Of a stretch of DNA of 64,000 bases, positions 1 through 64,000 are shown in pieces. The stretch spans positions 90,576 through 154,575 of the forward strand of contig JAHQWJ010000080.1 in the NCBI GenBank assembly GCA_029856125.1, written 5' to 3'. Under the pieces are notes generated by a model that did not search any database, was not told the DNA's origin, and saw nothing but the letters and a program-made list of their open reading frames with translations. The DNA is from Promethearchaeia archaeon (GTDB lineage: Archaea; Asgardarchaeota; Lokiarchaeia; Sigyniarchaeales; SOKP01). Position numbers and translations under genes: made by a program. How positions within the stretch are numbered: position 1 is the first letter of the stretch; the number at the start of each line of letters is the position of its first letter.

Positions 1-88
1 TTATTACTTCCTGTATAATTTATATAATAGCATTTTTCTCAAGTTTTTTTAATGTTCTCAATTATTTTTAAGAAGAATTTAGTAAGTA

Positions 89-385
89 TTAACCAAAAAA
101 ACTGGAATAAAATAATTCAGCTATTAAAAAAACTCCAATAAATATAATAAAGAATTTAGAATAAGATATTATCGTTTTAAATAATAAATTATCAATGTTA
201 ATATTAAACATAAAAATTTCTATTTCATTTAGAATTTGGAGAAAAGGTATTAACAATATTAAGAAAATTATAATAGAAACAAATAGCGTTGTTGGTTCGG
301 TTGATGTTATGGAATATAGAAAAATAAAAATAAAAAGCGATACCAATATGAAGAATTGCAATAGGTTCAAAGTAAAATTCGACAT
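89..385 (-). CDS. Small hydrophobic membrane protein (about 3 TM), hypothetical
   Basis: 98 aa ORF with three hydrophobic segments; divergent from the V4R gene. Confidence 0.55.
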   Translation of the reverse strand: MSNFTLNLLQFFILVSLFIFIFLYSITSTEPTTLFVSIIIFLILLIPFLQILNEIEIFMFNINIDNLLFKTIISYSKFFIIFIGVFLIAELFYSSFFG

Positions 386-572
386 AATCCAACTTATATA
401 ACAAAAAAACTATTTAAAATTCTAAGAATATTTTAAGAGATCATGGGATATTGAGATTAAAAAACTAAATATTTATAAGTGACAAGAATTAGGTTTATCT
501 CACATTATGTTTTCGAAAGTTAAATTGTATAAAAATCAAATTAACCTAGTAAATATTATATAAAAAAATGAT

Positions 573-1073
573 TTGATTATAATTATGAGAAATTTAAAAT
601 TAAAGGGATTAAAATACGATAAGGGGAAATACGATTTATATAATGAAAGATTTGTGTTTTTCCCCCCACAAATAGTTGACATACTATCATCGATATATGG
701 AGAGGGTGTAAAATCTTTACTAGTTTGGTTAGGTAAAAAAGTTGGGTGGGCGTTGATTCAGAAATGGGACGATAATTTAAAATCAAAAACATTAAACGAT
801 TTAGTTAATCAATTTTGCACAATTGTAAGCAACCATGGATGGGGAATTTTTAATCCAAAACAAATTTCAGACAACTTAATAGTAATTGAACTTCAACATA
901 ATATCGCAAACAATTTAAATAACAAATCAAAGTATATATGTTATTATATTACGGGATTATTAGCTGGTTTTGGAGAATATGCGCTCTATAAAGTAAATGT
1001 TATAGAAAATAATTGTAATATTGAGGATCCAGGTTTAAATTCATGCGAATTTAGAATCGAGAAAATTCTTTAA
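573..1073 (+). CDS. V4R (4-vinyl reductase) domain protein
   Basis: GWG motif, 'ICYYITGLLAG' and 'ENNC...CEF' pattern typical of V4R; the true start may be ATG 585. Confidence 0.8.
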   Translation: MIIIMRNLKLKGLKYDKGKYDLYNERFVFFPPQIVDILSSIYGEGVKSLLVWLGKKVGWALIQKWDDNLKSKTLNDLVNQFCTIVSNHGWGIFNPKQISDNLIVIELQHNIANNLNNKSKYICYYITGLLAGFGEYALYKVNVIENNCNIEDPGLNSCEFRIEKIL

Positions 1074-1082
1074 AGAATTAAA

Positions 1083-1568
1083 TCACCAAGGATCCCATTC
1101 TTCAGGATTCAGTTCATTAACCTCATTATTTTTAAGATCTTTCTCTGTAATTTGAGGTTCTATTTTTACATAGATATTTTCATCTTCACTTATCATTTTG
1201 TGTGATTCAAGATCTTCGCGAATTAAGTCATCAGTTAATGATAATTTATCATCGCCTATTACTACATCTTTAAAAGCAGAAATTAATGACAAAAAATTAA
1301 AAAACTCTTCCTTTTTCATTTCCACATTTATAAAATCACTATTTTTTAATAATTTAAGTTTCACCAACCGAACTTCTCCGCTTATTTCTACTGAAGTCAA
1401 TTCAATATTTTCATTTTTATTTTTTAACTGAATCTTCCATGAAGTTTCTCTTGTTTTTTCGATTTCCATTAATATAGCCTCACTCTTTAGATAATTAAAT
1501 ATCAATAATTTAATAAAAATTAACCAATTTAAAATTATTCTTATATAAGTACCGAAGATTTTAATCAA
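1083..1568 (-). CDS. Hypothetical protein
   Basis: Long ORF with acidic C-terminus ending EEWDPW; the true start is probably the internal ATG (MEIEK). Confidence 0.6.
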   Translation of the reverse strand: MIKIFGTYIRIILNWLIFIKLLIFNYLKSEAILMEIEKTRETSWKIQLKNKNENIELTSVEISGEVRLVKLKLLKNSDFINVEMKKEEFFNFLSLISAFKDVVIGDDKLSLTDDLIREDLESHKMISEDENIYVKIEPQITEKDLKNNEVNELNPEEWDPW

Positions 1569-1606
1569 AAAGTAAAAAAAAAGAGGTTCTTATTACTTTT
1601 TTTTTA

Positions 1607-2272
1607 TTAGAAAAGATAATTAATTATCAAAAAATCATAGGAAATAAAGATTAATACAGCAATTGGAGACCTAATTTGTGCAAAAAATTGAAATTTTTCT
1701 CTTTCTTCATTATAAAACAAAGTAAGTGATTTCATCTGGAGTTTGGTACCTGAATATTTATTTAATTGCGAGAAATCTAAAAACCTATAAAATAATTTCA
1801 AAAAGATCCCTCGAGAATATGAAATTTTCTCATTTAATGCATGCAACATATTGTAAGGATGAGATTTTGTTAAGAAACGATTGAAAAGGTAATTACATGA
1901 TACTAGTAATAAAAATAAGATCAAAAGGTATGAAAAAAAAGAAAAAAACAGATGGAAATCAAAACCTAGAATTGGAAAAGCGAAGAACAAAAAGATAATT
2001 AACTTACCATCACTTCCCCCTATTAATTTTAAACAGAACAGCAAAAAAGAAAAAGTAAAAGCTAATAAAACGATTAAAGATTTGCAGATCACAAAAATCA
2101 TCAGGTTAGTATAAAAATTTTGCGCTTCAATAAGTATAAAGACGAAACCAACAATAAAAAAAAATACAAGACTTTTGTTGGGTATTTTCCTAAACCAGAT
2201 ATCTCTATACATACAGTATAATAGAACTATATTTGAATAATAGAAAAAAAACCCATCGATGTTTGGAAGCAA
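1607..2272 (-). CDS. A24-family prepilin/preflagellin peptidase
   Basis: 'YRDIWFRKIPN' (first Asp) and 'IGGSDGKL' (GGxD) motifs; multiple TM segments. Confidence 0.8.
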   Translation of the reverse strand: MLPNIDGFFFYYSNIVLLYCMYRDIWFRKIPNKSLVFFFIVGFVFILIEAQNFYTNLMIFVICKSLIVLLAFTFSFLLFCLKLIGGSDGKLIIFLFFAFPILGFDFHLFFSFFSYLLILFLLLVSCNYLFNRFLTKSHPYNMLHALNEKISYSRGIFLKLFYRFLDFSQLNKYSGTKLQMKSLTLFYNEEREKFQFFAQIRSPIAVLIFISYDFLIINYLF

Positions 2273-2275
2273 TCC

Positions 2276-2569
2276 TTATAAATCGCCTTCCCATATGTCT
2301 ATAAATGTTTTTAAACTCTTAGCTCTAATGTTTTCATATTTGTATCTATATATTTTAATCCGCCCAAATATTTTCTCCTGAATTAATTTATAGGATTTTA
2401 AATAATCTAAGTGACTTTTAACGCTTGCGTGATTAAGTTTAGTAAACTTTATAATCTGAGATATTGATAATTCTTGATTTAATGCTAATACTTTTAAGAT
2501 TTTAATTCTTGCCCGTGACCCTAATAAATTTTCAATCTTAAAGTTCTCTTCTGCACCTTTTACTATCAA
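2276..2569 (-). CDS. ArsR-like winged-helix protein
   Basis: 'LLGSRARIKILKVL...SISQI...VKSHLDYL...GRIKIY' wHTH pattern; overlaps the cdc6 stop. Confidence 0.8.
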   Translation of the reverse strand: MIVKGAEENFKIENLLGSRARIKILKVLALNQELSISQIIKFTKLNHASVKSHLDYLKSYKLIQEKIFGRIKIYRYKYENIRAKSLKTFIDIWEGDL

Positions 2570-3780
2570 ATTTTAATGCCTTTAGTTTCCATTACTTCTA
2601 ATAATAATTCTTTATACTTTGAAATTGGAATATTTTGAACAGTTATTTGAGCTTTTCGGCCTTTAATAGCCTCACTGACGATTTCCATGGTAATTAAATC
2701 TTCTTTTTTAAACTCCTGGAGGTAATTCCATAGTTGTGAATGAGTCCGTGGTTGAATTCCTAAGCTTTCACATAATATTAAATATGATTCAGTAATTTCA
2801 CGAACAGATGTATGAATTCTTTTGCACTTATCTAAAGCATTTATAATAGCTAATAAAAAAATGATTTTTTGAGTAGACATATATTTTAGTATATCTAGTG
2901 TTGAAAAAGGAACTATGTCTTGATTTGCAAGACGGATTGATTCTATTGTGATGTATTTTAAATTCTGATTTTCAGCGATTTTAGTTGATTTCCAGAGTAA
3001 GTTTAATCCATACCTTATATCTCCAGTCTGATAAACTAAATCCGTAATAATTTGGATTAAGTTATCCGAAAAAATATTATCTTTTAAACTAATTTCTGTT
3101 CTATACTTCAATATTTCAAAAAGTTGTTCTTTACTATAATTGTTGAAATTTATTATATTTCTTTGTAAAGTGCTCATAGTACTAGCATCCAAACCACTTA
3201 AACAAGATATATCTCGTGCAATTCCAATGATAGAAATGTGTCGACTAGTATTGAACGCGTCATCGTTAATTCTTGTAAGTGAATAAATAAGATCCCCCTC
3301 CTTACCAATTAAATAACTTAATTCATCCAAAACAATTAATAAATGGAGATTTTGATCTTTAATAATATCAACAATAATTTCAAGTAAATCTTGTGGAGAG
3401 TATCCTCTTTTTGGAAAAGTATTATTGAGTGCTCGAACAATTTTGATTAATACTTTATAGCTAGTTCTTTCTTTCCGACAATTAATATGAACATACTTAA
3501 TGTCTCCTGATCTTTTTTGAGCTGCGTTTACTAACATTTCTCCAAAGAGCTTAATTGTAACTGTTTTTCCTATTCCAGTTTTCCCAATTATCAATATTTT
3601 TCGTGAAATTGAATTCGGATTTGTTACGAGCACTAAAAATAGTTGAGATAGCAGTGACAACTCTTTTTCACGATGCGGTAGCCTTTTAGGAACATAATTG
3701 TTATCGAGTTTACTTTCCTTTTTGAACAACGATGGTTTTTTTAATAAATCTTCAAAGTAATCTATTGTCATGAAGGACAT
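2566..3780 (-). CDS. cdc6: Orc1/Cdc6 replication initiator AAA+ ATPase
   Basis: 'YVPKRLPHRE', Walker A GKTGIGKT, Walker B IVLDE, 'GDIR' sensor, C-terminal wHTH. Confidence 0.93.
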   Translation of the reverse strand: MSFMTIDYFEDLLKKPSLFKKESKLDNNYVPKRLPHREKELSLLSQLFLVLVTNPNSISRKILIIGKTGIGKTVTIKLFGEMLVNAAQKRSGDIKYVHINCRKERTSYKVLIKIVRALNNTFPKRGYSPQDLLEIIVDIIKDQNLHLLIVLDELSYLIGKEGDLIYSLTRINDDAFNTSRHISIIGIARDISCLSGLDASTMSTLQRNIINFNNYSKEQLFEILKYRTEISLKDNIFSDNLIQIITDLVYQTGDIRYGLNLLWKSTKIAENQNLKYITIESIRLANQDIVPFSTLDILKYMSTQKIIFLLAIINALDKCKRIHTSVREITESYLILCESLGIQPRTHSQLWNYLQEFKKEDLITMEIVSEAIKGRKAQITVQNIPISKYKELLLEVMETKGIKI

Positions 3781-4039
3781 CTGATAAAATGATATTAGAA
3801 GTTAGAAAATCATAATATATAATGAAATACAGAGTACTAATTTTTTATTATTATAATGAATTATTAACCATTTTAGTTCTCAAGTTCCTCTCTGGAGAGT
3901 ATACCATTGTTCGTGCTATTAATAATTATCACTTCTTTGCGTCAATTAAAAGCGTTATTCTTTTTTGTCGGTTGGAAGATTGCATCCTTGTAATTATATT
4001 GTAAAAGTTAGTTCTATAATTCCCCATTCGATTTTTGTT

Positions 4040-5254
4040 TTAAAACTTAAATGTGATATCTCTAATTAATTTAAAACCTGCTTTTTTGTATTTATATACT
4101 TTTAAACAAATTGATGTAAAAAGAGAAGTTAAAATTGAAAGGAGACAAATATTAAGAAAATAGAACGAGCTATAATTTCTGGGATATTGAAAATTTTGAA
4201 TTTGAAAGGATAGACATATCGTTCTATTCTCTAAATAACTAGTTCCGTTAAATATAACATCTACATAAAATATTTTGTCATCCTCTTTAAAGTTGAAAAT
4301 AGACGGCAATATATTGATATTAACGAATCCCGTTTGATTAGTCTTCAATGTCTCCTCGTATTCGATGGTTGAATTACTATAAATAATAATTTTTAAACTC
4401 TCATTTTCAAGCGGTTTTTTGTTTGTATTAAAATAGTAGTAAAATAGCTGAATTTTAAGCAAGCTACCTTCTTCTGTATTATCTACCAAATTAGTAATTT
4501 CTACATAAACAGGGATTTTTTTTACATATACTTCATATGAGAATGTTGTATCCAAATAGTACGAGTTGTTTTTAATAATAAACGATACATTATTTCTTCC
4601 TAAACCTAAGTGCTTAACCGTTGAAATGTTGAAAGAAAGCATTCCATCTTTATCTGTTGTGAAAATAGTTTGATAGATAATCTCTTCATTATTCCTTATT
4701 ATACATTGCAGTGTTTCATTTTCTAAACAAAAACTCGTATTTCCATTGTAGAAGTTTGCATTAAACAAGTTAGATTCTCCATATATTAAGTCACTTTTAA
4801 AATTGGTTAATTCACAATCAACAGCACGTTTAGTAATATTAATTGTTATAATTTCTTTATATGTTGTTCCAACTTCGTTAGAATTGAAATCTTCGTGGTA
4901 ATTAAACATTTTTATGTAAATTCTACAGGGGTAATTTGTAAGTGTTAAGTTTAAGAATTGAATATTAATCGTCCAATTTTTCTGTGAAATACCGATTGTG
5001 TAGTAATTAGAAGAATTCCAAAGGATTGTATCAAAAATATTAGTAATCTGAATTTGAACATAGGAAACTTCAAACCCTGAGTCATAATATAACTCCCAGG
5101 ATCCATTTAGATAAATATTCTCATTATTATAATATGTATTTTTATCGGATACTAGCAGAGTATTACTACATGAAAATCCTAAAACCGTTTTGGGAATAAG
5201 CATTATTCCTAACATAAAATATAGGAAAAGAACCGCTTTTATTTTTTTTTTCAC
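4040..5254 (-). CDS. Secreted/surface protein with Ig-like beta repeats and C-terminal TM anchor
   Basis: N-terminal signal peptide, repeated 'TDKDG'/'TNQTG' and 'FNGTSY' motifs, C-terminal TM plus basic tail. Confidence 0.65.
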   Translation of the reverse strand: MKKKIKAVLFLYFMLGIMLIPKTVLGFSCSNTLLVSDKNTYYNNENIYLNGSWELYYDSGFEVSYVQIQITNIFDTILWNSSNYYTIGISQKNWTINIQFLNLTLTNYPCRIYIKMFNYHEDFNSNEVGTTYKEIITINITKRAVDCELTNFKSDLIYGESNLFNANFYNGNTSFCLENETLQCIIRNNEEIIYQTIFTTDKDGMLSFNISTVKHLGLGRNNVSFIIKNNSYYLDTTFSYEVYVKKIPVYVEITNLVDNTEEGSLLKIQLFYYYFNTNKKPLENESLKIIIYSNSTIEYEETLKTNQTGFVNINILPSIFNFKEDDKIFYVDVIFNGTSYLENRTICLSFQIQNFQYPRNYSSFYFLNICLLSILTSLFTSICLKVYKYKKAGFKLIRDITFKF

Positions 5255-5354
5255 ATCAATTATATCTATTAAAATATAAAAACTCAGATAATTCCAAAAA
5301 ACATTTATTTTGTCAAAGATTTAAATTCAAAACTAAGAAATTTGTTATTGTTGA

Positions 5355-5561
5355 ATGAAAGTGGGAAAAGTAAGAACCCTATTGATAAAGAAAGTCTCAA
5401 AAGAATTAATAAGTAAATATCCAGATGTATTCACCACTGATTTTGAAAAAAATAAAATATTATTGGATAAATATTCTGAAGTAGATTCAAAACATCTTAG
5501 AAATCGAATTTCAGGATATGTTGTTAACTTAATGAAGATAAAAATTAGAGACCAAACCTAA
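5355..5561 (+). CDS. rps17e: 30S ribosomal protein S17e
   Basis: 'GKVRT...FTTDFEKNK...SKHLRNRISGY' signature. Confidence 0.95.
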   Translation: MKVGKVRTLLIKKVSKELISKYPDVFTTDFEKNKILLDKYSEVDSKHLRNRISGYVVNLMKIKIRDQT

Positions 5562-5599
5562 TAACTGAATTTATAAGATTAAAATAAAGAAGAAATCAC

Positions 5600-5986
5600 G
5601 TGGTCTATATTAAAGAAGACGCAAAAGTAATGGCAGATCTTTTAAAATCGGGCCATAAAATGTTAAGTTTATCTTGTCCTATCTGTAATAATCCAATTTT
5701 TCAGCAAAAAAGTGGAACTACTTTTTGTGCAATATGTAATAGGGAAGTATTATTAGTTGATAAAGACTCTAATAAGAACGATGTAGATATTAAACCAACT
5801 ATAAACAATCCCCTCGAAATTACAAATTTAAACAGTGAAATAAATTCTGTTCTTATTGAAAAGATTAATTGGATTGCTCATAAACTAGAAAATGAAACTC
5901 AATTACACATTATTAATGAATACTTAGAGCTTATACTTAATCTTTTGAATATTCTTGAAAAGCTTAAGAGTCTCAAGTTGTCATAG
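5600..5986 (+). CDS. UPF0148 / Sjogren autoantigen-1-like Zn-ribbon protein
   Basis: 'MADLLKSGHKML...CPICNNPIF...FCAIC' motif. Confidence 0.85.
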   Translation: MVYIKEDAKVMADLLKSGHKMLSLSCPICNNPIFQQKSGTTFCAICNREVLLVDKDSNKNDVDIKPTINNPLEITNLNSEINSVLIEKINWIAHKLENETQLHIINEYLELILNLLNILEKLKSLKLS

Positions 5987-6015
5987 GAACATAAATATAA
6001 AATATCTCACCTTAG

Positions 6016-6115
6016 TGCTTCTGCCGGGATTTGAACCCGGGTCACGAGGGTGAGAGCCTCGCATGCCAAACCCTTTCTTTCATAAGAAAGTTTGGCCGGA
6101 CTACACTACAGAAGC
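6016..6115 (-). tRNA. tRNA-Glu(CTC) with 25-nt BHB intron at position 21/22 (6067-6091)
   Basis: Cloverleaf with GCTTCTG/CAGAAGC acceptor and CT-CTC-AC loop; BHB with GGCC/GGTT central helix. Confidence 0.92.
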
Positions 6116-6251
6116 AGACTTATTATTAAAATTTAATATTTTATTAAACCTTAAATTAATTTTAAACTTAATTAAAAAACACACATTTATAGTGAATAAT
6201 GCAATTCAGTCGTAATCTATAACATTATAGCCCAACACAAGGCAAACGAAA

Positions 6252-7274
6252 TTAGCATTCCTTTGGTATGAAAATTGGTTTAAGTAAATTAACATAATGG
6301 TCTCTAATAGAATATTCAGCTATGTTCGTTGCTAATGAAATTAATTTTTGAGTTAAGACGGTTTTTTGATTGAATTCCTTAGATAGCAATTTATCTGCTA
6401 GATAAATAATAGCTCCCGTTAAAATAAAAGGGTTTCGTCCACCGCGCTCCCATTTATTTAAACCTGCTAAAATCGATCTGCATTTGCTGGTCAGCTTACA
6501 CTTATAATCTTCTTTGGACCAAACACTACCTTTTTTTTCTAACCTTATCTCCAATTCTTTATAATTTATAATATTATCGATCAATCTATTTAAGTAATCC
6601 TCACTACTATGGGGTATCGCATCATTATTTAAATGATTTTTATACCTTATTCCATCTCTTAAAATCAATCTTGGATTAACACGGTGCCCAAAACTTTGAA
6701 AAGCATTTGAAATTTCGTTAATAGTAATTGGAGCATTATGGTACTCTTTACGAACTGAATAGAATATGCAAAAAGCAATCAAGGAGATGTTATTGATAAC
6801 GCTCTCTTCATTCTTAATTATTTTTTTATAGTAATATGCCGAATTATTTCTAATATTCTTATTCAAGTTTAAATAAATTGAAATTTTGTTTAAAATATTA
6901 AAAATCCTGTATTCAGTTTCATGGTTTTTAATCCTTAAAAATTGTGAATAGTTTTTTTTTAATCTTCTATACAGTTTTTGCTCATCGGGGGGTAATAATT
7001 TACCCGTTTTATCCTTTAAATATTTTGAATTCTCATAGTCTATAAAAGTCCCTAAACCCCCAATATAATCCGTTCTTTCTCCTAAAGCAACATATTGTTT
7101 ATTCAAATTACTCTTCGTATCAACATTGTTGAAAATATATGACGATTCTTTATAGAGATTATCTAATACTAACCCACAATCCTTACATGTTATTTCGAAA
7201 GAATTCGTCATAACTGGACCACCACATTCAGAACATTTTTCTTCTTCTATACTTTCTTTTGTATTAATTTCCAT
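6252..7274 (-). CDS. Divergent TFIIB/TFB-family protein
   Basis: N-terminal Zn ribbon CSECG...CKDCG; two cyclin-like repeats ending 'GRNP...TQKLIS...EYSIRDHY'. Confidence 0.8.
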   Translation of the reverse strand: MEINTKESIEEEKCSECGGPVMTNSFEITCKDCGLVLDNLYKESSYIFNNVDTKSNLNKQYVALGERTDYIGGLGTFIDYENSKYLKDKTGKLLPPDEQKLYRRLKKNYSQFLRIKNHETEYRIFNILNKISIYLNLNKNIRNNSAYYYKKIIKNEESVINNISLIAFCIFYSVRKEYHNAPITINEISNAFQSFGHRVNPRLILRDGIRYKNHLNNDAIPHSSEDYLNRLIDNIINYKELEIRLEKKGSVWSKEDYKCKLTSKCRSILAGLNKWERGGRNPFILTGAIIYLADKLLSKEFNQKTVLTQKLISLATNIAEYSIRDHYVNLLKPIFIPKEC

Positions 7275-8014
7275 TCTATCACCTAAAAGACAAGGAATAT
7301 AAAGTACTAGAAAAATCAGGCTTTTATCTCAATTTTGTAGATTGTATGTCACTTAAAGTAGAATAATTTGTCATTGGAATTCATAAAATCATTTTAGAGC
7401 CAGACTGAGAGATAATTGGAACTAAAAAAGAAGAGCTATTTTTATCCAATAATTCTAAATAAAATTTTATGAGATATTGATATCCTAAATTGAAATATCA
7501 ATAAAGGAGAAATTAAAACGAATAAAACTCAAGGAAAACATCAAAGGAAAATAGCTATTTCTTCATCCCATCTTGATTTACTGGAAAAATTTTTTAAAAA
7601 ATCAATCTAATTATTAAAGGAAAGAGAGATATAATGTATTCTGATATTATTAACCTTATTTCAAGAGAAAATTATAGCGGAAAATTATACAATGAAATCA
7701 AGTTATGGTGTAACTTCAATAGTAGGCAATGGAAATATTTTGCGTCTATCCAGGACCTTCTGGGCGGAGTAATTAAAAATAGTGTCCAAAATTCTTTTAT
7801 TATTGCATTTCGATCAAATTTACTTTTTAAGATAAAAAATGTAGTAAAATCAAGCTCCTATATGCTTGAGAAATGAAAACTGAAATAAAGTTATAAATGC
7901 TTAATTATATTAATATTTAATAATATTATTTTATAAAGACCAGAGAGATATATATAGTAATAAAAATGTATTTAACGGTCAATAAAATAGTTTTAGATTA
8001 ATGAGGTTCTTTCT

Positions 8015-8695
8015 ATGGTTCGTTGGACTGCAGATCATAATATTTACATAAAAATTCTTTACTGGGGTATGGGAGGCTCTGGAAAAACAACGATAGTAGA
8101 CACACTATACCGACTTACAAAGGAACAGAAAAAAGATATTACACCAACTGGAAATCTAACTAAAATATCGATGGCAAGCGGTTCTACTTTATATTTCGAT
8201 CGAGGAATTTTTCAATCAACTAAACAGAACAAAGTATATTACCATGTTTATACTGTTGCTGGGCAAAGTAGATTCTCTCCATTAAGAAAAAAAATTTTCA
8301 AGGGTACTGATGGTGTGATTTTCGTAGTTGATTCTCAAACTCACTTCTTTGAAGATAATATTGAATCTTTAAAGGAATTAAAAAATATTACTAGGGGTAA
8401 GTTAATTAAAGAAATTCCGCTTATTACTATGCTAAATAAGCAAGATCTTAATGAAACTATCGGAGAAGAAGATTTTAAGCAAGTCCTCAAAGAAGAAAAG
8501 CTCTGGTATGAACCAGATCACGAGTTATATATATGGAATCCTATAATTTATAAATCTTGTGCATTATACGAAAAGAAATTGGACATATATAGAAGTTTCA
8601 CTGAATGCGCGAGAAGAACTGGATTATATCAGATATATGGTGATGGAAAAGCACCAGTTGGTGATAATTTCAGTAGAGACATCCCTAAGTTTTAA
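8015..8695 (+). CDS. MglA-like/Arf-like small GTPase
   Basis: G1 GMGGSGKTT, 'TLYFD', 'YTVAGQ', G4 NKQD. Confidence 0.9.
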   Translation: MVRWTADHNIYIKILYWGMGGSGKTTIVDTLYRLTKEQKKDITPTGNLTKISMASGSTLYFDRGIFQSTKQNKVYYHVYTVAGQSRFSPLRKKIFKGTDGVIFVVDSQTHFFEDNIESLKELKNITRGKLIKEIPLITMLNKQDLNETIGEEDFKQVLKEEKLWYEPDHELYIWNPIIYKSCALYEKKLDIYRSFTECARRTGLYQIYGDGKAPVGDNFSRDIPKF

Positions 8696-9077
8696 GCTTT
8701 CTTATAGATTTTTAACCATTTCAATACGGAAATAATTATTACAATATTTTAATGAATTTGAATCTCTTTAAGATAGACAATACTTAGTAGCTACTAATGG
8801 TTTAGGCTTATTGAATAAATTAATAATAACCTTTGAAGAACCTTAAGTGAATAAATAAAATAAAATTCATTATTTATTAGGAGTTCCCTACGGTTATAAA
8901 AATTCTATGAAAATAACTAATATACATGACCTATAAAAAATAGGAATGAAATATTATAGTTACATTGAGGATTATAAAAACCAATAAATTCTAAATATCG
9001 ATTTAGTTTAATAATTTATATAAATTCTTGATCATTTTATATAATACTAAAGAATATCATCTTATGTGTAAATAGAA

Positions 9078-9254
9078 ATGGGAGTATATAATAGCATCAA
9101 GGAACAACTACCAAAACAATTTTCAATATTTCAGTTAATTGGTATACTAGGAGTAGACGCGCAGGAAGTTAGAAAAGTTCGAAATTTGTTAAAACAATTT
9201 CATAAACAAGGATTTATTAAAAGACTTTCTAAAAACATGTATGAAAAAATTTAG
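9078..9254 (+). CDS. 58-aa small winged-helix-like protein (not in ORF track)
   Basis: MGVYNSIKEQLPKQFSIFQLIGILGVDAQEVRKVRNLLKQFHKQGFIKRLSKNMYEKI; helix-turn-helix plus wing 'GFIKRLSKNMY'. Confidence 0.7.
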   Translation: MGVYNSIKEQLPKQFSIFQLIGILGVDAQEVRKVRNLLKQFHKQGFIKRLSKNMYEKI

Positions 9255-9263
9255 AATTTTTTT

Positions 9264-9857
9264 TTAATTTGTTATACTCATTTTTAATGTTAATTCTGGA
9301 AATATGAATGTTATAACACGATTAAATGCATCTAGTATCCCTTTTCCTTCAGTGGCAACCGTTTTATTAGCAGAAATATATTTAAATTGATTTATATTTA
9401 TTTTCATTACAAATTCATGATATTTAATTTCTTGTTTTGATTCAAAATCAGATTTATTTAATGAAATCACCATTGGTAAATTATATAATTCATTTTTGAA
9501 CATTGTTTTAAGCTCATTCCACGATCTCAAATTGTGATGTAAGCAATTGGCTCTTGAATCAGCAACAAAAATCACTGCATCTACTCCATTCAGAGTTGCT
9601 GGTCTGGTGCTTGCATAAAAATCTTGTCCAGTAGCAGAATATATTAAAAATTTTAAGCTCCATTCAGAACCTTTAAACTGCAAGACACCAAAATCAAATA
9701 ACAAAGTTCTACCAACAGTGCTATCAATTGAGTTTAATGTATCTTCCTTATTAAAATAAGAGAATAAGTGTTTTATTGAGGTTGTTTTTCCTGACATAGC
9801 GGGTCCATAGTAAACGATCTTAACTTGTAATATTTTATTCTCATAATCATATATCAC
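9264..9857 (-). CDS. MglA-family small GTPase
   Basis: 'KIVYYGPAMSGKTT', 'GRTLLFDF', 'ATGQDFY', 'GVDAVIFVADS', NKSD; close to the MglA consensus. Confidence 0.9.
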   Translation of the reverse strand: MIYDYENKILQVKIVYYGPAMSGKTTSIKHLFSYFNKEDTLNSIDSTVGRTLLFDFGVLQFKGSEWSLKFLIYSATGQDFYASTRPATLNGVDAVIFVADSRANCLHHNLRSWNELKTMFKNELYNLPMVISLNKSDFESKQEIKYHEFVMKININQFKYISANKTVATEGKGILDAFNRVITFIFPELTLKMSITN

Positions 9858-9863
9858 TGCTAT

Positions 9864-10760
9864 TCACCCCCATAACGATTGCATACTATCTAGAGCATTA
9901 ACTTTTTTCCCATTCTCAATTAATGACGAAAAATCTTCCCCCCATTCTTTACATATAAATGACGTTATTCTCTCGATATGCGCGTAATCATAATCTATAG
10001 TTTCCATAAGCGTTTTACTCCCAATTTTTGTATTAATTTCAATATTATTTAATAAATTTAACCTAGAAAAAATAAAAAAAGCTCTCTTAGACCCAGAATA
10101 AAAATTTTGTATCTCCTTTTTAAAAATATTACGTTTCAATTCTTCCTTTTCAACATTAAAATCCAGTAGCATCTTAAGTAATTCTTTATCAACATCTTCA
10201 GATTTAACTTTCTCAAATAGAACCCGCTTCATTTTTGTTATAGATTTTTCAGTATCTTGAGATATTTTTTGTAAGACTTCTTTTTCAAAATTAAGATCGA
10301 GTAACTTCCAATTAAACCCAATAAAATCTATTGAAACAGAATTTGAAAAGAAACTAATACTTAAGAAAAGATTAATTTTCTTTTTAACGCTATTAATAAA
10401 TTTTTGAATTTTTTCCTTTTGTGCTGGTATTTCAATTCCAATTAACCAAGAATTAAAGTTTTCAAATTGGTTTAAAGCCTTAAGTGCAACAGTTGTCGGA
10501 CATCTTATATGTGTTCGCTGTGAGTTATAATCCATATTTTCATTCATAATTAAATTTGTATATTCAATATCTGAAATAAAATCAGTGTAGAATACTAACT
10601 CTTTACGAAAATGAATTAAGTCCGATAGATCTATTATAAAATTATTAACTTCTTCCGCCTCATCACCATATACAATTATTGGTATTCTATTTAACAGGCT
10701 ATATAGAATTAATGATGTATCTGGTGCTTTCAGTCTTTCTAGGAATTTAAAAAAACTCAT
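9864..10760 (-). CDS. Hypothetical protein, possibly DENN-core-like
   Basis: 'ILYSLLNRIPIIVYGDEAEEVNNFIIDLSDLI' and 'WLIGI' resemble cDENN motifs; in an operon with a roadblock protein and a GTPase. Confidence 0.5.
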   Translation of the reverse strand: MSFFKFLERLKAPDTSLILYSLLNRIPIIVYGDEAEEVNNFIIDLSDLIHFRKELVFYTDFISDIEYTNLIMNENMDYNSQRTHIRCPTTVALKALNQFENFNSWLIGIEIPAQKEKIQKFINSVKKKINLFLSISFFSNSVSIDFIGFNWKLLDLNFEKEVLQKISQDTEKSITKMKRVLFEKVKSEDVDKELLKMLLDFNVEKEELKRNIFKKEIQNFYSGSKRAFFIFSRLNLLNNIEINTKIGSKTLMETIDYDYAHIERITSFICKEWGEDFSSLIENGKKVNALDSMQSLWG

Positions 10761-10772
10761 TTTTTCACCTAA

Positions 10773-11777
10773 CTATTTAATAACGAATTCCCCAAGCATA
10801 CTTTTAATATCAAATACATTCTGATTCTGAATTTCAGACGCTTGTTTGATGAGATTACGTATTTTTCTCGAAAATTGAGGAAGAATTAGCCTTATTAAGC
10901 CCAGTTTTTGTCTGGATTTCCCTATCTCAGTACTAAATATGGCTTTTCCCAAACCGTGAATAAATTGAAACTTGTTTTCACAATCTAATAAAATGCTATC
11001 TGCGTTCATCTTTTTTAGTAACCAAGCACATCGATTTGCAGTTTGGAAAAGCGAATAGCTCATCGCGGAAATATTATCTAAATTTTCTCCCTTATTCTCG
11101 GTTTCTTTTAAAATTTTAGATGCTATAAACCCCCCCTCTATAGTAACATAAGCAAATTTTAAATCAGGAATTGCAATAGAGAAGTTATTTAAAACTTTTC
11201 TTAGTTCCATTGAGATACTTTCTGAAAGATTTAATGAAAATGAGGATACTCTAAAGTTTACATTCTCATTCTCTTTCACATTAAAACCCTCAATTATACT
11301 TTGAATCCGATGATCATCAAACTGAACTAAAGGAGGCTTAAACGATTCACCAGAAGTAATTAATGTAGTTTTTATCTTCTTTAAGCACTCGTTGGTTTGT
11401 AAAAAAATACCGCCTAAATTGGTGTTAGGCTGTGCAGTTATAGCAATAAAAAATTCGTGCTTATTGTCGATTATCCCTTGTTGTTGTAGAATTCTATTTA
11501 AAGAATAATGTATTGGGCTATTGAGAGGAGCGATTAAAATTTTTGCTTTTTTTCCTTCTATTAAGATGTACTTCAAATCATTTGGATGTAAATGTATTCC
11601 TACATTAAAAATAGCGCTTGTTGCAGAACTAACATTGAAAATCTCATCCTTAGAAAACCAAACTCCTGCGGATTGAATTGGATTTCCGTCTCTTTGAGTT
11701 AAAACTGCATTTTCTACTCCTTTCAATTGTTTAATTTGATCGAGATGAATACCAATTTTTTCCTTTAAATCCATCAT
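10773..11777 (-). CDS. Tandem roadblock/LC7 (MglB-like) domain protein
   Basis: Two repeats: 'GVENAVLTQRDGNPIQS...NLGGIFL' and 'FAYVTIEGGFIAS...ISAMS...KLGLIRL'. Confidence 0.85.
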   Translation of the reverse strand: MMDLKEKIGIHLDQIKQLKGVENAVLTQRDGNPIQSAGVWFSKDEIFNVSSATSAIFNVGIHLHPNDLKYILIEGKKAKILIAPLNSPIHYSLNRILQQQGIIDNKHEFFIAITAQPNTNLGGIFLQTNECLKKIKTTLITSGESFKPPLVQFDDHRIQSIIEGFNVKENENVNFRVSSFSLNLSESISMELRKVLNNFSIAIPDLKFAYVTIEGGFIASKILKETENKGENLDNISAMSYSLFQTANRCAWLLKKMNADSILLDCENKFQFIHGLGKAIFSTEIGKSRQKLGLIRLILPQFSRKIRNLIKQASEIQNQNVFDIKSMLGEFVIK

Positions 11778-12129
11778 TTTTCGGTCAGCTCCTTTATTAT
11801 TGTGTTATTTTTTAGTCTCAACATAGATTTTTAAACTACGATTTTTTGTAGAGGAGTCCTTTGAAAAATTAGCAAAATGAAAAAATTTAAAATGAATCTT
11901 ACTTATATAATAGTATAACAAATCGCATCTCTACCGGTGTGAGCTTGGATTACGGTACGATACCGTTAGATGAAGAGTCATTTCATTGATGCGATATAAA
12001 AAATGTAGTTATAATTTAATCAGTTATAACTGAAGGAAGTTTAATTAAGAATCCTAATGTAAGTGAGAATTTGAGAAAAAAAAAAAATTCCAAATTTAAG
12101 TAATAACTATGTTATTGCGACAAATAATT

Positions 12130-13623
<1,494 letters not shown>

Positions 13624-13691
13624 TTTTTAAATATTTTAATACTTTCTAATTTTACAAGGGTTCTTAGTTAACTTTTAATCTTTTTCTATTA

Positions 13692-13793
13692 GGGCCTGTA
13701 GATCAGTAGCAGATCGCTTGACGCACAATAAACTATTCGTTTAGTGCAAGAGTTGCACTCAAGAGGTCACGGGTTCAATTCCCGTCAGGTCCA
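13692..13793 (+). tRNA. tRNA-Ala(TGC) with 30-nt BHB intron at 32/33 (13723-13752)
   Basis: G3:U70 acceptor GGGCCTG/CAGGTCC; removing the intron (CTTG/CAAG central helix) gives loop CT-TGC-AC. Confidence 0.9.
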
Positions 13794-14121
13794 CTTAATA
13801 TGCGCTAAAATCAAAAAGTAAAAAACTATCTATCAAAATAAAACCGTGCAACTAGCAGTTAATAAATAAAAAATTCTAACTTCTTAATAAATTCAAATAG
13901 AATAGAAAAAAATCAGAAATTTTTTTAAAATACATTATATTTTATAAATTAATTATATGACGTTAAAAAGTTATTTTTTACTGATTTTATTATTTATCTT
14001 TCAAATAGATTTGAGCCCAGAGCAACAAAGTTTTAATTTTATTTTAGTACTTTTAGGGATATTGTTGCTGATAATAATCTTAGTCTATATTTTGTTGACT
14101 TCCAAGCAAGAATAATCCGTC

Positions 14122-15333
14122 TTATTTAGCAGTAACAATTTTAATTATATCATTATGTTTTAATTCATAGTTTTCTCCTAACCTTCTCTTTGTTCTAGCA
14201 TCGATCCCAAAAATAAAGTGATCTGCTAAATCAGTATGGATTTTTTCTCTAACAAAATCTCTTAACAATGTACCTTTCTTTACCAAAAATGCGTCTGGTA
14301 AAATATTCCCTTTATTATCTGAAAATTTATTAATATCAGATATTGGGTAAACACAAATTTGGTTTAATATTGAAAATACCGTAAAATTTAGTACTGCTTG
14401 AACACCTGTTTCATTAAAACGATTAATGATCTTCTCTTGAATGCTTTTTAATCCTTCCAATTCATTATGATTGAATCCTTCATTATTTAAAATTCTAAAA
14501 CTATCCGAACCAGGTATGTATTCGATTTTCTTTTCTTGGTGATAAGTTTTTAGATAAAATTCTGCCAAAGCGCTACAAGGTATTATTTTCTCAGTATATT
14601 TTTTCTTCAATTTAGTGAAGTTTTCCATCCCATTTTCTCTATCAATTTTATTTGCTACGACGATGATAGGTTTTGATTTCTCTCTTAAAATTTTAGAAAA
14701 ATTTAAAAGATCTTTATCTAACCATAATGATGGATTTATATCTTCTAAATCAGGGGTTTTTAGAGCCTGATTGATTTGTTTTCTATTAATCTTTATACCA
14801 GAAAGTCTTTTATAAAGTTCCTCGATAAAATTTTTTTTTTCCCGTGCGTGTGATTTCAGGAATTTATCCCAATCCTCTCTTTCTAATATCTGTTTAAACC
14901 ACAGATTAATCTCTTTTTCAAGAAATAAAATGTCATCGTAAGGATCATTTTCACCCATTTTTATTCTTTTACCCGTCTCATCTAAAGATCCACTAATGTC
15001 GATTATATGAATAAGAGCATCTGCTCTAATTAAATCGTTAAGGAATTGATTTCCTAACCCTTTTCCTTTATGGGCATCTGGAACCAATCCCGCTACATCG
15101 AGTACATTAACAGGAATAAAACGATTTCCATTAACACAGTAAGAATTTTTTGGATTATCGTCAACATTCAAATCTTGGCAAACACACTTCGTTTTTATAT
15201 ACGCTACCCCTTTATTTGGTTCTATCGTAGTAAAAGGTAACTCACTCACTTTAGCATTAGTTAAACAAGCAGCATTTAAAAAAGTCGACTTGCCTGCACT
15301 TGGTTTTCCAACTATACCTATTAAAAAAGTCAT
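14122..15333 (-). CDS. ychF: YchF/Obg-family ATPase with TGS domain
   Basis: [23 protein letters not shown], 'GLGNQFL', NKID, 'IHTDL'. Confidence 0.92.
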
Positions 15334-15365
15334 TAATGAGTAAAAGAATTTTATTGTCTTAAAAA

Positions 15366-17132
15366 TTATTTGTGTTTTTCCTGATCGGTGTACAACTTCT
15401 TGATGTATATATCAAATTCGCAATTTTCATCTCCATTAATGACATCCACTAAATCGCTATTAAGTGAAGGATCTAAATCATCAATTTCTTTAGGACATAT
15501 ATCATTTTCATTTTTAAGCTTATTTCTAAAGGACTTTATATGCAAAATAGCTTTAAATATCAAAACTTTAATCTTACCATAATTATGAATTACTGGATTA
15601 TTAGATTTATGAGCGTCTAACAACATTAAATCGGAATTCTTTTGTTGTTTATCTAAAATCTCCTCGTTTTTTCTATATATCTCTGAAACTGTTAGAGGGT
15701 TCCGTTTTATGTAAGGAATTCCAAGTAGAAACGGTTCCTTTATTGAATTCACCCGGATAATACATTGCCCTTCATCTAATATAGATAAGTAACTTTTCTT
15801 TTCAAATTCTAAATTTAAAAGTTCACACATGATGTCTTTTTCTATATGATTTTTGAAAGTTACCACTACTCCATTATTCGCTAATATCTCCTTACTAATA
15901 TTTGGGCGAGTTGCTATAGTTATTAAACATTCTCCTGTACCTCTCTGCAATAGAGCAATGTCTTCTAAATAACTCGTCAATTTTGACTTTTTGGTTAAAC
16001 CTTGAGGGGCAAAATACTGAGCATCTTCAATTATAGTGATATGATTTATTCCATCATAATTAATTGCACCCCTCGTTAAATTCCTATCCCATAAATACTT
16101 TAAAACCATGTTTAAGAAGAATAGCGCATCTTCCTTTTCGCCTCCAAGCCGGATAATAGAACTCAAGTCTAATATAACTTTCTTATTAAAGAGTTGTGAT
16201 ACTGTGAGTTTAGAATTCGAATCGAATACAGCTCTCATTGGTCCAACAGCGAATCTCCTAATTCTATTATTTAAACTAATGAGAGTTTGTTTTAGCATAG
16301 GAATTTTATCTCTTTCGTTTTTTAAATAAGCACTACTACATTCTTGAAATCCTTCCCAACTCCTGAAGTCTTTGTTTTCACACACTTGTGTAAGGATATC
16401 AATTAAAACTCTTTCCATTTGAGGTGAATATTCAGCTTTATCGTCTAAAAATTGACCACTTCTAATTATATCAAAAATTCTTTCAGCATGGATCTTTGGA
16501 TTAGCTCCCAAGGGATCGAATAAATTTATCGAAAAATTTTCACCTGGCCAAAGAATTATTAAGTCCTTTATGTTTTCTTGCAAAAAGTGATACTCTCCCT
16601 TAAATTCTACTAAAAAAAAAGGTTTTTTAAATTGTTTCATAATATTAATGAGAAAATTTTGCACAAAATTGCTTTTTCCCGTACCTGTTGAACCACAAAT
16701 AAACATATGTTTTTCAAGGTCATTGAATGATAATAAAAAATTGCATTTCTTAGAGGTTCCTTTTACTATTCTTCCAATTTTAATAGATCCATCCTTTGAA
16801 ACTTTACTTGAAGGAATCTCTAATTCTATTAATGATTTGTCAATCTTGAAGCAATTTAGTAAATATAGGATGGCGGAACAACAGAAGATAATAACAGTAA
16901 TATTAAAACTAAATACTTCAGTAATATAATATGTAAAGTTTTCTAACACGTAATCAGAATCTTGTAAAAGAAACAAAGGAAACTCGGACAATAAAAAAAA
17001 GATTGTGACGAAAAATCCCACTAATATAAAGGATTTAATCTTGAAGGAATTATAACCTCTTTTCTTATAGAAATAATACGCTAAGTTTGTTATGAGGCAT
17101 ATTGATGTTAAAATAAAAAAACTACTAACCAT
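15366..17132 (-). CDS. Membrane-anchored HerA/DUF87-type (VirB4/TraD-like) ATPase
   Basis: Three N-terminal TM segments, 'KHMFICGSTGTGKS', Walker B-like 'IIEDAQ', 'ATRP', 'GQCII'. Confidence 0.75.
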   Translation of the reverse strand: MVSSFFILTSICLITNLAYYFYKKRGYNSFKIKSFILVGFFVTIFFLLSEFPLFLLQDSDYVLENFTYYITEVFSFNITVIIFCCSAILYLLNCFKIDKSLIELEIPSSKVSKDGSIKIGRIVKGTSKKCNFLLSFNDLEKHMFICGSTGTGKSNFVQNFLINIMKQFKKPFFLVEFKGEYHFLQENIKDLIILWPGENFSINLFDPLGANPKIHAERIFDIIRSGQFLDDKAEYSPQMERVLIDILTQVCENKDFRSWEGFQECSSAYLKNERDKIPMLKQTLISLNNRIRRFAVGPMRAVFDSNSKLTVSQLFNKKVILDLSSIIRLGGEKEDALFFLNMVLKYLWDRNLTRGAINYDGINHITIIEDAQYFAPQGLTKKSKLTSYLEDIALLQRGTGECLITIATRPNISKEILANNGVVVTFKNHIEKDIMCELLNLEFEKKSYLSILDEGQCIIRVNSIKEPFLLGIPYIKRNPLTVSEIYRKNEEILDKQQKNSDLMLLDAHKSNNPVIHNYGKIKVLIFKAILHIKSFRNKLKNENDICPKEIDDLDPSLNSDLVDVINGDENCEFDIYIKKLYTDQEKHK

Positions 17133-17464
17133 TTAAAATTTATTTGATAAAGAAGTTTTAAACTACACATACTTTTATTTTGATTAATAAAAATTCGTAA
17201 AAAATTCAACAAAATTATTAAATAAAATCAGATATCACTTGAATTGTTTTTTTATAGCAAAAATTTTGCCGGCTATTAATTCGGGTAAACAGTTTTTTAT
17301 TTAACTGCTAAATTCTAATGTTTTTAAGCCTCATTAAAACTTTTCATCTTAGAAACTATGATAAAATTTATTTTTCGAAAAGTTTTTTAGTTTTATGACT
17401 TAGAGATCATTATATAATTAATAAATAATAACAAAGTAAAATATCGAAATAAAGTGATTAAAAT

Positions 17465-19066
17465 ATGGCACAGTTATCTGGGGTACCTATCCTAATCTTA
17501 AAAGAAGGTGCAGAAAGAAAACAAGGAAAGGATGCCCAAAGAAATAATATAGCTGCAGCTAAAGCGGTAGCAGAAGCTGTAAGAACCACCCTAGGCCCAA
17601 AAGGAATGGATAAAATGCTCGTTGATTCACTAGGAGATGTTACAATTACAAACGACGGAGCAACGATTCTTGATACAATTGATGTCGAACATCCCGCCGC
17701 AAAAATGATTGTAGAGGTTGCTAAAACGCAAGATGATAAAGTTGGAGATGGAACAACCACAAGCGTAATCATCGCTGGAGAATTATTAAATCTTGCTGAA
17801 GAACTAATAGAACAAGGTGTACACCCATCCATTATTTTCAGAGGTTATCGAAAAGCTTTAGTAAAAGCTAAGCAAATATTACAAGATTTAGCAATAAAAG
17901 TTGAGAGCAATGACACTCAAACCCTAATAAAAGTAGCAGAGACCTCAATGAATAGCAAATTGATTGCGGGTGTTAAAAATCATTTTGCTGATATCGCAGT
18001 TAGAGCTGTAAGTCAAGTTAAAGAGGAAAGAGGCGGAAATATATTAATAGATTTAGATCAAATTCAAATTATCAAAAAAGCGGGAAAAAGCTTACTAGAT
18101 ACAAATTTGATCGAGGGGATCATTGTAGATAAAGAAATCGTACATCCTATGATGCCAAAATCTCTTAGAAACGCGAAGATTGCATTAATCAGCTCTTCTC
18201 TTGAGGTGGAAAAAACTGAATTTGATGCTGAAATTAGAATACAAACACCTGATCAAATAAATAAGTTCCTCGAAGAAGAATCTAATATGTTAAAGTCTCG
18301 AGTAAATAAACTTAAGGATGTGGGTGCAAATGTTGTTTTTTGTCAGAAAGGCATTGACGACAAAGCTCAAAACTATCTCGCTCAAGAAAATATTATTACC
18401 ATACGTAGAGTGAAACGTTCTGATATGGAAAAACTTGCTCGAGCTACAAATGCAAAAATAATAAACAATATATTTGAAGTTACAAGCGACGATTTAGGAA
18501 AGGCTGGGAAAGTAGAAGAAAAGAAAATTGGTGATGATAATATGATTTTCGTTTCAGAATGTACCAATCCTAAAGCAGTTAGTATTTTAATAAGAGCAGG
18601 CATTGAACATGTAGTAGATGAGGCAGAAAGAATGCTTCATGATGCATTATCTGTAGTAAGGGCGGCGATTGAAAACCCATATATATTACCCGGTGGCGGT
18701 GCTTCTGAAATCGAGCTCGCTAAGCGTTTGAGGCCTTATGCACAGTCAATTGGTGGAAGAGAACAATTAGCAATCGAAGTTTATGCTAACGCCTTGGAAA
18801 TTATCCCGAAAACTTTGGTTGAAAATGCGGGTTATAACCCTGTTGATTTGATAGTTGAATTACGCTCAAAACACGAATCAGAATCTGGAAACTCATATGG
18901 AATAAATATGCGTTTAGGGAAACCGGATAATATGGAAAACCTGGGTATTATCGAGCCATTGATGATATTATCTCAAGCTATTCAATCAGCTACAGAAGTA
19001 GCTTCAATGATTTTAAAAATAGACGATGTAATTGCTGCTTCCGGACTTTCAAAGGGTCACGATTAA
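17465..19066 (+). CDS. ths: Thermosome (group II chaperonin) subunit
   Basis: [31 protein letters not shown]. Confidence 0.97.
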
Positions 19067-19118
19067 TAATCAAATTTCTTTTTCTTATTCTTTTTTTTCT
19101 AAAATTTAAAAATATATA

Positions 19119-19580
19119 CTAAAAGTTGTTTATCCTCTTAAATTCAGCTCCCCAAGAGAATTTAGAGAGAATTAGATCGGCATATTCACTATAATTTGTA
19201 ATATACAATGCTGCTGCCAACGCCTCAGCTGAACTTAATTTTTCCCACTTACCATAATTTACAGGATTTGACGCGATTAAAGAAGGTAATTTCCTGCTAT
19301 TCCGTAAATTGATATTTTTAAGATCAAAAATTTTTTTCCAAGAGCAATCTACAACCATAAGCCCATAGTTTTCAACAATAGTTCGATCGTTAATGTTTAT
19401 GGCTTTTTTGGATAGAGGATTAAGAATAAGAGAATTACGGCTTTTTCCTTTAATGTCAGAAACAATTTCTAAAATACCGAATTTCTTTAATTTTAGAGCT
19501 GTGCACTTTTTTCTGTCACACTCATTAAGGTGAAGACACACTATCTTTGGAATGGAATCCTTTGAACTCTGTTTAGTCAT
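19119..19580 (-). CDS. tsr3: 16S rRNA aminocarboxypropyltransferase Tsr3 (DUF367)
   Basis: 'ECDRKKCTA', 'DCSW', 'NPVNYGK...LSSAEALAAAL', 'FSWG'. Confidence 0.92.
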   Translation of the reverse strand: MTKQSSKDSIPKIVCLHLNECDRKKCTALKLKKFGILEIVSDIKGKSRNSLILNPLSKKAININDRTIVENYGLMVVDCSWKKIFDLKNINLRNSRKLPSLIASNPVNYGKWEKLSSAEALAAALYITNYSEYADLILSKFSWGAEFKRINNF

Positions 19581-20571
19581 ACTTGAAACTTGTAAGGACG
19601 TTAACTGACTTAATAAAATTATCAGTGATTTTTTCTGAGCCTATTATTTTCATTATAGAAAATATTATGTTCCTTGATTCACACATAATTGGAATACCTC
19701 CATATGAAAGTGTAAACAACGCTACAAAAGATATTTCTTCAGCATTGAGAGTTCCTTCTACTTCTGAAAATTTCAATCTTCCGGAAGGACTAGTTATAAT
19801 ACCGAAGAAATTCTCAGGATCTTGCCCAGATATCGCAATATAACATAATAAATCTCCGATCGAGCTTCCTTCAGATTCCTCTTTCATTTTCTGAAAAGCA
19901 ACATTAGCACTTGCAGAAAAGGCTTCTACAGAAATCTCTAGCTTCTGACCACTAACTTCTCTTGCATCTAAAGTTAACCCTGTTGGACTCACTAGACTGT
20001 ATCTTATAAAAATAGGATTCTGAATCGAATCCAGAATGTAACTTATCGCGGGTAAGAGGTTAGTCTGGTCAAATTTTTCTGGTGCATAAGAAATGAAAGG
20101 AACTTCAGATCCCATACCAAAGAGGTAAACTGCACTTCGTACTTTGTTTGAAAATTCTTCAAAATCTCTATCTGTTTCATTATTATTACCAAAAAACTCT
20201 CCAAGTTTTTGTTTTATATAATACATAGAGCTTGCTAGATTATCAGCATCTAAAGGCCATTCTTTCCGATAATCGTGAACTATAGTTAGCAGAGTTTCAT
20301 TAATCCTAATTGTTATTAAACAAACTTTGTCAAAAAATGTAAAGGAAATAACTTGATCTTTAATATTTAGGTCTTCCCAACTTTCTTCGCTTGCTGAGAA
20401 CGCTGCTGAAGCCAAACTTGTAATTTGGTTAGGATTAATCTCAATCTCGCTTTTTCTCCCAATTTTTGCGATAGAAAGCCCATTTAAATCACAAAGTATC
20501 ACTAAAATTGTACCTTGAGATGCCCTTAAGATTGAAGTTAAATACTTTATTAAAGAATCTCTCACACTCAT
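19573..20571 (-). CDS. Roadblock-domain protein (probably two roadblock-like modules)
   Basis: 'VILCDLNGLSIA...ITSLASAAFSAS' and a second 'SLVSPTGLTL...AFSASANVAF' repeat. Confidence 0.7.
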   Translation of the reverse strand: MSVRDSLIKYLTSILRASQGTILVILCDLNGLSIAKIGRKSEIEINPNQITSLASAAFSASEESWEDLNIKDQVISFTFFDKVCLITIRINETLLTIVHDYRKEWPLDADNLASSMYYIKQKLGEFFGNNNETDRDFEEFSNKVRSAVYLFGMGSEVPFISYAPEKFDQTNLLPAISYILDSIQNPIFIRYSLVSPTGLTLDAREVSGQKLEISVEAFSASANVAFQKMKEESEGSSIGDLLCYIAISGQDPENFFGIITSPSGRLKFSEVEGTLNAEEISFVALFTLSYGGIPIMCESRNIIFSIMKIIGSEKITDNFIKSVNVLTSFKYD

Positions 20572-20766
20572 AAAAAAACCATACCTTTTCTATCTTTCCC
20601 ATTTATTCTTTCTGCTTTAATAACAATAATATTAATTCTTAAATATTTCTCATTTTTAATTTTATCCATCAATCTTTTCTCAAATAAATTACCGAAATGA
20701 ACTAAAAAATTTATTTAATGTTTCCCACTTTTAATACTAAAATCATTACATTTTTTTTCTCTGAAA

Positions 20767-20851
20767 GCGGGAGTTGCCAAGTCTGGTCTACGGCGCTGGA
20801 CTTAGAATCCAGTCTCAGAGGAGTTCGGGGGTTCAAATCCCTCCTCCCGCA
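20767..20851 (+). tRNA. tRNA-Leu(TAG) copy 1
   Basis: GCGGGAG/CTCCCGC acceptor, CT-TAG-AA loop, long variable arm. Confidence 0.95.
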
Positions 20852-20967
20852 TTTAATTTATTGAATTTCAGATAATTTTTTATTTATGTTAGACTCTTTC
20901 GCTAAGTGTTTGTGATCAATAAAAGTAAGAAAAAATAGAAATTGAAAGTTAAAAAGGTATTTACTTC

Positions 20968-21651
20968 CTAGCTTCCTTCTTGATGACCATCTATCTCGTT
21001 TTTACTGATATCTTTACTTTCTATCTCATCTAAGTTTTTCCTAACTGTAATCATACTCTCGCCTAAATCATTAGCAACGTCTTGGATAGTTCTGCCTAAA
21101 TCGTAATACTGTGTTTTTATCCATTCCAGTTTTCCCTCGTGAGTATTTCCTATAATTAACTGCGTTTTCTTCAATCTTACTTTTCTTGCTTTACTAGACA
21201 GCAGTTCATCATCGATTTCTTGTAATTTTCCTGATCTTCTAGTTTTTAGCAATTTTGAAGATTTAAGATTTTCTGATCTTTTAACTTCTATTTTTCGTTC
21301 TAAATATTCCAATTTCTCTAATGCTTCATCTCTAATTGTATTCTCGGCTCCACACTTAGCACAAATTATTTCTTCTAATTTAATTACTGCTCCACACGTT
21401 CTACAGTTATAAATCTTCTTGTACAATACATGCTTCCTTTTTTGGATGATTGACACTGCAAATAGTGTTCCCATTATAAGTAAAAAGATTAGAAATGCAA
21501 TTACAGGTATTATTGTTAAGAGCTCTTTAGATCCTCCTGTTAAGTATAAAATATCATCTAATCCCCATATAAGAAAGAATAACCCTACTGCTAAAAATAA
21601 TAAACCTCTCAATATGAGCTTAAATTCTGGTTTCATTCTATTTAACGCCAC
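20968..21651 (-). CDS. 2-TM + Zn-ribbon + C-terminal HTH protein, paralog A
   Basis: Two TM helices, CRTC...CAKC, 'RTIQDVANDLGESMITVRKNL' HTH; likely start MKPEF. Confidence 0.75.
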   Translation of the reverse strand: MALNRMKPEFKLILRGLLFLAVGLFFLIWGLDDILYLTGGSKELLTIIPVIAFLIFLLIMGTLFAVSIIQKRKHVLYKKIYNCRTCGAVIKLEEIICAKCGAENTIRDEALEKLEYLERKIEVKRSENLKSSKLLKTRRSGKLQEIDDELLSSKARKVRLKKTQLIIGNTHEGKLEWIKTQYYDLGRTIQDVANDLGESMITVRKNLDEIESKDISKNEIDGHQEGS

Positions 21652-21837
21652 GTTTATTTTAAGTCATTTTGCAATAATAACCCCTATTACTTAAAAAGTT
21701 CGTTATCAGCGCCATAGATAGTATTAAATACTGAATCTTTAGCAGAGTCAAATTATTTGAGTTTGAGTTGATTTCTAATAATTCTCAATCTTTCCCTCTT
21801 TAAATACTAAAACAATTACAATATTTGTCAGTTTAAT

Positions 21838-21922
21838 GCGGGAATTGCCAAGTCTGGTCTACGGCGCTGGACTTAGAATCCAGTCTCAGAGGAGTTCGAG
21901 GGTTCAAATCCCTCTTCCCGCA
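21838..21922 (+). tRNA. tRNA-Leu(TAG) copy 2
   Basis: GCGGGAA/TTCCCGC acceptor, TAG anticodon. Confidence 0.95.
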
Positions 21923-22032
21923 TTTAGTTTATTGAATTTAAGATAATTTTTTATTTATGTTAGACTCTCTTTCTAATTGTTTGAGATCAATAAAAGTTAA
22001 AAAAATTAGAAATTGAAAATAAAAAAAGGTAT

Positions 22033-24399
22033 TTACTTCTTAAACTTCCTTTTGGTAAGGATTAGAGTTACTGCCAAAGTTACTCCAATAAGAGCGATTA
22101 TATTAAATCCGGGGATTTCTGGTTGAGAAGGAATACTTTTTATAACAATTACTTCTTTGCTCCCAATATTACCGGCTCCATCTTCAGCGTTAAAAGTAAT
22201 AGAAATCTCTCCCTGAGGAACACTATCCCAACCCCCTTGATCTATTGTACCGTTTAAACTAGTAAATGTAAAACTTCCTGCAACTCCTTCTATTGTGTAC
22301 CAAGTAGAGACTAAATTCTCTTCAATAATTGAAATATTAAACTCTGGGGATGTGCTTCCGAATGTAACATCTTGAATTGGGGAGTTTATTACGATATTTG
22401 GAGCAATTAAATCTTTCAAAATATCGACATCCTTGAAACCAACATATCCTAAAGAGTCGTTAGCGTAAAATCTCAAAGTAATTATCTCAGTTCCTTTAGT
22501 CTCCCATACTATCTGATTCAGAGTTCCAGTTAATCCCGAAGAAGTATAATTTGTTAATCCTCCATCTATTGTATACCAAGTAGCATTTATTGGAGAAAGA
22601 TCATTAACAGTAATATTAAAATCAGGGGCACTAAATCCGATTACTTCGTTCAAAGTTGGTGAATTAATTGTAATCTGTGGTGTATCATAAGATTTCATCA
22701 CTTGTACAGTTTCAGAGCCAATGAATCCTCTTGAATCGTTCACATAAAAGGTTAAATCTATTTGTCCAACCCCCGCTTCATTCCATTCTATTGAATCGAT
22801 TACACCGCTCAACCCGATAAAGGTAATATTAGTATTACCGTTATCAAATGTATACCAGGAGCTATTTATCATTCCTCTACTTACTGAAATACTAAAACTG
22901 GGACTTGATTCAAATGTATCGTCTTGATTTGGAGAGTTAATCAATATCTGCGGTGAATCCCACCAAATTGGCAAAAAATCGTAATCTCCCGAATGAACAT
23001 TAAATGGTGTATCACCAATTCCATCCTCGTTCGCATCCACACCTGAATAAGATGACCAGTAATTTCCAATAGAAGAACTATTCCATTCATTAAATCCACC
23101 CGAGTCTCTTCCCGGGGAAAGTGATGCATAAATAAAATAATTTGCAAAAATCAAATTATTATTTCCAGTAACATAAATTTCAGAGCCATAAGGACCACCT
23201 GCATCATCCTTAAAAATATTATGTGAAATATTGTTAAAACTTGATGAACCCATGGTAATTCCGTATGCTCCATTATGATGAACTTCATTATTTGAAATGT
23301 TGTTATAATTTGATGAACCAAGACCGACTCCAGTGCCCCCATTATTATGAATTATATTATTTAATACCTTGTTATAGTTTGTAGTTGCGACCCCACCATT
23401 TAGGAAAAAACCAGAACCAGCATTAAAACTAATTGTATTATTCAAGAACATTACATAGCTACTACTGGCAATAGTCACACCAGTATTATCATTATATGAT
23501 ACGGTGTTACCTATCATTACACTATAATCACACCGTACCAAATTAAATGCGTAAAGTTCCCCGTAATTTATGGTATTATTTACAATTTTAACATAATCAG
23601 AATCTAATACGTACAATCCAATTCCTCCGTCTCTACTCTCAATAATCGTATTTCTAAAGATTTTCGAATCGGCGCCATCGTCTATCCTTATGCCATACAA
23701 ATTTTCTTTTAGTAAATTGTCAGTAATAGTATGATTAACACCTTTAAGGTCCATTCCATAAGTATTTGATATCATTGTATTATTATAAATTGTAATATTT
23801 TTAGTAGGATTGATAGATGATATAGATTGTACTGCATGATTTCCATTCTTTATAATATTTTTAGAAACGGTATTGTAGAAACTATTCGCATAAAAATATA
23901 TACCAATATTAAAATAACCAAGAATGGTATTATTTAGAATTAGGTTGTTATCTGAATTATCTAACCGCACGCCGTGCCAATTATCGTATAGTGTGTTATT
24001 CTCAATTGTTCCGTTCCCAACACCTATCAAACTGATACCTGCATTTCCAAAGCTACTTCCTGTATTCCAAATTGTACAATTTCTGATTTCAAAATATACA
24101 TCAGAATTTTGTATAATAATACCGCTTCCTGAGCCTCCCGCATCAATGATCAAATCGCTTATAATGTATGGGGAGATGGAAATTCCCGCTCCAGTGCAGT
24201 TTCCTTCAGCGTAAAAGGATGCCCAACCAGTATTACCAATTATTTGAAACGGCGGTGAAATTTTACTATTTTTTGGATATTTAACCATCATAGTATCTGA
24301 ATTAAATTTATCACTTAATTGCAAATTGAACGTCAAACTTAAGCTTAGAAATATTATGAAAGCAAAAATTAAGTAATGATTGTGATTCTCTCTTCTCAT
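22033..24399 (-). CDS. Cell-surface parallel beta-helix (NosD/CASH) protein with Ig-like repeats and IPGF-TM (Loki-CTERM-like) anchor
   Basis: Signal peptide, Asn-rich PbH1 repeats, 'GNYWSSY..D...DGIGDTP', three 'PxIxINSP...WYT..G...D..G' repeats, C-terminal 'EIPGF-TM-KRKFKK'. Confidence 0.85.
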   Translation of the reverse strand: MRRENHNHYLIFAFIIFLSLSLTFNLQLSDKFNSDTMMVKYPKNSKISPPFQIIGNTGWASFYAEGNCTGAGISISPYIISDLIIDAGGSGSGIIIQNSDVYFEIRNCTIWNTGSSFGNAGISLIGVGNGTIENNTLYDNWHGVRLDNSDNNLILNNTILGYFNIGIYFYANSFYNTVSKNIIKNGNHAVQSISSINPTKNITIYNNTMISNTYGMDLKGVNHTITDNLLKENLYGIRIDDGADSKIFRNTIIESRDGGIGLYVLDSDYVKIVNNTINYGELYAFNLVRCDYSVMIGNTVSYNDNTGVTIASSSYVMFLNNTISFNAGSGFFLNGGVATTNYNKVLNNIIHNNGGTGVGLGSSNYNNISNNEVHHNGAYGITMGSSSFNNISHNIFKDDAGGPYGSEIYVTGNNNLIFANYFIYASLSPGRDSGGFNEWNSSSIGNYWSSYSGVDANEDGIGDTPFNVHSGDYDFLPIWWDSPQILINSPNQDDTFESSPSFSISVSRGMINSSWYTFDNGNTNITFIGLSGVIDSIEWNEAGVGQIDLTFYVNDSRGFIGSETVQVMKSYDTPQITINSPTLNEVIGFSAPDFNITVNDLSPINATWYTIDGGLTNYTSSGLTGTLNQIVWETKGTEIITLRFYANDSLGYVGFKDVDILKDLIAPNIVINSPIQDVTFGSTSPEFNISIIEENLVSTWYTIEGVAGSFTFTSLNGTIDQGGWDSVPQGEISITFNAEDGAGNIGSKEVIVIKSIPSQPEIPGFNIIALIGVTLAVTLILTKRKFKK

Positions 24400-24572
24400 T
24401 TTAATCCTCTGGACTTTTAGTTATTGTTGTTAGCTTCACTTTTAAAATCTGTGGTTTTAATGAAATATTTAAAATTTACTAAATACACCGCATTACTTTT
24501 TAAAACTTTTACGAAAATACATCAATTATTATCGTTCCCCCTCCAGAAATTTCTCACATAACAAAATTTAAC

Positions 24573-24587
24573 ATCCCTCTTCCCGCA
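24573..24587 (+). repeat. 3'-terminal 15-nt fragment of tRNA-Leu (att-like)
   Basis: ATCCCTCTTCCCGCA is identical to the 3' end of tRNA copies 2 and 3, and is followed by the same downstream spacer as copy 1. Confidence 0.85.
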
Positions 24588-24703
24588 TTTAATTTATTGA
24601 ATTTCAGATAATTTTTTATTTATGTTAGACTCTTTCGCTAAGTGTTTGTGATCAATAAAAGTAAGAAAAAATAGAAATTGAAAGTTAAAAAGGTATTTAC
24701 TTC

Positions 24704-25372
24704 CTAGCTTCCTTCTTGATGACCATCTATCTCGTTTTTACTGATATCTTTACTTTCTATCTCATCTAAGTTTTTCCTAACGGTAATCATACTCTCATCT
24801 AAATCATCAGCAATATCTTGGATAGTTCTGCCTAAATCGTAATACTGTGTTTTTATCCATTCCAGTTTTCCCTCGTGAGTATTTCCTATAATTAACTGCG
24901 TTTTCTTCAAACTTACTTTTCTTGCTTTACTAGACAGCAGTTCGTCATTTAAATCTTGCAATTTTTCTGATCTTCTAGTTTTTAGCATTTTTGAAGATTT
25001 AAGATTTTCTGATCTTTTAACTTCTATTTTTCGTTCTAAATCTTCCAATTTATCTAACGCTTCGGATCTAATTGTGTTCTCGGCTCCACACTTGGCGCAG
25101 ATTTTTTCTTCCATTTTAATTAACGCTCCACACGCCGTACAGTTAATGATCTTCTTGTACAATATATTCCTGCGTCTACTGATGATTACCGCTACACCCA
25201 CTATTCCAAATATTAAAAAATAAATAATTGTCACAATTGTAACTATAACTATTAAATCCTCTATAGTACCTCCTGTTAAGTATAAAATACCATCTAATCC
25301 CCATATAAGAAAGAATAACCCTGCTGCTAAAAATAATAAACCTCTCAATATGAGCTTAAATTCTGGTTTCAT
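24704..25372 (-). CDS. 2-TM + Zn-ribbon + HTH protein, paralog B
   Basis: Paralog of 20968-21651 with near-identical termini and a divergent TM2. Confidence 0.75.
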   Translation of the reverse strand: MKPEFKLILRGLLFLAAGLFFLIWGLDGILYLTGGTIEDLIVIVTIVTIIYFLIFGIVGVAVIISRRRNILYKKIINCTACGALIKMEEKICAKCGAENTIRSEALDKLEDLERKIEVKRSENLKSSKMLKTRRSEKLQDLNDELLSSKARKVSLKKTQLIIGNTHEGKLEWIKTQYYDLGRTIQDIADDLDESMITVRKNLDEIESKDISKNEIDGHQEGS

Positions 25373-25574
25373 TCTATTTAGCGCCCCATTTAATTTAAGT
25401 CATTTTGCAATAATAAACCCCTATTACTTAAAAAGTTCGTTATCAGCGCCATAGATAGTATTAAATTCTGAATCTTTAGCAGAGTCAACTTGTTTGAGTT
25501 TGAGTTGATTTCTAATAATTCTCAATCTTTCCAACTTTAAATACTAAATCAATTACAATATTTGTTATCTTAAT

Positions 25575-25659
25575 GCGGGAATTGCCAAGTCTGGTCTACG
25601 GCGCTGGACTTAGAATCCAGTCTCAGAGGAGTTCGAGGGTTCAAATCCCTCTTCCCGCA
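25575..25659 (+). tRNA. tRNA-Leu(TAG) copy 3
   Basis: Same sequence as copy 2. Confidence 0.95.
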
Positions 25660-25820
25660 TTTAATTCACGATGATAAACATAGTATATTTTTAATAAGGT
25701 AATCATTTCTAATTCTATTATAAAAAAATTTAAAATCTAACAATAATTAGAAAGTTATATTTAGAATCGTTTTTATTCAATTCTAAGAATCAGTTTGATA
25801 TAAATTTAAAATATTAGTAA

Positions 25821-25922
25821 GCTCTCGTAGTGTAGTCCGGCCAATCTTTCCTAAAAGGAAAGGGCTTGGCATGCTAGGCTTTCACCCTGGTGACCCGGGT
25901 TCGAATCCCGGCGAGAGCACCA
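25821..25922 (+). tRNA. tRNA-Glu(TTC) with 24-nt BHB intron at 21/22 (25845-25868); CCA encoded
   Basis: GCTCTCG/CGAGAGC acceptor, CT-TTC-AC loop, GGCC/GGCT BHB helix. Confidence 0.92.
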
Positions 25923-25958
25923 CTAGAAATTAGTGTAAAGCATTGGAAAATTACCAAA

Positions 25959-26066
25959 GCCTCGATAGCTCAGCTAGGTAGAGCACCCGGCTGTTAACCG
26001 GGCGGTCGCATGTTCGATTTCCCATCGAAAAATCCTCTTCGTGGGACGAAAACCATGCTCGGGGCG
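25959..26066 (+). tRNA. tRNA-Asn(GTT) with 34-nt BHB intron in the T-loop at 59/60 (26019-26052)
   Basis: CCCGG-CTGTTAA-CCGGG anticodon arm; TTCG/CGAA central helix with 3-nt bulges; spliced T-loop is TTCGATC. Confidence 0.9.
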
Positions 26067-26162
26067 TACTTCCTTATCTTTTTTAGAGACATAGCCCTTT
26101 CCAATCTCTAATTTCAACGGGGGCTTTAATTAGTTTTCTTTATTTTATTTCGGGAAGAGAAT

Positions 26163-27086
26163 TTATTTGTATATATATGGATAATTCTTTTTTGATTCTT
26201 CTTTTCCTTTTTCCGTTAAGAGTATTGTTCTATTATTGTGTTCACCGTCTATTGAGATCAATCCCTTTGCAATTAACTTCTGAATATTTTTTCTAGTATT
26301 TCGTGTATTTACTCCTACATTTTCAGCTAGAATTTTAGTCTGCACCCTTTTTCCCTCATCTATAAGTTTATTAATTTGATATAGATATTTCTTCCATGCT
26401 TCTCTATAAGCAGTTTTATATTCTCTACTCTCTTGCAAGTCTTTTGTTTGAAGTTTGATTTCTAATTCTTGGGCAATTTTCAATACTTTCTTATATAAAT
26501 TTTTCTGAGTTTTAAATTTATAATTTTTTAAATATTCCAATTCCCTTATGATTAAATGTAAAATTTGAATAATTCTTGAGTTATATTCCGCTATTGGCGT
26601 TCCTTCTAAGTTTAAGTATTCATCAATTTTGAATTCTAATATACTTTTATTAGATTTTAAATTTTTAATATGATAAGAGACGAATTTAATTTTGTTGATT
26701 TCAAAATCAATATCAAGTTCATAAGATATTTCGAAATCAGTAGCAATGAATTCTTCTTCCTCCTCCAAAAATTCGCTATCATCCTCAACATAAAATATAT
26801 ATTTACGTAATTTAGAGATAATAAAATTAATACTTAATTTTTTAGAATTATATCTATAAGAAATGTCTTTGTAGGCTCCCAAATTTATAGTATTTCAATT
26901 CAATAAAAGAGGTGCTTTTAGGTTCGATGTAACCGTCTGTTTTAATAATAGTAAAAATCTAAATAAATTACTCTTTCCACTATTATTTGGTCCCAAAATT
27001 ATGTTTATTTTTTTAAAATTGAAATTCAATTCTTTGAATGATTTAAAATTCATTACTGAGAGTTTTTTAATTTGCATTACAACCAC
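26163..27086 (-). pseudogene. Disrupted AAA_15/OLD-like ATPase N-terminus fused to a wHTH; single in-frame TGA at 26895-26897
   Basis: 'NFKSFKE...INIILGPNNSGKS' ORF continues in frame across TGA as 'PLLLN*NTINLGAYKDI'; no Walker B or ABC signature found downstream. Confidence 0.7.
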
Positions 27087-27312
27087 AGTTAGATTTCTTA
27101 AAATAATAAGATCGACTTATGTATTAAAATCATCTATTCCTTTAAATTTAAACTCATTTATGAAGACTTTGGATGTATTATTGCTTATGAAGATAAAAAC
27201 TCTCTAAGAATTTTTTGATTATTTTCTATTAACAAAATTAACTTGATTTATTTAATAAACTGTTGAATACAATATACCGAAAAATTCACTAAAAATGAGA
27301 ATTAAGTTAAAC

Positions 27313-27837
27313 CTAAGTTTGGTTTGCGTAAAAAATGAGCCATTTTGCTATAGCTTGAAACGATTCGTTGACGTTTATATTTTCTTTAGATGAGGTGAAA
27401 ACGCATTGATTGCATTTAGCTTTTTGAGCGTAATCGTTTGCTATTTCGAAGTCAACTTCGTGATTAGGCAGGTCCCACTTCATCCCCATTAGTATAATTG
27501 GCACAAAACCTGCTTTTTGGCGAATTATTTTCAACCATATTGGGATGTCTCTAAATGTGTCGTAATCCGTGATATCAAAACAAATTAGACCACCGCTTGC
27601 GCCTTTACAATAGTCTGGTAAAAGCTCTCGGAATCTTTTTTCTCCGGCAAAATCCCATAATTGCATTTTTACGGATTCGCCTGTGTCTAGTATTTCTGCC
27701 TTAGTATGAAACCCAGCGCCTATCGTCATTTTATAACCGTCTTCAAATTTACCCGTGCAATATCGAGTCACCATTGCGGTTTTTCCTACTCCGCCGGCTC
27801 CAGCAACGATCACCTTAAAAATCCATGAACTCATCAT
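27313..27837 (-). CDS. Rab-like small GTPase
   Basis: 'FKVIVAGAGGVGKT', 'YKMTIG', 'QLWDFAGEKRF', 'FDIT', 'TSSK...NV'; no C-terminal prenylation motif. Confidence 0.92.
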   Translation of the reverse strand: MMSSWIFKVIVAGAGGVGKTAMVTRYCTGKFEDGYKMTIGAGFHTKAEILDTGESVKMQLWDFAGEKRFRELLPDYCKGASGGLICFDITDYDTFRDIPIWLKIIRQKAGFVPIILMGMKWDLPNHEVDFEIANDYAQKAKCNQCVFTSSKENINVNESFQAIAKWLIFYANQT

Positions 27838-28044
27838 TTTTTATAGCATAAATCGTTTATTTTGAATCCTAAAAAGAATTTGTTTGTTTAACAATTTTAA
27901 TCGCAATTACATTTTGTATAAAACTTCACATTTTTAAAATTATTTAAAACTAAAATAAAAAAAGGTTTTTATAAGATTTAGGTCTATTATTTTTTAGTAT
28001 TGTTTTTTTATATGTTTTAATAATAAAGGTTGTGAAAAAAGAGT

Positions 28045-28386
28045 ATTAAAGACGACGATATTTGTGCGATATGTAGTTTTCCGAAAGACCTATGTATATG
28101 CGATAGTTTAAGCGCAGATGAACAACAAATTATTATTTCTAACGATCGACGTAAATGGGGGAAGATAGTTTCAGTAATCACATTCGAAGGGAACATAGAT
28201 GCGAATTTAAAAGATATTCTTACGAAAGCTAAGAAAAAATGTGCTTCTGGGGGGGTTCTGAGAGGTAAAGGAATCGAACTTCAAGGTGAGCACAAATTCA
28301 AACTGAAAAAATTTCTAATAGATTTAGGATTCCCCGAGGAAAATATTATCATTCAAGATCGTATGATAAGGAAACGGCGATATTAA
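28045..28386 (+). CDS. sui1: Translation initiation factor aIF1/SUI1 (no canonical start; ATT proposed; not in ORF track)
   Basis: Frame reads IKDDDICAICSFPKDLCICD...RRKWGKIVSVI...KKKCASGG...IELQGEH...LIDLGF, the SUI1 signature with the archaeal Zn knuckle. Confidence 0.9.
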   Translation: MKDDDICAICSFPKDLCICDSLSADEQQIIISNDRRKWGKIVSVITFEGNIDANLKDILTKAKKKCASGGVLRGKGIELQGEHKFKLKKFLIDLGFPEENIIIQDRMIRKRRY

Positions 28387-28454
28387 CGATACTTTAAAAG
28401 TTAGACGTTCATTTGCTTTTTTTTTAATTTTCGTAATTTCAAAAAAAAATAAAA

Positions 28455-28907
28455 TTGGATTCAATGAGTTCGATCTTTTACCAGGTTATTTTTGAAGGTG
28501 TTAAAGAGGATTCGAGCGATTCGTACTCGCTAACCTTTAAAGACATATTTAGTGACAATCAAATTCAAATTTCTTCTCAATTTTTTACCACTTTGAGAGT
28601 TTCGAGTCAGAAAGAGTCTAATGTAGTCCATTTTCAAAATATAAAAGAGGTAATAAAAATTGGGAATCCTTCCAGTAAAATCGAGATCAATTATTATATC
28701 GCTATTCTCTATACAAATTTGAATGATGGAAAGAAAGAAGGCTTTTTAGTAGGAAATGTAAAAAATATGGGAGATATGTTGATAGGTGAGTGGCCATATA
28801 ATGAAGAAAATGTGTCCAATTCAGAAGATCTCTATTTACAAAAATTGGATTTGCTTACAAATAGTAGTAAATTTGATAACATTTGTGTAATTTATCCTTT
28901 GAAATAA
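28455..28907 (+). CDS. Hypothetical protein
   Basis: 150 aa ORF co-oriented after sui1. Confidence 0.6.
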   Translation: MDSMSSIFYQVIFEGVKEDSSDSYSLTFKDIFSDNQIQISSQFFTTLRVSSQKESNVVHFQNIKEVIKIGNPSSKIEINYYIAILYTNLNDGKKEGFLVGNVKNMGDMLIGEWPYNEENVSNSEDLYLQKLDLLTNSSKFDNICVIYPLK

Positions 28908-28926
28908 AGAAATAGGATAATAAAGG

Positions 28927-29862
28927 TTAGAAGAAATTATCTTCTTTCTCTTTTAGAAAATTAAAAATTTCTTGATAGTTCGGCATTCCAGTTCTTGCAC
29001 CTAATTTTTGTATTTTTAATGAGGCTGCTGCGTTGGCAAACCTACAGGATTTTTCTAAATCCCAACCTTTAATCCAATAAGCCAAAGAAAATGCACCATT
29101 AAACGTATCTCCAGCACCAGTAGTGTCAATTATATTGTCTATATTATATGTTGGTATCCTTTTTTGAAAATCTTTGGTTGTTATTAATACGCCATTACTT
29201 CCTAATGTAATAATTACAATAGGTATCCCTTTTTTCACTAAAATTTCAGCCGCTTTTTCAGGTTTATTACTATTTGTTATTGATTTTGCTCCCTCTTTAT
29301 TTGGAAGTACTACATCAGCTTTTAAAAGCACATTTTTTATGTTATTCCATCCTCTTAGGGCAATTTGGGATTCTAAATCTATACTAATTTTAACATTATT
29401 TTTTTTTGCAATTTCGAGGGCTTTTTCGGTCACTTTTTGATGAATAATTGTAGTGTGTAAGAGTTTAGAATCTGCTATGTAAGATTCACTTATATCATTG
29501 GGTTCTATTTTAGTTGTATACATGTGAGGAGACTGAATTATTGTCTTTTCTCCTTTAGCTACAAATATGAAATTAACAGGAGTTTTTTTGTTCGTTATTT
29601 TCTTAAGATACGTTGTATCTACATTTTCTTTGATAAAATCATCAATTAAGAGCTCACCGTATGAATCATCTCCAACTGCACCTATAAACCCGCTAAAACC
29701 GCCTAATCTAGCAACCGCTACCAAATAATTTGCGGTAACTCCCCCGGAGAAATAATTCTCACTTAACGCATCAATCTTCTCATCCGGTTTTGGAAAATGG
29801 GGTACTTCAGCAACCCAATCTAGAACTACTTCTCCTAATCCAACAATATTTATGTGTTTCAT
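28927..29862 (-). CDS. PfkB-family carbohydrate kinase
   Basis: 'GG..AN...ARLG', 'DTTGAGDTFNGAF'. Confidence 0.92.
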   Translation of the reverse strand: MKHINIVGLGEVVLDWVAEVPHFPKPDEKIDALSENYFSGGVTANYLVAVARLGGFSGFIGAVGDDSYGELLIDDFIKENVDTTYLKKITNKKTPVNFIFVAKGEKTIIQSPHMYTTKIEPNDISESYIADSKLLHTTIIHQKVTEKALEIAKKNNVKISIDLESQIALRGWNNIKNVLLKADVVLPNKEGAKSITNSNKPEKAAEILVKKGIPIVIITLGSNGVLITTKDFQKRIPTYNIDNIIDTTGAGDTFNGAFSLAYWIKGWDLEKSCRFANAAASLKIQKLGARTGMPNYQEIFNFLKEKEDNFF

Positions 29863-29951
29863 AGTTCTTTTTAATATGTTAGAATCTTTTATCTAATTAT
29901 AATATAGGGGACTAGAAACAAAAAGATGTAGATGGTTTTATTGTTATGATA

Positions 29952-31667
29952 TTAAGTCATAATTTCTTTTATTCGATTCGCTAAATCATCATCAACATTA
30001 ATGTCTTGAAAGTTTGAAGCCACTATTTCATAAGCGTCACTATAATCATTAAATTTTACTCGACCTTTAATCATAATGTCTCTACCAATGATACTAGAAG
30101 ATAACTTTTTCAACAATTTTTCATAATCGGGAGTGTCTTTAACCTTTACAATTAGCTCTGCTTTTTCTCCAACTAATTTCTCGGCTGCTTCTCCAATAAA
30201 TGTCGCTCTAATTTTTCCACTCTCATCTTCAAGAATATGACTAGTAATCATTGTGAGTTTTTTATCGCCTGCTTTATCACATGTACAATTATCTATTTTT
30301 TTTCTACATTCGGAACAAGCTTCGTAAAATCTGATATTTTTTAATTCATTAGATAACACACCTTTAATTTCAAAAAAACCAGAGCTTTGAATAGTGTTAA
30401 TATCTGTAAAATTTCCTGAAAAATTATTTTGTTTGAAATTTTTCGATGGTTCTGATACTTTAATATTTTCAATCTTTAAATCTATTTTTTCTATACTTGA
30501 GTCATTGGCAATAGTTACTTCGTTTTTCTGCGAATAATTATTAAATCTCAGTTCAACATCTTTCAACAAAACACCGTCTCCGTTCTTTAGGGAGTTTGAA
30601 AGTTCATCTGCTCTATCCCGCCAGGCTGTAACCCTTATAGCATCAGTAGTATCACTCACATTGAACCCTAATAATGAAATGTCCTCGCCAGATTTTAAAG
30701 TTATTTTTCTTAAGTCATCTATTGCAGAAATTATTCCTTGAAAAGATATGTAACCTTTTTGGTTTTGAAGTGTATCGATAGTATCAATTACTTTTTCCTC
30801 AAACTTTACAGCTTTGTCTTTTTTCGTAATTTGTGTCCATGAAGTAGCGTGTAAATCTATTTGCCCTTCAGTATAATTACTTTTTCTAGGATTTAAGCTA
30901 CTGAGAGAAATGAAATCACCTATTTCAATGTTTTCTATTTTATTGATATCCTCGTTCCAAAAACTTATTCTAGTTTTACCTGATGAATCTCGGACAGATA
31001 ACGAGCTCACTCTTCCATTTTTCCCGTCCTTCCGAGTGAATTCGCGAACCGGGGAACGATTCATTACTTTTCCTTCAATTGATAGAGATCCTAATTTTTC
31101 GCTAATCTCATTTATTAGTTTAAATTCTTCCTTTATTTTTGGGTATTTTTTATAATCAACATCCTCAGGGGCTAAAATTATTTTACTAAATCTTCCAATG
31201 TGAATCTCTATTCCCCCATATCTTCCCTGTTTTGCATTACCATTCAAAATTTTAACGATTTCATTTTTCTCAAATCGTTCATCTTTAAAAACATTTACCT
31301 GATCGTCCCATAATACAATTCGAATATCTCCTGTATTATCATTTAATTTGAAAGCTCCCACATATCCGACTTCTCCATTGTTCTTATTGAAACTACTAAG
31401 ATTGAAAATATCCTTAATCCTACCAACTAATACAATATTTTTCATGTTCAAGGTGATGTCAGAAATGTTTAATTCGATCTCATTCAAAAGCTCTTGATTT
31501 TCGCTTGAAACTTCTACTCCTAGTTCTTTAGCAATTACAAATAATGCCCCTTCGTCTGAAATTAAGCCCTTTAATTCCTCTTTTTTCTCTTCCACTAAAG
31601 TTTGTATCTCCTTTTTAGAAAGTCCAGTATCTTCAATAATTTTATTAATATACGCCTCAGTTTTCAT
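29952..31667 (-). CDS. rpa1: Replication protein A large subunit (multiple OB folds, Zn finger)
   Basis: N-terminal 'GLISDEGALFVIAKELGV', repeated 'D.TG.IR...W' OB motifs, 'CSEC...CTC'. Confidence 0.9.
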   Translation of the reverse strand: MKTEAYINKIIEDTGLSKKEIQTLVEEKKEELKGLISDEGALFVIAKELGVEVSSENQELLNEIELNISDITLNMKNIVLVGRIKDIFNLSSFNKNNGEVGYVGAFKLNDNTGDIRIVLWDDQVNVFKDERFEKNEIVKILNGNAKQGRYGGIEIHIGRFSKIILAPEDVDYKKYPKIKEEFKLINEISEKLGSLSIEGKVMNRSPVREFTRKDGKNGRVSSLSVRDSSGKTRISFWNEDINKIENIEIGDFISLSSLNPRKSNYTEGQIDLHATSWTQITKKDKAVKFEEKVIDTIDTLQNQKGYISFQGIISAIDDLRKITLKSGEDISLLGFNVSDTTDAIRVTAWRDRADELSNSLKNGDGVLLKDVELRFNNYSQKNEVTIANDSSIEKIDLKIENIKVSEPSKNFKQNNFSGNFTDINTIQSSGFFEIKGVLSNELKNIRFYEACSECRKKIDNCTCDKAGDKKLTMITSHILEDESGKIRATFIGEAAEKLVGEKAELIVKVKDTPDYEKLLKKLSSSIIGRDIMIKGRVKFNDYSDAYEIVASNFQDINVDDDLANRIKEIMT

Positions 31668-31840
31668 TTATCTCACTTTTTTGTTTAGTTTTCCTTATCC
31701 AAAGATAAAATTAGCATTTATACTTTAAAAATGAAATTATTTAATACTTAATTAATCACTATTTTTAAACAAAAAGAGTATATCATATTGGTAATTTGTT
31801 ATTGATAATTTAAATCAAATGTCATGTTTTTGTCGCAATT

Positions 31841-32584
31841 ATGAATAAATTCAGGATCATTCCAGTTATTGATATTTTAAATTCTCAAGCTGTACACGCA
31901 ATTAAAGGAGAACGAGAAAAATATAAACCCTTGAAATCAGTTTTAATTAATGATAGCAACCCAACACGAATTGTATTAACATTAAAAAAAAAGTATTTAT
32001 TCAACGATTTTTATATTGCAGATTTGGATGCTATACTTCAAAGAAAGCCTAATATCACAATCCTTTCAAAAATACTTGATATTCCTGAGGTTGAGATCAT
32101 GATTGACCCCGGAATAATAACCAATAAGGATGTAGAAAAATATTTTAACCTTAATCTAAAATCGTTGATTTTGGGATTAGAAACCTTAAGAGACCTAAAA
32201 GTTATTACAGAGTGTTTAGAACTGTTTGATATTAACAAGATTATAGTAAGTATTGATATGTACAACGAAGTAATTCAAACTAATATAAAGGAATTTAGAA
32301 GTCAAGATATACTTGAAATCATTTCCAAAATTGAAGATTTAGGCGTAGTTAATATAATTTTACTTGATCTCTTTAAAGTTGGACAGAAAATAGGAGGAAT
32401 TTCCGCACTTTATTTAAAGATAAGAGAACAATTTAATGGCGAAATATTTGTTGGAGGTGGAATAAAAGACATCCAAGATATTAAGGGTTATAAAAGTAAT
32501 AACTTCTCGGGAGTTCTGATTGGGACTGCTTTACACGATGGTTCTATAAAAATCGAAGAACTAAGAAGTTTTCTCAAAAGTTAA
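31841..32584 (+). CDS. HisA/HisF-related TIM-barrel protein (C1-cofactor-linked type)
   Basis: 'IIPVIDI...AVHA..GER..Y.P', 'YIADLDAI', 'GGGI', 'GTALH.G'. Confidence 0.8.
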   Translation: MNKFRIIPVIDILNSQAVHAIKGEREKYKPLKSVLINDSNPTRIVLTLKKKYLFNDFYIADLDAILQRKPNITILSKILDIPEVEIMIDPGIITNKDVEKYFNLNLKSLILGLETLRDLKVITECLELFDINKIIVSIDMYNEVIQTNIKEFRSQDILEIISKIEDLGVVNIILLDLFKVGQKIGGISALYLKIREQFNGEIFVGGGIKDIQDIKGYKSNNFSGVLIGTALHDGSIKIEELRSFLKS

Positions 32585-33111
32585 TCAATAAAAATAACAC
32601 CCGAGCCTGAAACATTTAAAGATTTCTTACATACGGGGCAAGCGTGCTTTACTCTAACCCAATCGGTTATGTGTTCCTTATGGGCCTTCGCTTCGCAAAT
32701 TGGACAGCCAGCCACTTCGTCAAATATTTCAATATTCTTTCCACACACTGCACACTTGGTTTTTGATACCGTAGAAATCCGTATAACTTCTTTTTTTATA
32801 TCGAGCACAACATTATCTGTGTTTTCAGCTGTAGGATTAATTTGTTTCAATTCGGTCCGGGTATCAACACAAAAAATGGTTCCCTCGCTATCATCTTTAC
32901 GATTCCCAATCCAAACCACTTTACCCTTGAAATAACTAGATCCCTCGTTTTCTAACGAGAGGCTTAACTTTCGATCTTCCATCACATATGTTTGAATTAC
33001 TTTGGTATATTTCAACCCATCTAAATTTGTGGATATTTGTTTAACCACTTCAAATGGTTCTCTGAATACTTCATTTGTTATGTCGACTTTCGTGATTTCT
33101 TTCGGGGACAT
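32581..33111 (-). CDS. RING-like Zn-finger domain protein
   Basis: C-terminal CAVC-x11-CPIC-x4-HKEH-x3-W-x6-CPVC. Confidence 0.75.
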   Translation of the reverse strand: MSPKEITKVDITNEVFREPFEVVKQISTNLDGLKYTKVIQTYVMEDRKLSLSLENEGSSYFKGKVVWIGNRKDDSEGTIFCVDTRTELKQINPTAENTDNVVLDIKKEVIRISTVSKTKCAVCGKNIEIFDEVAGCPICEAKAHKEHITDWVRVKHACPVCKKSLNVSGSGVIFID

Positions 33112-33318
33112 AATAATTCATCGTTTTTTTGATATTTAATAATAATTATTTAATTTAAATTTTTATATCCTTTTCTTCCTTTTACTTTTCTTATCAAATT
33201 TTAAATATCCTAAAATAAAAGAGAATTTATAGCTTGAAGTATAAAAGATCTAGTATTAGAACAATCTAGTTGGATAATTTGGTTGATTAAAATTAATTCA
33301 TATAATAAGTGATCGATT

Positions 33319-34053
33319 ATGCGAGAACGTATCAGATTACTTGTAAGCCCTAAATCATTAGAAGAAGCTAAAGTTGTAGTTCAGCAAAAAGATGTAGACT
33401 ATATTGATTGTAAGAACCCGGTTGAAGGTTCTTTAGGGGCTAATTTTCCGTGGATTATAAAGAAGATGAAGAATTTAATACCTCAAAACAGTTCTCAATT
33501 ATTAAGTGCAACAATAGGAGACTTCCCAAATTTACCTGGATCAGCTTCTTTGGCCGCTCTTGGCGCTGCCGCATCCGGAGCTGATATTATTAAAATAGGA
33601 CTTAAAGAATCAACGACAGAGGATGATTGCGTCTACTTAATGAAAGGTGTCGTGAAAGCTGTAAAGAGCTATAATGCAAATATAAAAGTTGTAGTGGCCG
33701 GTTACGCAGACAGAATAAGGATGAACACATCACCAGATTTTTTATTACTCCCGAAAATAGCAGCCAAATCTGGAGCCGATATAGTGATGCTTGATACTTT
33801 CATCAAAGATAGAAAAGGTTTATTTGACTTTTTAAGCGTTGAACAATTAAAGCTTTTTAAAAATAAAGCGAAAAAACTCAATCTAGAAGTCGCTTTAGCG
33901 GGATATTTAATGAAAGACTCCCTACCAATGGTAAAAAAAATAATGCCCGATATTATTGGCGTAAGGAGTATCGTATGTGAAGGATATGACAGGAATAATG
34001 GGATTATTAGAGGACATCTCATAGAAGAGTTAAAAGCTGAATTATATGCCTAA
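33319..34053 (+). CDS. mfnB: (5-formylfuran-3-yl)methyl phosphate synthase (methanofuran pathway)
   Basis: 'LLVSP...EEA', 'IDCKNPVEGSLGANFPW', 'SATIGD', 'MLDT..KD...LFD', 'GVR..VC'. Confidence 0.9.
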   Translation: MRERIRLLVSPKSLEEAKVVVQQKDVDYIDCKNPVEGSLGANFPWIIKKMKNLIPQNSSQLLSATIGDFPNLPGSASLAALGAAASGADIIKIGLKESTTEDDCVYLMKGVVKAVKSYNANIKVVVAGYADRIRMNTSPDFLLLPKIAAKSGADIVMLDTFIKDRKGLFDFLSVEQLKLFKNKAKKLNLEVALAGYLMKDSLPMVKKIMPDIIGVRSIVCEGYDRNNGIIRGHLIEELKAELYA

Positions 34054-34146
34054 AACTTTAAAAAATAAATACTACGAATAACTAAATCCTCATATTTTTA
34101 GTTCATTTTAATAACATTAATTTGGTTACTCTGATGACTTGATATT

Positions 34147-34977
34147 ATGTACGAAAAGGAATTAGGAATAATTGGTGTTGGTAAAATTGGTTCTGCTCTC
34201 TTAAAAAGAATAATTTCTACTAATACGATCGAGAGGAAAAAAATTATTATTTTTGATGTAGATGAAGAGAAATTGCACGATCTATCAAAAAGCTTAGATG
34301 TAGATTGTGCTAATAGTAATACCGATTTAGTTAATTCATCTAAACATGTTTTAATTGCTGTTATCCCTCAAGTAATGGATATTGTTTTGAGAGAAATAGA
34401 ACCTGCAATATCTGTACAGCATGTAATAATATCTATTGCAGCAGGAGTTTCTTTTACTCATATAACTAAAATTATTACTAAACCTGTATCATTAATACGA
34501 ATAATGACGAACACTCCAGCTCTTGTAGGCGAGGCAGCTACAGCGATAGCTCGTAACGAAAATGTCAAAGAATACCAACTAGAATTCGTTAAAGAAATAT
34601 TCAATTCTGTAGGGATGGTAGTAGAATTAGAAGAAAGACATTTAGACGCAGTAACTGGTTTATCTGGAAGCGGTCCTGCTTATATATTTATAATTATTGA
34701 AGCTTTAGCCGATGGGGGTGTAAAAATGGGCTTACCTAGGGCTATTGCCCTAAAACTAGCAGCTCAAACCCTTTTAGGTTCTGCAAAACTTCTATTGGAA
34801 ACTAACATACACCCCGCAGCACTGAAAGATATGGTAGCAACTCCAGGAGGGACGACTATAACTGCAATACACGAACTTGAATCTGCAAAAATAAGAGCAA
34901 CACTAATCAGAGCGGTGGAAGCAGCTACATTAAAATCCAAATCGTTAAATTCAGCAAAAACAAATAATAATCAATAA
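34147..34977 (+). CDS. proC: Pyrroline-5-carboxylate reductase
   Basis: GVGKIG, 'ISIAAG', 'GLSGSGPAY', 'TPGGTT'. Confidence 0.95.
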   Translation: MYEKELGIIGVGKIGSALLKRIISTNTIERKKIIIFDVDEEKLHDLSKSLDVDCANSNTDLVNSSKHVLIAVIPQVMDIVLREIEPAISVQHVIISIAAGVSFTHITKIITKPVSLIRIMTNTPALVGEAATAIARNENVKEYQLEFVKEIFNSVGMVVELEERHLDAVTGLSGSGPAYIFIIIEALADGGVKMGLPRAIALKLAAQTLLGSAKLLLETNIHPAALKDMVATPGGTTITAIHELESAKIRATLIRAVEAATLKSKSLNSAKTNNNQ

Positions 34978-35026
34978 TTAGTTTTAAAAAACTTCTTATA
35001 CAAGATTTTCTTGTTATCTGTTAGAA

Positions 35027-36238
35027 ATGGTAAAAATATCCAAGTTTGGAGAAGATTTTTTACTACTGGCACTCAGAATTGACAAACATATTAAAGGATA
35101 TGTTGATTTTTATATTGGTCCAGAAAAACTCCGGCAAATTGTAGATCGTGAATCTCTAACAGCTCCAAACACGTTATTAAATGACTCCACCAATTTAATA
35201 AAACAAGTGGGAGCTCAAGGTTACGACAAAGAACGCGAACGGTATATCGAAAAGTTATTAGTAGCTATGAAAACCTCAATAGAAATTTTAAAAGGTTCTG
35301 AAATTTCTATTAAAGATCAATTTTTAAAACTTTATGATGTAGATTTACAACCTGCTAAAGAAGCGGAGTTGGATAATGTAAAGGAAGAGATTGATGAAGC
35401 TTACAAAGGATCTGGAAGCTTAGAAGAACGCATGAATAAATTAAGAATTACTCGTAAAGTTCCTGAATCAAAGGTTTTTAAATTCTTTAAAAAAGCAGTT
35501 GACATAACAGAAAAAAAAACTAATGAATTATTCATCGATCTATTACCAAAAAATGAAAGAATAATTATAGATATAGTAAAAAATAATAATTCAAGCGAAA
35601 AAGTAAAATGGAGCTGCTATAATTGGTACTTGGGTAAATATGTTAGTCGAATTGAGGTTAATCCTAAATACCAAATGTATTGGACTGCTTTATTAACATT
35701 TTCCTCTCATGAAACATATCCTGGACATCATACTGAGTTTGCTATAAAGGAAGAGAGGCTTTATCGCAAGTTAAACCAATTTGAACATTCCATCTTAATT
35801 CTCCATTCGCCAAAATTAGTGATTTCTGAGGGAATCGCCAAAAAAGCAATTTCTATACTCTTTTCAAATCAAGAAGTAGCAGAAATTGGGTTAAATGAAT
35901 TTTGTTCAGATCCATTAAAAGAGGCCTCTCTTGAAGAGTTGGAGCTACAAGATATAGTAAAAGTCAAAATTCCTCTTTTTTGGTACAATTTTGCATATCA
36001 TGCTTTAGTTGATAAGTATAATAAGAAAGAACTAATGCGATATGGAAAAAATTTTGAAATTTTTAGTGATGAAGATTTGATTACAGGAATAGAAAGAATG
36101 TCAAATCCCGCACATTCAAGTAACGCTTTTATGTATTACCTTGGAATTAATATTTTACAGAAATATGGAGATGTTCCTTCATTAAAAGACTTTCGAAATT
36201 TACTCGTTAATCCAATTTTACCATCTGATTTAATTTAA
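35027..36238 (+). CDS. DUF885-like putative zinc metallopeptidase (cytoplasmic)
   Basis: 'HETYPGHH' plus downstream 'SEGIA' (gluzincin-like third ligand) and 'YYLG'; no signal peptide. Confidence 0.7.
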   Translation: MVKISKFGEDFLLLALRIDKHIKGYVDFYIGPEKLRQIVDRESLTAPNTLLNDSTNLIKQVGAQGYDKERERYIEKLLVAMKTSIEILKGSEISIKDQFLKLYDVDLQPAKEAELDNVKEEIDEAYKGSGSLEERMNKLRITRKVPESKVFKFFKKAVDITEKKTNELFIDLLPKNERIIIDIVKNNNSSEKVKWSCYNWYLGKYVSRIEVNPKYQMYWTALLTFSSHETYPGHHTEFAIKEERLYRKLNQFEHSILILHSPKLVISEGIAKKAISILFSNQEVAEIGLNEFCSDPLKEASLEELELQDIVKVKIPLFWYNFAYHALVDKYNKKELMRYGKNFEIFSDEDLITGIERMSNPAHSSNAFMYYLGINILQKYGDVPSLKDFRNLLVNPILPSDLI

Positions 36239-36442
36239 CACTATTCTTATAGCCCTTTTAAAGTTTGATGGTTACAAAAGAGTATTTTTAAGTTTCTGAA
36301 TAAGGGAATTTACTAATTTTTATTGCAGTTTAAATAAACTATTTGAAATTATAATGTGTAATAAGAAGAAGTGTTTTAGATTCGTATTCGAACTTCTAAG
36401 AATAGGTTAAAAACATTTAAATTTATATATAAGGTGAAAAAA

Positions 36443-36472
36443 ATGCCTGGTCAAGCTGGCGGGATACCCTAA
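36443..36472 (+). CDS. Micro-ORF 1, MPGQAGGIP
   Basis: AAGGTGA SD 5 nt upstream; followed by a hairpin and T tract; repeated at 37178. Confidence 0.65.
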   Translation: MPGQAGGIP

Positions 36473-36475
36473 ACT

Positions 36476-36547
36476 GGTGCTGTTTATAAGAGTAATTTAC
36501 TCGAGTGCTCTTTATAAACCCACCATTTATTTTTCTTCCTTTTTTTT
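36476..36547 (+). terminator. Hairpin + T-tract after micro-ORF 1
   Basis: GGTG..TTTATAAGAG...CTCTTTATAAA..CACC followed by a T-rich run. Confidence 0.55.
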
Positions 36548-36805
36548 AGGGCTTTAAATAAATTTTTTGAATTAATATTTTGATTTAAAAATTTTAAAAT
36601 TTAAAGTAATTAAAATTAAAGCCTTAAATAGGATTAACAGATTAACTAATTCTTACTGTTCACTTTTCATTTTGTTAGGAGTTTATATAATCTTTTTCAA
36701 ATTATAAATTGATTAAGAAAATGGTTCTGAATGTTTCTATTCAGCTTTAAAACTATAAATTAACTAAGTTAAGCATATTGCACTTATAATTAAAAGTGAG
36801 ATAAA

Positions 36806-36838
36806 ATGCCTGGTGAATCAGACTCTATTCCAAAATAG
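36806..36838 (+). CDS. Micro-ORF 2, MPGESDSIPK
   Basis: AAAAGTGAGATAAAATG initiation context, almost identical to that of rpa1; GATGTTT/AAACATC hairpin plus T tract downstream. Confidence 0.6.
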   Translation: MPGESDSIPK

Positions 36839-37177
36839 ATGTTTTATATATAAACATCATATACTTCCTTTTTTTTCTTTAAAATTTATAATTTTTTTTA
36901 CAATTAATTTCTAACCAAAATGTACACTGAATGGTCTAATTGGTTTACTTTAATTTTTATTATATCCAATTTATGTAAATAATTTAATAATTTTTGGCGG
37001 TTACAAAGGAGGATATTTAAATCCTAAAACTTGTTGACTGTGTAAATTTTATTGAAGTTTAAATAAACTTTTTAAAATTAGAATGTGTAAGAGAAAAAAG
37101 TGATTTGGATTCGTAATCCAAATTTGACTTCTAAGTATAGGTTAAAAACATTTAAATTTATATATAAGGTGGTTAAA

Positions 37178-37207
37178 ATGCCTGGTCAAGCTGGCGGTAT
37201 ACCCTAA
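37178..37207 (+). CDS. Micro-ORF 3, MPGQAGGIP
   Basis: AAGGTGG SD; differs from micro-ORF 1 only by synonymous GGG>GGT. Confidence 0.65.
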   Translation: MPGQAGGIP

Positions 37208-37256
37208 ACTGGTGTTTTTTATAAGAGCACTCCAAGATAGTGTTTTTATAAAAGTA

Positions 37257-38240
37257 TCATATATTTTCTTTTCTTTTTCCTTTAAAATTAATTGTTTCTT
37301 GATTGTTTATTGTTAGAGTAAATGTTTTGATTTCAGGTTTATATGTGTTAAATATTTCATATACTTCCTTTTCTTTTTCGCTTTTGCAAAAAGCATACAC
37401 TGAACGCCCTAATTGATTCATGCTTGCTCCTATAATATCCAATTTGTGTAAATTGTTGAGTAAATCCTTTGTTTTATCTAAATTTAAAATCTCCATAATA
37501 TGTGTATTTTCTGCAAATTGGTATGATACTTTAACAAAATTCTTATAATTGGGTTCTAATAATAATTTGTTCAAAGCAAATTTACCTGCTTCCTTTATGT
37601 TTGAGCTTAAAGTCTTATCTGATAATATCGATTTGGTTTTTATCGTTCCAAAAGAGCCACAAATTACTAAAAGATCGTTTGGACTTTTTAAACGCTCGTG
37701 ATTACAAGGATAACCAGGTTCTTTTAAAACGCACAAACCTCTTCCTAATTGACCACAAACAGTACCTAATCCCGTTTTATTAATAACCTCAGCAATGTGA
37801 GCTACCCTTCCGCTTTCTAAATTAGTCAAGTTTAGGTTCAATAGTTTATTCAGTCCAAAAATCGTTCCTAGTGCTCCTGAACCACTTGCTCCGTACCCAC
37901 AGCCAACGGGTAAATCAAAAAAATGTTCTATTTTTACATTAATGGGGTAATCAATCAGTTTTCTAATATAATCGAATACGAAATATGTTGTTTCTGCTTT
38001 ATTATCTAATTTTTCTTCATTAATATAAATTGTACACTGACTTTGCTCTTCTTTTTCGAGCTTTTTACAAGATATCACCGTTTTCCCTACCCCACTTACG
38101 TTAAACCCGGCTCCTCGAGAGCCAATTTCTTCTGGATTTTTAATTGGAATCCCGTTTTTTTTATCTACAATTTCAAAAAAACCCGAAATTCGGTGGGGAA
38201 CTTCAACAATAATTTTATTTGTATTACTTACCATACCCAT
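37257..38240 (-). CDS. Pantoate kinase (GHMP family)
   Basis: 'P.RISGFF', 'GSRGAG', 'PVGCGYGASG', 'AH.AEV...TGLG', 'SMNQLG'. Confidence 0.9.
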   Translation of the reverse strand: MGMVSNTNKIIVEVPHRISGFFEIVDKKNGIPIKNPEEIGSRGAGFNVSGVGKTVISCKKLEKEEQSQCTIYINEEKLDNKAETTYFVFDYIRKLIDYPINVKIEHFFDLPVGCGYGASGSGALGTIFGLNKLLNLNLTNLESGRVAHIAEVINKTGLGTVCGQLGRGLCVLKEPGYPCNHERLKSPNDLLVICGSFGTIKTKSILSDKTLSSNIKEAGKFALNKLLLEPNYKNFVKVSYQFAENTHIMEILNLDKTKDLLNNLHKLDIIGASMNQLGRSVYAFCKSEKEKEVYEIFNTYKPEIKTFTLTINNQETINFKGKRKENI

Positions 38241-38306
38241 TAAATATTTACTTGACCCAATTTAATTATATATTAATTAAAAAATAAAAGTCAATTATAG
38301 TTTATT

Positions 38307-39014
38307 ATGACAAAGAATATTGTGATAAAGTTTGGGGGCTCTCTTCTGTTTTCTGAAGGGGGAACTATAAATTATGAGAAAATTACCGAATTTTGCGATT
38401 TAATAAAAAACGACAAAAATTACGATTCAATCATTATCGTATGTGGGGGAGGAACAATCGCTCGACAATACATTAAAGCAATAAGAGAATTTACTGAGAA
38501 TGAAATATTATGTGATTTGATAGGAATTGATATATCGCGAATAAACTCCCGATTAATAGTAGCTAACATGAAAGAGTTTGCTTATCCTCAAGTTCCAGAA
38601 TCATTTAAAGAATTATCGACAGCGATTATTACTAGTAAAATTGTAGTTATGGGTGGATTACAACCGGGACAATCAACAACTTCCGTAGCTATTCAAGTAG
38701 CAGAATTTTTAAAAACGGCGCGTTTAGTAATTCTCACTGATGTTGATGGCATTTACGATAAAGATCCAAAAGTATTTGATGATGCAAAATTATTGAGAGA
38801 ACTTAATTATGATTCCCTTCAAAAAATTATTTTAGAAATGTCCGGAGATAAGCAAGCTGCGGCTGGGGAATATAGGATTTTTGACGCAGTTTCTTTGCAG
38901 ATATTAAAAAGAAGTAATGTGGTTGTATCGGTAATTTCAGGCTCGAACTTAGACCAGTTTAAAAAATTATGGAATAACGAAAAAGCGAATGTAGGCACAA
39001 CAATTACGAAATAA
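38307..39014 (+). CDS. pyrH: UMP kinase
   Basis: 'VIKFGGS', 'GGG..AR.YI', 'GGLQPGQSTT.VA', 'TDVDGIYDKDP'. Confidence 0.95.
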   Translation: MTKNIVIKFGGSLLFSEGGTINYEKITEFCDLIKNDKNYDSIIIVCGGGTIARQYIKAIREFTENEILCDLIGIDISRINSRLIVANMKEFAYPQVPESFKELSTAIITSKIVVMGGLQPGQSTTSVAIQVAEFLKTARLVILTDVDGIYDKDPKVFDDAKLLRELNYDSLQKIILEMSGDKQAAAGEYRIFDAVSLQILKRSNVVVSVISGSNLDQFKKLWNNEKANVGTTITK

Positions 39015-39081
39015 CTCTTTTTTATAATAAAATATTAAAATTTAGCACATTTTTCTAACATAGTAATTAAAAACTTAACAC

Positions 39082-39327
39082 TTGAGTAAAAAGAGAATGT
39101 CTCAATCTACTTGGAAAGACCAGATTAAAAAAAAATGGGGACCTCATAGTCATTGTCCTATTTGCGGAAAAGCGATGCCAACAGATAAACAATTTTGTAG
39201 CCAAACCTGTCAAGATAAATACCACGGCACCCAAAAAAAGCAGAAGAAAAAAAGCAGAATTCAAATGATATTCATGTTTGGTATGATGGCGGTTGTTTTC
39301 ATATTCATGTTTCTTTTCACACCGTAA
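39082..39327 (+). CDS. DUF2116-like Zn-ribbon tail-anchored protein
   Basis: 'PHSHCPICGKAMP....FCS..C' plus C-terminal TM. Confidence 0.8.
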   Translation: MSKKRMSQSTWKDQIKKKWGPHSHCPICGKAMPTDKQFCSQTCQDKYHGTQKKQKKKSRIQMIFMFGMMAVVFIFMFLFTP

Positions 39328-39392
39328 AAATCAAGGAAAATTGTCCTTCCCTTTTCTATTTAAAATAACTCGATAAATAGCGCTTTAGGATT

Positions 39393-39511
39393 GCAGGGAT
39401 AGCCAAGCGGTCAACGGCGGTGGACACAATCGAGAGCACATAATTTGTTCTTGAGCCACACTCAAGATCCATTGACATAGGTCTACAGGGGTTCAAATCC
39501 CCTTCCCTGCA
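39393..39511 (+). tRNA. tRNA-Leu(CAA) with 36-nt BHB intron at 32/33 (39426-39461)
   Basis: GCAGGGA/TCCCTGC acceptor; GTGG/CCAC BHB helix; spliced loop CT-CAA-GA. Confidence 0.9.
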
Positions 39512-39575
39512 TCTTTAATATTAACAAAATGATTAGAAACACGCAATTGTATTTCTAAAATATTCATTTCTTCAT

Positions 39576-39935
39576 TTATTTCTGAGAAATTTCAATTAAC
39601 GCTTCCTTCAGTAATTCCATTAAAGGTTTGGTAATCCCTTGATCTTCTTTGATGTGCTTTAAAAAAAGTAGCAGCAATACGGGCTCTTTAAGGTCGGAAG
39701 AAATCTTTTCAACGATAATTTTACTTAAAATTTTACTTTGAACTCCAAATATTTGGTGAGACGCAGAAGAAGTTTTCACATTCTCAATTATAGAAGGGAT
39801 TCCTAATGTTACGGTTCCGATACCCATACCTTCTTCATCGGAAATAAGTACTAAATAACTTTTCACTAATTTAAAAATAGAGACATATAAAAAAATACTG
39901 TCAATTTGTTTCTTTTTTTCAATAAGTGGTTTCAT
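39576..39935 (-). CDS. Hypothetical protein, PAC4/PSMG4-like fold
   Basis: 'KLVKSYLVLIS...GTVTLGIP...IFG...SKIIVEKIS..LKEPVLL' parallels the PAC4 pattern. Confidence 0.55.
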   Translation of the reverse strand: MKPLIEKKKQIDSIFLYVSIFKLVKSYLVLISDEEGMGIGTVTLGIPSIIENVKTSSASHQIFGVQSKILSKIIVEKISSDLKEPVLLLLFLKHIKEDQGITKPLMELLKEALIEISQK

Positions 39936-39970
39936 TTTAAGATATCACCTTAAATGTAAAAAAAAGTGTT

Positions 39971-40774
39971 TTAAATCCCAATTTCTTTAATGGCTTCACT
40001 TACTTCGTAATTCTTATGAACAACTAAATATAGTGCTTTTACAACTTTTGTAGGATCTTCTGCTTGAAACACATTTCTTCCGTACGCAACGCCTGCGCCG
40101 CCAACTTCTATGGATTGTTTAGTTACTTCTAAAAGCTCTCTCACACTTGCCTTTATACCTCCGGCTATAATAACAGGCGCCATACATCCTCTTACAACTT
40201 CTTTAAAAGAATCAGGATCTCCAGTCCAATTTGTTTTTACTAAGTCTGCTCCGAGTTCTGCAGCAACTCTTGCGGCGATTTTAACGACTTGAACATCGTA
40301 CTCGCTATCAATATTTTCTCCACGAGGATACATCATTGCCAAAAGTGGCATCCCAAATTCTCTACACTCGCGTGAAATGTTTCCCAAGATTTCTAACATT
40401 TCTGGATCAGTTTTTGTTCCAATGTTAATGTGTAGAGATACACCATCAGCACCCAACTTTACTGCCTCCAATACATTATTTACTAAGACTTTGTAATTTG
40501 ATTCTGGGCTTAATGATGTCGATCCTGATAGGTGTAGTATCAATCCAATATCCGGACCGTATCCCCTATGCCCATAAAGTGGAATCCCAACATGTCCTAA
40601 AACCGCATTAGCGCCACCTAAGGCAATTTTGTTAACAATTTCTCCTAAATTTCTCTCTATTCCTTTAATAGGTCCTAATGTTAATCCATGATCCATAGGA
40701 ATTATGATTGTTCTTTTTGTTTCTCTATTAAATATTCTTTCTAACCTAATACTTTTGCCTATGTAACCAGAAAT
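39971..40774 (-). CDS. DhnA-type class I aldolase / ADH synthase (MJ0400-like); start extended to ATT 40774
   Basis: Conserved N-terminus 'GKSIRLERIFNRETKRTIIIPMDHG' lies upstream of the track ATG; 'AELGADLVKT', 'AGG', 'GRNVFQ'. Confidence 0.9.
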   Translation of the reverse strand: MSGYIGKSIRLERIFNRETKRTIIIPMDHGLTLGPIKGIERNLGEIVNKIALGGANAVLGHVGIPLYGHRGYGPDIGLILHLSGSTSLSPESNYKVLVNNVLEAVKLGADGVSLHINIGTKTDPEMLEILGNISRECREFGMPLLAMMYPRGENIDSEYDVQVVKIAARVAAELGADLVKTNWTGDPDSFKEVVRGCMAPVIIAGGIKASVRELLEVTKQSIEVGGAGVAYGRNVFQAEDPTKVVKALYLVVHKNYEVSEAIKEIGI

Positions 40775-40887
40775 AGTTTATTCACCAATAAATCAATGAT
40801 TTTATAATTAAATTTAACTATAGAATATATATTATAATAGTTAGCATTTTTTTAATTCTTTTAAATCAAATTCGTTATTAAAATTGA

Positions 40888-41118
40888 ATGTTAGAATCTA
40901 AGGACGATCATTCGATTAAAGAAAATAATGGAAATATTAATTGCTATAATTGTGGCAGTAAAGTTGCTAATATCAATCTTAAAAATTGTATAAATTGTAA
41001 TACCGTATTAAATCCAAACGATTTAAAGTGGAGAAACAGTTTTATTTATTTTATCAGCTTACTATGCTTAATTCCTATCCTAATAGCGATTGTTTCTAGC
41101 TTCCTATCCCAACCTTAA
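40888..41118 (+). CDS. Small Zn-ribbon protein with C-terminal TM
   Basis: CYNC...CINC followed by a hydrophobic tail. Confidence 0.65.
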   Translation: MLESKDDHSIKENNGNINCYNCGSKVANINLKNCINCNTVLNPNDLKWRNSFIYFISLLCLIPILIAIVSSFLSQP

Positions 41119-41204
41119 TAGCTCTTGAGGTGACATTTTTATTCGTAGCTATAGTTCAACGTTTTAATAATTAGAGTTTAAATTTGAAACCATGACAGGC
41201 ATAA

Positions 41205-41714
41205 TTATTCAGGAGAAAATACTACATCGGAAATCCGCTGCCTACGTATGTCAAAATCATGATCAAGATGAAGTGTAATACAATGTTGATCCTTATTATG
41301 AGAATTACTATGAATGTAGCTTATTGGAACAACAGGCAAGTCAGATTTAATAACATATTTTTTAGGGATAGGTACTGGAATTATTTTTCTACATCGTTCG
41401 CAATTTACTAGAACAACTTTAATTTTATCTGATTCTAAGCTTTTCATTTGTTTTAAAAGATCAGCAGACAGCCCTGGAGAATTAATCGTTAGTTTATTCT
41501 TCTTTTTTGGTGATTCTGGAATTAAAGGGACTCCTAATTCGACATCTTCTGCAGCTGAGAAATCTAAATCTGATTTATCACTATTTTTCTTAATAAGAGA
41601 TTCTTTCGGATTTTTCTTTTTTTCTCTGGATAATTTGGGATCTGACTTGGGAGTCGTATCTTTGACTACTGTAGGTTTTTTATTGTTTTTCCTTGGATTT
41701 TCCAATAATATCAC
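41205..41714 (-). CDS. Hypothetical protein: disordered N-terminus, C-terminal CxxC/H putative Zn domain
   Basis: Lys/Pro-rich N-terminus; 'CERC...YIH...QHC..LHLD.DF.IRR'. Confidence 0.65.
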   Translation of the reverse strand: MILLENPRKNNKKPTVVKDTTPKSDPKLSREKKKNPKESLIKKNSDKSDLDFSAAEDVELGVPLIPESPKKKNKLTINSPGLSADLLKQMKSLESDKIKVVLVNCERCRKIIPVPIPKKYVIKSDLPVVPISYIHSNSHNKDQHCITLHLDHDFDIRRQRISDVVFSPE

Positions 41715-41789
41715 TATATTTGATATTTAATTTCTATAACAATATTGCTCGTAAATCTTTTATTTCTTTGTACATAAGCTCGTGAGACC

Positions 41790-42410
41790 CTAGACTCCAA
41801 AAATCTGCCTTAGCTCAGAATATATTTTTGAAAGCTCTGATATGATAGGTGTGTTGTTTTGCTGAAGATAATAATTAATGTATCCCGAAAGACCCTCACT
41901 GTCTTTAATCCATTCTAAAAACGACTGAACCTCTCCCTTCAGTTGAGGATCTATGTTGGCTCCGACACTTGGTTGAGTTTTTCCACCAGCAGTACCTAAT
42001 TGGGAATTTGGATCTTTATAACTTTGTTTTGAGCTTAACTCTGAAACAGCTCTTGCTGTATCCATAGTAGCCCCCATTGGTTCCCCATCGGGCTCGAGGT
42101 AAATAAGTATTTTATGTTCCTCGTCTTTCGCCCCAATAATGTGTCCTTCACCTCGAATTGAAGTAGCAACTAGTCTTTCTGACGTACACTGAAGAACTGA
42201 ATATTTCACGCCTGAAAGTATTACGAATTGCGCGTTCATACTATTCCAGCTAGAAATTACTTTACCGACTTCTGAACTAATATCCCAGTTGTCTGTTGTG
42301 TAAAGAATATTGTTACTTCCTTGAACTACAGCAGCGGCAATAATACTTGGATCTTTTTGTATTAAATTGTAAACAACGGTAGCTGGATCAGTTGACATTT
42401 TTTTCTCCAA
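41790..42410 (-). CDS. Asgard profilin-like protein with C-terminal helical extension
   Basis: 'TTDNWDIS', 'GVKYSVLQCTSERLVATSIRGEGHII', 'YLEP' match the Loki-profilin pattern; about 80 extra C-terminal residues. Confidence 0.8.
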   Translation of the reverse strand: MEKKMSTDPATVVYNLIQKDPSIIAAAVVQGSNNILYTTDNWDISSEVGKVISSWNSMNAQFVILSGVKYSVLQCTSERLVATSIRGEGHIIGAKDEEHKILIYLEPDGEPMGATMDTARAVSELSSKQSYKDPNSQLGTAGGKTQPSVGANIDPQLKGEVQSFLEWIKDSEGLSGYINYYLQQNNTPIISELSKIYSELRQIFGV

Positions 42411-42502
42411 TTTTTTCGATTAAAATATCCTATACAGATTTAATAATAATTATAGTATAAATATAATTAGAAAAAATGTATTAAAAATTTGTGGTTAATG
42501 GT

Positions 42503-42973
42503 CTATTCATCTTTTGATGCCTTAATATTGATTTTTCCAAACTTGGGTTTATGTTGAACTGCACTACGGTAAGTGTATGAATTGTTCATAGAACTATTTA
42601 TCTTTTCGAATGTCAGTTTATTACGCGAAAACATTTTATGCTCTAAGTCGTTTTTCCTTTGTGCATTAAAGTGATCTTTTAAGGAACCTTCATCTCTAAA
42701 CATTTTCCCACACACAGCACAATTGTAATATTGTTCTCCTAATAGACCCTTAGGTGTTTTAACAACAATTGGAAATTTTTTTTTCCCCCTCAATAATCCA
42801 CTATTTTTCCGACAATTATGCCTTACTAATTTTCCATACGGGGGGTATTGAAAAAACATTTTACTTCCATGAGTACATTCCCAGTATAAAACATCAGCAC
42901 CACACTTTTTACAAACTGTTTGAAATGATCGAAGATAACAGTGTTTTCCGTGACTTTTATAAAAATGTCGCAT
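42503..42973 (-). CDS. Zn-finger protein (C2H2-like)
   Basis: CKKC...CTH and 'YNCAVCGKMF....LKDH'. Confidence 0.65.
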   Translation of the reverse strand: MRHFYKSHGKHCYLRSFQTVCKKCGADVLYWECTHGSKMFFQYPPYGKLVRHNCRKNSGLLRGKKKFPIVVKTPKGLLGEQYYNCAVCGKMFRDEGSLKDHFNAQRKNDLEHKMFSRNKLTFEKINSSMNNSYTYRSAVQHKPKFGKINIKASKDE

Positions 42974-43141
42974 TATATAATTAGAAATTTCTAACTTATT
43001 AAAATTTTTCGATGAAATGGTATAACCTAATTTTTTAAAAGAGGATTTTTATTAACTGATAAATCCATAAAACGCAAACATTTAAATGTATGATTTTAAT
43101 TATAGGAATTAAGGATTTGAACTTTATGTGGGTATAAGTAA

Positions 43142-44071
43142 TTGGATCTTTCAATGCCTCAAAATAATTTAAATTTATGCCCAGAATGTGGGAATGGAAA
43201 TTTAATTTCTGATAACGCAAGGGGCGAAATAGTCTGTAATGTATGTGGTTTAGTTTTAACACAAAAACTTATTGATTCAGGTCCAGAATGGCGAGCTTTT
43301 TCCTCAGAAGAAGCAAATAGAAAAGCTAGAGTAGGAGCACCAACAACATTGACGCTTCATGATAAAGGACTAAGTACTATGATTGGTTGGAAAAATAAAG
43401 ACGCTTTTGGTAAGAGTATAAGCCCTAAAATGAAAGCCGAAGTCTACCGATTGAGAAAATGGCATGTTCGAACGAGAACTAACAAATCAATAGATAGGAA
43501 TTTAGCTTACGCAATGAACGAGTTAGATCGATTTTCATCGCAATTGAGTGTGTCAAGAGAATTAAAAGAATCTGCAGCTCACATCTATAGAAAAATGGCC
43601 CATAAGAATCTTATACGTGGAAGATCAATTGAAGCAATGTTAATAGCATCTATTTATTTATCATGCAGATTAAATAATATACCTAAAACTCTCGATGATT
43701 TTACCGAGTTTGCTTTAGTTGATAAAAAAAAAATAGCTCGATGTTATAGGTTAATTTTAAGTGAATTGAAGGTAAATATTCAAGTTTCTTCACCGATTAA
43801 TTTTATTCCTCGTTTTTGTGCTGAATTAAACCTTTCGGGTAGAACTCAAAACCGAGCTGCGGAATTATTGAAATTAGCTAAAAAATATCACTTAACCGCT
43901 GGAAAAGCACCAACAGGTTTAGCTGGAGCTGCGTTATATGTAGCAGCAATACAAGAAGGAGAAAGGAGGACTCAGAAAGAAATTTCATTAGCTGCTGGTG
44001 TTACTGAAGCTACCATTAGGAATAGATATAAGGAAATGGTAAATCACTTAAGGTTTGACTTAAAACCCTAA
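43142..44071 (+). CDS. tfb: Transcription initiation factor IIB
   Basis: CPECG...C..CG, 'GPEWRAF', 'HDKGLST.I', 'RTQKEI...AGVTEATIRNRYKE'. Confidence 0.97.
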   Translation: MDLSMPQNNLNLCPECGNGNLISDNARGEIVCNVCGLVLTQKLIDSGPEWRAFSSEEANRKARVGAPTTLTLHDKGLSTMIGWKNKDAFGKSISPKMKAEVYRLRKWHVRTRTNKSIDRNLAYAMNELDRFSSQLSVSRELKESAAHIYRKMAHKNLIRGRSIEAMLIASIYLSCRLNNIPKTLDDFTEFALVDKKKIARCYRLILSELKVNIQVSSPINFIPRFCAELNLSGRTQNRAAELLKLAKKYHLTAGKAPTGLAGAALYVAAIQEGERRTQKEISLAAGVTEATIRNRYKEMVNHLRFDLKP

Positions 44072-44111
44072 AGAGTATTGAAAATCAGATAGCAATAAAA
44101 TTTGTCTAGAA

Positions 44112-44261
44112 TTAGCGAATTTTAATCCGTTTTATTACATCAGGGCGTTTTTTGTATAATATACGAAATCCACAGTGAGAACATTTTATCCCTGGAAGTG
44201 CGTTTAATTCTTTTTTAGAGACTTCTTTTCCACAGCTTTTTCGAGCACAAACGTATTTCAT
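44112..44261 (-). CDS. rpoP: RNA polymerase subunit Rpo12/RpoP (not in ORF track)
   Basis: MKYVCARKSCGKEV...IKCSHCGFRILYKKRP (49 aa). Confidence 0.92.
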   Translation of the reverse strand: MKYVCARKSCGKEVSKKELNALPGIKCSHCGFRILYKKRPDVIKRIKIR

Positions 44262-44361
44262 AATTTTTATAATTAATTAAAGTTAAAAAATTTTTCGCAC
44301 ATAATTAAAAATGCTGATAAAATTCCTTAAAATATAGAATTTGTTAATAAAATAAATAGGA

Positions 44362-45177
44362 TTATATGTATAGTGACTTTCTCTTATCCTCAGTATCAAC
44401 AAACTGAAATGTGTTTAAATCTTTTTCCAATTGGTCTCTTTTATTTTGTAGATTTTTAGTTATATCCTCTATATTATCAAGTGAATATTTCTTTTTAATT
44501 GGTAAAGCAAACGATTTCTTAAGCATCTCCAAAAGTGTTATTGACGCCTTTAAATCAGTTATATCTTCATTCACCATAGCGATGTTATCTGTTTCTGCTA
44601 AAAGAACTATTCCGTCTAAATCAAACCGTGCTTTTGCTAGTGTAGGGATTAAACCATTAGCACCAATAATTACCCCTTTTTGAATCTTATCACAATTGGT
44701 TCTAGCCAGAAATTTCTGTAATAAATCTCGGTTTGTCGAACTTGCGTAAATTTTTGGAATTTTTGTATCGATTTTACGACTATTTACTGGGTATGCTCCT
44801 AGGGCTATTATCAACTTGACTTTACATTGAAATATAATTTCCGAAAGGAAATTTGAAATTCTATAGATACCTTTAGGTGTTAAACTCTGAGCGTCAGCAG
44901 TAATTAAAAAAATATCCCTTTTTTGTTCAGGATCTTTCCAAAATAAAATCTCTGCTTTAGGAGCGGATAGCATACTATCGTCCACTATAGCTCCCGCTGG
45001 ATAATCATCAAATATAAAATCCATTAAGTTTTTAGCGTCTAATTGTCCTATTAAAGAATCAATAGCAAATTTTCCGACATCGGCTATTCCTGGCATGCCT
45101 AAAATACATATTGGATCATTAAAATCTTCCTCGTTAAAATCAAAATGTTTAATTATTCTTATCCCAGACTCTGTCAT
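44362..45177 (-). CDS. PAC2-family proteasome assembly chaperone
   Basis: 'ILGMPGIADVGK', 'ITADAQ', 'ALGAY', 'G.IIGANGL', 'LLAET', C-terminal HbYX-like LYI. Confidence 0.88.
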   Translation of the reverse strand: MTESGIRIIKHFDFNEEDFNDPICILGMPGIADVGKFAIDSLIGQLDAKNLMDFIFDDYPAGAIVDDSMLSAPKAEILFWKDPEQKRDIFLITADAQSLTPKGIYRISNFLSEIIFQCKVKLIIALGAYPVNSRKIDTKIPKIYASSTNRDLLQKFLARTNCDKIQKGVIIGANGLIPTLAKARFDLDGIVLLAETDNIAMVNEDITDLKASITLLEMLKKSFALPIKKKYSLDNIEDITKNLQNKRDQLEKDLNTFQFVDTEDKRKSLYI

Positions 45178-45379
45178 TTTTTTAGCTTAACTACTATTAT
45201 TATATGATATAATAAGAGTCTTTATTATGTCTTTAAAATTAATGTGTTATCCTAATAGACACACAATTTACCGTAAAAGTAATACATTCATAATATCACA
45301 AAAATTTTATTTTCTAATGTATCATTAAATATATCGGATTTCGTACCGACCATATTTAATTTTTTTTAATCATTTAGAA

Positions 45380-45973
45380 GTGACTGAGCTAAATTATGCA
45401 TGTCTGAAATGCGGGGCATGTTGCCACGAAATTGAATACAAAAAAAGGATCCCCTTGTACCCTGAAGAGGCGAATTTCTTAATTGAAATAGCCAAAAAAC
45501 GAGGAATAGCTTTAAAGATTATAGAAGACTTAGTTTTTCTTGATATGTTAAATAAAAAAATTTTAGTTGTGACATACAAAATATTATTCGAAAAAAAAAT
45601 TAATGGATGCCCTTTCTATGACGATAATTATGGTTGTACAGTTCACGATACAAAACCGTTAGCATGTAAAGCATATCCTTTGGCTTTAAAACAAGTAGAT
45701 GCTTTTAATTTTCAAATCAGAGTTGATCCATTATGTCATTATGTAATAAAGCACTATGATCTACTAAAAAATGCTAGTTTCTCAACTATGAAAGAAATTT
45801 TTAAAAACGAATATCCAAATGCACAAAACCATTTAATAAAAAATAAAAATTTAATGTTGAAAATTAAGCAACTTGAATTTGAAAAAAAAATTAAGATATC
45901 TAGACAAATAAGTATAAAGGACTTTAATAAATATTTGAAAGAGTGGGAAAGGGAAGAATTAACTACAAATTAA
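45380..45973 (+). CDS. YkgJ-family cysteine-cluster protein
   Basis: CLKCGACC, CPF, 'C.VH..KP.AC.AYP'. Confidence 0.85.
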   Translation: MTELNYACLKCGACCHEIEYKKRIPLYPEEANFLIEIAKKRGIALKIIEDLVFLDMLNKKILVVTYKILFEKKINGCPFYDDNYGCTVHDTKPLACKAYPLALKQVDAFNFQIRVDPLCHYVIKHYDLLKNASFSTMKEIFKNEYPNAQNHLIKNKNLMLKIKQLEFEKKIKISRQISIKDFNKYLKEWEREELTTN

Positions 45974-45987
45974 GAATTGATCCTATT

Positions 45988-46623
45988 ATGAAAAAATTTA
46001 TATCTTTACTCTCAGGTGGTTTGGATAGCCCAATCGCAGCATACTTAATGATTAAAAAAGGTTTTACTCCTGCTTTTCTCTCGTTTTTAACTTCAGATGA
46101 TTACGAAGATTCTATGAAAAAAAAAGTTATAAAAATTGTAAAAATCTTATCAAAGTTTACAAACGATGAATTGAAAATATATTTCATTATCCACGATAAT
46201 AATTTAGACGTTTTTAAAGAATTTTGTGATAGAAAATTAACGTGTGTTTTATGTAAGCGATTAATGTTAAGAATAGCTAAGAAATTAGGAGAATTAAATC
46301 AAACTAATATAATAGTTACTGGTGACATTTTAGGAGAACAAGCAAGTCAAACTCTAGACAATTTATATGCCTATAACAACATTATCTCTGGTTGTGTAAT
46401 GTTAAGACCGTTAATAGGATGTGATAAACAAGAAGTAATCGATTTAAACAAGCAAATAGGGTCCTATAACGCCTCTTCAGAATCCTCAGCAGGATGCACT
46501 TTTAACCCTCAATACCCTGAAACTCATGCGAAACCTGGCGAAGTCCTCAATTCCGAAAAAAAAGTAAATATTGAGGCGTTGATAACGAAATCGATTAAGA
46601 ACGCAGAGATTTTAAAATTTTAA
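45988..46623 (+). CDS. ThiI-like PP-loop sulfurtransferase catalytic domain (no THUMP)
   Basis: 'LLSGGLDS', 'CVLCKR.M', 'TGDILGEQASQTL.N', 'RPLIG.DK'; start moved to MKKF. Confidence 0.85.
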   Translation: MKKFISLLSGGLDSPIAAYLMIKKGFTPAFLSFLTSDDYEDSMKKKVIKIVKILSKFTNDELKIYFIIHDNNLDVFKEFCDRKLTCVLCKRLMLRIAKKLGELNQTNIIVTGDILGEQASQTLDNLYAYNNIISGCVMLRPLIGCDKQEVIDLNKQIGSYNASSESSAGCTFNPQYPETHAKPGEVLNSEKKVNIEALITKSIKNAEILKF

Positions 46624-47004
46624 ATCTAAATCATCAATAAATTCATTAAATTCATTATCTTCCAGTTCAGATTCTTTAAAATCAGGTAATTTCTCACAGA
46701 TTACTTGAGCTAATAAATGTTTACAAAACGGCCTTCTTCTTTGAATCACTACGGCTTTATAAAAGTCTTGACAAGAGCAGTATAATTTTGGATATATCAA
46801 ATATTCGTCATTTTCTCCCAAAGCTATCCAAACAACTCTCCTCGAAGGGTTAAAAGTATATTTTGTTATACCTCTTTTTATTACCTTTAAAACCTTGTTG
46901 ACTTTGTCAGGAAAATTGCTATCAATGAAATTCAACAATTCTTCATCAATAACGCCTTTCTTTTCAGCCATCAAAGATATATCAAATAATAAATCTTTTG
47001 ACAT
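46612..47004 (-). CDS. SWIM zinc-finger protein
   Basis: 'YCSCQDF...CKHLLA'. Confidence 0.85.
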   Translation of the reverse strand: MSKDLLFDISLMAEKKGVIDEELLNFIDSNFPDKVNKVLKVIKRGITKYTFNPSRRVVWIALGENDEYLIYPKLYCSCQDFYKAVVIQRRRPFCKHLLAQVICEKLPDFKESELEDNEFNEFIDDLDLKF

Positions 47005-47053
47005 TTGATTATCATATATTAATTATACTTGATAAATAAAAAGGATATTAAGA

Positions 47054-48349
47054 TTGAACCATATTTTATATTTTCCAACAAGATATTTCCCCGCTATTTC
47101 GGGTGCAGAATTTTACCTCCAAAGCATAGCAGAAATTATGAATTCGAAATACAATTATACGGTTGATGTTTGCACATCCACAGCAATAGATTTTAAAGGT
47201 TTAAGGCATGCTGAGGGTAAAACTATAAGCCCCGGAGATAAATATTATGATCGCATCAACAACTTAAAAATTTCACGTTATCCAATAAATTACAATATAA
47301 ATATTGATGAAAAACTTCACGCGATTAAAAATCTCTCATCTTATAGAATATTACAATTGTCAGATGAATGTTTGATAGAATTCTTAAAAAACGGACCGTA
47401 TTTGGATAGTTTGATTGAAAAAATGAAATTACCAACAAATTTTTCTCCCGATTTAATTCATACGACCTTTTTTCCCTACTTCAACTTATTAATTGCATTA
47501 ATGCTTGGGAAAATTCTAAATAAACCAACTGTTTGTACTCCTTTTTTCCATTTTTCAAATCCACGGTATCATAACAAACACCTTGTCGAAGCCCTTGAAA
47601 AATTTGACACTATAATCGCTTGTACGGCTTTAGAGAAAAAAGTGTTAACGAAAACACTAGGTATTTCAGAAAATAGAATAAAAATAATTTCAATGGGAGT
47701 AAATTTCAAGAAATTTAATCAATCTTCAGAACAAACCAAAAACGATTTTCGCTTTAAACGTAAATTTTTTAGAACAAATGAAAAAGACTATAAGATGGTA
47801 TTATTTTGTGGATATAAAAATTTTGAAAAAGGAGCTATCTCTATCTTAAAGACAATTCCTAATATCTTAAAAAAGTTCCCTCAAGTTTATTTTGTATTTA
47901 TCGGTCCTTCCACAATTGCTTTCAATAGAGAACTTTCTAAACTACGAAAGATAATCGAACCAAGGATAGTCAACTTAACTCCAGATAATTTAAAAGGATA
48001 TTACGATCCAATAAAAATAGCAGCGTTTAAGGAATCAGACATTTTTCTGATGCCAAGTAGAAGTGACGCTTACGGAATTGCCTATTTGGAAGCTTGGGCT
48101 TCAGGTAAGCCTGTTATTGGGGCGAATATAGGAGCGACCCCCGAAGTTATTAGTAATAATTTTGATGGGCTGCTTGTTGAATTTAACAATTATGAGGATA
48201 TTGCTAAAAAAGTAGTAACCCTCCTAAAAAACGAGCGTTTAAGTAACAAAATGGGACAAGAAGGTAAAAAAAAAGTACAAGAAAGCCTATCTTGGTATGA
48301 TGTAGCAAAAAAAACCCATCAAGTTTACATGGAACTAATTCATAACTGA
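47054..48349 (+). CDS. Glycosyltransferase family 4
   Basis: 'YFP.ISGAE', 'MPSRSDAYGIAYLEAWASGKPVI'. Confidence 0.9.
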   Translation: MNHILYFPTRYFPAISGAEFYLQSIAEIMNSKYNYTVDVCTSTAIDFKGLRHAEGKTISPGDKYYDRINNLKISRYPINYNINIDEKLHAIKNLSSYRILQLSDECLIEFLKNGPYLDSLIEKMKLPTNFSPDLIHTTFFPYFNLLIALMLGKILNKPTVCTPFFHFSNPRYHNKHLVEALEKFDTIIACTALEKKVLTKTLGISENRIKIISMGVNFKKFNQSSEQTKNDFRFKRKFFRTNEKDYKMVLFCGYKNFEKGAISILKTIPNILKKFPQVYFVFIGPSTIAFNRELSKLRKIIEPRIVNLTPDNLKGYYDPIKIAAFKESDIFLMPSRSDAYGIAYLEAWASGKPVIGANIGATPEVISNNFDGLLVEFNNYEDIAKKVVTLLKNERLSNKMGQEGKKKVQESLSWYDVAKKTHQVYMELIHN

Positions 48350-48350
48350 G

Positions 48351-49580
48351 ATGAACAAATTGAAAAAATTATCAGGAAATCCCCATTTGATAAAAAAAGA
48401 TGGGAAGTTATTGATTGGTGGTATAGAAGCAAGTGAAATTTTAAAAAACGCACGCACACCGTTAATGATTTTTTTTGCAAAAAGAGTAAAAAACAATATT
48501 AACTCTTTTTGTCGAGCATTCCAGTCAGTGTTTGATAACTTCCAGTGTTTCTATTCATTCAAAGCTAATTATCTGCCCGATATATGCAGAATTGTCCTAT
48601 CGGAAGGTGTAGGTGCTGAACTAATTGGACTACCTGAATTAAAATTAGCTTTAAAGCTACAATTTCCATCAGAAAAAATTATTGTGGGTGGCCCGTATTT
48701 ACCCCAAGAACTTATTGAAAAATGCATCTTGGAGAATATTAAGGAAATCGTCGTATACGACTTGAACGATGTAAATCTAATCGATTTCATTGCTAAAAAG
48801 CATAAAAAAGTTCAAGAAATTTGCCTGAGATTAAATAGTCAGAAGTTTGGAAGCAAGTTAGGAATTGACCTTGATGAATTCGAGCTTACGCTACTAAAAA
48901 AAATTAAAAATGAATATAAGAATGTAAAAATAACAACTGTATTATCTCACTATTCTACTCAAATGAATAACTTTGAGCAATTTAAGCAAAATTTAATCAA
49001 TGTGCTGGAAAAAATTAAAATTTTAGTAAGGGCAGGAGTAAGAATAGAAAACATAAATTTAGGAGGCGGGTTTCCTGAAGCAGCTATTATGCCCGAACTC
49101 CAATTGATTGAGATAGCTAAAAAAATAAAATTAATTTTAACTAATTTTGACATCAAATTTGAAAACATCTATTTTGAACCAGGACGTTATTTTGTTGGGG
49201 ATGCTGGGATATTTATAGCAAAAGTTATAAGGGTATATAAAGATAGATGGATTTTCTTAAATATTGGTAATCATATATGTCCCAAGTTCGCTAAAGCTTC
49301 TTTAAGATTTTACAATATAACTCGAATAAATGACCCTCATAAATACAAAGCCTCTATCGCTGGAATTGTACCCACCGATCAAGATGTCTTAGCTAAAAAT
49401 TACTTTTTCACAAAAAAATTAGAAGAAGGAGATTTTGTAATGATTACTAACGTTGGGGCATATTGTTTAACCTTTTCAAATCGATTCCCTTATCTTCTCC
49501 CCGAAATATCTCTAATAGAAGATGGAAATATCACTCAAATTTTCGATCCACTCGTACACCACGATTTTTCTTTAAATTAA
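48351..49580 (+). CDS. Group IV PLP-dependent decarboxylase (LysA/ODC family)
   Basis: 'YSFKAN', 'SKLG', 'NLGGGF', 'EPGRY', 'GAY'. Confidence 0.85.
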   Translation: MNKLKKLSGNPHLIKKDGKLLIGGIEASEILKNARTPLMIFFAKRVKNNINSFCRAFQSVFDNFQCFYSFKANYLPDICRIVLSEGVGAELIGLPELKLALKLQFPSEKIIVGGPYLPQELIEKCILENIKEIVVYDLNDVNLIDFIAKKHKKVQEICLRLNSQKFGSKLGIDLDEFELTLLKKIKNEYKNVKITTVLSHYSTQMNNFEQFKQNLINVLEKIKILVRAGVRIENINLGGGFPEAAIMPELQLIEIAKKIKLILTNFDIKFENIYFEPGRYFVGDAGIFIAKVIRVYKDRWIFLNIGNHICPKFAKASLRFYNITRINDPHKYKASIAGIVPTDQDVLAKNYFFTKKLEEGDFVMITNVGAYCLTFSNRFPYLLPEISLIEDGNITQIFDPLVHHDFSLN

Positions 49581-49683
49581 AGCAATATTTCTTGATGTGT
49601 GCGTAATATGTGAATATTATATTCATTCTAATTTTTTATTTATATTATTTCTATAACGAAAATATAACAAAGCGTCGTTTTAA

Positions 49684-50796
49684 ATGGAATCTCTAATAAG
49701 GAATGCTAAAAAAAGAGAAGTAGTAAGACCAGCCCGAGAAAATTTTGGCTACGCGAATATAAAAATCGTTGGATGCGGGGGAGCCGGTAACAATACTGTC
49801 AATAGGTTAATGAAAATAGGAATTCGAGGGGCAAAATGTGTGGCTGTAAATACAGATCTTCAACATTTAGAAAGTGTGGAATCTCACATAAAATTGTTAA
49901 TTGGAAAAAATTTAACAAGGGGATTAGGTGCTGGAGGTAATCCAGACGTAGGAAGGGCAGCTGCAGAAGAGTCTCGTGAAGATTTAACTAAAATACTTAG
50001 AGAATCTAACTTAGTTTTTATAACTTGCGGAGAAGGGGGTGGGACGGGAACCGGTAGTGCGCCTATTGTAGCAGAAATAGCCAAACTTGAAGGGGCTATA
50101 GTCGTTGGAGTAGTTACTTTACCTTTTGAAACCGAAATTGGACGCATTAATAAAGCACAAATCGGTCTTAACGAATTAAAAAAATATGCCGACACATTAG
50201 TGGTAATAGATAATAACCGCCTTTTAGATATAGCACCAGACCTACCCATTATCGAGGCGTTTAGCGTTGCAGACGAAGTATTAGCAACTATGGTCAAAGG
50301 AATAACTGAAACGATTTCGCTCCCATCACTGATTAACTTAGATTTTGCCGATGTTAGAACCATTTTAAGTACTGGAGGGGTTGCTATAGTCGGAGTAGGA
50401 GAGTCTGGTGACAAAAATAATCGTGTAGAAGACGCTATTGAAGATGCTCTCAATTCACCGCTGTTAGACGTATCTATTGACGGTGCAAAAGGAGCTCTGA
50501 TTCATATATGTGGAGGAAACGATATGACTTTAGCCGAAGCAAATTCAGTTGCAAAGAAAATTTCCGAAAAGATGGATGTAAACAATGCTATGGTTATTTG
50601 GGGTGCTCGTGTAAACGACGAATATGACGGCTACCTAAGGGTTATGCTCCTTATTACAGGTATAAAATCACCACAGATTTTTGGAAAAAAAATCTCAAAT
50701 ATTTCTTCTTTTAAAGAAAATGTTTTACCTAAGAATCTTAACGAAAGCAAACTTTCTAACGATATCCTAAATATCAGAGAGCTCTCTATGGACTGA
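49684..50796 (+). CDS. ftsZ: Cell division protein FtsZ
   Basis: GCGGAGNN, GLGAGG.P, GGGTGTG, NLDFADV. Confidence 0.97.
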   Translation: MESLIRNAKKREVVRPARENFGYANIKIVGCGGAGNNTVNRLMKIGIRGAKCVAVNTDLQHLESVESHIKLLIGKNLTRGLGAGGNPDVGRAAAEESREDLTKILRESNLVFITCGEGGGTGTGSAPIVAEIAKLEGAIVVGVVTLPFETEIGRINKAQIGLNELKKYADTLVVIDNNRLLDIAPDLPIIEAFSVADEVLATMVKGITETISLPSLINLDFADVRTILSTGGVAIVGVGESGDKNNRVEDAIEDALNSPLLDVSIDGAKGALIHICGGNDMTLAEANSVAKKISEKMDVNNAMVIWGARVNDEYDGYLRVMLLITGIKSPQIFGKKISNISSFKENVLPKNLNESKLSNDILNIRELSMD

Positions 50797-50842
50797 AATA
50801 TTTTTTCTCCTCCTTTTTAAATCTCTTTCTAAAAACAATTAT

Positions 50843-51199
50843 ATGAATGATAAATTCAGCGTAAAAACTCAAAACGAAGTTAATTCAATTTTAGAGAGAT
50901 TAGACGGGTGGAAAAACTTGTTTTTTTTTGAAGTGAAGTATTTTTATGAAGGGTGGGCGATCTATATGAGAGAGAAGAACACATATCCAAGAAGCCTTGT
51001 GATATTTAAATCGTATTCTGACGATTATTACTCTATTAAAAGTTTTGAAATTCATTTCAGTGAAAAAAAGGAAACTTATCAAGAGCTTTATATTAATGAG
51101 AAGATTGACACGGTCCAGCAACTACAATCTGAAATTAAAGAAATTATATACGGGAAAGATATTTTAGATTCAATTACAAAATTAAATTTAAATACTTAA
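50843..51199 (+). CDS. Hypothetical protein
   Basis: 118 aa ORF co-oriented after ftsZ. Confidence 0.6.
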   Translation: MNDKFSVKTQNEVNSILERLDGWKNLFFFEVKYFYEGWAIYMREKNTYPRSLVIFKSYSDDYYSIKSFEIHFSEKKETYQELYINEKIDTVQQLQSEIKEIIYGKDILDSITKLNLNT

Positions 51200-51216
51200 A
51201 TTTGGACGATTTAATC

Positions 51217-51774
51217 TTAAAATTGAGGTTTGTACATTTTTCGGAATTCTTCTTTCTTCTTATCGTTATATTTATCTTCTAAATATCTCAGTACAGAGTG
51301 GTGAGGCATTCCACTTAACAACATATTTACTGCCTTTCTCGATATTTGTAGATTGTCATAGTCAGATATAATCGAAACTGTTTTTCCATAAACAGAAACA
51401 TAACTCTCAGCAAACCTTTCTATAGCCCTTCTCATCTCACCATTTCTACCAATAATTCTACCTTTTAATCTTTTTATTTTCTTCTCAGATTTTCCTAACA
51501 AATCGTATAAATTAAAAACTTCTATGTCAAAAGTCTCATCTAATAACTTCATAGCTTTTGTTGGATTAAATCCTCTATTGATAGCGTTCAAAATTTTTTC
51601 AGCAATAAATGTATTAAGGACCCCGTAGTTCGGGTGTTCAATTACAGGTTTTACTTCGCAATCTCCCGTTTTGCTGTCTAAATTAATCTGTACTCCCAAA
51701 GCATCTTCTAAATCTTTTTTCGTTTCACCGTTTTTTCCGATTAGTACAGCAATTCGATTTTGTCCTATTTTCAT
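51217..51774 (-). CDS. KH-domain ribosome biogenesis factor (Dim2/PNO1)
   Basis: 'RIAVLIGKNG', 'AINRGF', 'KGRIIGRNG', 'VYGKTV', 'GMPH..V..YL'. Confidence 0.92.
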   Translation of the reverse strand: MKIGQNRIAVLIGKNGETKKDLEDALGVQINLDSKTGDCEVKPVIEHPNYGVLNTFIAEKILNAINRGFNPTKAMKLLDETFDIEVFNLYDLLGKSEKKIKRLKGRIIGRNGEMRRAIERFAESYVSVYGKTVSIISDYDNLQISRKAVNMLLSGMPHHSVLRYLEDKYNDKKKEEFRKMYKPQF

Positions 51775-51824
51775 GTTCCTAATTTAAATTATATGTTTTC
51801 AACAACATATATTTATTCTTTTAT

Positions 51825-52685
51825 CTATTCTAAGTTTATAACTTCATAGTAAAAGTCTTCTCGATTTGGTACTTCTACTCCTATCGTCTCAAAATAATTA
51901 AAAATATTTGTGATGTCCCTTACCAACAATATTTCTGCTTTTGGATGATGTATTGTTACTGCTTGCGATATGTCAATTATTACCGGTTTTTGATTGTGGT
52001 ATAATATATTAAATTCAGATAAATCTCCATGTACTAAAGCAGCTTTTTGATATAGATTTTTAATAAAATAGAGGACTTCGTTTAATAATTTAATAGGTTT
52101 TTTAGGAGATCTAATATCTTTGAGTTTGGGTGCTGGAATCGAGCCGAAACCGATGTAATCCATTATTAAAATATTATTTTTTATATGAAGCGGTTCAGGT
52201 ACATTTAGACCCACTTTGTAAGCTCTTTTAAGATTTTTAAACTCTTTGCTCGCCCATAGATATATTATTTTAGAAACATTATTTGGTATTCTTTTAAACC
52301 GAGGATCTCCGATAATGTAATTTCTCATCCATTTTGAAGTATTTGTATCAATTTTATATATTTTTACCGCGTATTCTTTATTATTTTGACCATAAGCAAG
52401 ATACACATTAGCTTCTTTACCCGCGGAAATTATCCCTTCGATACGGCTTAAAATTCCAGATTTTAATATTTTACTAACTTGCAAATACATTCTTTCATCA
52501 AAAACAGAATCCACAGTGGCTCGTTTCTTTGTTTGATCGATTTTTTTAACGCGTTTTGAATCAATCCGCTTTTTCACTAAATCGTCTATATTTTTATCAA
52601 AGATCTCTTCCTTATTATTGCTATTAACCTGATTATCGAGTTCCTCTTCTTCACTCTGCCCCTCTTCGGTATTACGTTTTCCCAA
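51825..52685 (-). CDS. rio1: RIO1 kinase
   Basis: 'ISAGKEANVY', 'AVKIY', 'KEFKNL', 'LVHGDLSEFNIL', 'IDISQAV'. Confidence 0.95.
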   Translation of the reverse strand: MGKRNTEEGQSEEEELDNQVNSNNKEEIFDKNIDDLVKKRIDSKRVKKIDQTKKRATVDSVFDERMYLQVSKILKSGILSRIEGIISAGKEANVYLAYGQNNKEYAVKIYKIDTNTSKWMRNYIIGDPRFKRIPNNVSKIIYLWASKEFKNLKRAYKVGLNVPEPLHIKNNILIMDYIGFGSIPAPKLKDIRSPKKPIKLLNEVLYFIKNLYQKAALVHGDLSEFNILYHNQKPVIIDISQAVTIHHPKAEILLVRDITNIFNYFETIGVEVPNREDFYYEVINLE

Positions 52686-53606
52686 TTAATCCCCCTCCTT
52701 AATAGGAATTAAAGATATTTTATTCTTAAAAAAAAAAGTAAAGTTCTTAACATGCTTAGAACTGTTTTCATCTCTTAGTACGACCTTATTCTTAGTGATA
52801 TTTTCAACTACATATGTGACTTTATTGATTATAACAGCGTCGTTTTTCTTAAATGGTAAAAATTTTATAAGGGCTTTTAACCTATAAATTCCTCTTCCTT
52901 TTTGAGAATCTCTGCCCACTAACTTTTTTGTTCGATTTAAAATAAAGGTAAAATTCGCTCTCATATGTGATATAATTCGGTTCATCAACTCATTTGTACT
53001 TAAATAGAGATCCACACCAAGATTTTGATCTTCTATTTTTGAAATATACTGAGTCTTATTTTTAGCAAAAAGGTTTTCAACGAAAAACGATATCTGACTT
53101 AAAGCTTCTTTAATAACTCCAAATTGAGACTTATCGGTCACCCTCAATTGGAGGATCGAAATGTAATACATTCCTGCTCTTAAGTTAGTACAATTTTTAC
53201 ATAAATCATAATCAATGTTCAATTTTAGGGTATGTTGATGTGAAATCTTTTGATCTTCCCTTAATTTTCCCAATATCGTAACATCCATAGAAGTTAATAA
53301 ATCTCGCGAAGAGTATACGAGCGTATCGAATGAGAAAGAGAATAATATCATATCTTGTTTTACATAACTTTTTAATAAAAAGCGAATTAATGCTGCTTCA
53401 ATGATTTTGAACAAATCTTTATTTTCAGAATCTATCCAATCCTCTTTTTTAGCGTAATTTTGGCAATCAATACATAACTTAAATCTATAATTATTAGGCA
53501 ACTCAAATAATGGATTTTCCTTTAAATAACAGTTAAGACACATTCCAAAGTGAGGTGCAAATTCATCGATTACTTTACCGCATATAGCACAAAATCTGTG
53601 AGGCAT
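52686..53606 (-). CDS. nmd3: NMD3-family protein
   Basis: FCAICG..C..C, 'CKNC', 'YY...LQLR', 'GVDLY', 'KLVGRD...G'. Confidence 0.88.
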   Translation of the reverse strand: MPHRFCAICGKVIDEFAPHFGMCLNCYLKENPLFELPNNYRFKLCIDCQNYAKKEDWIDSENKDLFKIIEAALIRFLLKSYVKQDMILFSFSFDTLVYSSRDLLTSMDVTILGKLREDQKISHQHTLKLNIDYDLCKNCTNLRAGMYYISILQLRVTDKSQFGVIKEALSQISFFVENLFAKNKTQYISKIEDQNLGVDLYLSTNELMNRIISHMRANFTFILNRTKKLVGRDSQKGRGIYRLKALIKFLPFKKNDAVIINKVTYVVENITKNKVVLRDENSSKHVKNFTFFFKNKISLIPIKEGD

Positions 53607-53902
53607 TAAAACATCATTTTCATAGCCATTGGAATATTATTTATTTTTCTAACTCCTTCTTTGGGAAGTATTTTCTGAACTATAGCCATGTTTGTTATAT
53701 TTTCTCCAACGATATTAAAGTATGCCGCTTCTCTTAATATTTCAATCGCCTTGTCGATAGCTAGAAGATCTCCTCCAAAAAAAGTAGAAGCGATCTCAAG
53801 TCTTAAATTACCTTCGGTAAAAATTTGATTTAATAAAGCTTCGTCGCAACAAGCGATTGTTTCCATGTCGTTATGTCTATGGATTTTAAGATATACTTTC
53901 AT
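53606..53902 (-). CDS. DUF424 family protein
   Basis: 'IACCDEALL', 'FFGG', 'NIVG'. Confidence 0.85.
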   Translation of the reverse strand: MKVYLKIHRHNDMETIACCDEALLNQIFTEGNLRLEIASTFFGGDLLAIDKAIEILREAAYFNIVGENITNMAIVQKILPKEGVRKINNIPMAMKMMF

Positions 53903-53923
53903 TTTACACTCATTAACAGATAG

Positions 53924-54337
53924 TTATTTCTCTTTAATTTCTTCTCTCGCTCCGCAAGCTGTGCATTTAAGAAAAATCTTTTTACCTTCTTTTTGAATGT
54001 CCGTATCTGGTTTATTGCAGATTTTACATAATACATAAGTCTTTGAGTAAACTTCAATGAGTCTGTTTAATACTTGTTCTTTGTAAATACCTTTTAAAAA
54101 TAATTGTTGCCCTCTTATTTCTCCCATAGTTCCGACTTTTTTTAGAAATACTCCTATAAAATGCTTTCGATCCCTATTCAAAATATTGATGATTCTGTTA
54201 AAGTTTGTAATGTATGTGTTTTTTGCTTCAAATCTTATTTGAACTTTAGGTATCTCAAACCTAGATAATTTCTTTACATTCTCCGGAATGTTTTCATAGG
54301 CTCTATCAATTAAGTCGTCATAATTATTTATATCCAT
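53924..54337 (-). CDS. eif2b: Translation initiation factor 2 beta subunit
   Basis: 'RFEIP', 'T.I.NF', 'YVLCKICNKPDT', 'CTACGA'; start set at MDINN. Confidence 0.95.
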   Translation of the reverse strand: MDINNYDDLIDRAYENIPENVKKLSRFEIPKVQIRFEAKNTYITNFNRIINILNRDRKHFIGVFLKKVGTMGEIRGQQLFLKGIYKEQVLNRLIEVYSKTYVLCKICNKPDTDIQKEGKKIFLKCTACGAREEIKEK

Positions 54338-54453
54338 TTCATTCAACCTGTTCTTAATATTTCTACAATGTTCAATAATCAACCTTACAAAATTAATTTT
54401 ACGATTTTGAGAACGAAATCAGCAATAAAGAGTAATCTTGTGAGTGATGTTAA

Positions 54454-55212
54454 TTAATAACTTTGGTAGATATTTTCTTCCGTTGGATAAATCCTTGATT
54501 CCATAACCAAATCATTAATATACGTTCTTAATTTGTTTTCAGGAATATTCGTTCTTTGTTGTAATTCCTCAAGACTTATTCCGTTCCCGTCTTGTGAATA
54601 CTCATAAATTATTGTAAAAATCTCCTCTTTATTTTTATCTACTTTAGGTGTTTTAGTTTCACTAAACAATTTTTCTACATCGATTTCGCTCGGAATATCG
54701 TCGAAAAATGTATCTTCTTCTAACTCAAGGCCGGATACAGTATCTTCAGGAATCTTATGGAGATCTCCAGATTTGATTTTTTTAATTACATCCGCTTCTC
54801 TTAACAAAGCATAGTTAGGATTTTTAATTTTCTTGATAAAGGTGATGCTGTTAATTTGAACTTTATCACCATAAAACCCAACCCACCCTAATACATCAAC
54901 TAACACTCCTTTATCTATATCTCCATAATTTTCTACATCTACATTCCACTTTACAGCAGAAATGATGCCTGTGCCGTCATCAAGTTCAAATCTTAAATTG
55001 GTGTTAATTTCTTCAGTTGGAGAATCAATATCGGTACTTCTCTTACTCATAAATTCCTCTCGATTGGTGATTGTAGCAACAATTCTAACTCTTTTAAGAG
55101 TTCCAAAGATAGTATATAACGATTTCTCAGTAACATTATACTTACCTTCTAACAGATGCTTTATCCAACACCGAATTGGTGGCGTAAATTCGTAGGATCC
55201 TGCGTTACTCAT
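54454..55212 (-). CDS. RPA32-like OB-fold + C-terminal winged-helix protein
   Basis: 'RVRIVATI', 'LDDGTGII', acidic linker, wHTH 'GISLEEL...INDL...RIY'. Confidence 0.82.
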   Translation of the reverse strand: MSNAGSYEFTPPIRCWIKHLLEGKYNVTEKSLYTIFGTLKRVRIVATITNREEFMSKRSTDIDSPTEEINTNLRFELDDGTGIISAVKWNVDVENYGDIDKGVLVDVLGWVGFYGDKVQINSITFIKKIKNPNYALLREADVIKKIKSGDLHKIPEDTVSGLELEEDTFFDDIPSEIDVEKLFSETKTPKVDKNKEEIFTIIYEYSQDGNGISLEELQQRTNIPENKLRTYINDLVMESRIYPTEENIYQSY

Positions 55213-55417
55213 AATTAAAACTTTTTTTATTTTTTTATATTATCTTTAAATTATATCGCATAAAGAAATGATTATTAAATGCTAAATATGACCTAATAAA
55301 TCTAAATTTTATTCTTTTATAATTTCTAAAATCAAAGAGGTTATATGCTTTCAAACCACTATAGAAAATTTTAAGAGATTGTTAAAAAAGCTAATGAGTT
55401 TATCAATAATAAGAGGA

Positions 55418-55496
55418 TGGTAGCGGGGGTTCGATTTGAACGAACGATCTCAGGGTTATGAGCCCTGCGGCATAAACCAGGCTAGCCCACCCCGCT
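55418..55496 (-). tRNA. Initiator tRNA-Met(CAT); CCA encoded
   Basis: A1:U72, three G-C pairs in the anticodon stem (GGG/CCC), CT-CAT-AA loop. Confidence 0.93.
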
Positions 55497-55652
55497 TAGG
55501 GTTTTTTATGAGTATCACTCTTAAAATATAAATCATATAATTATTTTTTCTATTAATTTCTTTTCATTTTTAAAGCGGATATTGGTGGTGTTTTTTTAGA
55601 ACAATATATATTAACATGTAATTATTTAAAATAAACACACAAATTTATCGAA

Positions 55653-56372
55653 ATGTCTAATTCTCATTCAAAAAGCTTTTTTGGGCAGAATACGGGGATA
55701 ATTGTTAGCAGTTCTTCAAGCTCAGATCCATTTATGTTTATCCATTGCTTTAAAAAAAAACCTGACGGAGTTTGGGAAAAACCTTCATCTAGCGAGGGCA
55801 AAGCGGTTAAATTTTCATTAGAAGAGATCGTAATGATCTTAAGAGTTTTGAACCATGAAACTAATAAATGGCAATGTCAACACATCTTTAAAGATAAAGA
55901 AACCTCCGTATTTTTTAATTGGGAAGATAATAATTACGATGTTCTTTGGATTAATGTAGGCAAATACTCAAAAAGGCTCAATTTAGCTCAAACTGAAATT
56001 TTCCGACTCCTTTTAACCCACTTCCTTGATGAAAAAATAGTCTATTCTACCTTACAAAAGAAAAGAAGTACAGACAGTATAAAGAAACACAATCAAAAAA
56101 ACCAGTTCCAAACAGACAACCTTAACATCCAGTTAGACGATCAAAACCTTCCTCACCAATTTAATAAGGCAAAAAAAAATCCAAATGACATCAGTAATCT
56201 TTATGGATATATCGTAGGAGAAACGAAAAAAGCTGTATTAATTGACTTCAAAAATAAAGAAGAGTGGATACCAAAATCTGCCATTAATAACCAATTTCTT
56301 CCGGAGAAAAATGTTAAACAAAAATTTCTGATCAATAATTGGATTTTAAAGAAATTAGAATTAATTATATAG
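55653..56372 (+). CDS. Hypothetical two-domain protein (possible PC4/Whirly-like N-terminus; 'ETxKA...WIPKS' C-terminal domain)
   Basis: 'KKPDGVWEK...KAVKFSLEEI'; C-terminal 'GETKKAVLI...EEWIPKSAI'. Confidence 0.6.
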   Translation: MSNSHSKSFFGQNTGIIVSSSSSSDPFMFIHCFKKKPDGVWEKPSSSEGKAVKFSLEEIVMILRVLNHETNKWQCQHIFKDKETSVFFNWEDNNYDVLWINVGKYSKRLNLAQTEIFRLLLTHFLDEKIVYSTLQKKRSTDSIKKHNQKNQFQTDNLNIQLDDQNLPHQFNKAKKNPNDISNLYGYIVGETKKAVLIDFKNKEEWIPKSAINNQFLPEKNVKQKFLINNWILKKLELII

Positions 56373-56465
56373 CCATTAAATACAATTTTAAAATAAAAAG
56401 AATAACCTTAATTTTTACTCTAAATTAACCTTTCTATCACATGAATTAGTAATTACAAGCGTTTT

Positions 56466-58262
56466 ATGACCTTACTCGATCTTATTATAGATTTTTTATT
56501 AAACCCTTGGTTTATTATATCTTTAATTTTTTGGGTTATTGTGATTATTTTTGTCTTTTTACTCAGAAACAAAAAAGAAGCTTACACTTTATTTTTCCCT
56601 TTACTCGCTATGTTTAAGACCAAAAAACTCAATAACCTTATTCAAAGAATAGCGAAAAAAAGCCCAAGATTTTGGAGAGTTTTTTGGAATATGGGAATCT
56701 TTGTGTCCTTTGGATTTACAATTTATGGCTTTTACTTCTTCTTTACTAACATTGTAAACCTTATTTTTCAACCAAGCATAGAAAACGCTATTATTCCCCT
56801 TGTCCCAGGGGTTACTATCGACATACCCATTATCATGTACCTTTTATTGCCGTTATTATTTATAATGACGACTCACGAGTTTGCTCACGGCATTTCTGCT
56901 AATATTGATGGGGTAGAGATTAAATCAACCGGTGTACTCGGAGCTGGTTTGTTTTTTTTAGTTGGATTTGGCGCTTTTGTAGAAGTTGATGAGAGATCAT
57001 TAAGATCGTCAAAATTTAAAAGAAATACCCGGTTTAGAATAGCTGCTGCAGGAACATATGTGAATGCTATAACTGCGGGTGTAGCGTTTCTATTAATATT
57101 AAGCTTTCCAACGATCGTTTCTCCTTTTTATGTACAAACGATTCAAGTTTATAGCGTGTTAACACCCCAGGACGGAGGATTCAATTACGAAAATCTTGAG
57201 AGTGAAGATGTCATCATTGCAATCAAACATCAAAACGATTCAGATAGTCAATTTTTAAACCTTGATTTATCTCAAGACATTAGTCTTACTTCAATACTAA
57301 GTAATTCTACTCGAGTTAAATTCGCGCTAGGAGAAAATCTAACTTTTAGTACTTACAATCCATCCAGCGATTCCTACTCTGAAAAAAATGTTACTGTAGG
57401 TCCTCGATATGATATAGGAATCCGTTACGCATATATTCCAAACGGTACAGGATTAATTATCACTTATAACTACTCGAGTAGTACTGATACAAATATTTTC
57501 ATAACCAAAGTAAACGGAACAGATATTGATACCTCAAGTGGCGATACTTTAGAACTTTTGCTAACTGATTTTAATCTAAAAGCGATTAACTTAACAACTA
57601 GCACAGGAAAGGATTATATTTTAGATGTAGAAATTCTTGATGGTGGTTACATTGGTATTCAAAGTAATTCTTATTGGATGCATAAAAATGACTTTGCAAA
57701 ATTTTTTACGACTAATTGGCCAGATTTTCTAATCAAAGAGCTTATATGGCTTTTTATTATATCTTTTAGTATAACTTTGTTTAATATGATGCCCCTACCC
57801 ATTTTTGACGGGGACAGATTCCTAAAAGAATTAATTGATTGGATATTTGGCGAAGATTATAAATCTAAAAAGAAAAAGACAGATCGATTAATCTATAAAG
57901 GAACCGATACGGAGTGCAAATTAACTGAATACCGGGTTGAAAATGTCGAATACGTTAAAATTCTTTTGAAGGAGGATAATAAGAGCAATCAAAATAGTGA
58001 GGTCCTCTTGGGAAAAGACAATTACGAATTAGTAGACTCAATAGGAGACGGATATAAAGATACTGTGTCCGTAAAACTTCCTGATACTACGAAACTAAAA
58101 AATAATTCAGTCTTTGAAGTTTCTTTCGAATACTTGTACGATGAAAAACGAAAAATTAAAAGAATTGTTTTAAATGCGGTAAGAGTTGTAGCGCTAGGGC
58201 TCATTCTTGGGAACTTCGTGCTATCATTTTCGATATTTGGATTTGATCTTCTTGGTTTTTAA
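56466..58262 (+). CDS. Site-2 protease (M50) with large soluble inserts
   Basis: HEFAH, 'GAFVE', 'RIAAAG..VN', 'NMMPLPIFDG'. Confidence 0.92.
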   Translation: MTLLDLIIDFLLNPWFIISLIFWVIVIIFVFLLRNKKEAYTLFFPLLAMFKTKKLNNLIQRIAKKSPRFWRVFWNMGIFVSFGFTIYGFYFFFTNIVNLIFQPSIENAIIPLVPGVTIDIPIIMYLLLPLLFIMTTHEFAHGISANIDGVEIKSTGVLGAGLFFLVGFGAFVEVDERSLRSSKFKRNTRFRIAAAGTYVNAITAGVAFLLILSFPTIVSPFYVQTIQVYSVLTPQDGGFNYENLESEDVIIAIKHQNDSDSQFLNLDLSQDISLTSILSNSTRVKFALGENLTFSTYNPSSDSYSEKNVTVGPRYDIGIRYAYIPNGTGLIITYNYSSSTDTNIFITKVNGTDIDTSSGDTLELLLTDFNLKAINLTTSTGKDYILDVEILDGGYIGIQSNSYWMHKNDFAKFFTTNWPDFLIKELIWLFIISFSITLFNMMPLPIFDGDRFLKELIDWIFGEDYKSKKKKTDRLIYKGTDTECKLTEYRVENVEYVKILLKEDNKSNQNSEVLLGKDNYELVDSIGDGYKDTVSVKLPDTTKLKNNSVFEVSFEYLYDEKRKIKRIVLNAVRVVALGLILGNFVLSFSIFGFDLLGF

Positions 58263-58275
58263 CTAAATCGCTGGT

Positions 58276-59277
58276 GTGATTTTCATTAATAATTTTGATA
58301 GCTCCTATAATGTTTTTCTGAAAACTGGTAACTGCGACTATTGTAGTAAAAATGCTCTAGTAGTTCACAGAAAATATTCTGGCGAATTAATATGCACTAA
58401 TTGTTTTACGGAAAGAATTGAGAAAAATATTTACCAGACAATATCTAAATATAAAATGCTAAAACCAAAAGATAAAATCGTTGTAGGTATTTCTGGTGGA
58501 AAAGATTCTCTATCTTTACTATATAACCTTAAACAAATTCAAGCAAATAGTTATCATTCCAATCCCATAATAGCAGTAACCATTGATGAAGGGATTAGAA
58601 ATTATAGAAGCAATAGCACAAAGAACGCAATTGAATTCTGTAAACAACATAAAATTGAACACAGGATCGTATCGTTTAAAGAGGAAACCGGTAAAACCTT
58701 AGATGAGATTGTAGAATTGAAAAAGAGCTCACCTAAAAATATGTACGCATGCAATTTTTGTGCGACTCTTAGAAGAAGAATATTAAACGAAACAGCAAAA
58801 AATTTAGGCGCTGATGTCCTCGCAATGGGTCATAACTTAACAGATATAGCAGAAACTTATTTAATGAATATCCTTTTTAAAAGATTTAAGCTTATTGCTA
58901 ATCAGTATCTTTTTAAAGAAGAAAATAAAGAAATAAAGAAGTACTTCGTTAGGCGAATCACTCCGCTAATGAAGATTCCTGAAGAAGAAATATTTCTCTA
59001 CGCAAACCTGAAAAAAATCAATTATTACCCTTCACATTGCCCCTACAGAGAGGAAGATCCAATTTTAAGGAAACGCGTTCTAGAATTCATTCAGGAATGT
59101 AAAAAATTCAGTCCCGAAATAGAATTCAATTTGCTCAGCGGATTTTTGGAGAGTTCTGAAATCTTTTCTAAACATTATATACATGAATCCTATAATTCTT
59201 GTAAAAAATGTGGGTATCCATGTGGTAAAACAAATATCTGTTTATACTGTAAATATCTCAGTGAGTTTCGTAGCTAA
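58276..59277 (+). CDS. TtuA/Ncs6-family tRNA 2-thiolation protein
   Basis: Zn finger, 'SGGKDS', 'IDEGI..YR', 'CNFC...RR', 'GHN..D', 'CPY', C-terminal CxxC...CxxC. Confidence 0.9.
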   Translation: MIFINNFDSSYNVFLKTGNCDYCSKNALVVHRKYSGELICTNCFTERIEKNIYQTISKYKMLKPKDKIVVGISGGKDSLSLLYNLKQIQANSYHSNPIIAVTIDEGIRNYRSNSTKNAIEFCKQHKIEHRIVSFKEETGKTLDEIVELKKSSPKNMYACNFCATLRRRILNETAKNLGADVLAMGHNLTDIAETYLMNILFKRFKLIANQYLFKEENKEIKKYFVRRITPLMKIPEEEIFLYANLKKINYYPSHCPYREEDPILRKRVLEFIQECKKFSPEIEFNLLSGFLESSEIFSKHYIHESYNSCKKCGYPCGKTNICLYCKYLSEFRS

Positions 59278-59279
59278 TT

Positions 59280-60275
59280 TCATTTGACGAGTTGCTCCCC
59301 GAATACTTTCAAATCATCATATTCTCTGATTTCTCCCCTAAAAAGCGGAATCTCGATTAGATTTTTTCCGAGCTCATCTCTAAAGACTTTCTGAATTTTA
59401 AGCAAATTACTAGCTTGCATCTTTCTTCTCGATCGGCAAAAATCACATAAATCTTCCTCATCTTGATATAATTGATTCACAACAATATTTGAAACAGGAA
59501 TATTATATTTTAATAGTTCGCTTAAAAGGCGTCCCGTCTCTGAAATAGCCATTTCTTCTGGTATCATTACTACAACAAACGAATTTTTCTTTGGGTTAGT
59601 AAGATCATCCCGTGCTCTAATGATTGAATCTTTTAATCTCTCTAAAACTTCCAAAGAATTATCTTTTTGTTTTTCCCCGCTTGTAAAAAGACTCTTCATC
59701 ATTCCCATAAGATTTCCTAATTTTAATCTCATCTTCAATAGTTTACCTATCCAGCCTGATAATGTTTCTGGAAGGCTTAAAAATCTCAGAGTATGACCCG
59801 TTGGTGCCGTGTCAAATATAACTAAATCGTAATCGTGATCAGTCTCTATAAATTCTAAAACCTTTAATAACGCGAAAGCTTCGTCTATCCCCGGAGGGCT
59901 CATCGAAGTAATATCTTGTAAATCTTCCATCATTGGCAATCCACTCATTATATCTGGCATTTCCATTCCTTCTACCGGGCTCATACCAGTTAAACCTTTA
60001 TATTCTGACATATCCGCTTTAGGGTCTATTTCTAAGGCAGTTAAACGTTTTACACCAGGTATTTTTGTTGGTTCGCCGGGAGGGAATATGACCCCGAAAC
60101 TATCTCCTAATGAATGAGCCGGGTCAGTACTGATAATTAAAGTGTTTCTTCCATGCTCTGCTGCCCATATCGCAGCACTTGAAGCACAAGTAGTTTTTCC
60201 GACACCTCCTTTCCCACCAAACATTATTATCTTTAAACTTAATAACATTTCAGGTAAGTTCATAATACTCCACAA
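59280..60275 (-). CDS. Get3/ArsA-family ATPase
   Basis: GGKGGVGKTT, STDPAHSL, PGIDE, DTAPTGHT, CxxC (CDFC). Confidence 0.93.
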   Translation of the reverse strand: MWSIMNLPEMLLSLKIIMFGGKGGVGKTTCASSAAIWAAEHGRNTLIISTDPAHSLGDSFGVIFPPGEPTKIPGVKRLTALEIDPKADMSEYKGLTGMSPVEGMEMPDIMSGLPMMEDLQDITSMSPPGIDEAFALLKVLEFIETDHDYDLVIFDTAPTGHTLRFLSLPETLSGWIGKLLKMRLKLGNLMGMMKSLFTSGEKQKDNSLEVLERLKDSIIRARDDLTNPKKNSFVVVMIPEEMAISETGRLLSELLKYNIPVSNIVVNQLYQDEEDLCDFCRSRRKMQASNLLKIQKVFRDELGKNLIEIPLFRGEIREYDDLKVFGEQLVK

Positions 60276-60353
60276 TAATTATTCTAATTTATTTTTGTAA
60301 TGCTCTTATGTTTTTTTAATAAAACTCTTAAAATAAAAACTTTAAAATTTACT

Positions 60354-61640
60354 CTAATAAGTTAATTTAAATCGAAGCATCGCGACTATTCCACCGAAAG
60401 TGCTATATAACATTTCTCCTTCTTCAGTATCTGGAGAAATTATAATTACTTCAGTTCCCATCGTTTCTGCGATGGAACCAAGCTCTTCGATTATTAAAAC
60501 AGAACTGCTTACGTTAAAGGTGTTAGAACCGCAATCAGGGCAACTTTCATTCTGAATAGACAATTCTAATTTATTCCGTTCCCGTTCCCTTACTGTTCTA
60601 GATTCTTTATAATTACAATTGGAACAGGTAATATTTACTTGATAGGTATCTAATTTTTCAGAAAGAATCAATTTAGCTACGGCACCCATATTTAAAGCTT
60701 TTTGCACTTCCTCAAGACCGTATGCAACTAAACCAGTATCGTTTGAAACATCTTTTAGAAATGATTGAATTATTTGTTTTTCTCTAACGTACTTTACGTT
60801 AGCTATTTGATCCTTAATTTTATCTATTAACGCACGGATTCCCTCAATTCCACCATAACCAAGATCAACAACATCCAATATTTTTTCTCGTAACCGATAA
60901 TCTAAACTTTCGTCGTTTACAAATTTTTCTTTAGAAGGCCCAGGTCCTCCTATGAAAATTCCTTGTAAGTCTTCCATGCTTAAAAATAATTTGTTGACTT
61001 CATCAGAGATTCTTCTGTAAAACCTAGTTTCTGCTTCTTCCATTTGCCGTTCGAATCTTTTCTGAGACTGACCTCCAGCTTTATGCTTCCCATGAACCCC
61101 TGAAGTAAAATCCCTCACTACTTCCACGTGATTTCCTCTTAAATATCCTACAGCAGACTCCTTTCTCCCTATACTAAGTAATCCGTAAGTTTCCTTTGTT
61201 TCGAGCATATCCTCTAACGGCCATAATAGAAACTCACTTGCACAATGATATCGAAAAGTTAAAACTTTTTCAGGGGGATGCACAATATACAATTCATTCT
61301 TCTCTGTTCCAGGAGTATTATTTTGCGGGATCGCACCAGAGAACATAACTAAGCCATTCTCAGGAACTAAAGCAATATTTTTCAACTTACCTATTATACT
61401 TGATATGCTTTCTAAAACGTTTTTCCGCGTTAATTTTGACTTAATATTCTGACTTTCACTAATTTCATTCTTAAGGTGATTTGTAACATCAGAGATCTTA
61501 CGATCGTGAGGAATATACAACGAAACTAACTCCGTGTGAAAGCCCTTCTTCTCCTTTAGCTGATTAAGTAACCTCTTTGTTTGATAGATTTGTAAATCAT
61601 TACGTTTTCTCTCTTCGGTTAAAGCCATACGAATCAACAA
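60354..61640 (-). CDS. prf1: Peptide chain release factor aRF1
   Basis: NIKS, YHC, GGQS, 'FGG...LRF'; likely start MALTEE. Confidence 0.97.
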   Translation of the reverse strand: MLIRMALTEERKRNDLQIYQTKRLLNQLKEKKGFHTELVSLYIPHDRKISDVTNHLKNEISESQNIKSKLTRKNVLESISSIIGKLKNIALVPENGLVMFSGAIPQNNTPGTEKNELYIVHPPEKVLTFRYHCASEFLLWPLEDMLETKETYGLLSIGRKESAVGYLRGNHVEVVRDFTSGVHGKHKAGGQSQKRFERQMEEAETRFYRRISDEVNKLFLSMEDLQGIFIGGPGPSKEKFVNDESLDYRLREKILDVVDLGYGGIEGIRALIDKIKDQIANVKYVREKQIIQSFLKDVSNDTGLVAYGLEEVQKALNMGAVAKLILSEKLDTYQVNITCSNCNYKESRTVRERERNKLELSIQNESCPDCGSNTFNVSSSVLIIEELGSIAETMGTEVIIISPDTEEGEMLYSTFGGIVAMLRFKLTY

Positions 61641-61721
61641 AAATTAGAAAGATTCAAAAGATTAATAGTTTTTCTTTATTTTAAACTATATAAACAACTA
61701 CATATATGAAACCTTTAAATT

Positions 61722-62510
61722 ATGCCTACTAATAATGACCAAGATCACCATGTCCCTTTAGATCATCCCCGTTATGAAAGTTTAAAATATAGACACAAGA
61801 TAATTGAGGGGATGAGAACTTTAGTTGTTGCTGAAGCGGGTTTAATCGCCCATGGTAGAGGAGAATGTTTTGATTACATGCTAGGGGAAAAAACCAACGA
61901 GACAGCAAAAGAAGCTATAAAAGCTGCGGTTGCTTTACTTCTTACAGCAACACATGCCATTATTAGCGTAAATGGGAACACTGCAGCTTTATGTCCAAAT
62001 GAATTGGTAGAACTATCAGAGATTATAGATGCACCACTTGAAATTAACTTGTTTTATAGAAAAAAAGGAAGAATTGAAGCAATTAAGAACGTATTACAGG
62101 GTGCGGGAGCGAAAAATATCTTGGGGCTCGACGAACAAAATATGGTCGAAATAGAAGAATTATCTAGCAATAGAAGAAATGTCGATCCTAACGGTATAAA
62201 AATCGCTGATGTCGTATTCGTCCCCCTAGAAGACGGAGATAGAACAGAAGCTTTAAAAAAATCTGGGAAAAAAGTAGTCGCAGTTGATTTAAATCCAATA
62301 AGTAGAACTTCCTTATGGGCAGACATTACAATCGTAGACAATATTATAAGGGTACTACCGGAAATGGTTAAGATTGCTAAGAAATTAAAAGGTGCCGGTG
62401 AAAAAGACTTAAAAAATATTATTGAAAGGTTTGATAATAAAAAAAATATTCAATTGACTTTAAACACAATAATTAAATATACTAAAAAACAAAAAAAAAC
62501 GCGTTTATAA
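61722..62510 (+). CDS. Phosphopantothenate synthetase (archaeal)
   Basis: 'HPRY.SL', 'GLIAHGRGE.FDY', 'SVNGN', 'PLEDGDR', 'DLNP.SRT'. Confidence 0.93.
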   Translation: MPTNNDQDHHVPLDHPRYESLKYRHKIIEGMRTLVVAEAGLIAHGRGECFDYMLGEKTNETAKEAIKAAVALLLTATHAIISVNGNTAALCPNELVELSEIIDAPLEINLFYRKKGRIEAIKNVLQGAGAKNILGLDEQNMVEIEELSSNRRNVDPNGIKIADVVFVPLEDGDRTEALKKSGKKVVAVDLNPISRTSLWADITIVDNIIRVLPEMVKIAKKLKGAGEKDLKNIIERFDNKKNIQLTLNTIIKYTKKQKKTRL

Positions 62511-62628
62511 AAATAAGAAACAGAATTTAAAGCCTTTAGTTAATTAAAAAAGCTTAAAAAGTTCTAAAATAATAGTTATTTAGCAATTATTAAATGTATA
62601 AAGAACAATATCTAGGGCTCATATAATT

Positions 62629-63153
62629 ATGGGTACAGACAAAGATACGCAGATCAATTCCTCCGGCAAATTAAGCGACACTAAACCTATTGTCGTAAGA
62701 AGATGTACTCTAGAGGATCTAGAAGGCGTTATCGAAGTAAACGAGCAAGAATTACCCGAAGACTACCCCTATTTTTTTTATAAAAGCATATTAGATAATT
62801 ATCCTGAGTCTTTCCTCGTAGCGTGTAACAGTAATAAAGAAATTATTGGATACATAATGTGGAGAGTTGAAAGAACCCCCTCGATTAATAGCCTGAAATT
62901 AAAAAATAATGGACATTTAGTCTCTATTGCAGTCCTAAAAACATATAGACAGTTAGGAATTGCTACGACGCTGTTATCTCACTCTATGAAAAAAATAAAA
63001 AAATACAAAATTGACAAGTATGTATTAGAAGTAAGGGTTAGCAACTTTGAAGCTACTAACCTATACAAGAAATTTAATTACCAAACTCACAGCATAAAAG
63101 AAAAGTACTATAGAGACGGCGAAAATGCCTATTACATGATCCTCAAAACGTAA
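62629..63153 (+). CDS. Ard1/RimI-type N-terminal acetyltransferase
   Basis: 'LPEDY', 'GHLVSIAV', 'LEVRVSN..A..LY', 'YYRDGENAY.M'. Confidence 0.9.
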   Translation: MGTDKDTQINSSGKLSDTKPIVVRRCTLEDLEGVIEVNEQELPEDYPYFFYKSILDNYPESFLVACNSNKEIIGYIMWRVERTPSINSLKLKNNGHLVSIAVLKTYRQLGIATTLLSHSMKKIKKYKIDKYVLEVRVSNFEATNLYKKFNYQTHSIKEKYYRDGENAYYMILKT

Positions 63154-63161
63154 ATCTCATT

Positions 63162-64000
63162 TTAAAAAGAACTTTCTAACCCTTTAATTAAGGCAGTTAA
63201 TAACTCATTCGTAACTACTTCTATTCCCAACTTTCTACCAAATTCTACAATTCGACCGTTAATAAAGTCAATCTCAGTAGGCTTTCCCCTCAAAATATCC
63301 TGCAACATTGAATTTTTGTTGTTATACGTTTTCTTAGCTACAGAATACATTAACTCAACATAATCTCTATTCGATAAATCTATTTGCTTCCCGTGCGCTA
63401 CTTCTAAAGCCTCCTTAACCGCTTTTCCCATCATTTTTCTTAAAGATTTTTTTTCTAATAACTGACCATTTTTTAATCCAGTAAGAGCACCTATAGCATT
63501 AATACCAATATTTACAAAAACTTTTTCCCAAGAACATTTAATAATATCTTCAACAATCTCTGTCTGTAAACCCACAGTGCTCAATAGATCTTTTAAAAAC
63601 CTTAAGCTCGCCTCTGCTCTACCATATTCTTTAACATTTTTAGTATCTGGTTTTAAATAAGCAAATCCAATTTTTGTAAAACCTACACCGGTGTGACGCA
63701 CATGCCCATAGCTCTCTAATAGAGCACCATGAGACGTAACTATTCTTAGAATCTTATCCTCATTGCAATATTCTTTTACTAACGCCTCGTTACCAATACC
63801 ATTTTGTAGAATTATAAACCAGTTACTTGATTCAATTAAATTCTTAAACTGAACCATCGATCTCTCGATATCATATGCCTTTGTCGTCAAAAAAAGGAAA
63901 TCAAAATTAGAAGAATCCCCTATTTCTAATGATCCCGTAAATTCACTCGCACTTTCGTAAACCTTAATATTTTTCAAAAACAAATCTTTATCGCCAGCAG
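63162..64000 (-). CDS. panE: Ketopantoate reductase (5' end beyond the window)
   Basis: 'TKAYD', 'LQNGIG', 'WEKVFVN..IN', 'SMLQD...G.PTEIDFING'. Confidence 0.9.
   Translation of the reverse strand, partial: AGDKDLFLKNIKVYESASEFTGSLEIGDSSNFDFLFLTTKAYDIERSMVQFKNLIESSNWFIILQNGIGNEALVKEYCNEDKILRIVTSHGALLESYGHVRHTGVGFTKIGFAYLKPDTKNVKEYGRAEASLRFLKDLLSTVGLQTEIVEDIIKCSWEKVFVNIGINAIGALTGLKNGQLLEKKSLRKMMGKAVKEALEVAHGKQIDLSNRDYVELMYSVAKKTYNNKNSMLQDILRGKPTEIDFINGRIVEFGRKLGIEVVTNELLTALIKGLESSF

Follow-up and report, generated by a model that had tools for sequence, protein, structure and literature searches.

The window, by which we mean the whole 64,000-nt stretch of DNA that was analysed, spans 90576-154575 of contig C84 in a MAG (G000) of a Lokiarchaeial Asgard archaeon. 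It holds on its forward strand a gene for the archaeal translation initiation factor aIF1, a SUI1 protein (Table 1). From stop to stop, its frame runs over 116 codons (28036-28386) and matches the Pfam SUI1 profile PF01253 over profile positions 2-77 of 77 (E 9.7e-12; 45.6 bits, cut-off 25.5). This is the single SUI1 match in the whole genome (3.69 Mb, 99% complete), and the sole SUI1 homologue of an archaeal genome is the initiation factor rather than an accessory paralogue. The four cysteines of the zinc knuckle (C7, C10, C17 and C19, numbered from the ATT at 28045) are invariant in alignment A1, and the protein is under purifying selection, with at least 85% identity to the consensus over 68 rows and changes mostly at third positions. 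Upstream lies a divergent gene for a Ras/Roc-family small GTPase (27313-27837, reverse strand; Pfam E 1.7e-38) and downstream a 147-aa ORF that has no Pfam match (28464-28907, forward strand); the order GTPase, aIF1, 147-aa ORF is retained in G019 (L011). On the same contig, a 16S rRNA gene (12131-13622, forward strand) precedes aIF1 by about 14 kb.

The aIF1 frame is closed upstream by a TGA, after which it reads AAA AAG AGT ATT AAA GAC GAC GAT ATT TGT. The first in-frame ATG, GTG or TTG (NTG) is an ATG at codon index 109 (28363-28365), seven codons before the stop. We found the sequence to be as the original prediction had described it: no NTG stands between the TGA at 28033-28035 and the CxxC, and both a Shine-Dalgarno (SD)-like GGTTGTGA (28028-28035) and an out-of-frame GTG mini-ORF (28032-28049) are present. 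When we screened the 3079 non-overlapped stop-to-stop ORFs of at least 100 codons in the source genome, the first NTG fell past mid-length in only 17, several of them spurious.

Table 1. Features of the aIF1 start region and of other genes of the source genome that lack an NTG start (plain coordinates refer to the window).
Feature	Position	Strand	Description
ATTTAGGTCTATTATTTTTTAGTA, genus-conserved block	27976..27999	+	candidate BRE/TATA promoter for a leadered transcript; conserved in congeners
TTTTAATAATA, A/U-rich leader or TATA box of a leaderless transcript	28015..28025 (-30..-20 from ATT)	+	80-97% conserved per position
SD-like AAGGTTGTGA	28026..28035	+	9 nt before ATT (-19..-10); invariant upstream of aIF1
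Out-of-frame GTG mini-ORF (MKKEY*)	28032..28049	+	read from sequence
In-frame TGA shutting the aIF1 frame upstream	28033..28035	+	inside the SD-like element; read from sequence
9-nt purine-rich spacer AAAAAGAGT, read as non-coding	28036..28044	+	variable at every codon position
ATT, inferred start (an AUU that the initiator tRNA would read)	28045..28047	+	comparison of loci
aIF1 (SUI1) CDS as read here	28045..28386	+	113 codons, opening with ATT and followed by TAA
N-terminal zinc knuckle CxxC-x6-CxC of archaeal aIF1	28063..28101	+	translation
T9 run, archaeal terminator-like U-tract	28417..28425	+	31 nt past the aIF1 stop; read from sequence
uS4	G000:C82:28855-29364 (L167:256-765)	+	no NTG start; AAGGTGA TTTGAA ATC GGA GAT CCA, TGA two codons upstream
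eS19	G000:C144:2425-2892 (L134:226-693)	+	first NTG at codon 117 of 155; start ATT AGC ATA TAT
Three Ras-family GTPases and a MobA-like NTP transferase	C82:19779-20339 (L133), C63:10164-10760, C124:9567-10481, C18:32108-32779 (L132)		domain or P-loop before any NTG

The start codon of aIF1

We compared the start region over 105 distinct aIF1 loci. In 72 of them no in-frame NTG occurs from the upstream stop to the first cysteine of the zinc knuckle, and all 72 have AT[T/C/A] at the start position (67 ATT, 3 ATC and 2 ATA), six codons from that cysteine (once seven, once ten), with one to three in-frame stops directly upstream. Large sister clades read GGTTG TGA TAA GAG AGT ATT, and in three loci the nearest in-frame stop is only one codon upstream of the start (TGA TAA TAG AGY ATT in L082 and L099; TAG CGT ATT in L102). 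The congeneric genomes that hold the gene (17, later 34) all carry AAAGGTTGTGA, a 9-nt spacer and then ATT AAA GAC. The ATT at 28045 aligns with the starts of sister family f2, which are TTG, GTG or ATG followed by CCA AAA GAT, behind TGGAGTGA; genera g5 and g10 have ATA CCA AAA GAC at the homologous position. In a quick maximum likelihood tree, the 78 rows of family f1 (copy 1, paralogue 2 and intermediates) form one clade, which has AUU, AUC or AUA (AUH) throughout, while the outgroups outside Loki have NTG starts, mostly ATG. Ten more loci from f1 genera g12-g15 are also AUH, which brings the f1 total to approximately 88 loci, all AUH. Moreover, NCBI proteins of relatives start at the ATT (MKDDDIC...; for example, P0001, P0006, P0012 and P0015-17).

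Judged by this comparison of loci, the start codon of aIF1 cannot be an NTG, AUH occupies the homologous position throughout family f1, and the ATT at 28045 is the only codon that fits all clades. We infer that translation very probably begins at AUU 28045, decoded as Met by the ordinary initiator tRNA. The original prediction of a start other than ATG, GTG or TTG is thus supported, with AUU 28045 by far the best of its candidates. The AAG at 28039, which it had also put forward, was rejected because it is not conserved, the position reading AAG, AGG, AAA, GAG or GAC in relatives or falling inside a stop codon.

The initiator tRNA-Met of the genome (window ~55418-55496, reverse strand; G000:C84 c[145993,146071]) has A1:U72, a GGG/CCC anticodon stem and the anticodon CAU, and on inspection displayed nothing odd that would account for AUH starts. 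Among the 17 tRNAs recovered by ARAGORN, which are an incomplete set, there was no special initiator besides the ordinary one. We also considered whether ATG is selected against at the start. Among the 68 copy-1 rows, the start codon ends in T in 65 and in C in 3, which is suggestive, but by itself the absence of ATG is not significant, since G is scarce at four-fold sites of these rows (~12%) and 5 of 19 such sites likewise have no G.

The nucleotides between the SD-like element and the ATT behave as non-coding sequence. The copy-1 spacer has no indels, and congeners differ in it by species (AAAAAGAGT, AACAAGAGT, AAAAGGAGT, ATAAAAAGT and AGAAAGAAC). It is 9 nt long in copy 1 and L103 and 8 nt long in L113 and paralogue 2; the shorter form brings the GTG of the SD, here a perfect GAGGTGA, into frame, and it is because this GTG moves in and out of frame without consequence that we read the spacer as non-coding.

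These comparisons bear on three other readings of the 5' end. If translation started at the out-of-frame GTG at 28032, ribosomes could reach the aIF1 frame through a programmed +1 frameshift, or they could terminate at the overlapping UAA (xAU UAA) and re-initiate at the AUU. An NTG-A does stand directly before the frame in g1 (GTGA), L018 (ATGA) and L020 (TTGA), and in most copy-1 loci the ATT shares bases with the stop of the mini-ORF. However, an NTG before a TGA is expected by chance in three of four cases, a GTG within a paired SD cannot occupy the P site, and L113, L019 and paralogue 2 have the GTG in frame. Moreover, the mini-ORF of the ATC clade (L069, L071 and L076) runs on without that stop, the mini-ORF of L103 ends earlier, and there is no shared shift site, a +1 shift after the GTG running into TAA or TAA TAG in the GTGATAA clades. 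We consider a GTG start very improbable, and the mini-ORF is probably a by-product of the fixed spacing plus ATT AAA. For the NTG-A arrangement we had also considered prfB (RF2), another translation factor gene that depends on the decoding step of its own factor, but a +1 frameshift of the prfB type was rejected for aIF1, which has no conserved shift site and no in-frame stop at a slippery codon.

Translation could instead begin at TTG 28030, which is in frame, and pass the UGA by read-through or by recoding it as Sec or Trp. The product would then be MWKKSIK..., which is how ENA protein P0002 is called. TTG TGA is in frame in copy 1, Sec machinery has been published for Lokiarchaeia, which may thus encode selenoproteins, and possible Sec genes are seen in the source genome. 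Nevertheless, sister clades have TGA TAA or TGA TAA TAG in tandem, so that two or three stops would have to be passed, and these tandem stops rule out read-through of the UGA as well as a simple +1 shift out of the GTG. In addition, genus g13 has CCG TGA and no TTG, and we found no conserved RNA structure downstream; we give read-through almost no weight. Nor do we credit an assembly error or a decaying pseudogene. One A fewer in the A6 run (28035-28040) would put the GTG in frame, as the original prediction had cautioned, but the A run is not conserved (relatives read GTGAAGAAAGAAC, GTGAATAAAAAGT and GTGATAAGAGAGT), whereas more than 70 distinct loci of independent MAGs preserve the frame relation. 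Furthermore, the gene is the sole aIF1 copy and its protein is under the purifying selection described above. Since every congener with the gene has conserved this arrangement, we conclude that it is due neither to chance nor to sequencing error, and the AUU at 28045 is the start that we retain.

Three other genes of the source genome were noted for stop codons at or within their frames. Two are candidate Sec genes, a peroxiredoxin-like ORF that begins with SHC, a possible UxxC, right after a TGA (G000:C112:34687-35040, forward strand), and an HdrA-like ORF that also begins after a TGA (C82:24265-24816, forward strand). The third, a UPP synthase gene (G000:C32:16246-16929, reverse strand), has an in-frame TAG inside an apparent short duplication of an N-terminal motif (...LILDGN * KYFLLLNGNRRWA), which could reflect a pseudogene, an error of assembly or recoding.

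Probable placement of the 30S subunit on the AUU

The SD-like AAGGTTGTGA is invariant in 62 unique upstream sequences, bar one exception at one base, among loci in which four-fold sites are near saturation. With the 16S rRNA 3' tail of the source genome, GGAUCACCUCCU, it forms a split duplex of -7.9 kcal/mol (-9.3 in GTGAT clades), compared to -11.7 to -15.9 kcal/mol for paralogue 2 and -11.3 for uS4. Since G is enriched at -14..-8 before unambiguous starts of the source genome, SDs are in use there; the element of aIF1 is imperfect and lies 3 nt farther upstream than the genomic optimum. The same place is taken by a canonical GAGGTGA or AGGAGG in paralogue 2 and in other families. No conserved RNA structure was found at the start with RNAalifold on 20 diverse leaders (-3.45 kcal/mol, zero covarying pairs), the single-sequence MFE z-score at the aIF1 start is -0.46, and elements like a riboswitch or SECIS are absent.

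In our model, the 30S subunit would be placed through base pairing between the 16S 3' tail and the SD-like AAGGUUGUGA, invariant but imperfect, 9 nt upstream of the AUU. Such SD-led placement is likely, and we favor it because strong canonical SDs occupy the same place in independent lineages whose aIF1 starts are near-cognate. Alternatively, the mRNA could be leaderless, beginning at or next to the A of the AUU, such that TTTTAATAATA would be the TATA box and AAGGTTGTGA a DNA element (promoter-proximal or the site of a regulator) rather than an SD. In keeping with this, the TATA-like run lies at the canonical distance, the base at -1 is a pyrimidine in 59 of 62 upstream sequences and that at +1 is A, and genes of the source genome that have no SD display a weak T/A pattern at -30..-25. 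The invariance of the 8-mer also exceeds what a weak SD would seem to need. In contrast, SD-bearing genes of this genome have no T/A signal at -30, and canonical strong SDs, with which the element is positionally homologous, precede AUH or CUG in paralogue 2 and at least four other families. Leaderless translation also depends strongly on a cognate start codon in Haloferax reporter work. We found no transcription start site data for Lokiarchaeia in the literature, and we regard a leaderless aIF1 mRNA as unlikely, though not negligibly so. For a leadered transcript, the candidate promoter ATTTAGGTCTATTATTTTTTAGTA lies at a variable distance from the SD-like element in congeners (38-51 nt).

AUH starts in other genes and near-cognate aIF1 starts in other families

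Since AUH codons might serve other genes, we examined those of the source genome in which a conserved domain begins before any NTG, a basis we preferred for the count because SD enrichment was too noisy (an SD precedes 4.0% of ATT and 4.7% of ATA codons upstream of the first in-frame NTG genome-wide, compared to 3.3% for all codons). At least seven genuine genes need an AUH start: uS4, eS19, three Ras-family GTPases, a MobA-like transferase and aIF1. The GTPases and the MobA-like gene each have an SD-like motif and then ATT or ATA, and there are probably several more AUH-start genes in the screen of 3079 ORFs (with a Pfam domain or P-loop before any NTG). Three further candidates were noted at C50:16098-16886, C18:115463-116110 and C138:77908-78564.

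The two ribosomal protein genes vary within the genus. Across it, uS4 has AAGGTGA, 6 nt and then ATC, ATG or ATA, followed by an invariant N-terminal GDPRR. The codon is ATC in ten close genomes including the source, where a TGA (once a TAA) closes the frame one or two codons before it. In an eleventh ATC locus (L194) there is an in-frame GTG within the SD. Two congeners have ATA, and ATG is found in the other congeners and in all other families of the order. Likewise, eS19 reads ATG TCT ATA TAT in congeners, as against ATT AGC ATA TAT in the source genome. The eS19 of the complete 4.4 Mb f2 genome G032 also has no NTG (TAA TGG AAA ATT AAT ATC TAT). From these alignments we conclude that AUH codons act as starts in the source genus, as a recurrent minority feature of the genome, and that an AUH start is not exclusive to the fidelity factor aIF1.

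Some f1 genomes have a second aIF1 paralogue of 55-62% identity (L048-L051, L104-L112, L200 and L205), with a perfect SD GAGGTGA(T) and an ATT or ATA 7-8 nt downstream; the source genome has one copy. In 7 of 42 congeners we found no aIF1 match. Of the five of these that we examined, four also miss the neighboring RPA gene and in the fifth the contig ends inside RPA, so the aIF1 region lies outside those assemblies and there is no evidence of gene loss. Proximity to the rRNA operon may be the reason that the aIF1 region is missing from several congeneric MAGs.

We then surveyed 121 Asgard genomes at least 80% complete, from which 51 aIF1 start regions were retrieved. The aIF1 start is ATG or GTG in most families. 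Near-cognate starts recur in five more families. The aIF1 gene of f6 has no NTG and reads GGAAGGTG, 7 nt and CTG; f9 has CTG where its sisters have GTG; f11 has TAA AGGAGG, 9 nt and ATA; f16 has ATA, with an ATG two codons upstream in a sister; and f17 has AAAGGAGG, 9 nt and ATA. In the same sample, uS4 starts with ATG in 43 of 50 cases, and its sole non-NTG starts are two ACG codons in family f20. Outside f1 and f2, obligate non-NTG starts were found for aIF1 in 7 of 37 genomes, compared to 2 of 50 for uS4 (Fisher P = 0.03), or in 5 of 19 families, compared to 1 of 22 (Fisher P = 0.08). This enrichment on aIF1 is suggestive, resting as it does on a single control gene and on related genomes. 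Similarly, AUH is kept in every f1 aIF1 locus (78 rows and ten more) while uS4 and eS19 flip within the genus, a difference with modest statistical support. The apparent ACG starts of f20 (L305 and L306, genomes G103 and G116) read GAGGTGA TTGAA ACG GGT GAT CCC.

Relation of the AUU start to the role of aIF1

In bacteria, infC, which encodes IF3, starts with AUU, and its translational autorepression has been demonstrated; only two or three genes of E. coli are known to use an AUU start. The aIF1 of family f1 resembles infC in that the gene of a factor that rejects non-canonical starts itself has an AUU behind an SD or SD-like element, conserved over a wide clade. The two differ in that IF3 and aIF1 are unrelated proteins, in that AUH starts in the Loki lineage also serve ribosomal proteins and GTPases, and in that feedback is demonstrated for infC but only proposed here for aIF1.

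Work on other archaea connects aIF1 to the choice of start codon. The aIF1 proteins of S. solfataricus and P. abyssi bind the 30S subunit near the P site and destabilize complexes on non-cognate starts (PMC4705826, PMC6237735). As these experiments are summarized in review, S. solfataricus aIF1 prevents formation of the 30S initiation complex in vitro on AUU mRNA but not on AUG mRNA (reviewed in PMC4705826; also PMC6237735). The AUU read here as the start of aIF1 falls in the very class of codons that, according to this literature, aIF1 discriminates against. If the Loki protein acts as that of S. solfataricus does, its own translation should be inversely sensitive to its level because of the AUU start. 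Specifically, aIF1 as a factor that destabilizes initiation complexes on near-cognate codons would reduce its own synthesis when abundant and allow it to rise when scarce, and the outcome would be negative feedback on start-codon stringency, as in infC (AUU) and eIF1 (poor AUG context).

Autoregulation of aIF1 through its AUU is biochemically plausible given the block on AUU mRNA in vitro, and we put it at about even chances. It is favored by the deep conservation of AUH in f1 together with the recurrence of near-cognate aIF1 starts in other Asgard families, and it is weakened by the AUH starts of uS4, eS19, small GTPases and other genes. The main competing account is that aIF1 has an AUU start and no dedicated feedback, being one of a minority of genes that tolerate or exploit a weak AUH for constitutively low translation. 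This account explains the AUH starts of the other genes in the same genome, it accommodates the uS4 of another Asgard family with its ACG, and it accords with a lack of ATG that is statistically non-significant. Yet AUH in uS4 and eS19 is limited to subclades of one genus and reverts to ATG, whereas aIF1 has AUH in every one of the approximately 88 f1 loci, including a paralogue at 55-62% identity, and has near-cognate starts in five more families. Moreover, any AUU-started gene is expected to respond to the level of aIF1, such that some feedback would be automatic if aIF1 is Sulfolobus-like. We think that a weak start with no dedicated feedback is a real possibility, somewhat short of an even one.

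The autoregulatory reading could be extended further. Near-cognate aIF1 starts (AUU, AUC or AUA in f1, f11, f16 and f17; CUG in f6 and f9) might be a recurrent selected trait of Asgard archaea that forms a stringency feedback, with the other AUH genes (uS4, eS19 and small GTPases) as a small regulon tracking the aIF1 level, and the whole as a prokaryotic forerunner of the eIF1/eIF5 circuit. We offer this as speculation and consider it unlikely.

In eukaryotes, the gene for eIF1 (SUI1) has its AUG in a poor context, which leads to autoregulation (Ivanov et al. 2010, as cited in PMC4705826 and PMC6237735). The likeness to aIF1 lies in an orthologous protein with an orthologous role in start stringency, whose own start is suboptimal and conserved. 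However, eIF1 has a weak Kozak context round an AUG that is reached by scanning, whereas the aIF1 of family f1 has a near-cognate codon placed by an SD or by the 5' end. eIF5 and 5MP/BZW autoregulate through inhibitory uORFs with poor context (PMC3326321, PMC5823381), and in these too the expression of a modulator of fidelity is tied to the stringency that it controls; unlike them, aIF1 has no supported functional uORF, since the GTG mini-ORF is inconsistently conserved. Both bacteria, with the AUU of infC, and eukaryotes, with the poor context of eIF1, thus link the synthesis of a fidelity factor to the stringency that it enforces. If feedback on aIF1 is real, the family-wide AUU-started aIF1 and the recurrent near-cognate starts in Asgard archaea would be the third domain's own version. 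In the literature, we found no description of an AUU-started archaeal aIF1 or of its regulation, and no archaeal counterpart of the stringency autoregulation of infC and eIF1. What the present analysis adds is the use of uS4 and eS19 as controls, the finding that CUG and AUA recur on aIF1 in other Asgard families, the invariance of the GGTTGTGA element and the leaderless alternative.

The AUH starts also affect annotation. NCBI starts the CDSs of relatives at the ATT and names them "stress response translation initiation inhibitor YciH". We rejected YciH identity, since the scores are below the curated cut-offs (97.1 bits compared to 98 for NF002096; 63.2 compared to 111.65 for TIGR01158) and the host is an archaeon; the name was transferred on a near miss. 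Other callers, being restricted to ATG, GTG and TTG, cut the gene short to products of 74-90 aa that have no zinc knuckle or read through the TGA as W. With AUH starts on uS4, eS19 and GTPases as well, N-termini in these genomes are systematically miscalled.

Follow-up and report, generated by a model that had tools for sequence, protein, structure and literature searches.

The 64,000-nt stretch analysed here, referred to below as the window, contains an apparently empty gap of about 1 kb between a peptidase-like gene and a convergent kinase gene. A first-pass annotation had read three ORFs of nine or ten codons in this gap as an unannotated peptide system. The locus therefore raises the question of whether these micro-ORFs are genes and, if so, with which proteins their products would act. 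The features of the locus are as follows.

34147..34977, + strand: proC, left border of the insertion site, outside the system
35027..36238, + strand: DUF885-like zinc peptidase by motif and model, clade A, 403 aa, predicted cytoplasmic; HETYPGHH plus E268; enzyme half of the cassette
36256..36559, + strand: unit 1, with upstream region, SD, ORF, hairpin and T tract; the cassette's own peptide gene
36433..36437, + strand: SD GGTGA of unit 1, 5 nt before ATG
36443..36472, + strand: unit 1 ORF, MPGQAGGIP; near-identical peptides in orthologous cassettes
36475..36549, + strand: hairpin and T tract after ORF 1, putative transcript 3' end
36667..36881, + strand: unit 2, probably left behind by an earlier cassette at the site
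36806..36838, + strand: unit 2 ORF, MPGESDSIPK; SD GTGA at 36796–36799, 6 nt before ATG
36849..36990, - strand: decayed pantoate kinase gene 3' end, 45% aa identity to residues 260–297
36983..37287, + strand: unit 3, diverged second copy of unit 1
37178..37207, + strand: unit 3 ORF, MPGQAGGIP; SD GGTGG at 37168–37172, 5 nt before ATG
37257..38240, - strand: GHMP kinase (probable pantoate kinase), right border of the insertion site, outside the system

All three ORFs lie where the first-pass annotation had placed them, each behind an SD-like sequence at a spacing of 5–6 nt, and the matching anti-SD was found in the genome's own 16S gene, whose 3' end is GGATCACCTCCT (C84:104185). The hairpin and T tract claimed after each stop were also present (z -3.3, -2.5 and -3.4 for units 1, 2 and 3); the hairpin of unit 2 was weak (-6 kcal/mol), and that of unit 3 with its T tract overlaps the pantoate kinase stop. 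The 5' regions of the units folded no better than shuffles (z -1.2 to -1.8), and an Rfam search of the units matched no known RNA. The pattern SD + M-P-x6-P-(K)-stop was expected 5e-5 times per shuffled kb of the gap. The 3.7-Mb genome contained seven ORFs of this pattern, all seven of them members of the peptide family described below.

Alignment of units 1 and 3 gave about 300 bp in common, with 242 identities, 50 mismatches and 23 gap positions; about 270 bp had been reported before. The repeat is no assembly error, because independent assemblies from other studies covered the units with 0–4 differences, and an assembly artefact was thus ruled out as its source. The flanks of unit 2, described earlier as diverged, were indeed less like those of units 1 and 3, but homology was retained (61–69% identity). 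They were closer to a cassette of another genome, the best match of the upstream flank being the peptide gene after proC at locus L073 of genome G099 (score 88, next 52). Besides the micro-ORFs, the gap contains a decayed pantoate kinase 3' end. Because of the G099-like flank and this kinase end between units 2 and 3, unit 2 is probably an orphan, the relic of an earlier cassette. For unit 3 we infer arrival together with a new copy of the kinase end, the decayed end being the scar of that event.

The search for homologues in related genomes that the first-pass annotation had proposed yielded 107 peptide genes around enzyme homologues and at orphan sites, and about 30 more beside a regulator; as the genomes are all kin, such counts overstate independence. 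The family was confined to one Lokiarchaeia family, with homologues labelled Promethearchaeota or Ca. Lokiarchaeota. Peptide length was mostly 9 aa (range 8–12), and 100 of the 107 genes had exactly nine codons, all 100 stopping with TAA. In these 100 genes, P2 was present in 98, Gly or His at position 3 in 97, and P9 in 99. Positions 4–8 were variable, with Gly/Asp frequent at position 6 and Ile/Val/Ala/Thr at positions 7–8. Instead of the fixed MPGxxxxIP proposed earlier, the motif was M-P-[G/H]-x5-P with a hypervariable middle. The core was rich in G, I, V, Q, A, T, E and D, with 0.4% K and no basic or hydrophobic stretch, and the peptides carried no export signal. A single genome can contain 15 or more nine-codon genes.

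That the peptide itself is under selection had been argued from conserved residues changing only synonymously. With three copies this argument is circular, and across the family the middle residues show no conservation; selection was nevertheless evident from the family as a whole, pN/pS being 0.10 at P2/G3/P9 versus 1.21 in the core (32 pairs picked by flank similarity). The filter used to collect genes favours prolines, and a profile of the upstream flank, trained on known units, was added as a filter-independent check: 61 units were found, and 61 of 61 carried an intact ORF. All four Pro codons were in use across the peptide genes. Core identity fell to 57% while the enzymes were still 85–92% identical. 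Core-versus-flank rates in two pairings (0.32 against 0.17 for the unselected flank in one; 0.25 against 0.20 in the other) are only suggestive of a core changing faster than neutral. Judged by these patterns of conservation, the three micro-ORFs are real members of a large coding family under selection. A reading as RNA is unlikely because the constraint follows codons and no Rfam match was obtained. Viral carriage was rejected: IMG/VR held no enzyme homologue, and the 13 viral pattern matches had no SD or lay inside genes, on par with the out-of-frame control (15).

By motif and predicted fold, the gene upstream of the array encodes an intact DUF885-like zinc peptidase. The protein has no signal peptide and scored 19.9 bits against DUF885 (PF05960), below the gathering cut-off of 32.4. 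Its model (pLDDT 95) matched three DUF885 structures (3iuk, 3o0y and 3u24) with Z 20.5–22.5 over 349–362 residues (rmsd 3.4–4.3), a whole-length fold match that leaves little room for other domains; no TPR match was found. The HExxPGHH motif agrees with DUF885 as well, and the differences are the length (about 400 versus 550–590 aa) and the lack of a signal peptide. The gluzincin-type His/Glu zinc motif and the downstream Glu ligand were present, and H228, E229, H234, H235 and E268 were invariant in 71 enzyme sequences. Weaker fold matches (Z 10.5–13.6) were MATCAP, M3, M32, Dcp and ACE. The M2/M3/M32 gluzincins (ACE, Dcp, PepF, carboxypeptidase Taq type) have short peptides or C-termini as substrates, and peptides ending in Pro bind to ACE; the present enzyme differs from these gluzincins in its 9–13% identity and longer inter-histidine spacing, and none of them is encoded with its own micropeptide.

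Within the order, 37 of 151 genomes encoded the enzyme; these belong to two genera of a single family, and no genome gave more than 10 matches. A PDB sequence search with the enzyme, the MFS protein or the regulator returned nothing, and searches in NCBIfam and PADLOC gave no real match. A literature search found no paper assigning DUF885 a substrate or a peptide partner.

The proposed link between the micro-ORFs and the upstream HExxPGHH protein was borne out in two enzyme clades, in which a peptide gene stood at 65 of 69 loci taken together. In clade A, peptide genes lay downstream on the same strand in 46 of 49 rows and at all seven metagenome orthologues; in clade B, a convergent peptide gene was present in 12 of 13 rows, the exception being a contig end. 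None of the 14 single-copy clade C loci had one. Peptide genes were likewise absent beside the bacterial enzyme homologues (0/73) and at four loci of distant Asgard homologues. Across the genus the peptide pattern followed enzyme presence, and a reversed-pattern control gave 0–1 matches. The distance from enzyme gene to peptide genes was 90–950 nt. A shared origin of clades A and B was not rejected (p-AU 0.745). Y218 and Q308 were common to the peptide-linked clades and variable in clade C.

Peptide core and whole enzyme were correlated with a Mantel r of 0.22. No excess co-variation was seen between the core and a presumed enzyme pocket that was assigned by analogy and not from coordinates (p 0.57), which counts against a strict lock-and-key pairing whether the peptide is a ligand or an antidote. 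At L081 (3240–3420) and L082 of genome G007, where the enzymes have no family peptide, inspection by eye showed a downstream hydrophobic ORF in convergent orientation, about 37 aa long and with FRPFF at its end.

Comparison of the loci indicated that peptidase and peptide form a mobile two-gene cassette. It occurred in at least 15 gene neighbourhoods, and the same site was taken by different enzyme subclades across genomes. Corresponding sites in other genomes held a peptide gene alone, an enzyme remnant, or nothing. No transposase and no conserved third gene were found in the cassettes at about 110 loci. The pantoate kinase, to which a link had also been suggested, was rejected as a partner: many relatives have proC next to pok with no cassette in between, and the gene only marks an insertion site. 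At L028, a second peptide gene follows an enzyme 3' remnant that is 98% identical to another subclade with similar peptides, and at L078 one follows the remnant of a different enzyme (82%). The intact relatives of both remnants carry a near-identical peptide. The arrays would thus be largely leftovers of displaced cassettes, and some orphan peptide genes were decayed; the array in the window would be mostly a build-up of duplicated and orphaned units.

Two further sites were noted on contig C84 of genome G000: a second intact enzyme-peptide cassette at 66245–67672, and at 44472–44634 a clade B enzyme remnant overlapped by a convergent peptide gene.

The peptidase was not the only partner. A second one was found in a regulator of 1,205 aa (G000:C25:27797–31414, L427) with a divergent peptide gene. 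A remnant of the regulator (C136:64671–64817, L428) also has a divergent peptide gene, with the same peptide core as at C25. The regulator was present in 109 of 135 genomes of the family and was not found in 24 genomes searched outside it. Modelling of its first 700 residues (pLDDT 85) matched residues 14–204 to M1 aminopeptidases (Z about 8), with LREAY where HExxH is expected, and residues 205–370 to Lrp/AsnC proteins (Z about 8; NirDL 10.8); its Atlas neighbours were AsnC-type HTH proteins. The predicted protein would therefore combine a metal-less zincin-like domain with Lrp/AsnC-type units, an assignment for which the Z scores are middling and on which motif, PDB and Atlas matches agree. 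wHTH and RAM units are shared with Lrp/AsnC regulators; the differences are that several units are fused behind a zincin-like domain and that the ligand is proposed to be a peptide encoded by a gene instead of an amino acid.

A divergent peptide gene lay 150–600 nt upstream of the regulator at 31 of 85 loci, the remaining 54 having none under the filter; with the same filter the background was 1.8% of G000 genes. Regulator and peptide were found together in near-complete genomes without a detected peptidase (G013, G014, G017 and G018), and regulator-linked peptides also occurred in genomes with only clade C enzymes. Some of these peptides had 8 or 11–12 residues or ended in Gly, and in several genomes a second identical or near-identical copy lay elsewhere. 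None of the eight genomes with Gly-ending peptides had an enzyme match, a hint that links the enzyme to the terminal Pro, although kinship confounds this comparison. The enzyme-linked and regulator-linked classes of peptide may act separately.

At the regulator site, the peptide gene is followed by an MFS gene throughout the genus, and this MFS gene clade had a peptide gene upstream in all members of the genus examined. The standing of the MFS gene as an obligatory partner was weakened, because the orthologues in the sister genus had no peptide gene and genome G112 had regulator and peptide without the MFS gene. In the sister genus (L314–L316), a small Cys-rich ORF (zinc-ribbon-like, about 45 aa) replaces the peptide gene before the MFS gene. 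At L300 (G019), the family-like ORF before the MFS gene has an ATT start after a good SD, either a rare start codon or decay. Upstream of the regulator at L415 (G066), a 36-nt unit is repeated in tandem three times. Every unit has an SD-like site and an ORF of 10 codons, and in two units the ORF ends in SWR.

By these comparisons, the peptide family and its two partner proteins are real, and what they do we infer. We favour, with about even confidence, the reading that the leaderless, proline-capped peptides are regulatory ligands binding zincin-fold proteins. A ligand is the best reading for a peptide whose gene sits next to that of a catalytically dead zincin domain, and peptides present without an active enzyme argue against obligatory maturation. 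The first-pass annotation had left pheromone, RiPP-like precursor and peptidase modulator unranked; the present evidence favours a ligand role and disfavours macrocyclisation. Methionine aminopeptidase would leave, from such an ORF, an octapeptide with Pro at both ends, and ordinary exopeptidases remove proline-ended peptides poorly. Each unit would be transcribed singly and translated, and the octapeptide produced by methionine aminopeptidase, resistant to common exopeptidases at both ends, would call for a dedicated peptidase. The variable middle would serve as an identity code. The dead-peptidase regulator would read the peptide and alter transcription, and the DUF885-like enzyme would be the dedicated partner of the neighbouring peptide, either held off by it or trimming it. 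Trimming, for example by removal of the C-terminal Ile/Val-Pro dipeptide as Dcp/ACE relatives do, would set the lifetime of the signal. New cassettes with new codes would come by recombination, displace old enzymes and leave orphan peptide genes; in the window, unit 1 would belong to the resident cassette, unit 3 would be a second copy acquired later, and unit 2 would have been orphaned. A more tentative extension, possible but not the likelier outcome, is a cell-to-cell peptide language of Lokiarchaeia, in which the MFS protein exports leaderless proline-capped octapeptides, the dead-peptidase/Lrp factor reads them and mobile cognate zinc peptidases control their turnover; each genus would have dozens of codes.

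The cassette dynamics are explained equally well if the peptidase is a poison that harms the cell (or the virus-infected cell) unless its cognate micropeptide fills the active site, the arrays then being orphan immunity genes. The mobile 1:1 cassettes, the number of paralogues per genome and the enzyme remnants beside surviving peptides fit this, as do the intact active site and the inhibition of ACE-fold relatives by proline-ended peptides (8qfx, 4ufb), and a mobile two-gene module with many paralogues is a trait shared with type II toxin-antitoxin systems. It is nevertheless unlikely, since clade C and the bacterial homologues live without a neighbouring peptide, regulator-side peptides persist where no enzyme was found and the regulator link stays unexplained. 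The presumed pocket gave no co-variation, PADLOC no convincing match, and orphan survival would also follow from small target size, some orphans being decayed. Maturation of the peptides by the enzyme is distinctly unlikely; here the peptides would be RiPP precursors in which the enzyme, for instance, replaces the terminal Pro by the N-terminal Pro, and the resulting cyclic heptapeptide would leave through the MFS protein. Promiscuous RiPP enzymes typically combine a conserved pocket with substrates whose core is hypervariable and whose ends are fixed, the pattern seen here, there is an MFS neighbour, and Pro at both ends suits a transpeptidation with like leaving group and nucleophile, as in Connectase (PMC7980362). 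Yet the ORFs end at Pro after nine codons with no leader or follower, there is about one enzyme per one or two peptides and not one for many, some peptides end in Gly, and the four near-complete genomes named above have family peptides without a detected enzyme. The chemistry is also unsuitable: zinc peptidases, to our knowledge, form no acyl-enzyme.

A cis-acting role, as a ribosome-arrest or leader peptide with Pro-stop like TnaC or as a structured RNA with an incidental ORF, is very improbable. The uniform TAA stops, 99 of the 100 after Pro and with a hairpin a few bases on, and the attenuator-like layout of the MFS site would suit it. However, the co-oriented regulated gene downstream of a TnaC-like leader is absent here: as had been argued before, the peptides are not leaders of a following gene, the next gene being convergent in the window and at about half of the sites. 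The use of all four Pro codons under a constraint that follows codons, and the Rfam and folding results, also oppose it.

The regulatory ligand reading invites comparison with known peptide systems. MSDIN/POPB cycloamanides and cyanobactins have dispersed precursor genes with a hypervariable core and a terminal Pro. The present family shares the hypervariable core between conserved ends but has no leader, follower or serine protease, and enzyme copy number scales with peptide number. The microcin C cluster resembles it in its minimal peptide gene, MFS exporter and nearby peptidase, and is further marked by a terminal Asn and an adenylating enzyme. In the present family the terminal residue is Pro in 99 of 100 nine-codon peptides and not Asn, and no adenylating enzyme or conserved third gene accompanies it. 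RRNPP systems encode a small propeptide of 10–100 aa with a Sec or PptAB-type signal region for secretion (PMC10075063). The present peptides lie at or below the lower size bound, and the whole ORF of nine residues has no such signal; for the adjacent receptor of 250–500 aa, the 403-aa enzyme fits and the 1,205-aa regulator is outside the range. RRNPP receptors also carry TPR repeats, for which the enzyme, with no TPR match and most of its length aligned to DUF885, would have little space. Rap-Phr systems (PMC10075063, PMC5199041) are similar in pairing a protein gene with an adjacent small peptide gene, in many divergent alleles per genome, in gain by transfer, in local duplication of the peptide gene and in orphans. 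They differ in having a secretion signal and a propeptide; the host here is archaeal and the partners are zincin-fold. The gene logic is thus like that of Rap-Phr, but by its sequence features the cassette is not an RRNPP member.

No peptide signalling system is known to us from Asgard archaea. A literature search found neither such a system nor a description of this peptide family, whose nine-codon genes are invisible to annotation. In these archaea, the nearest relatives of eukaryotes among prokaryotes, the peptides may represent a signal system not described so far. They also provide a first ligand candidate both for DUF885-like proteins, whose structures are solved, and for an unstudied regulator that most genomes of this Lokiarchaeia family encode. 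If the cell-to-cell language exists, it would be built from parts unlike any bacterial one. Short Pro-ended peptides under ACE-fold peptidases echo eukaryotic peptide hormones, and homology is not claimed.

Three observations concern neighbouring sequences. At L294–L297, about 150–280 nt upstream of a CdhD-like gene, a purine/pyrimidine hairpin region was kept in four genomes and could be a regulatory RNA. In the window, a 176-aa protein encoded at 32581–33111 (- strand) contains a RING-like zinc finger that scored below the Pfam cut-off, and a 206-aa ORF at 41790–42410 (- strand) looks by eye like an Asgard profilin extended at its C-terminus.
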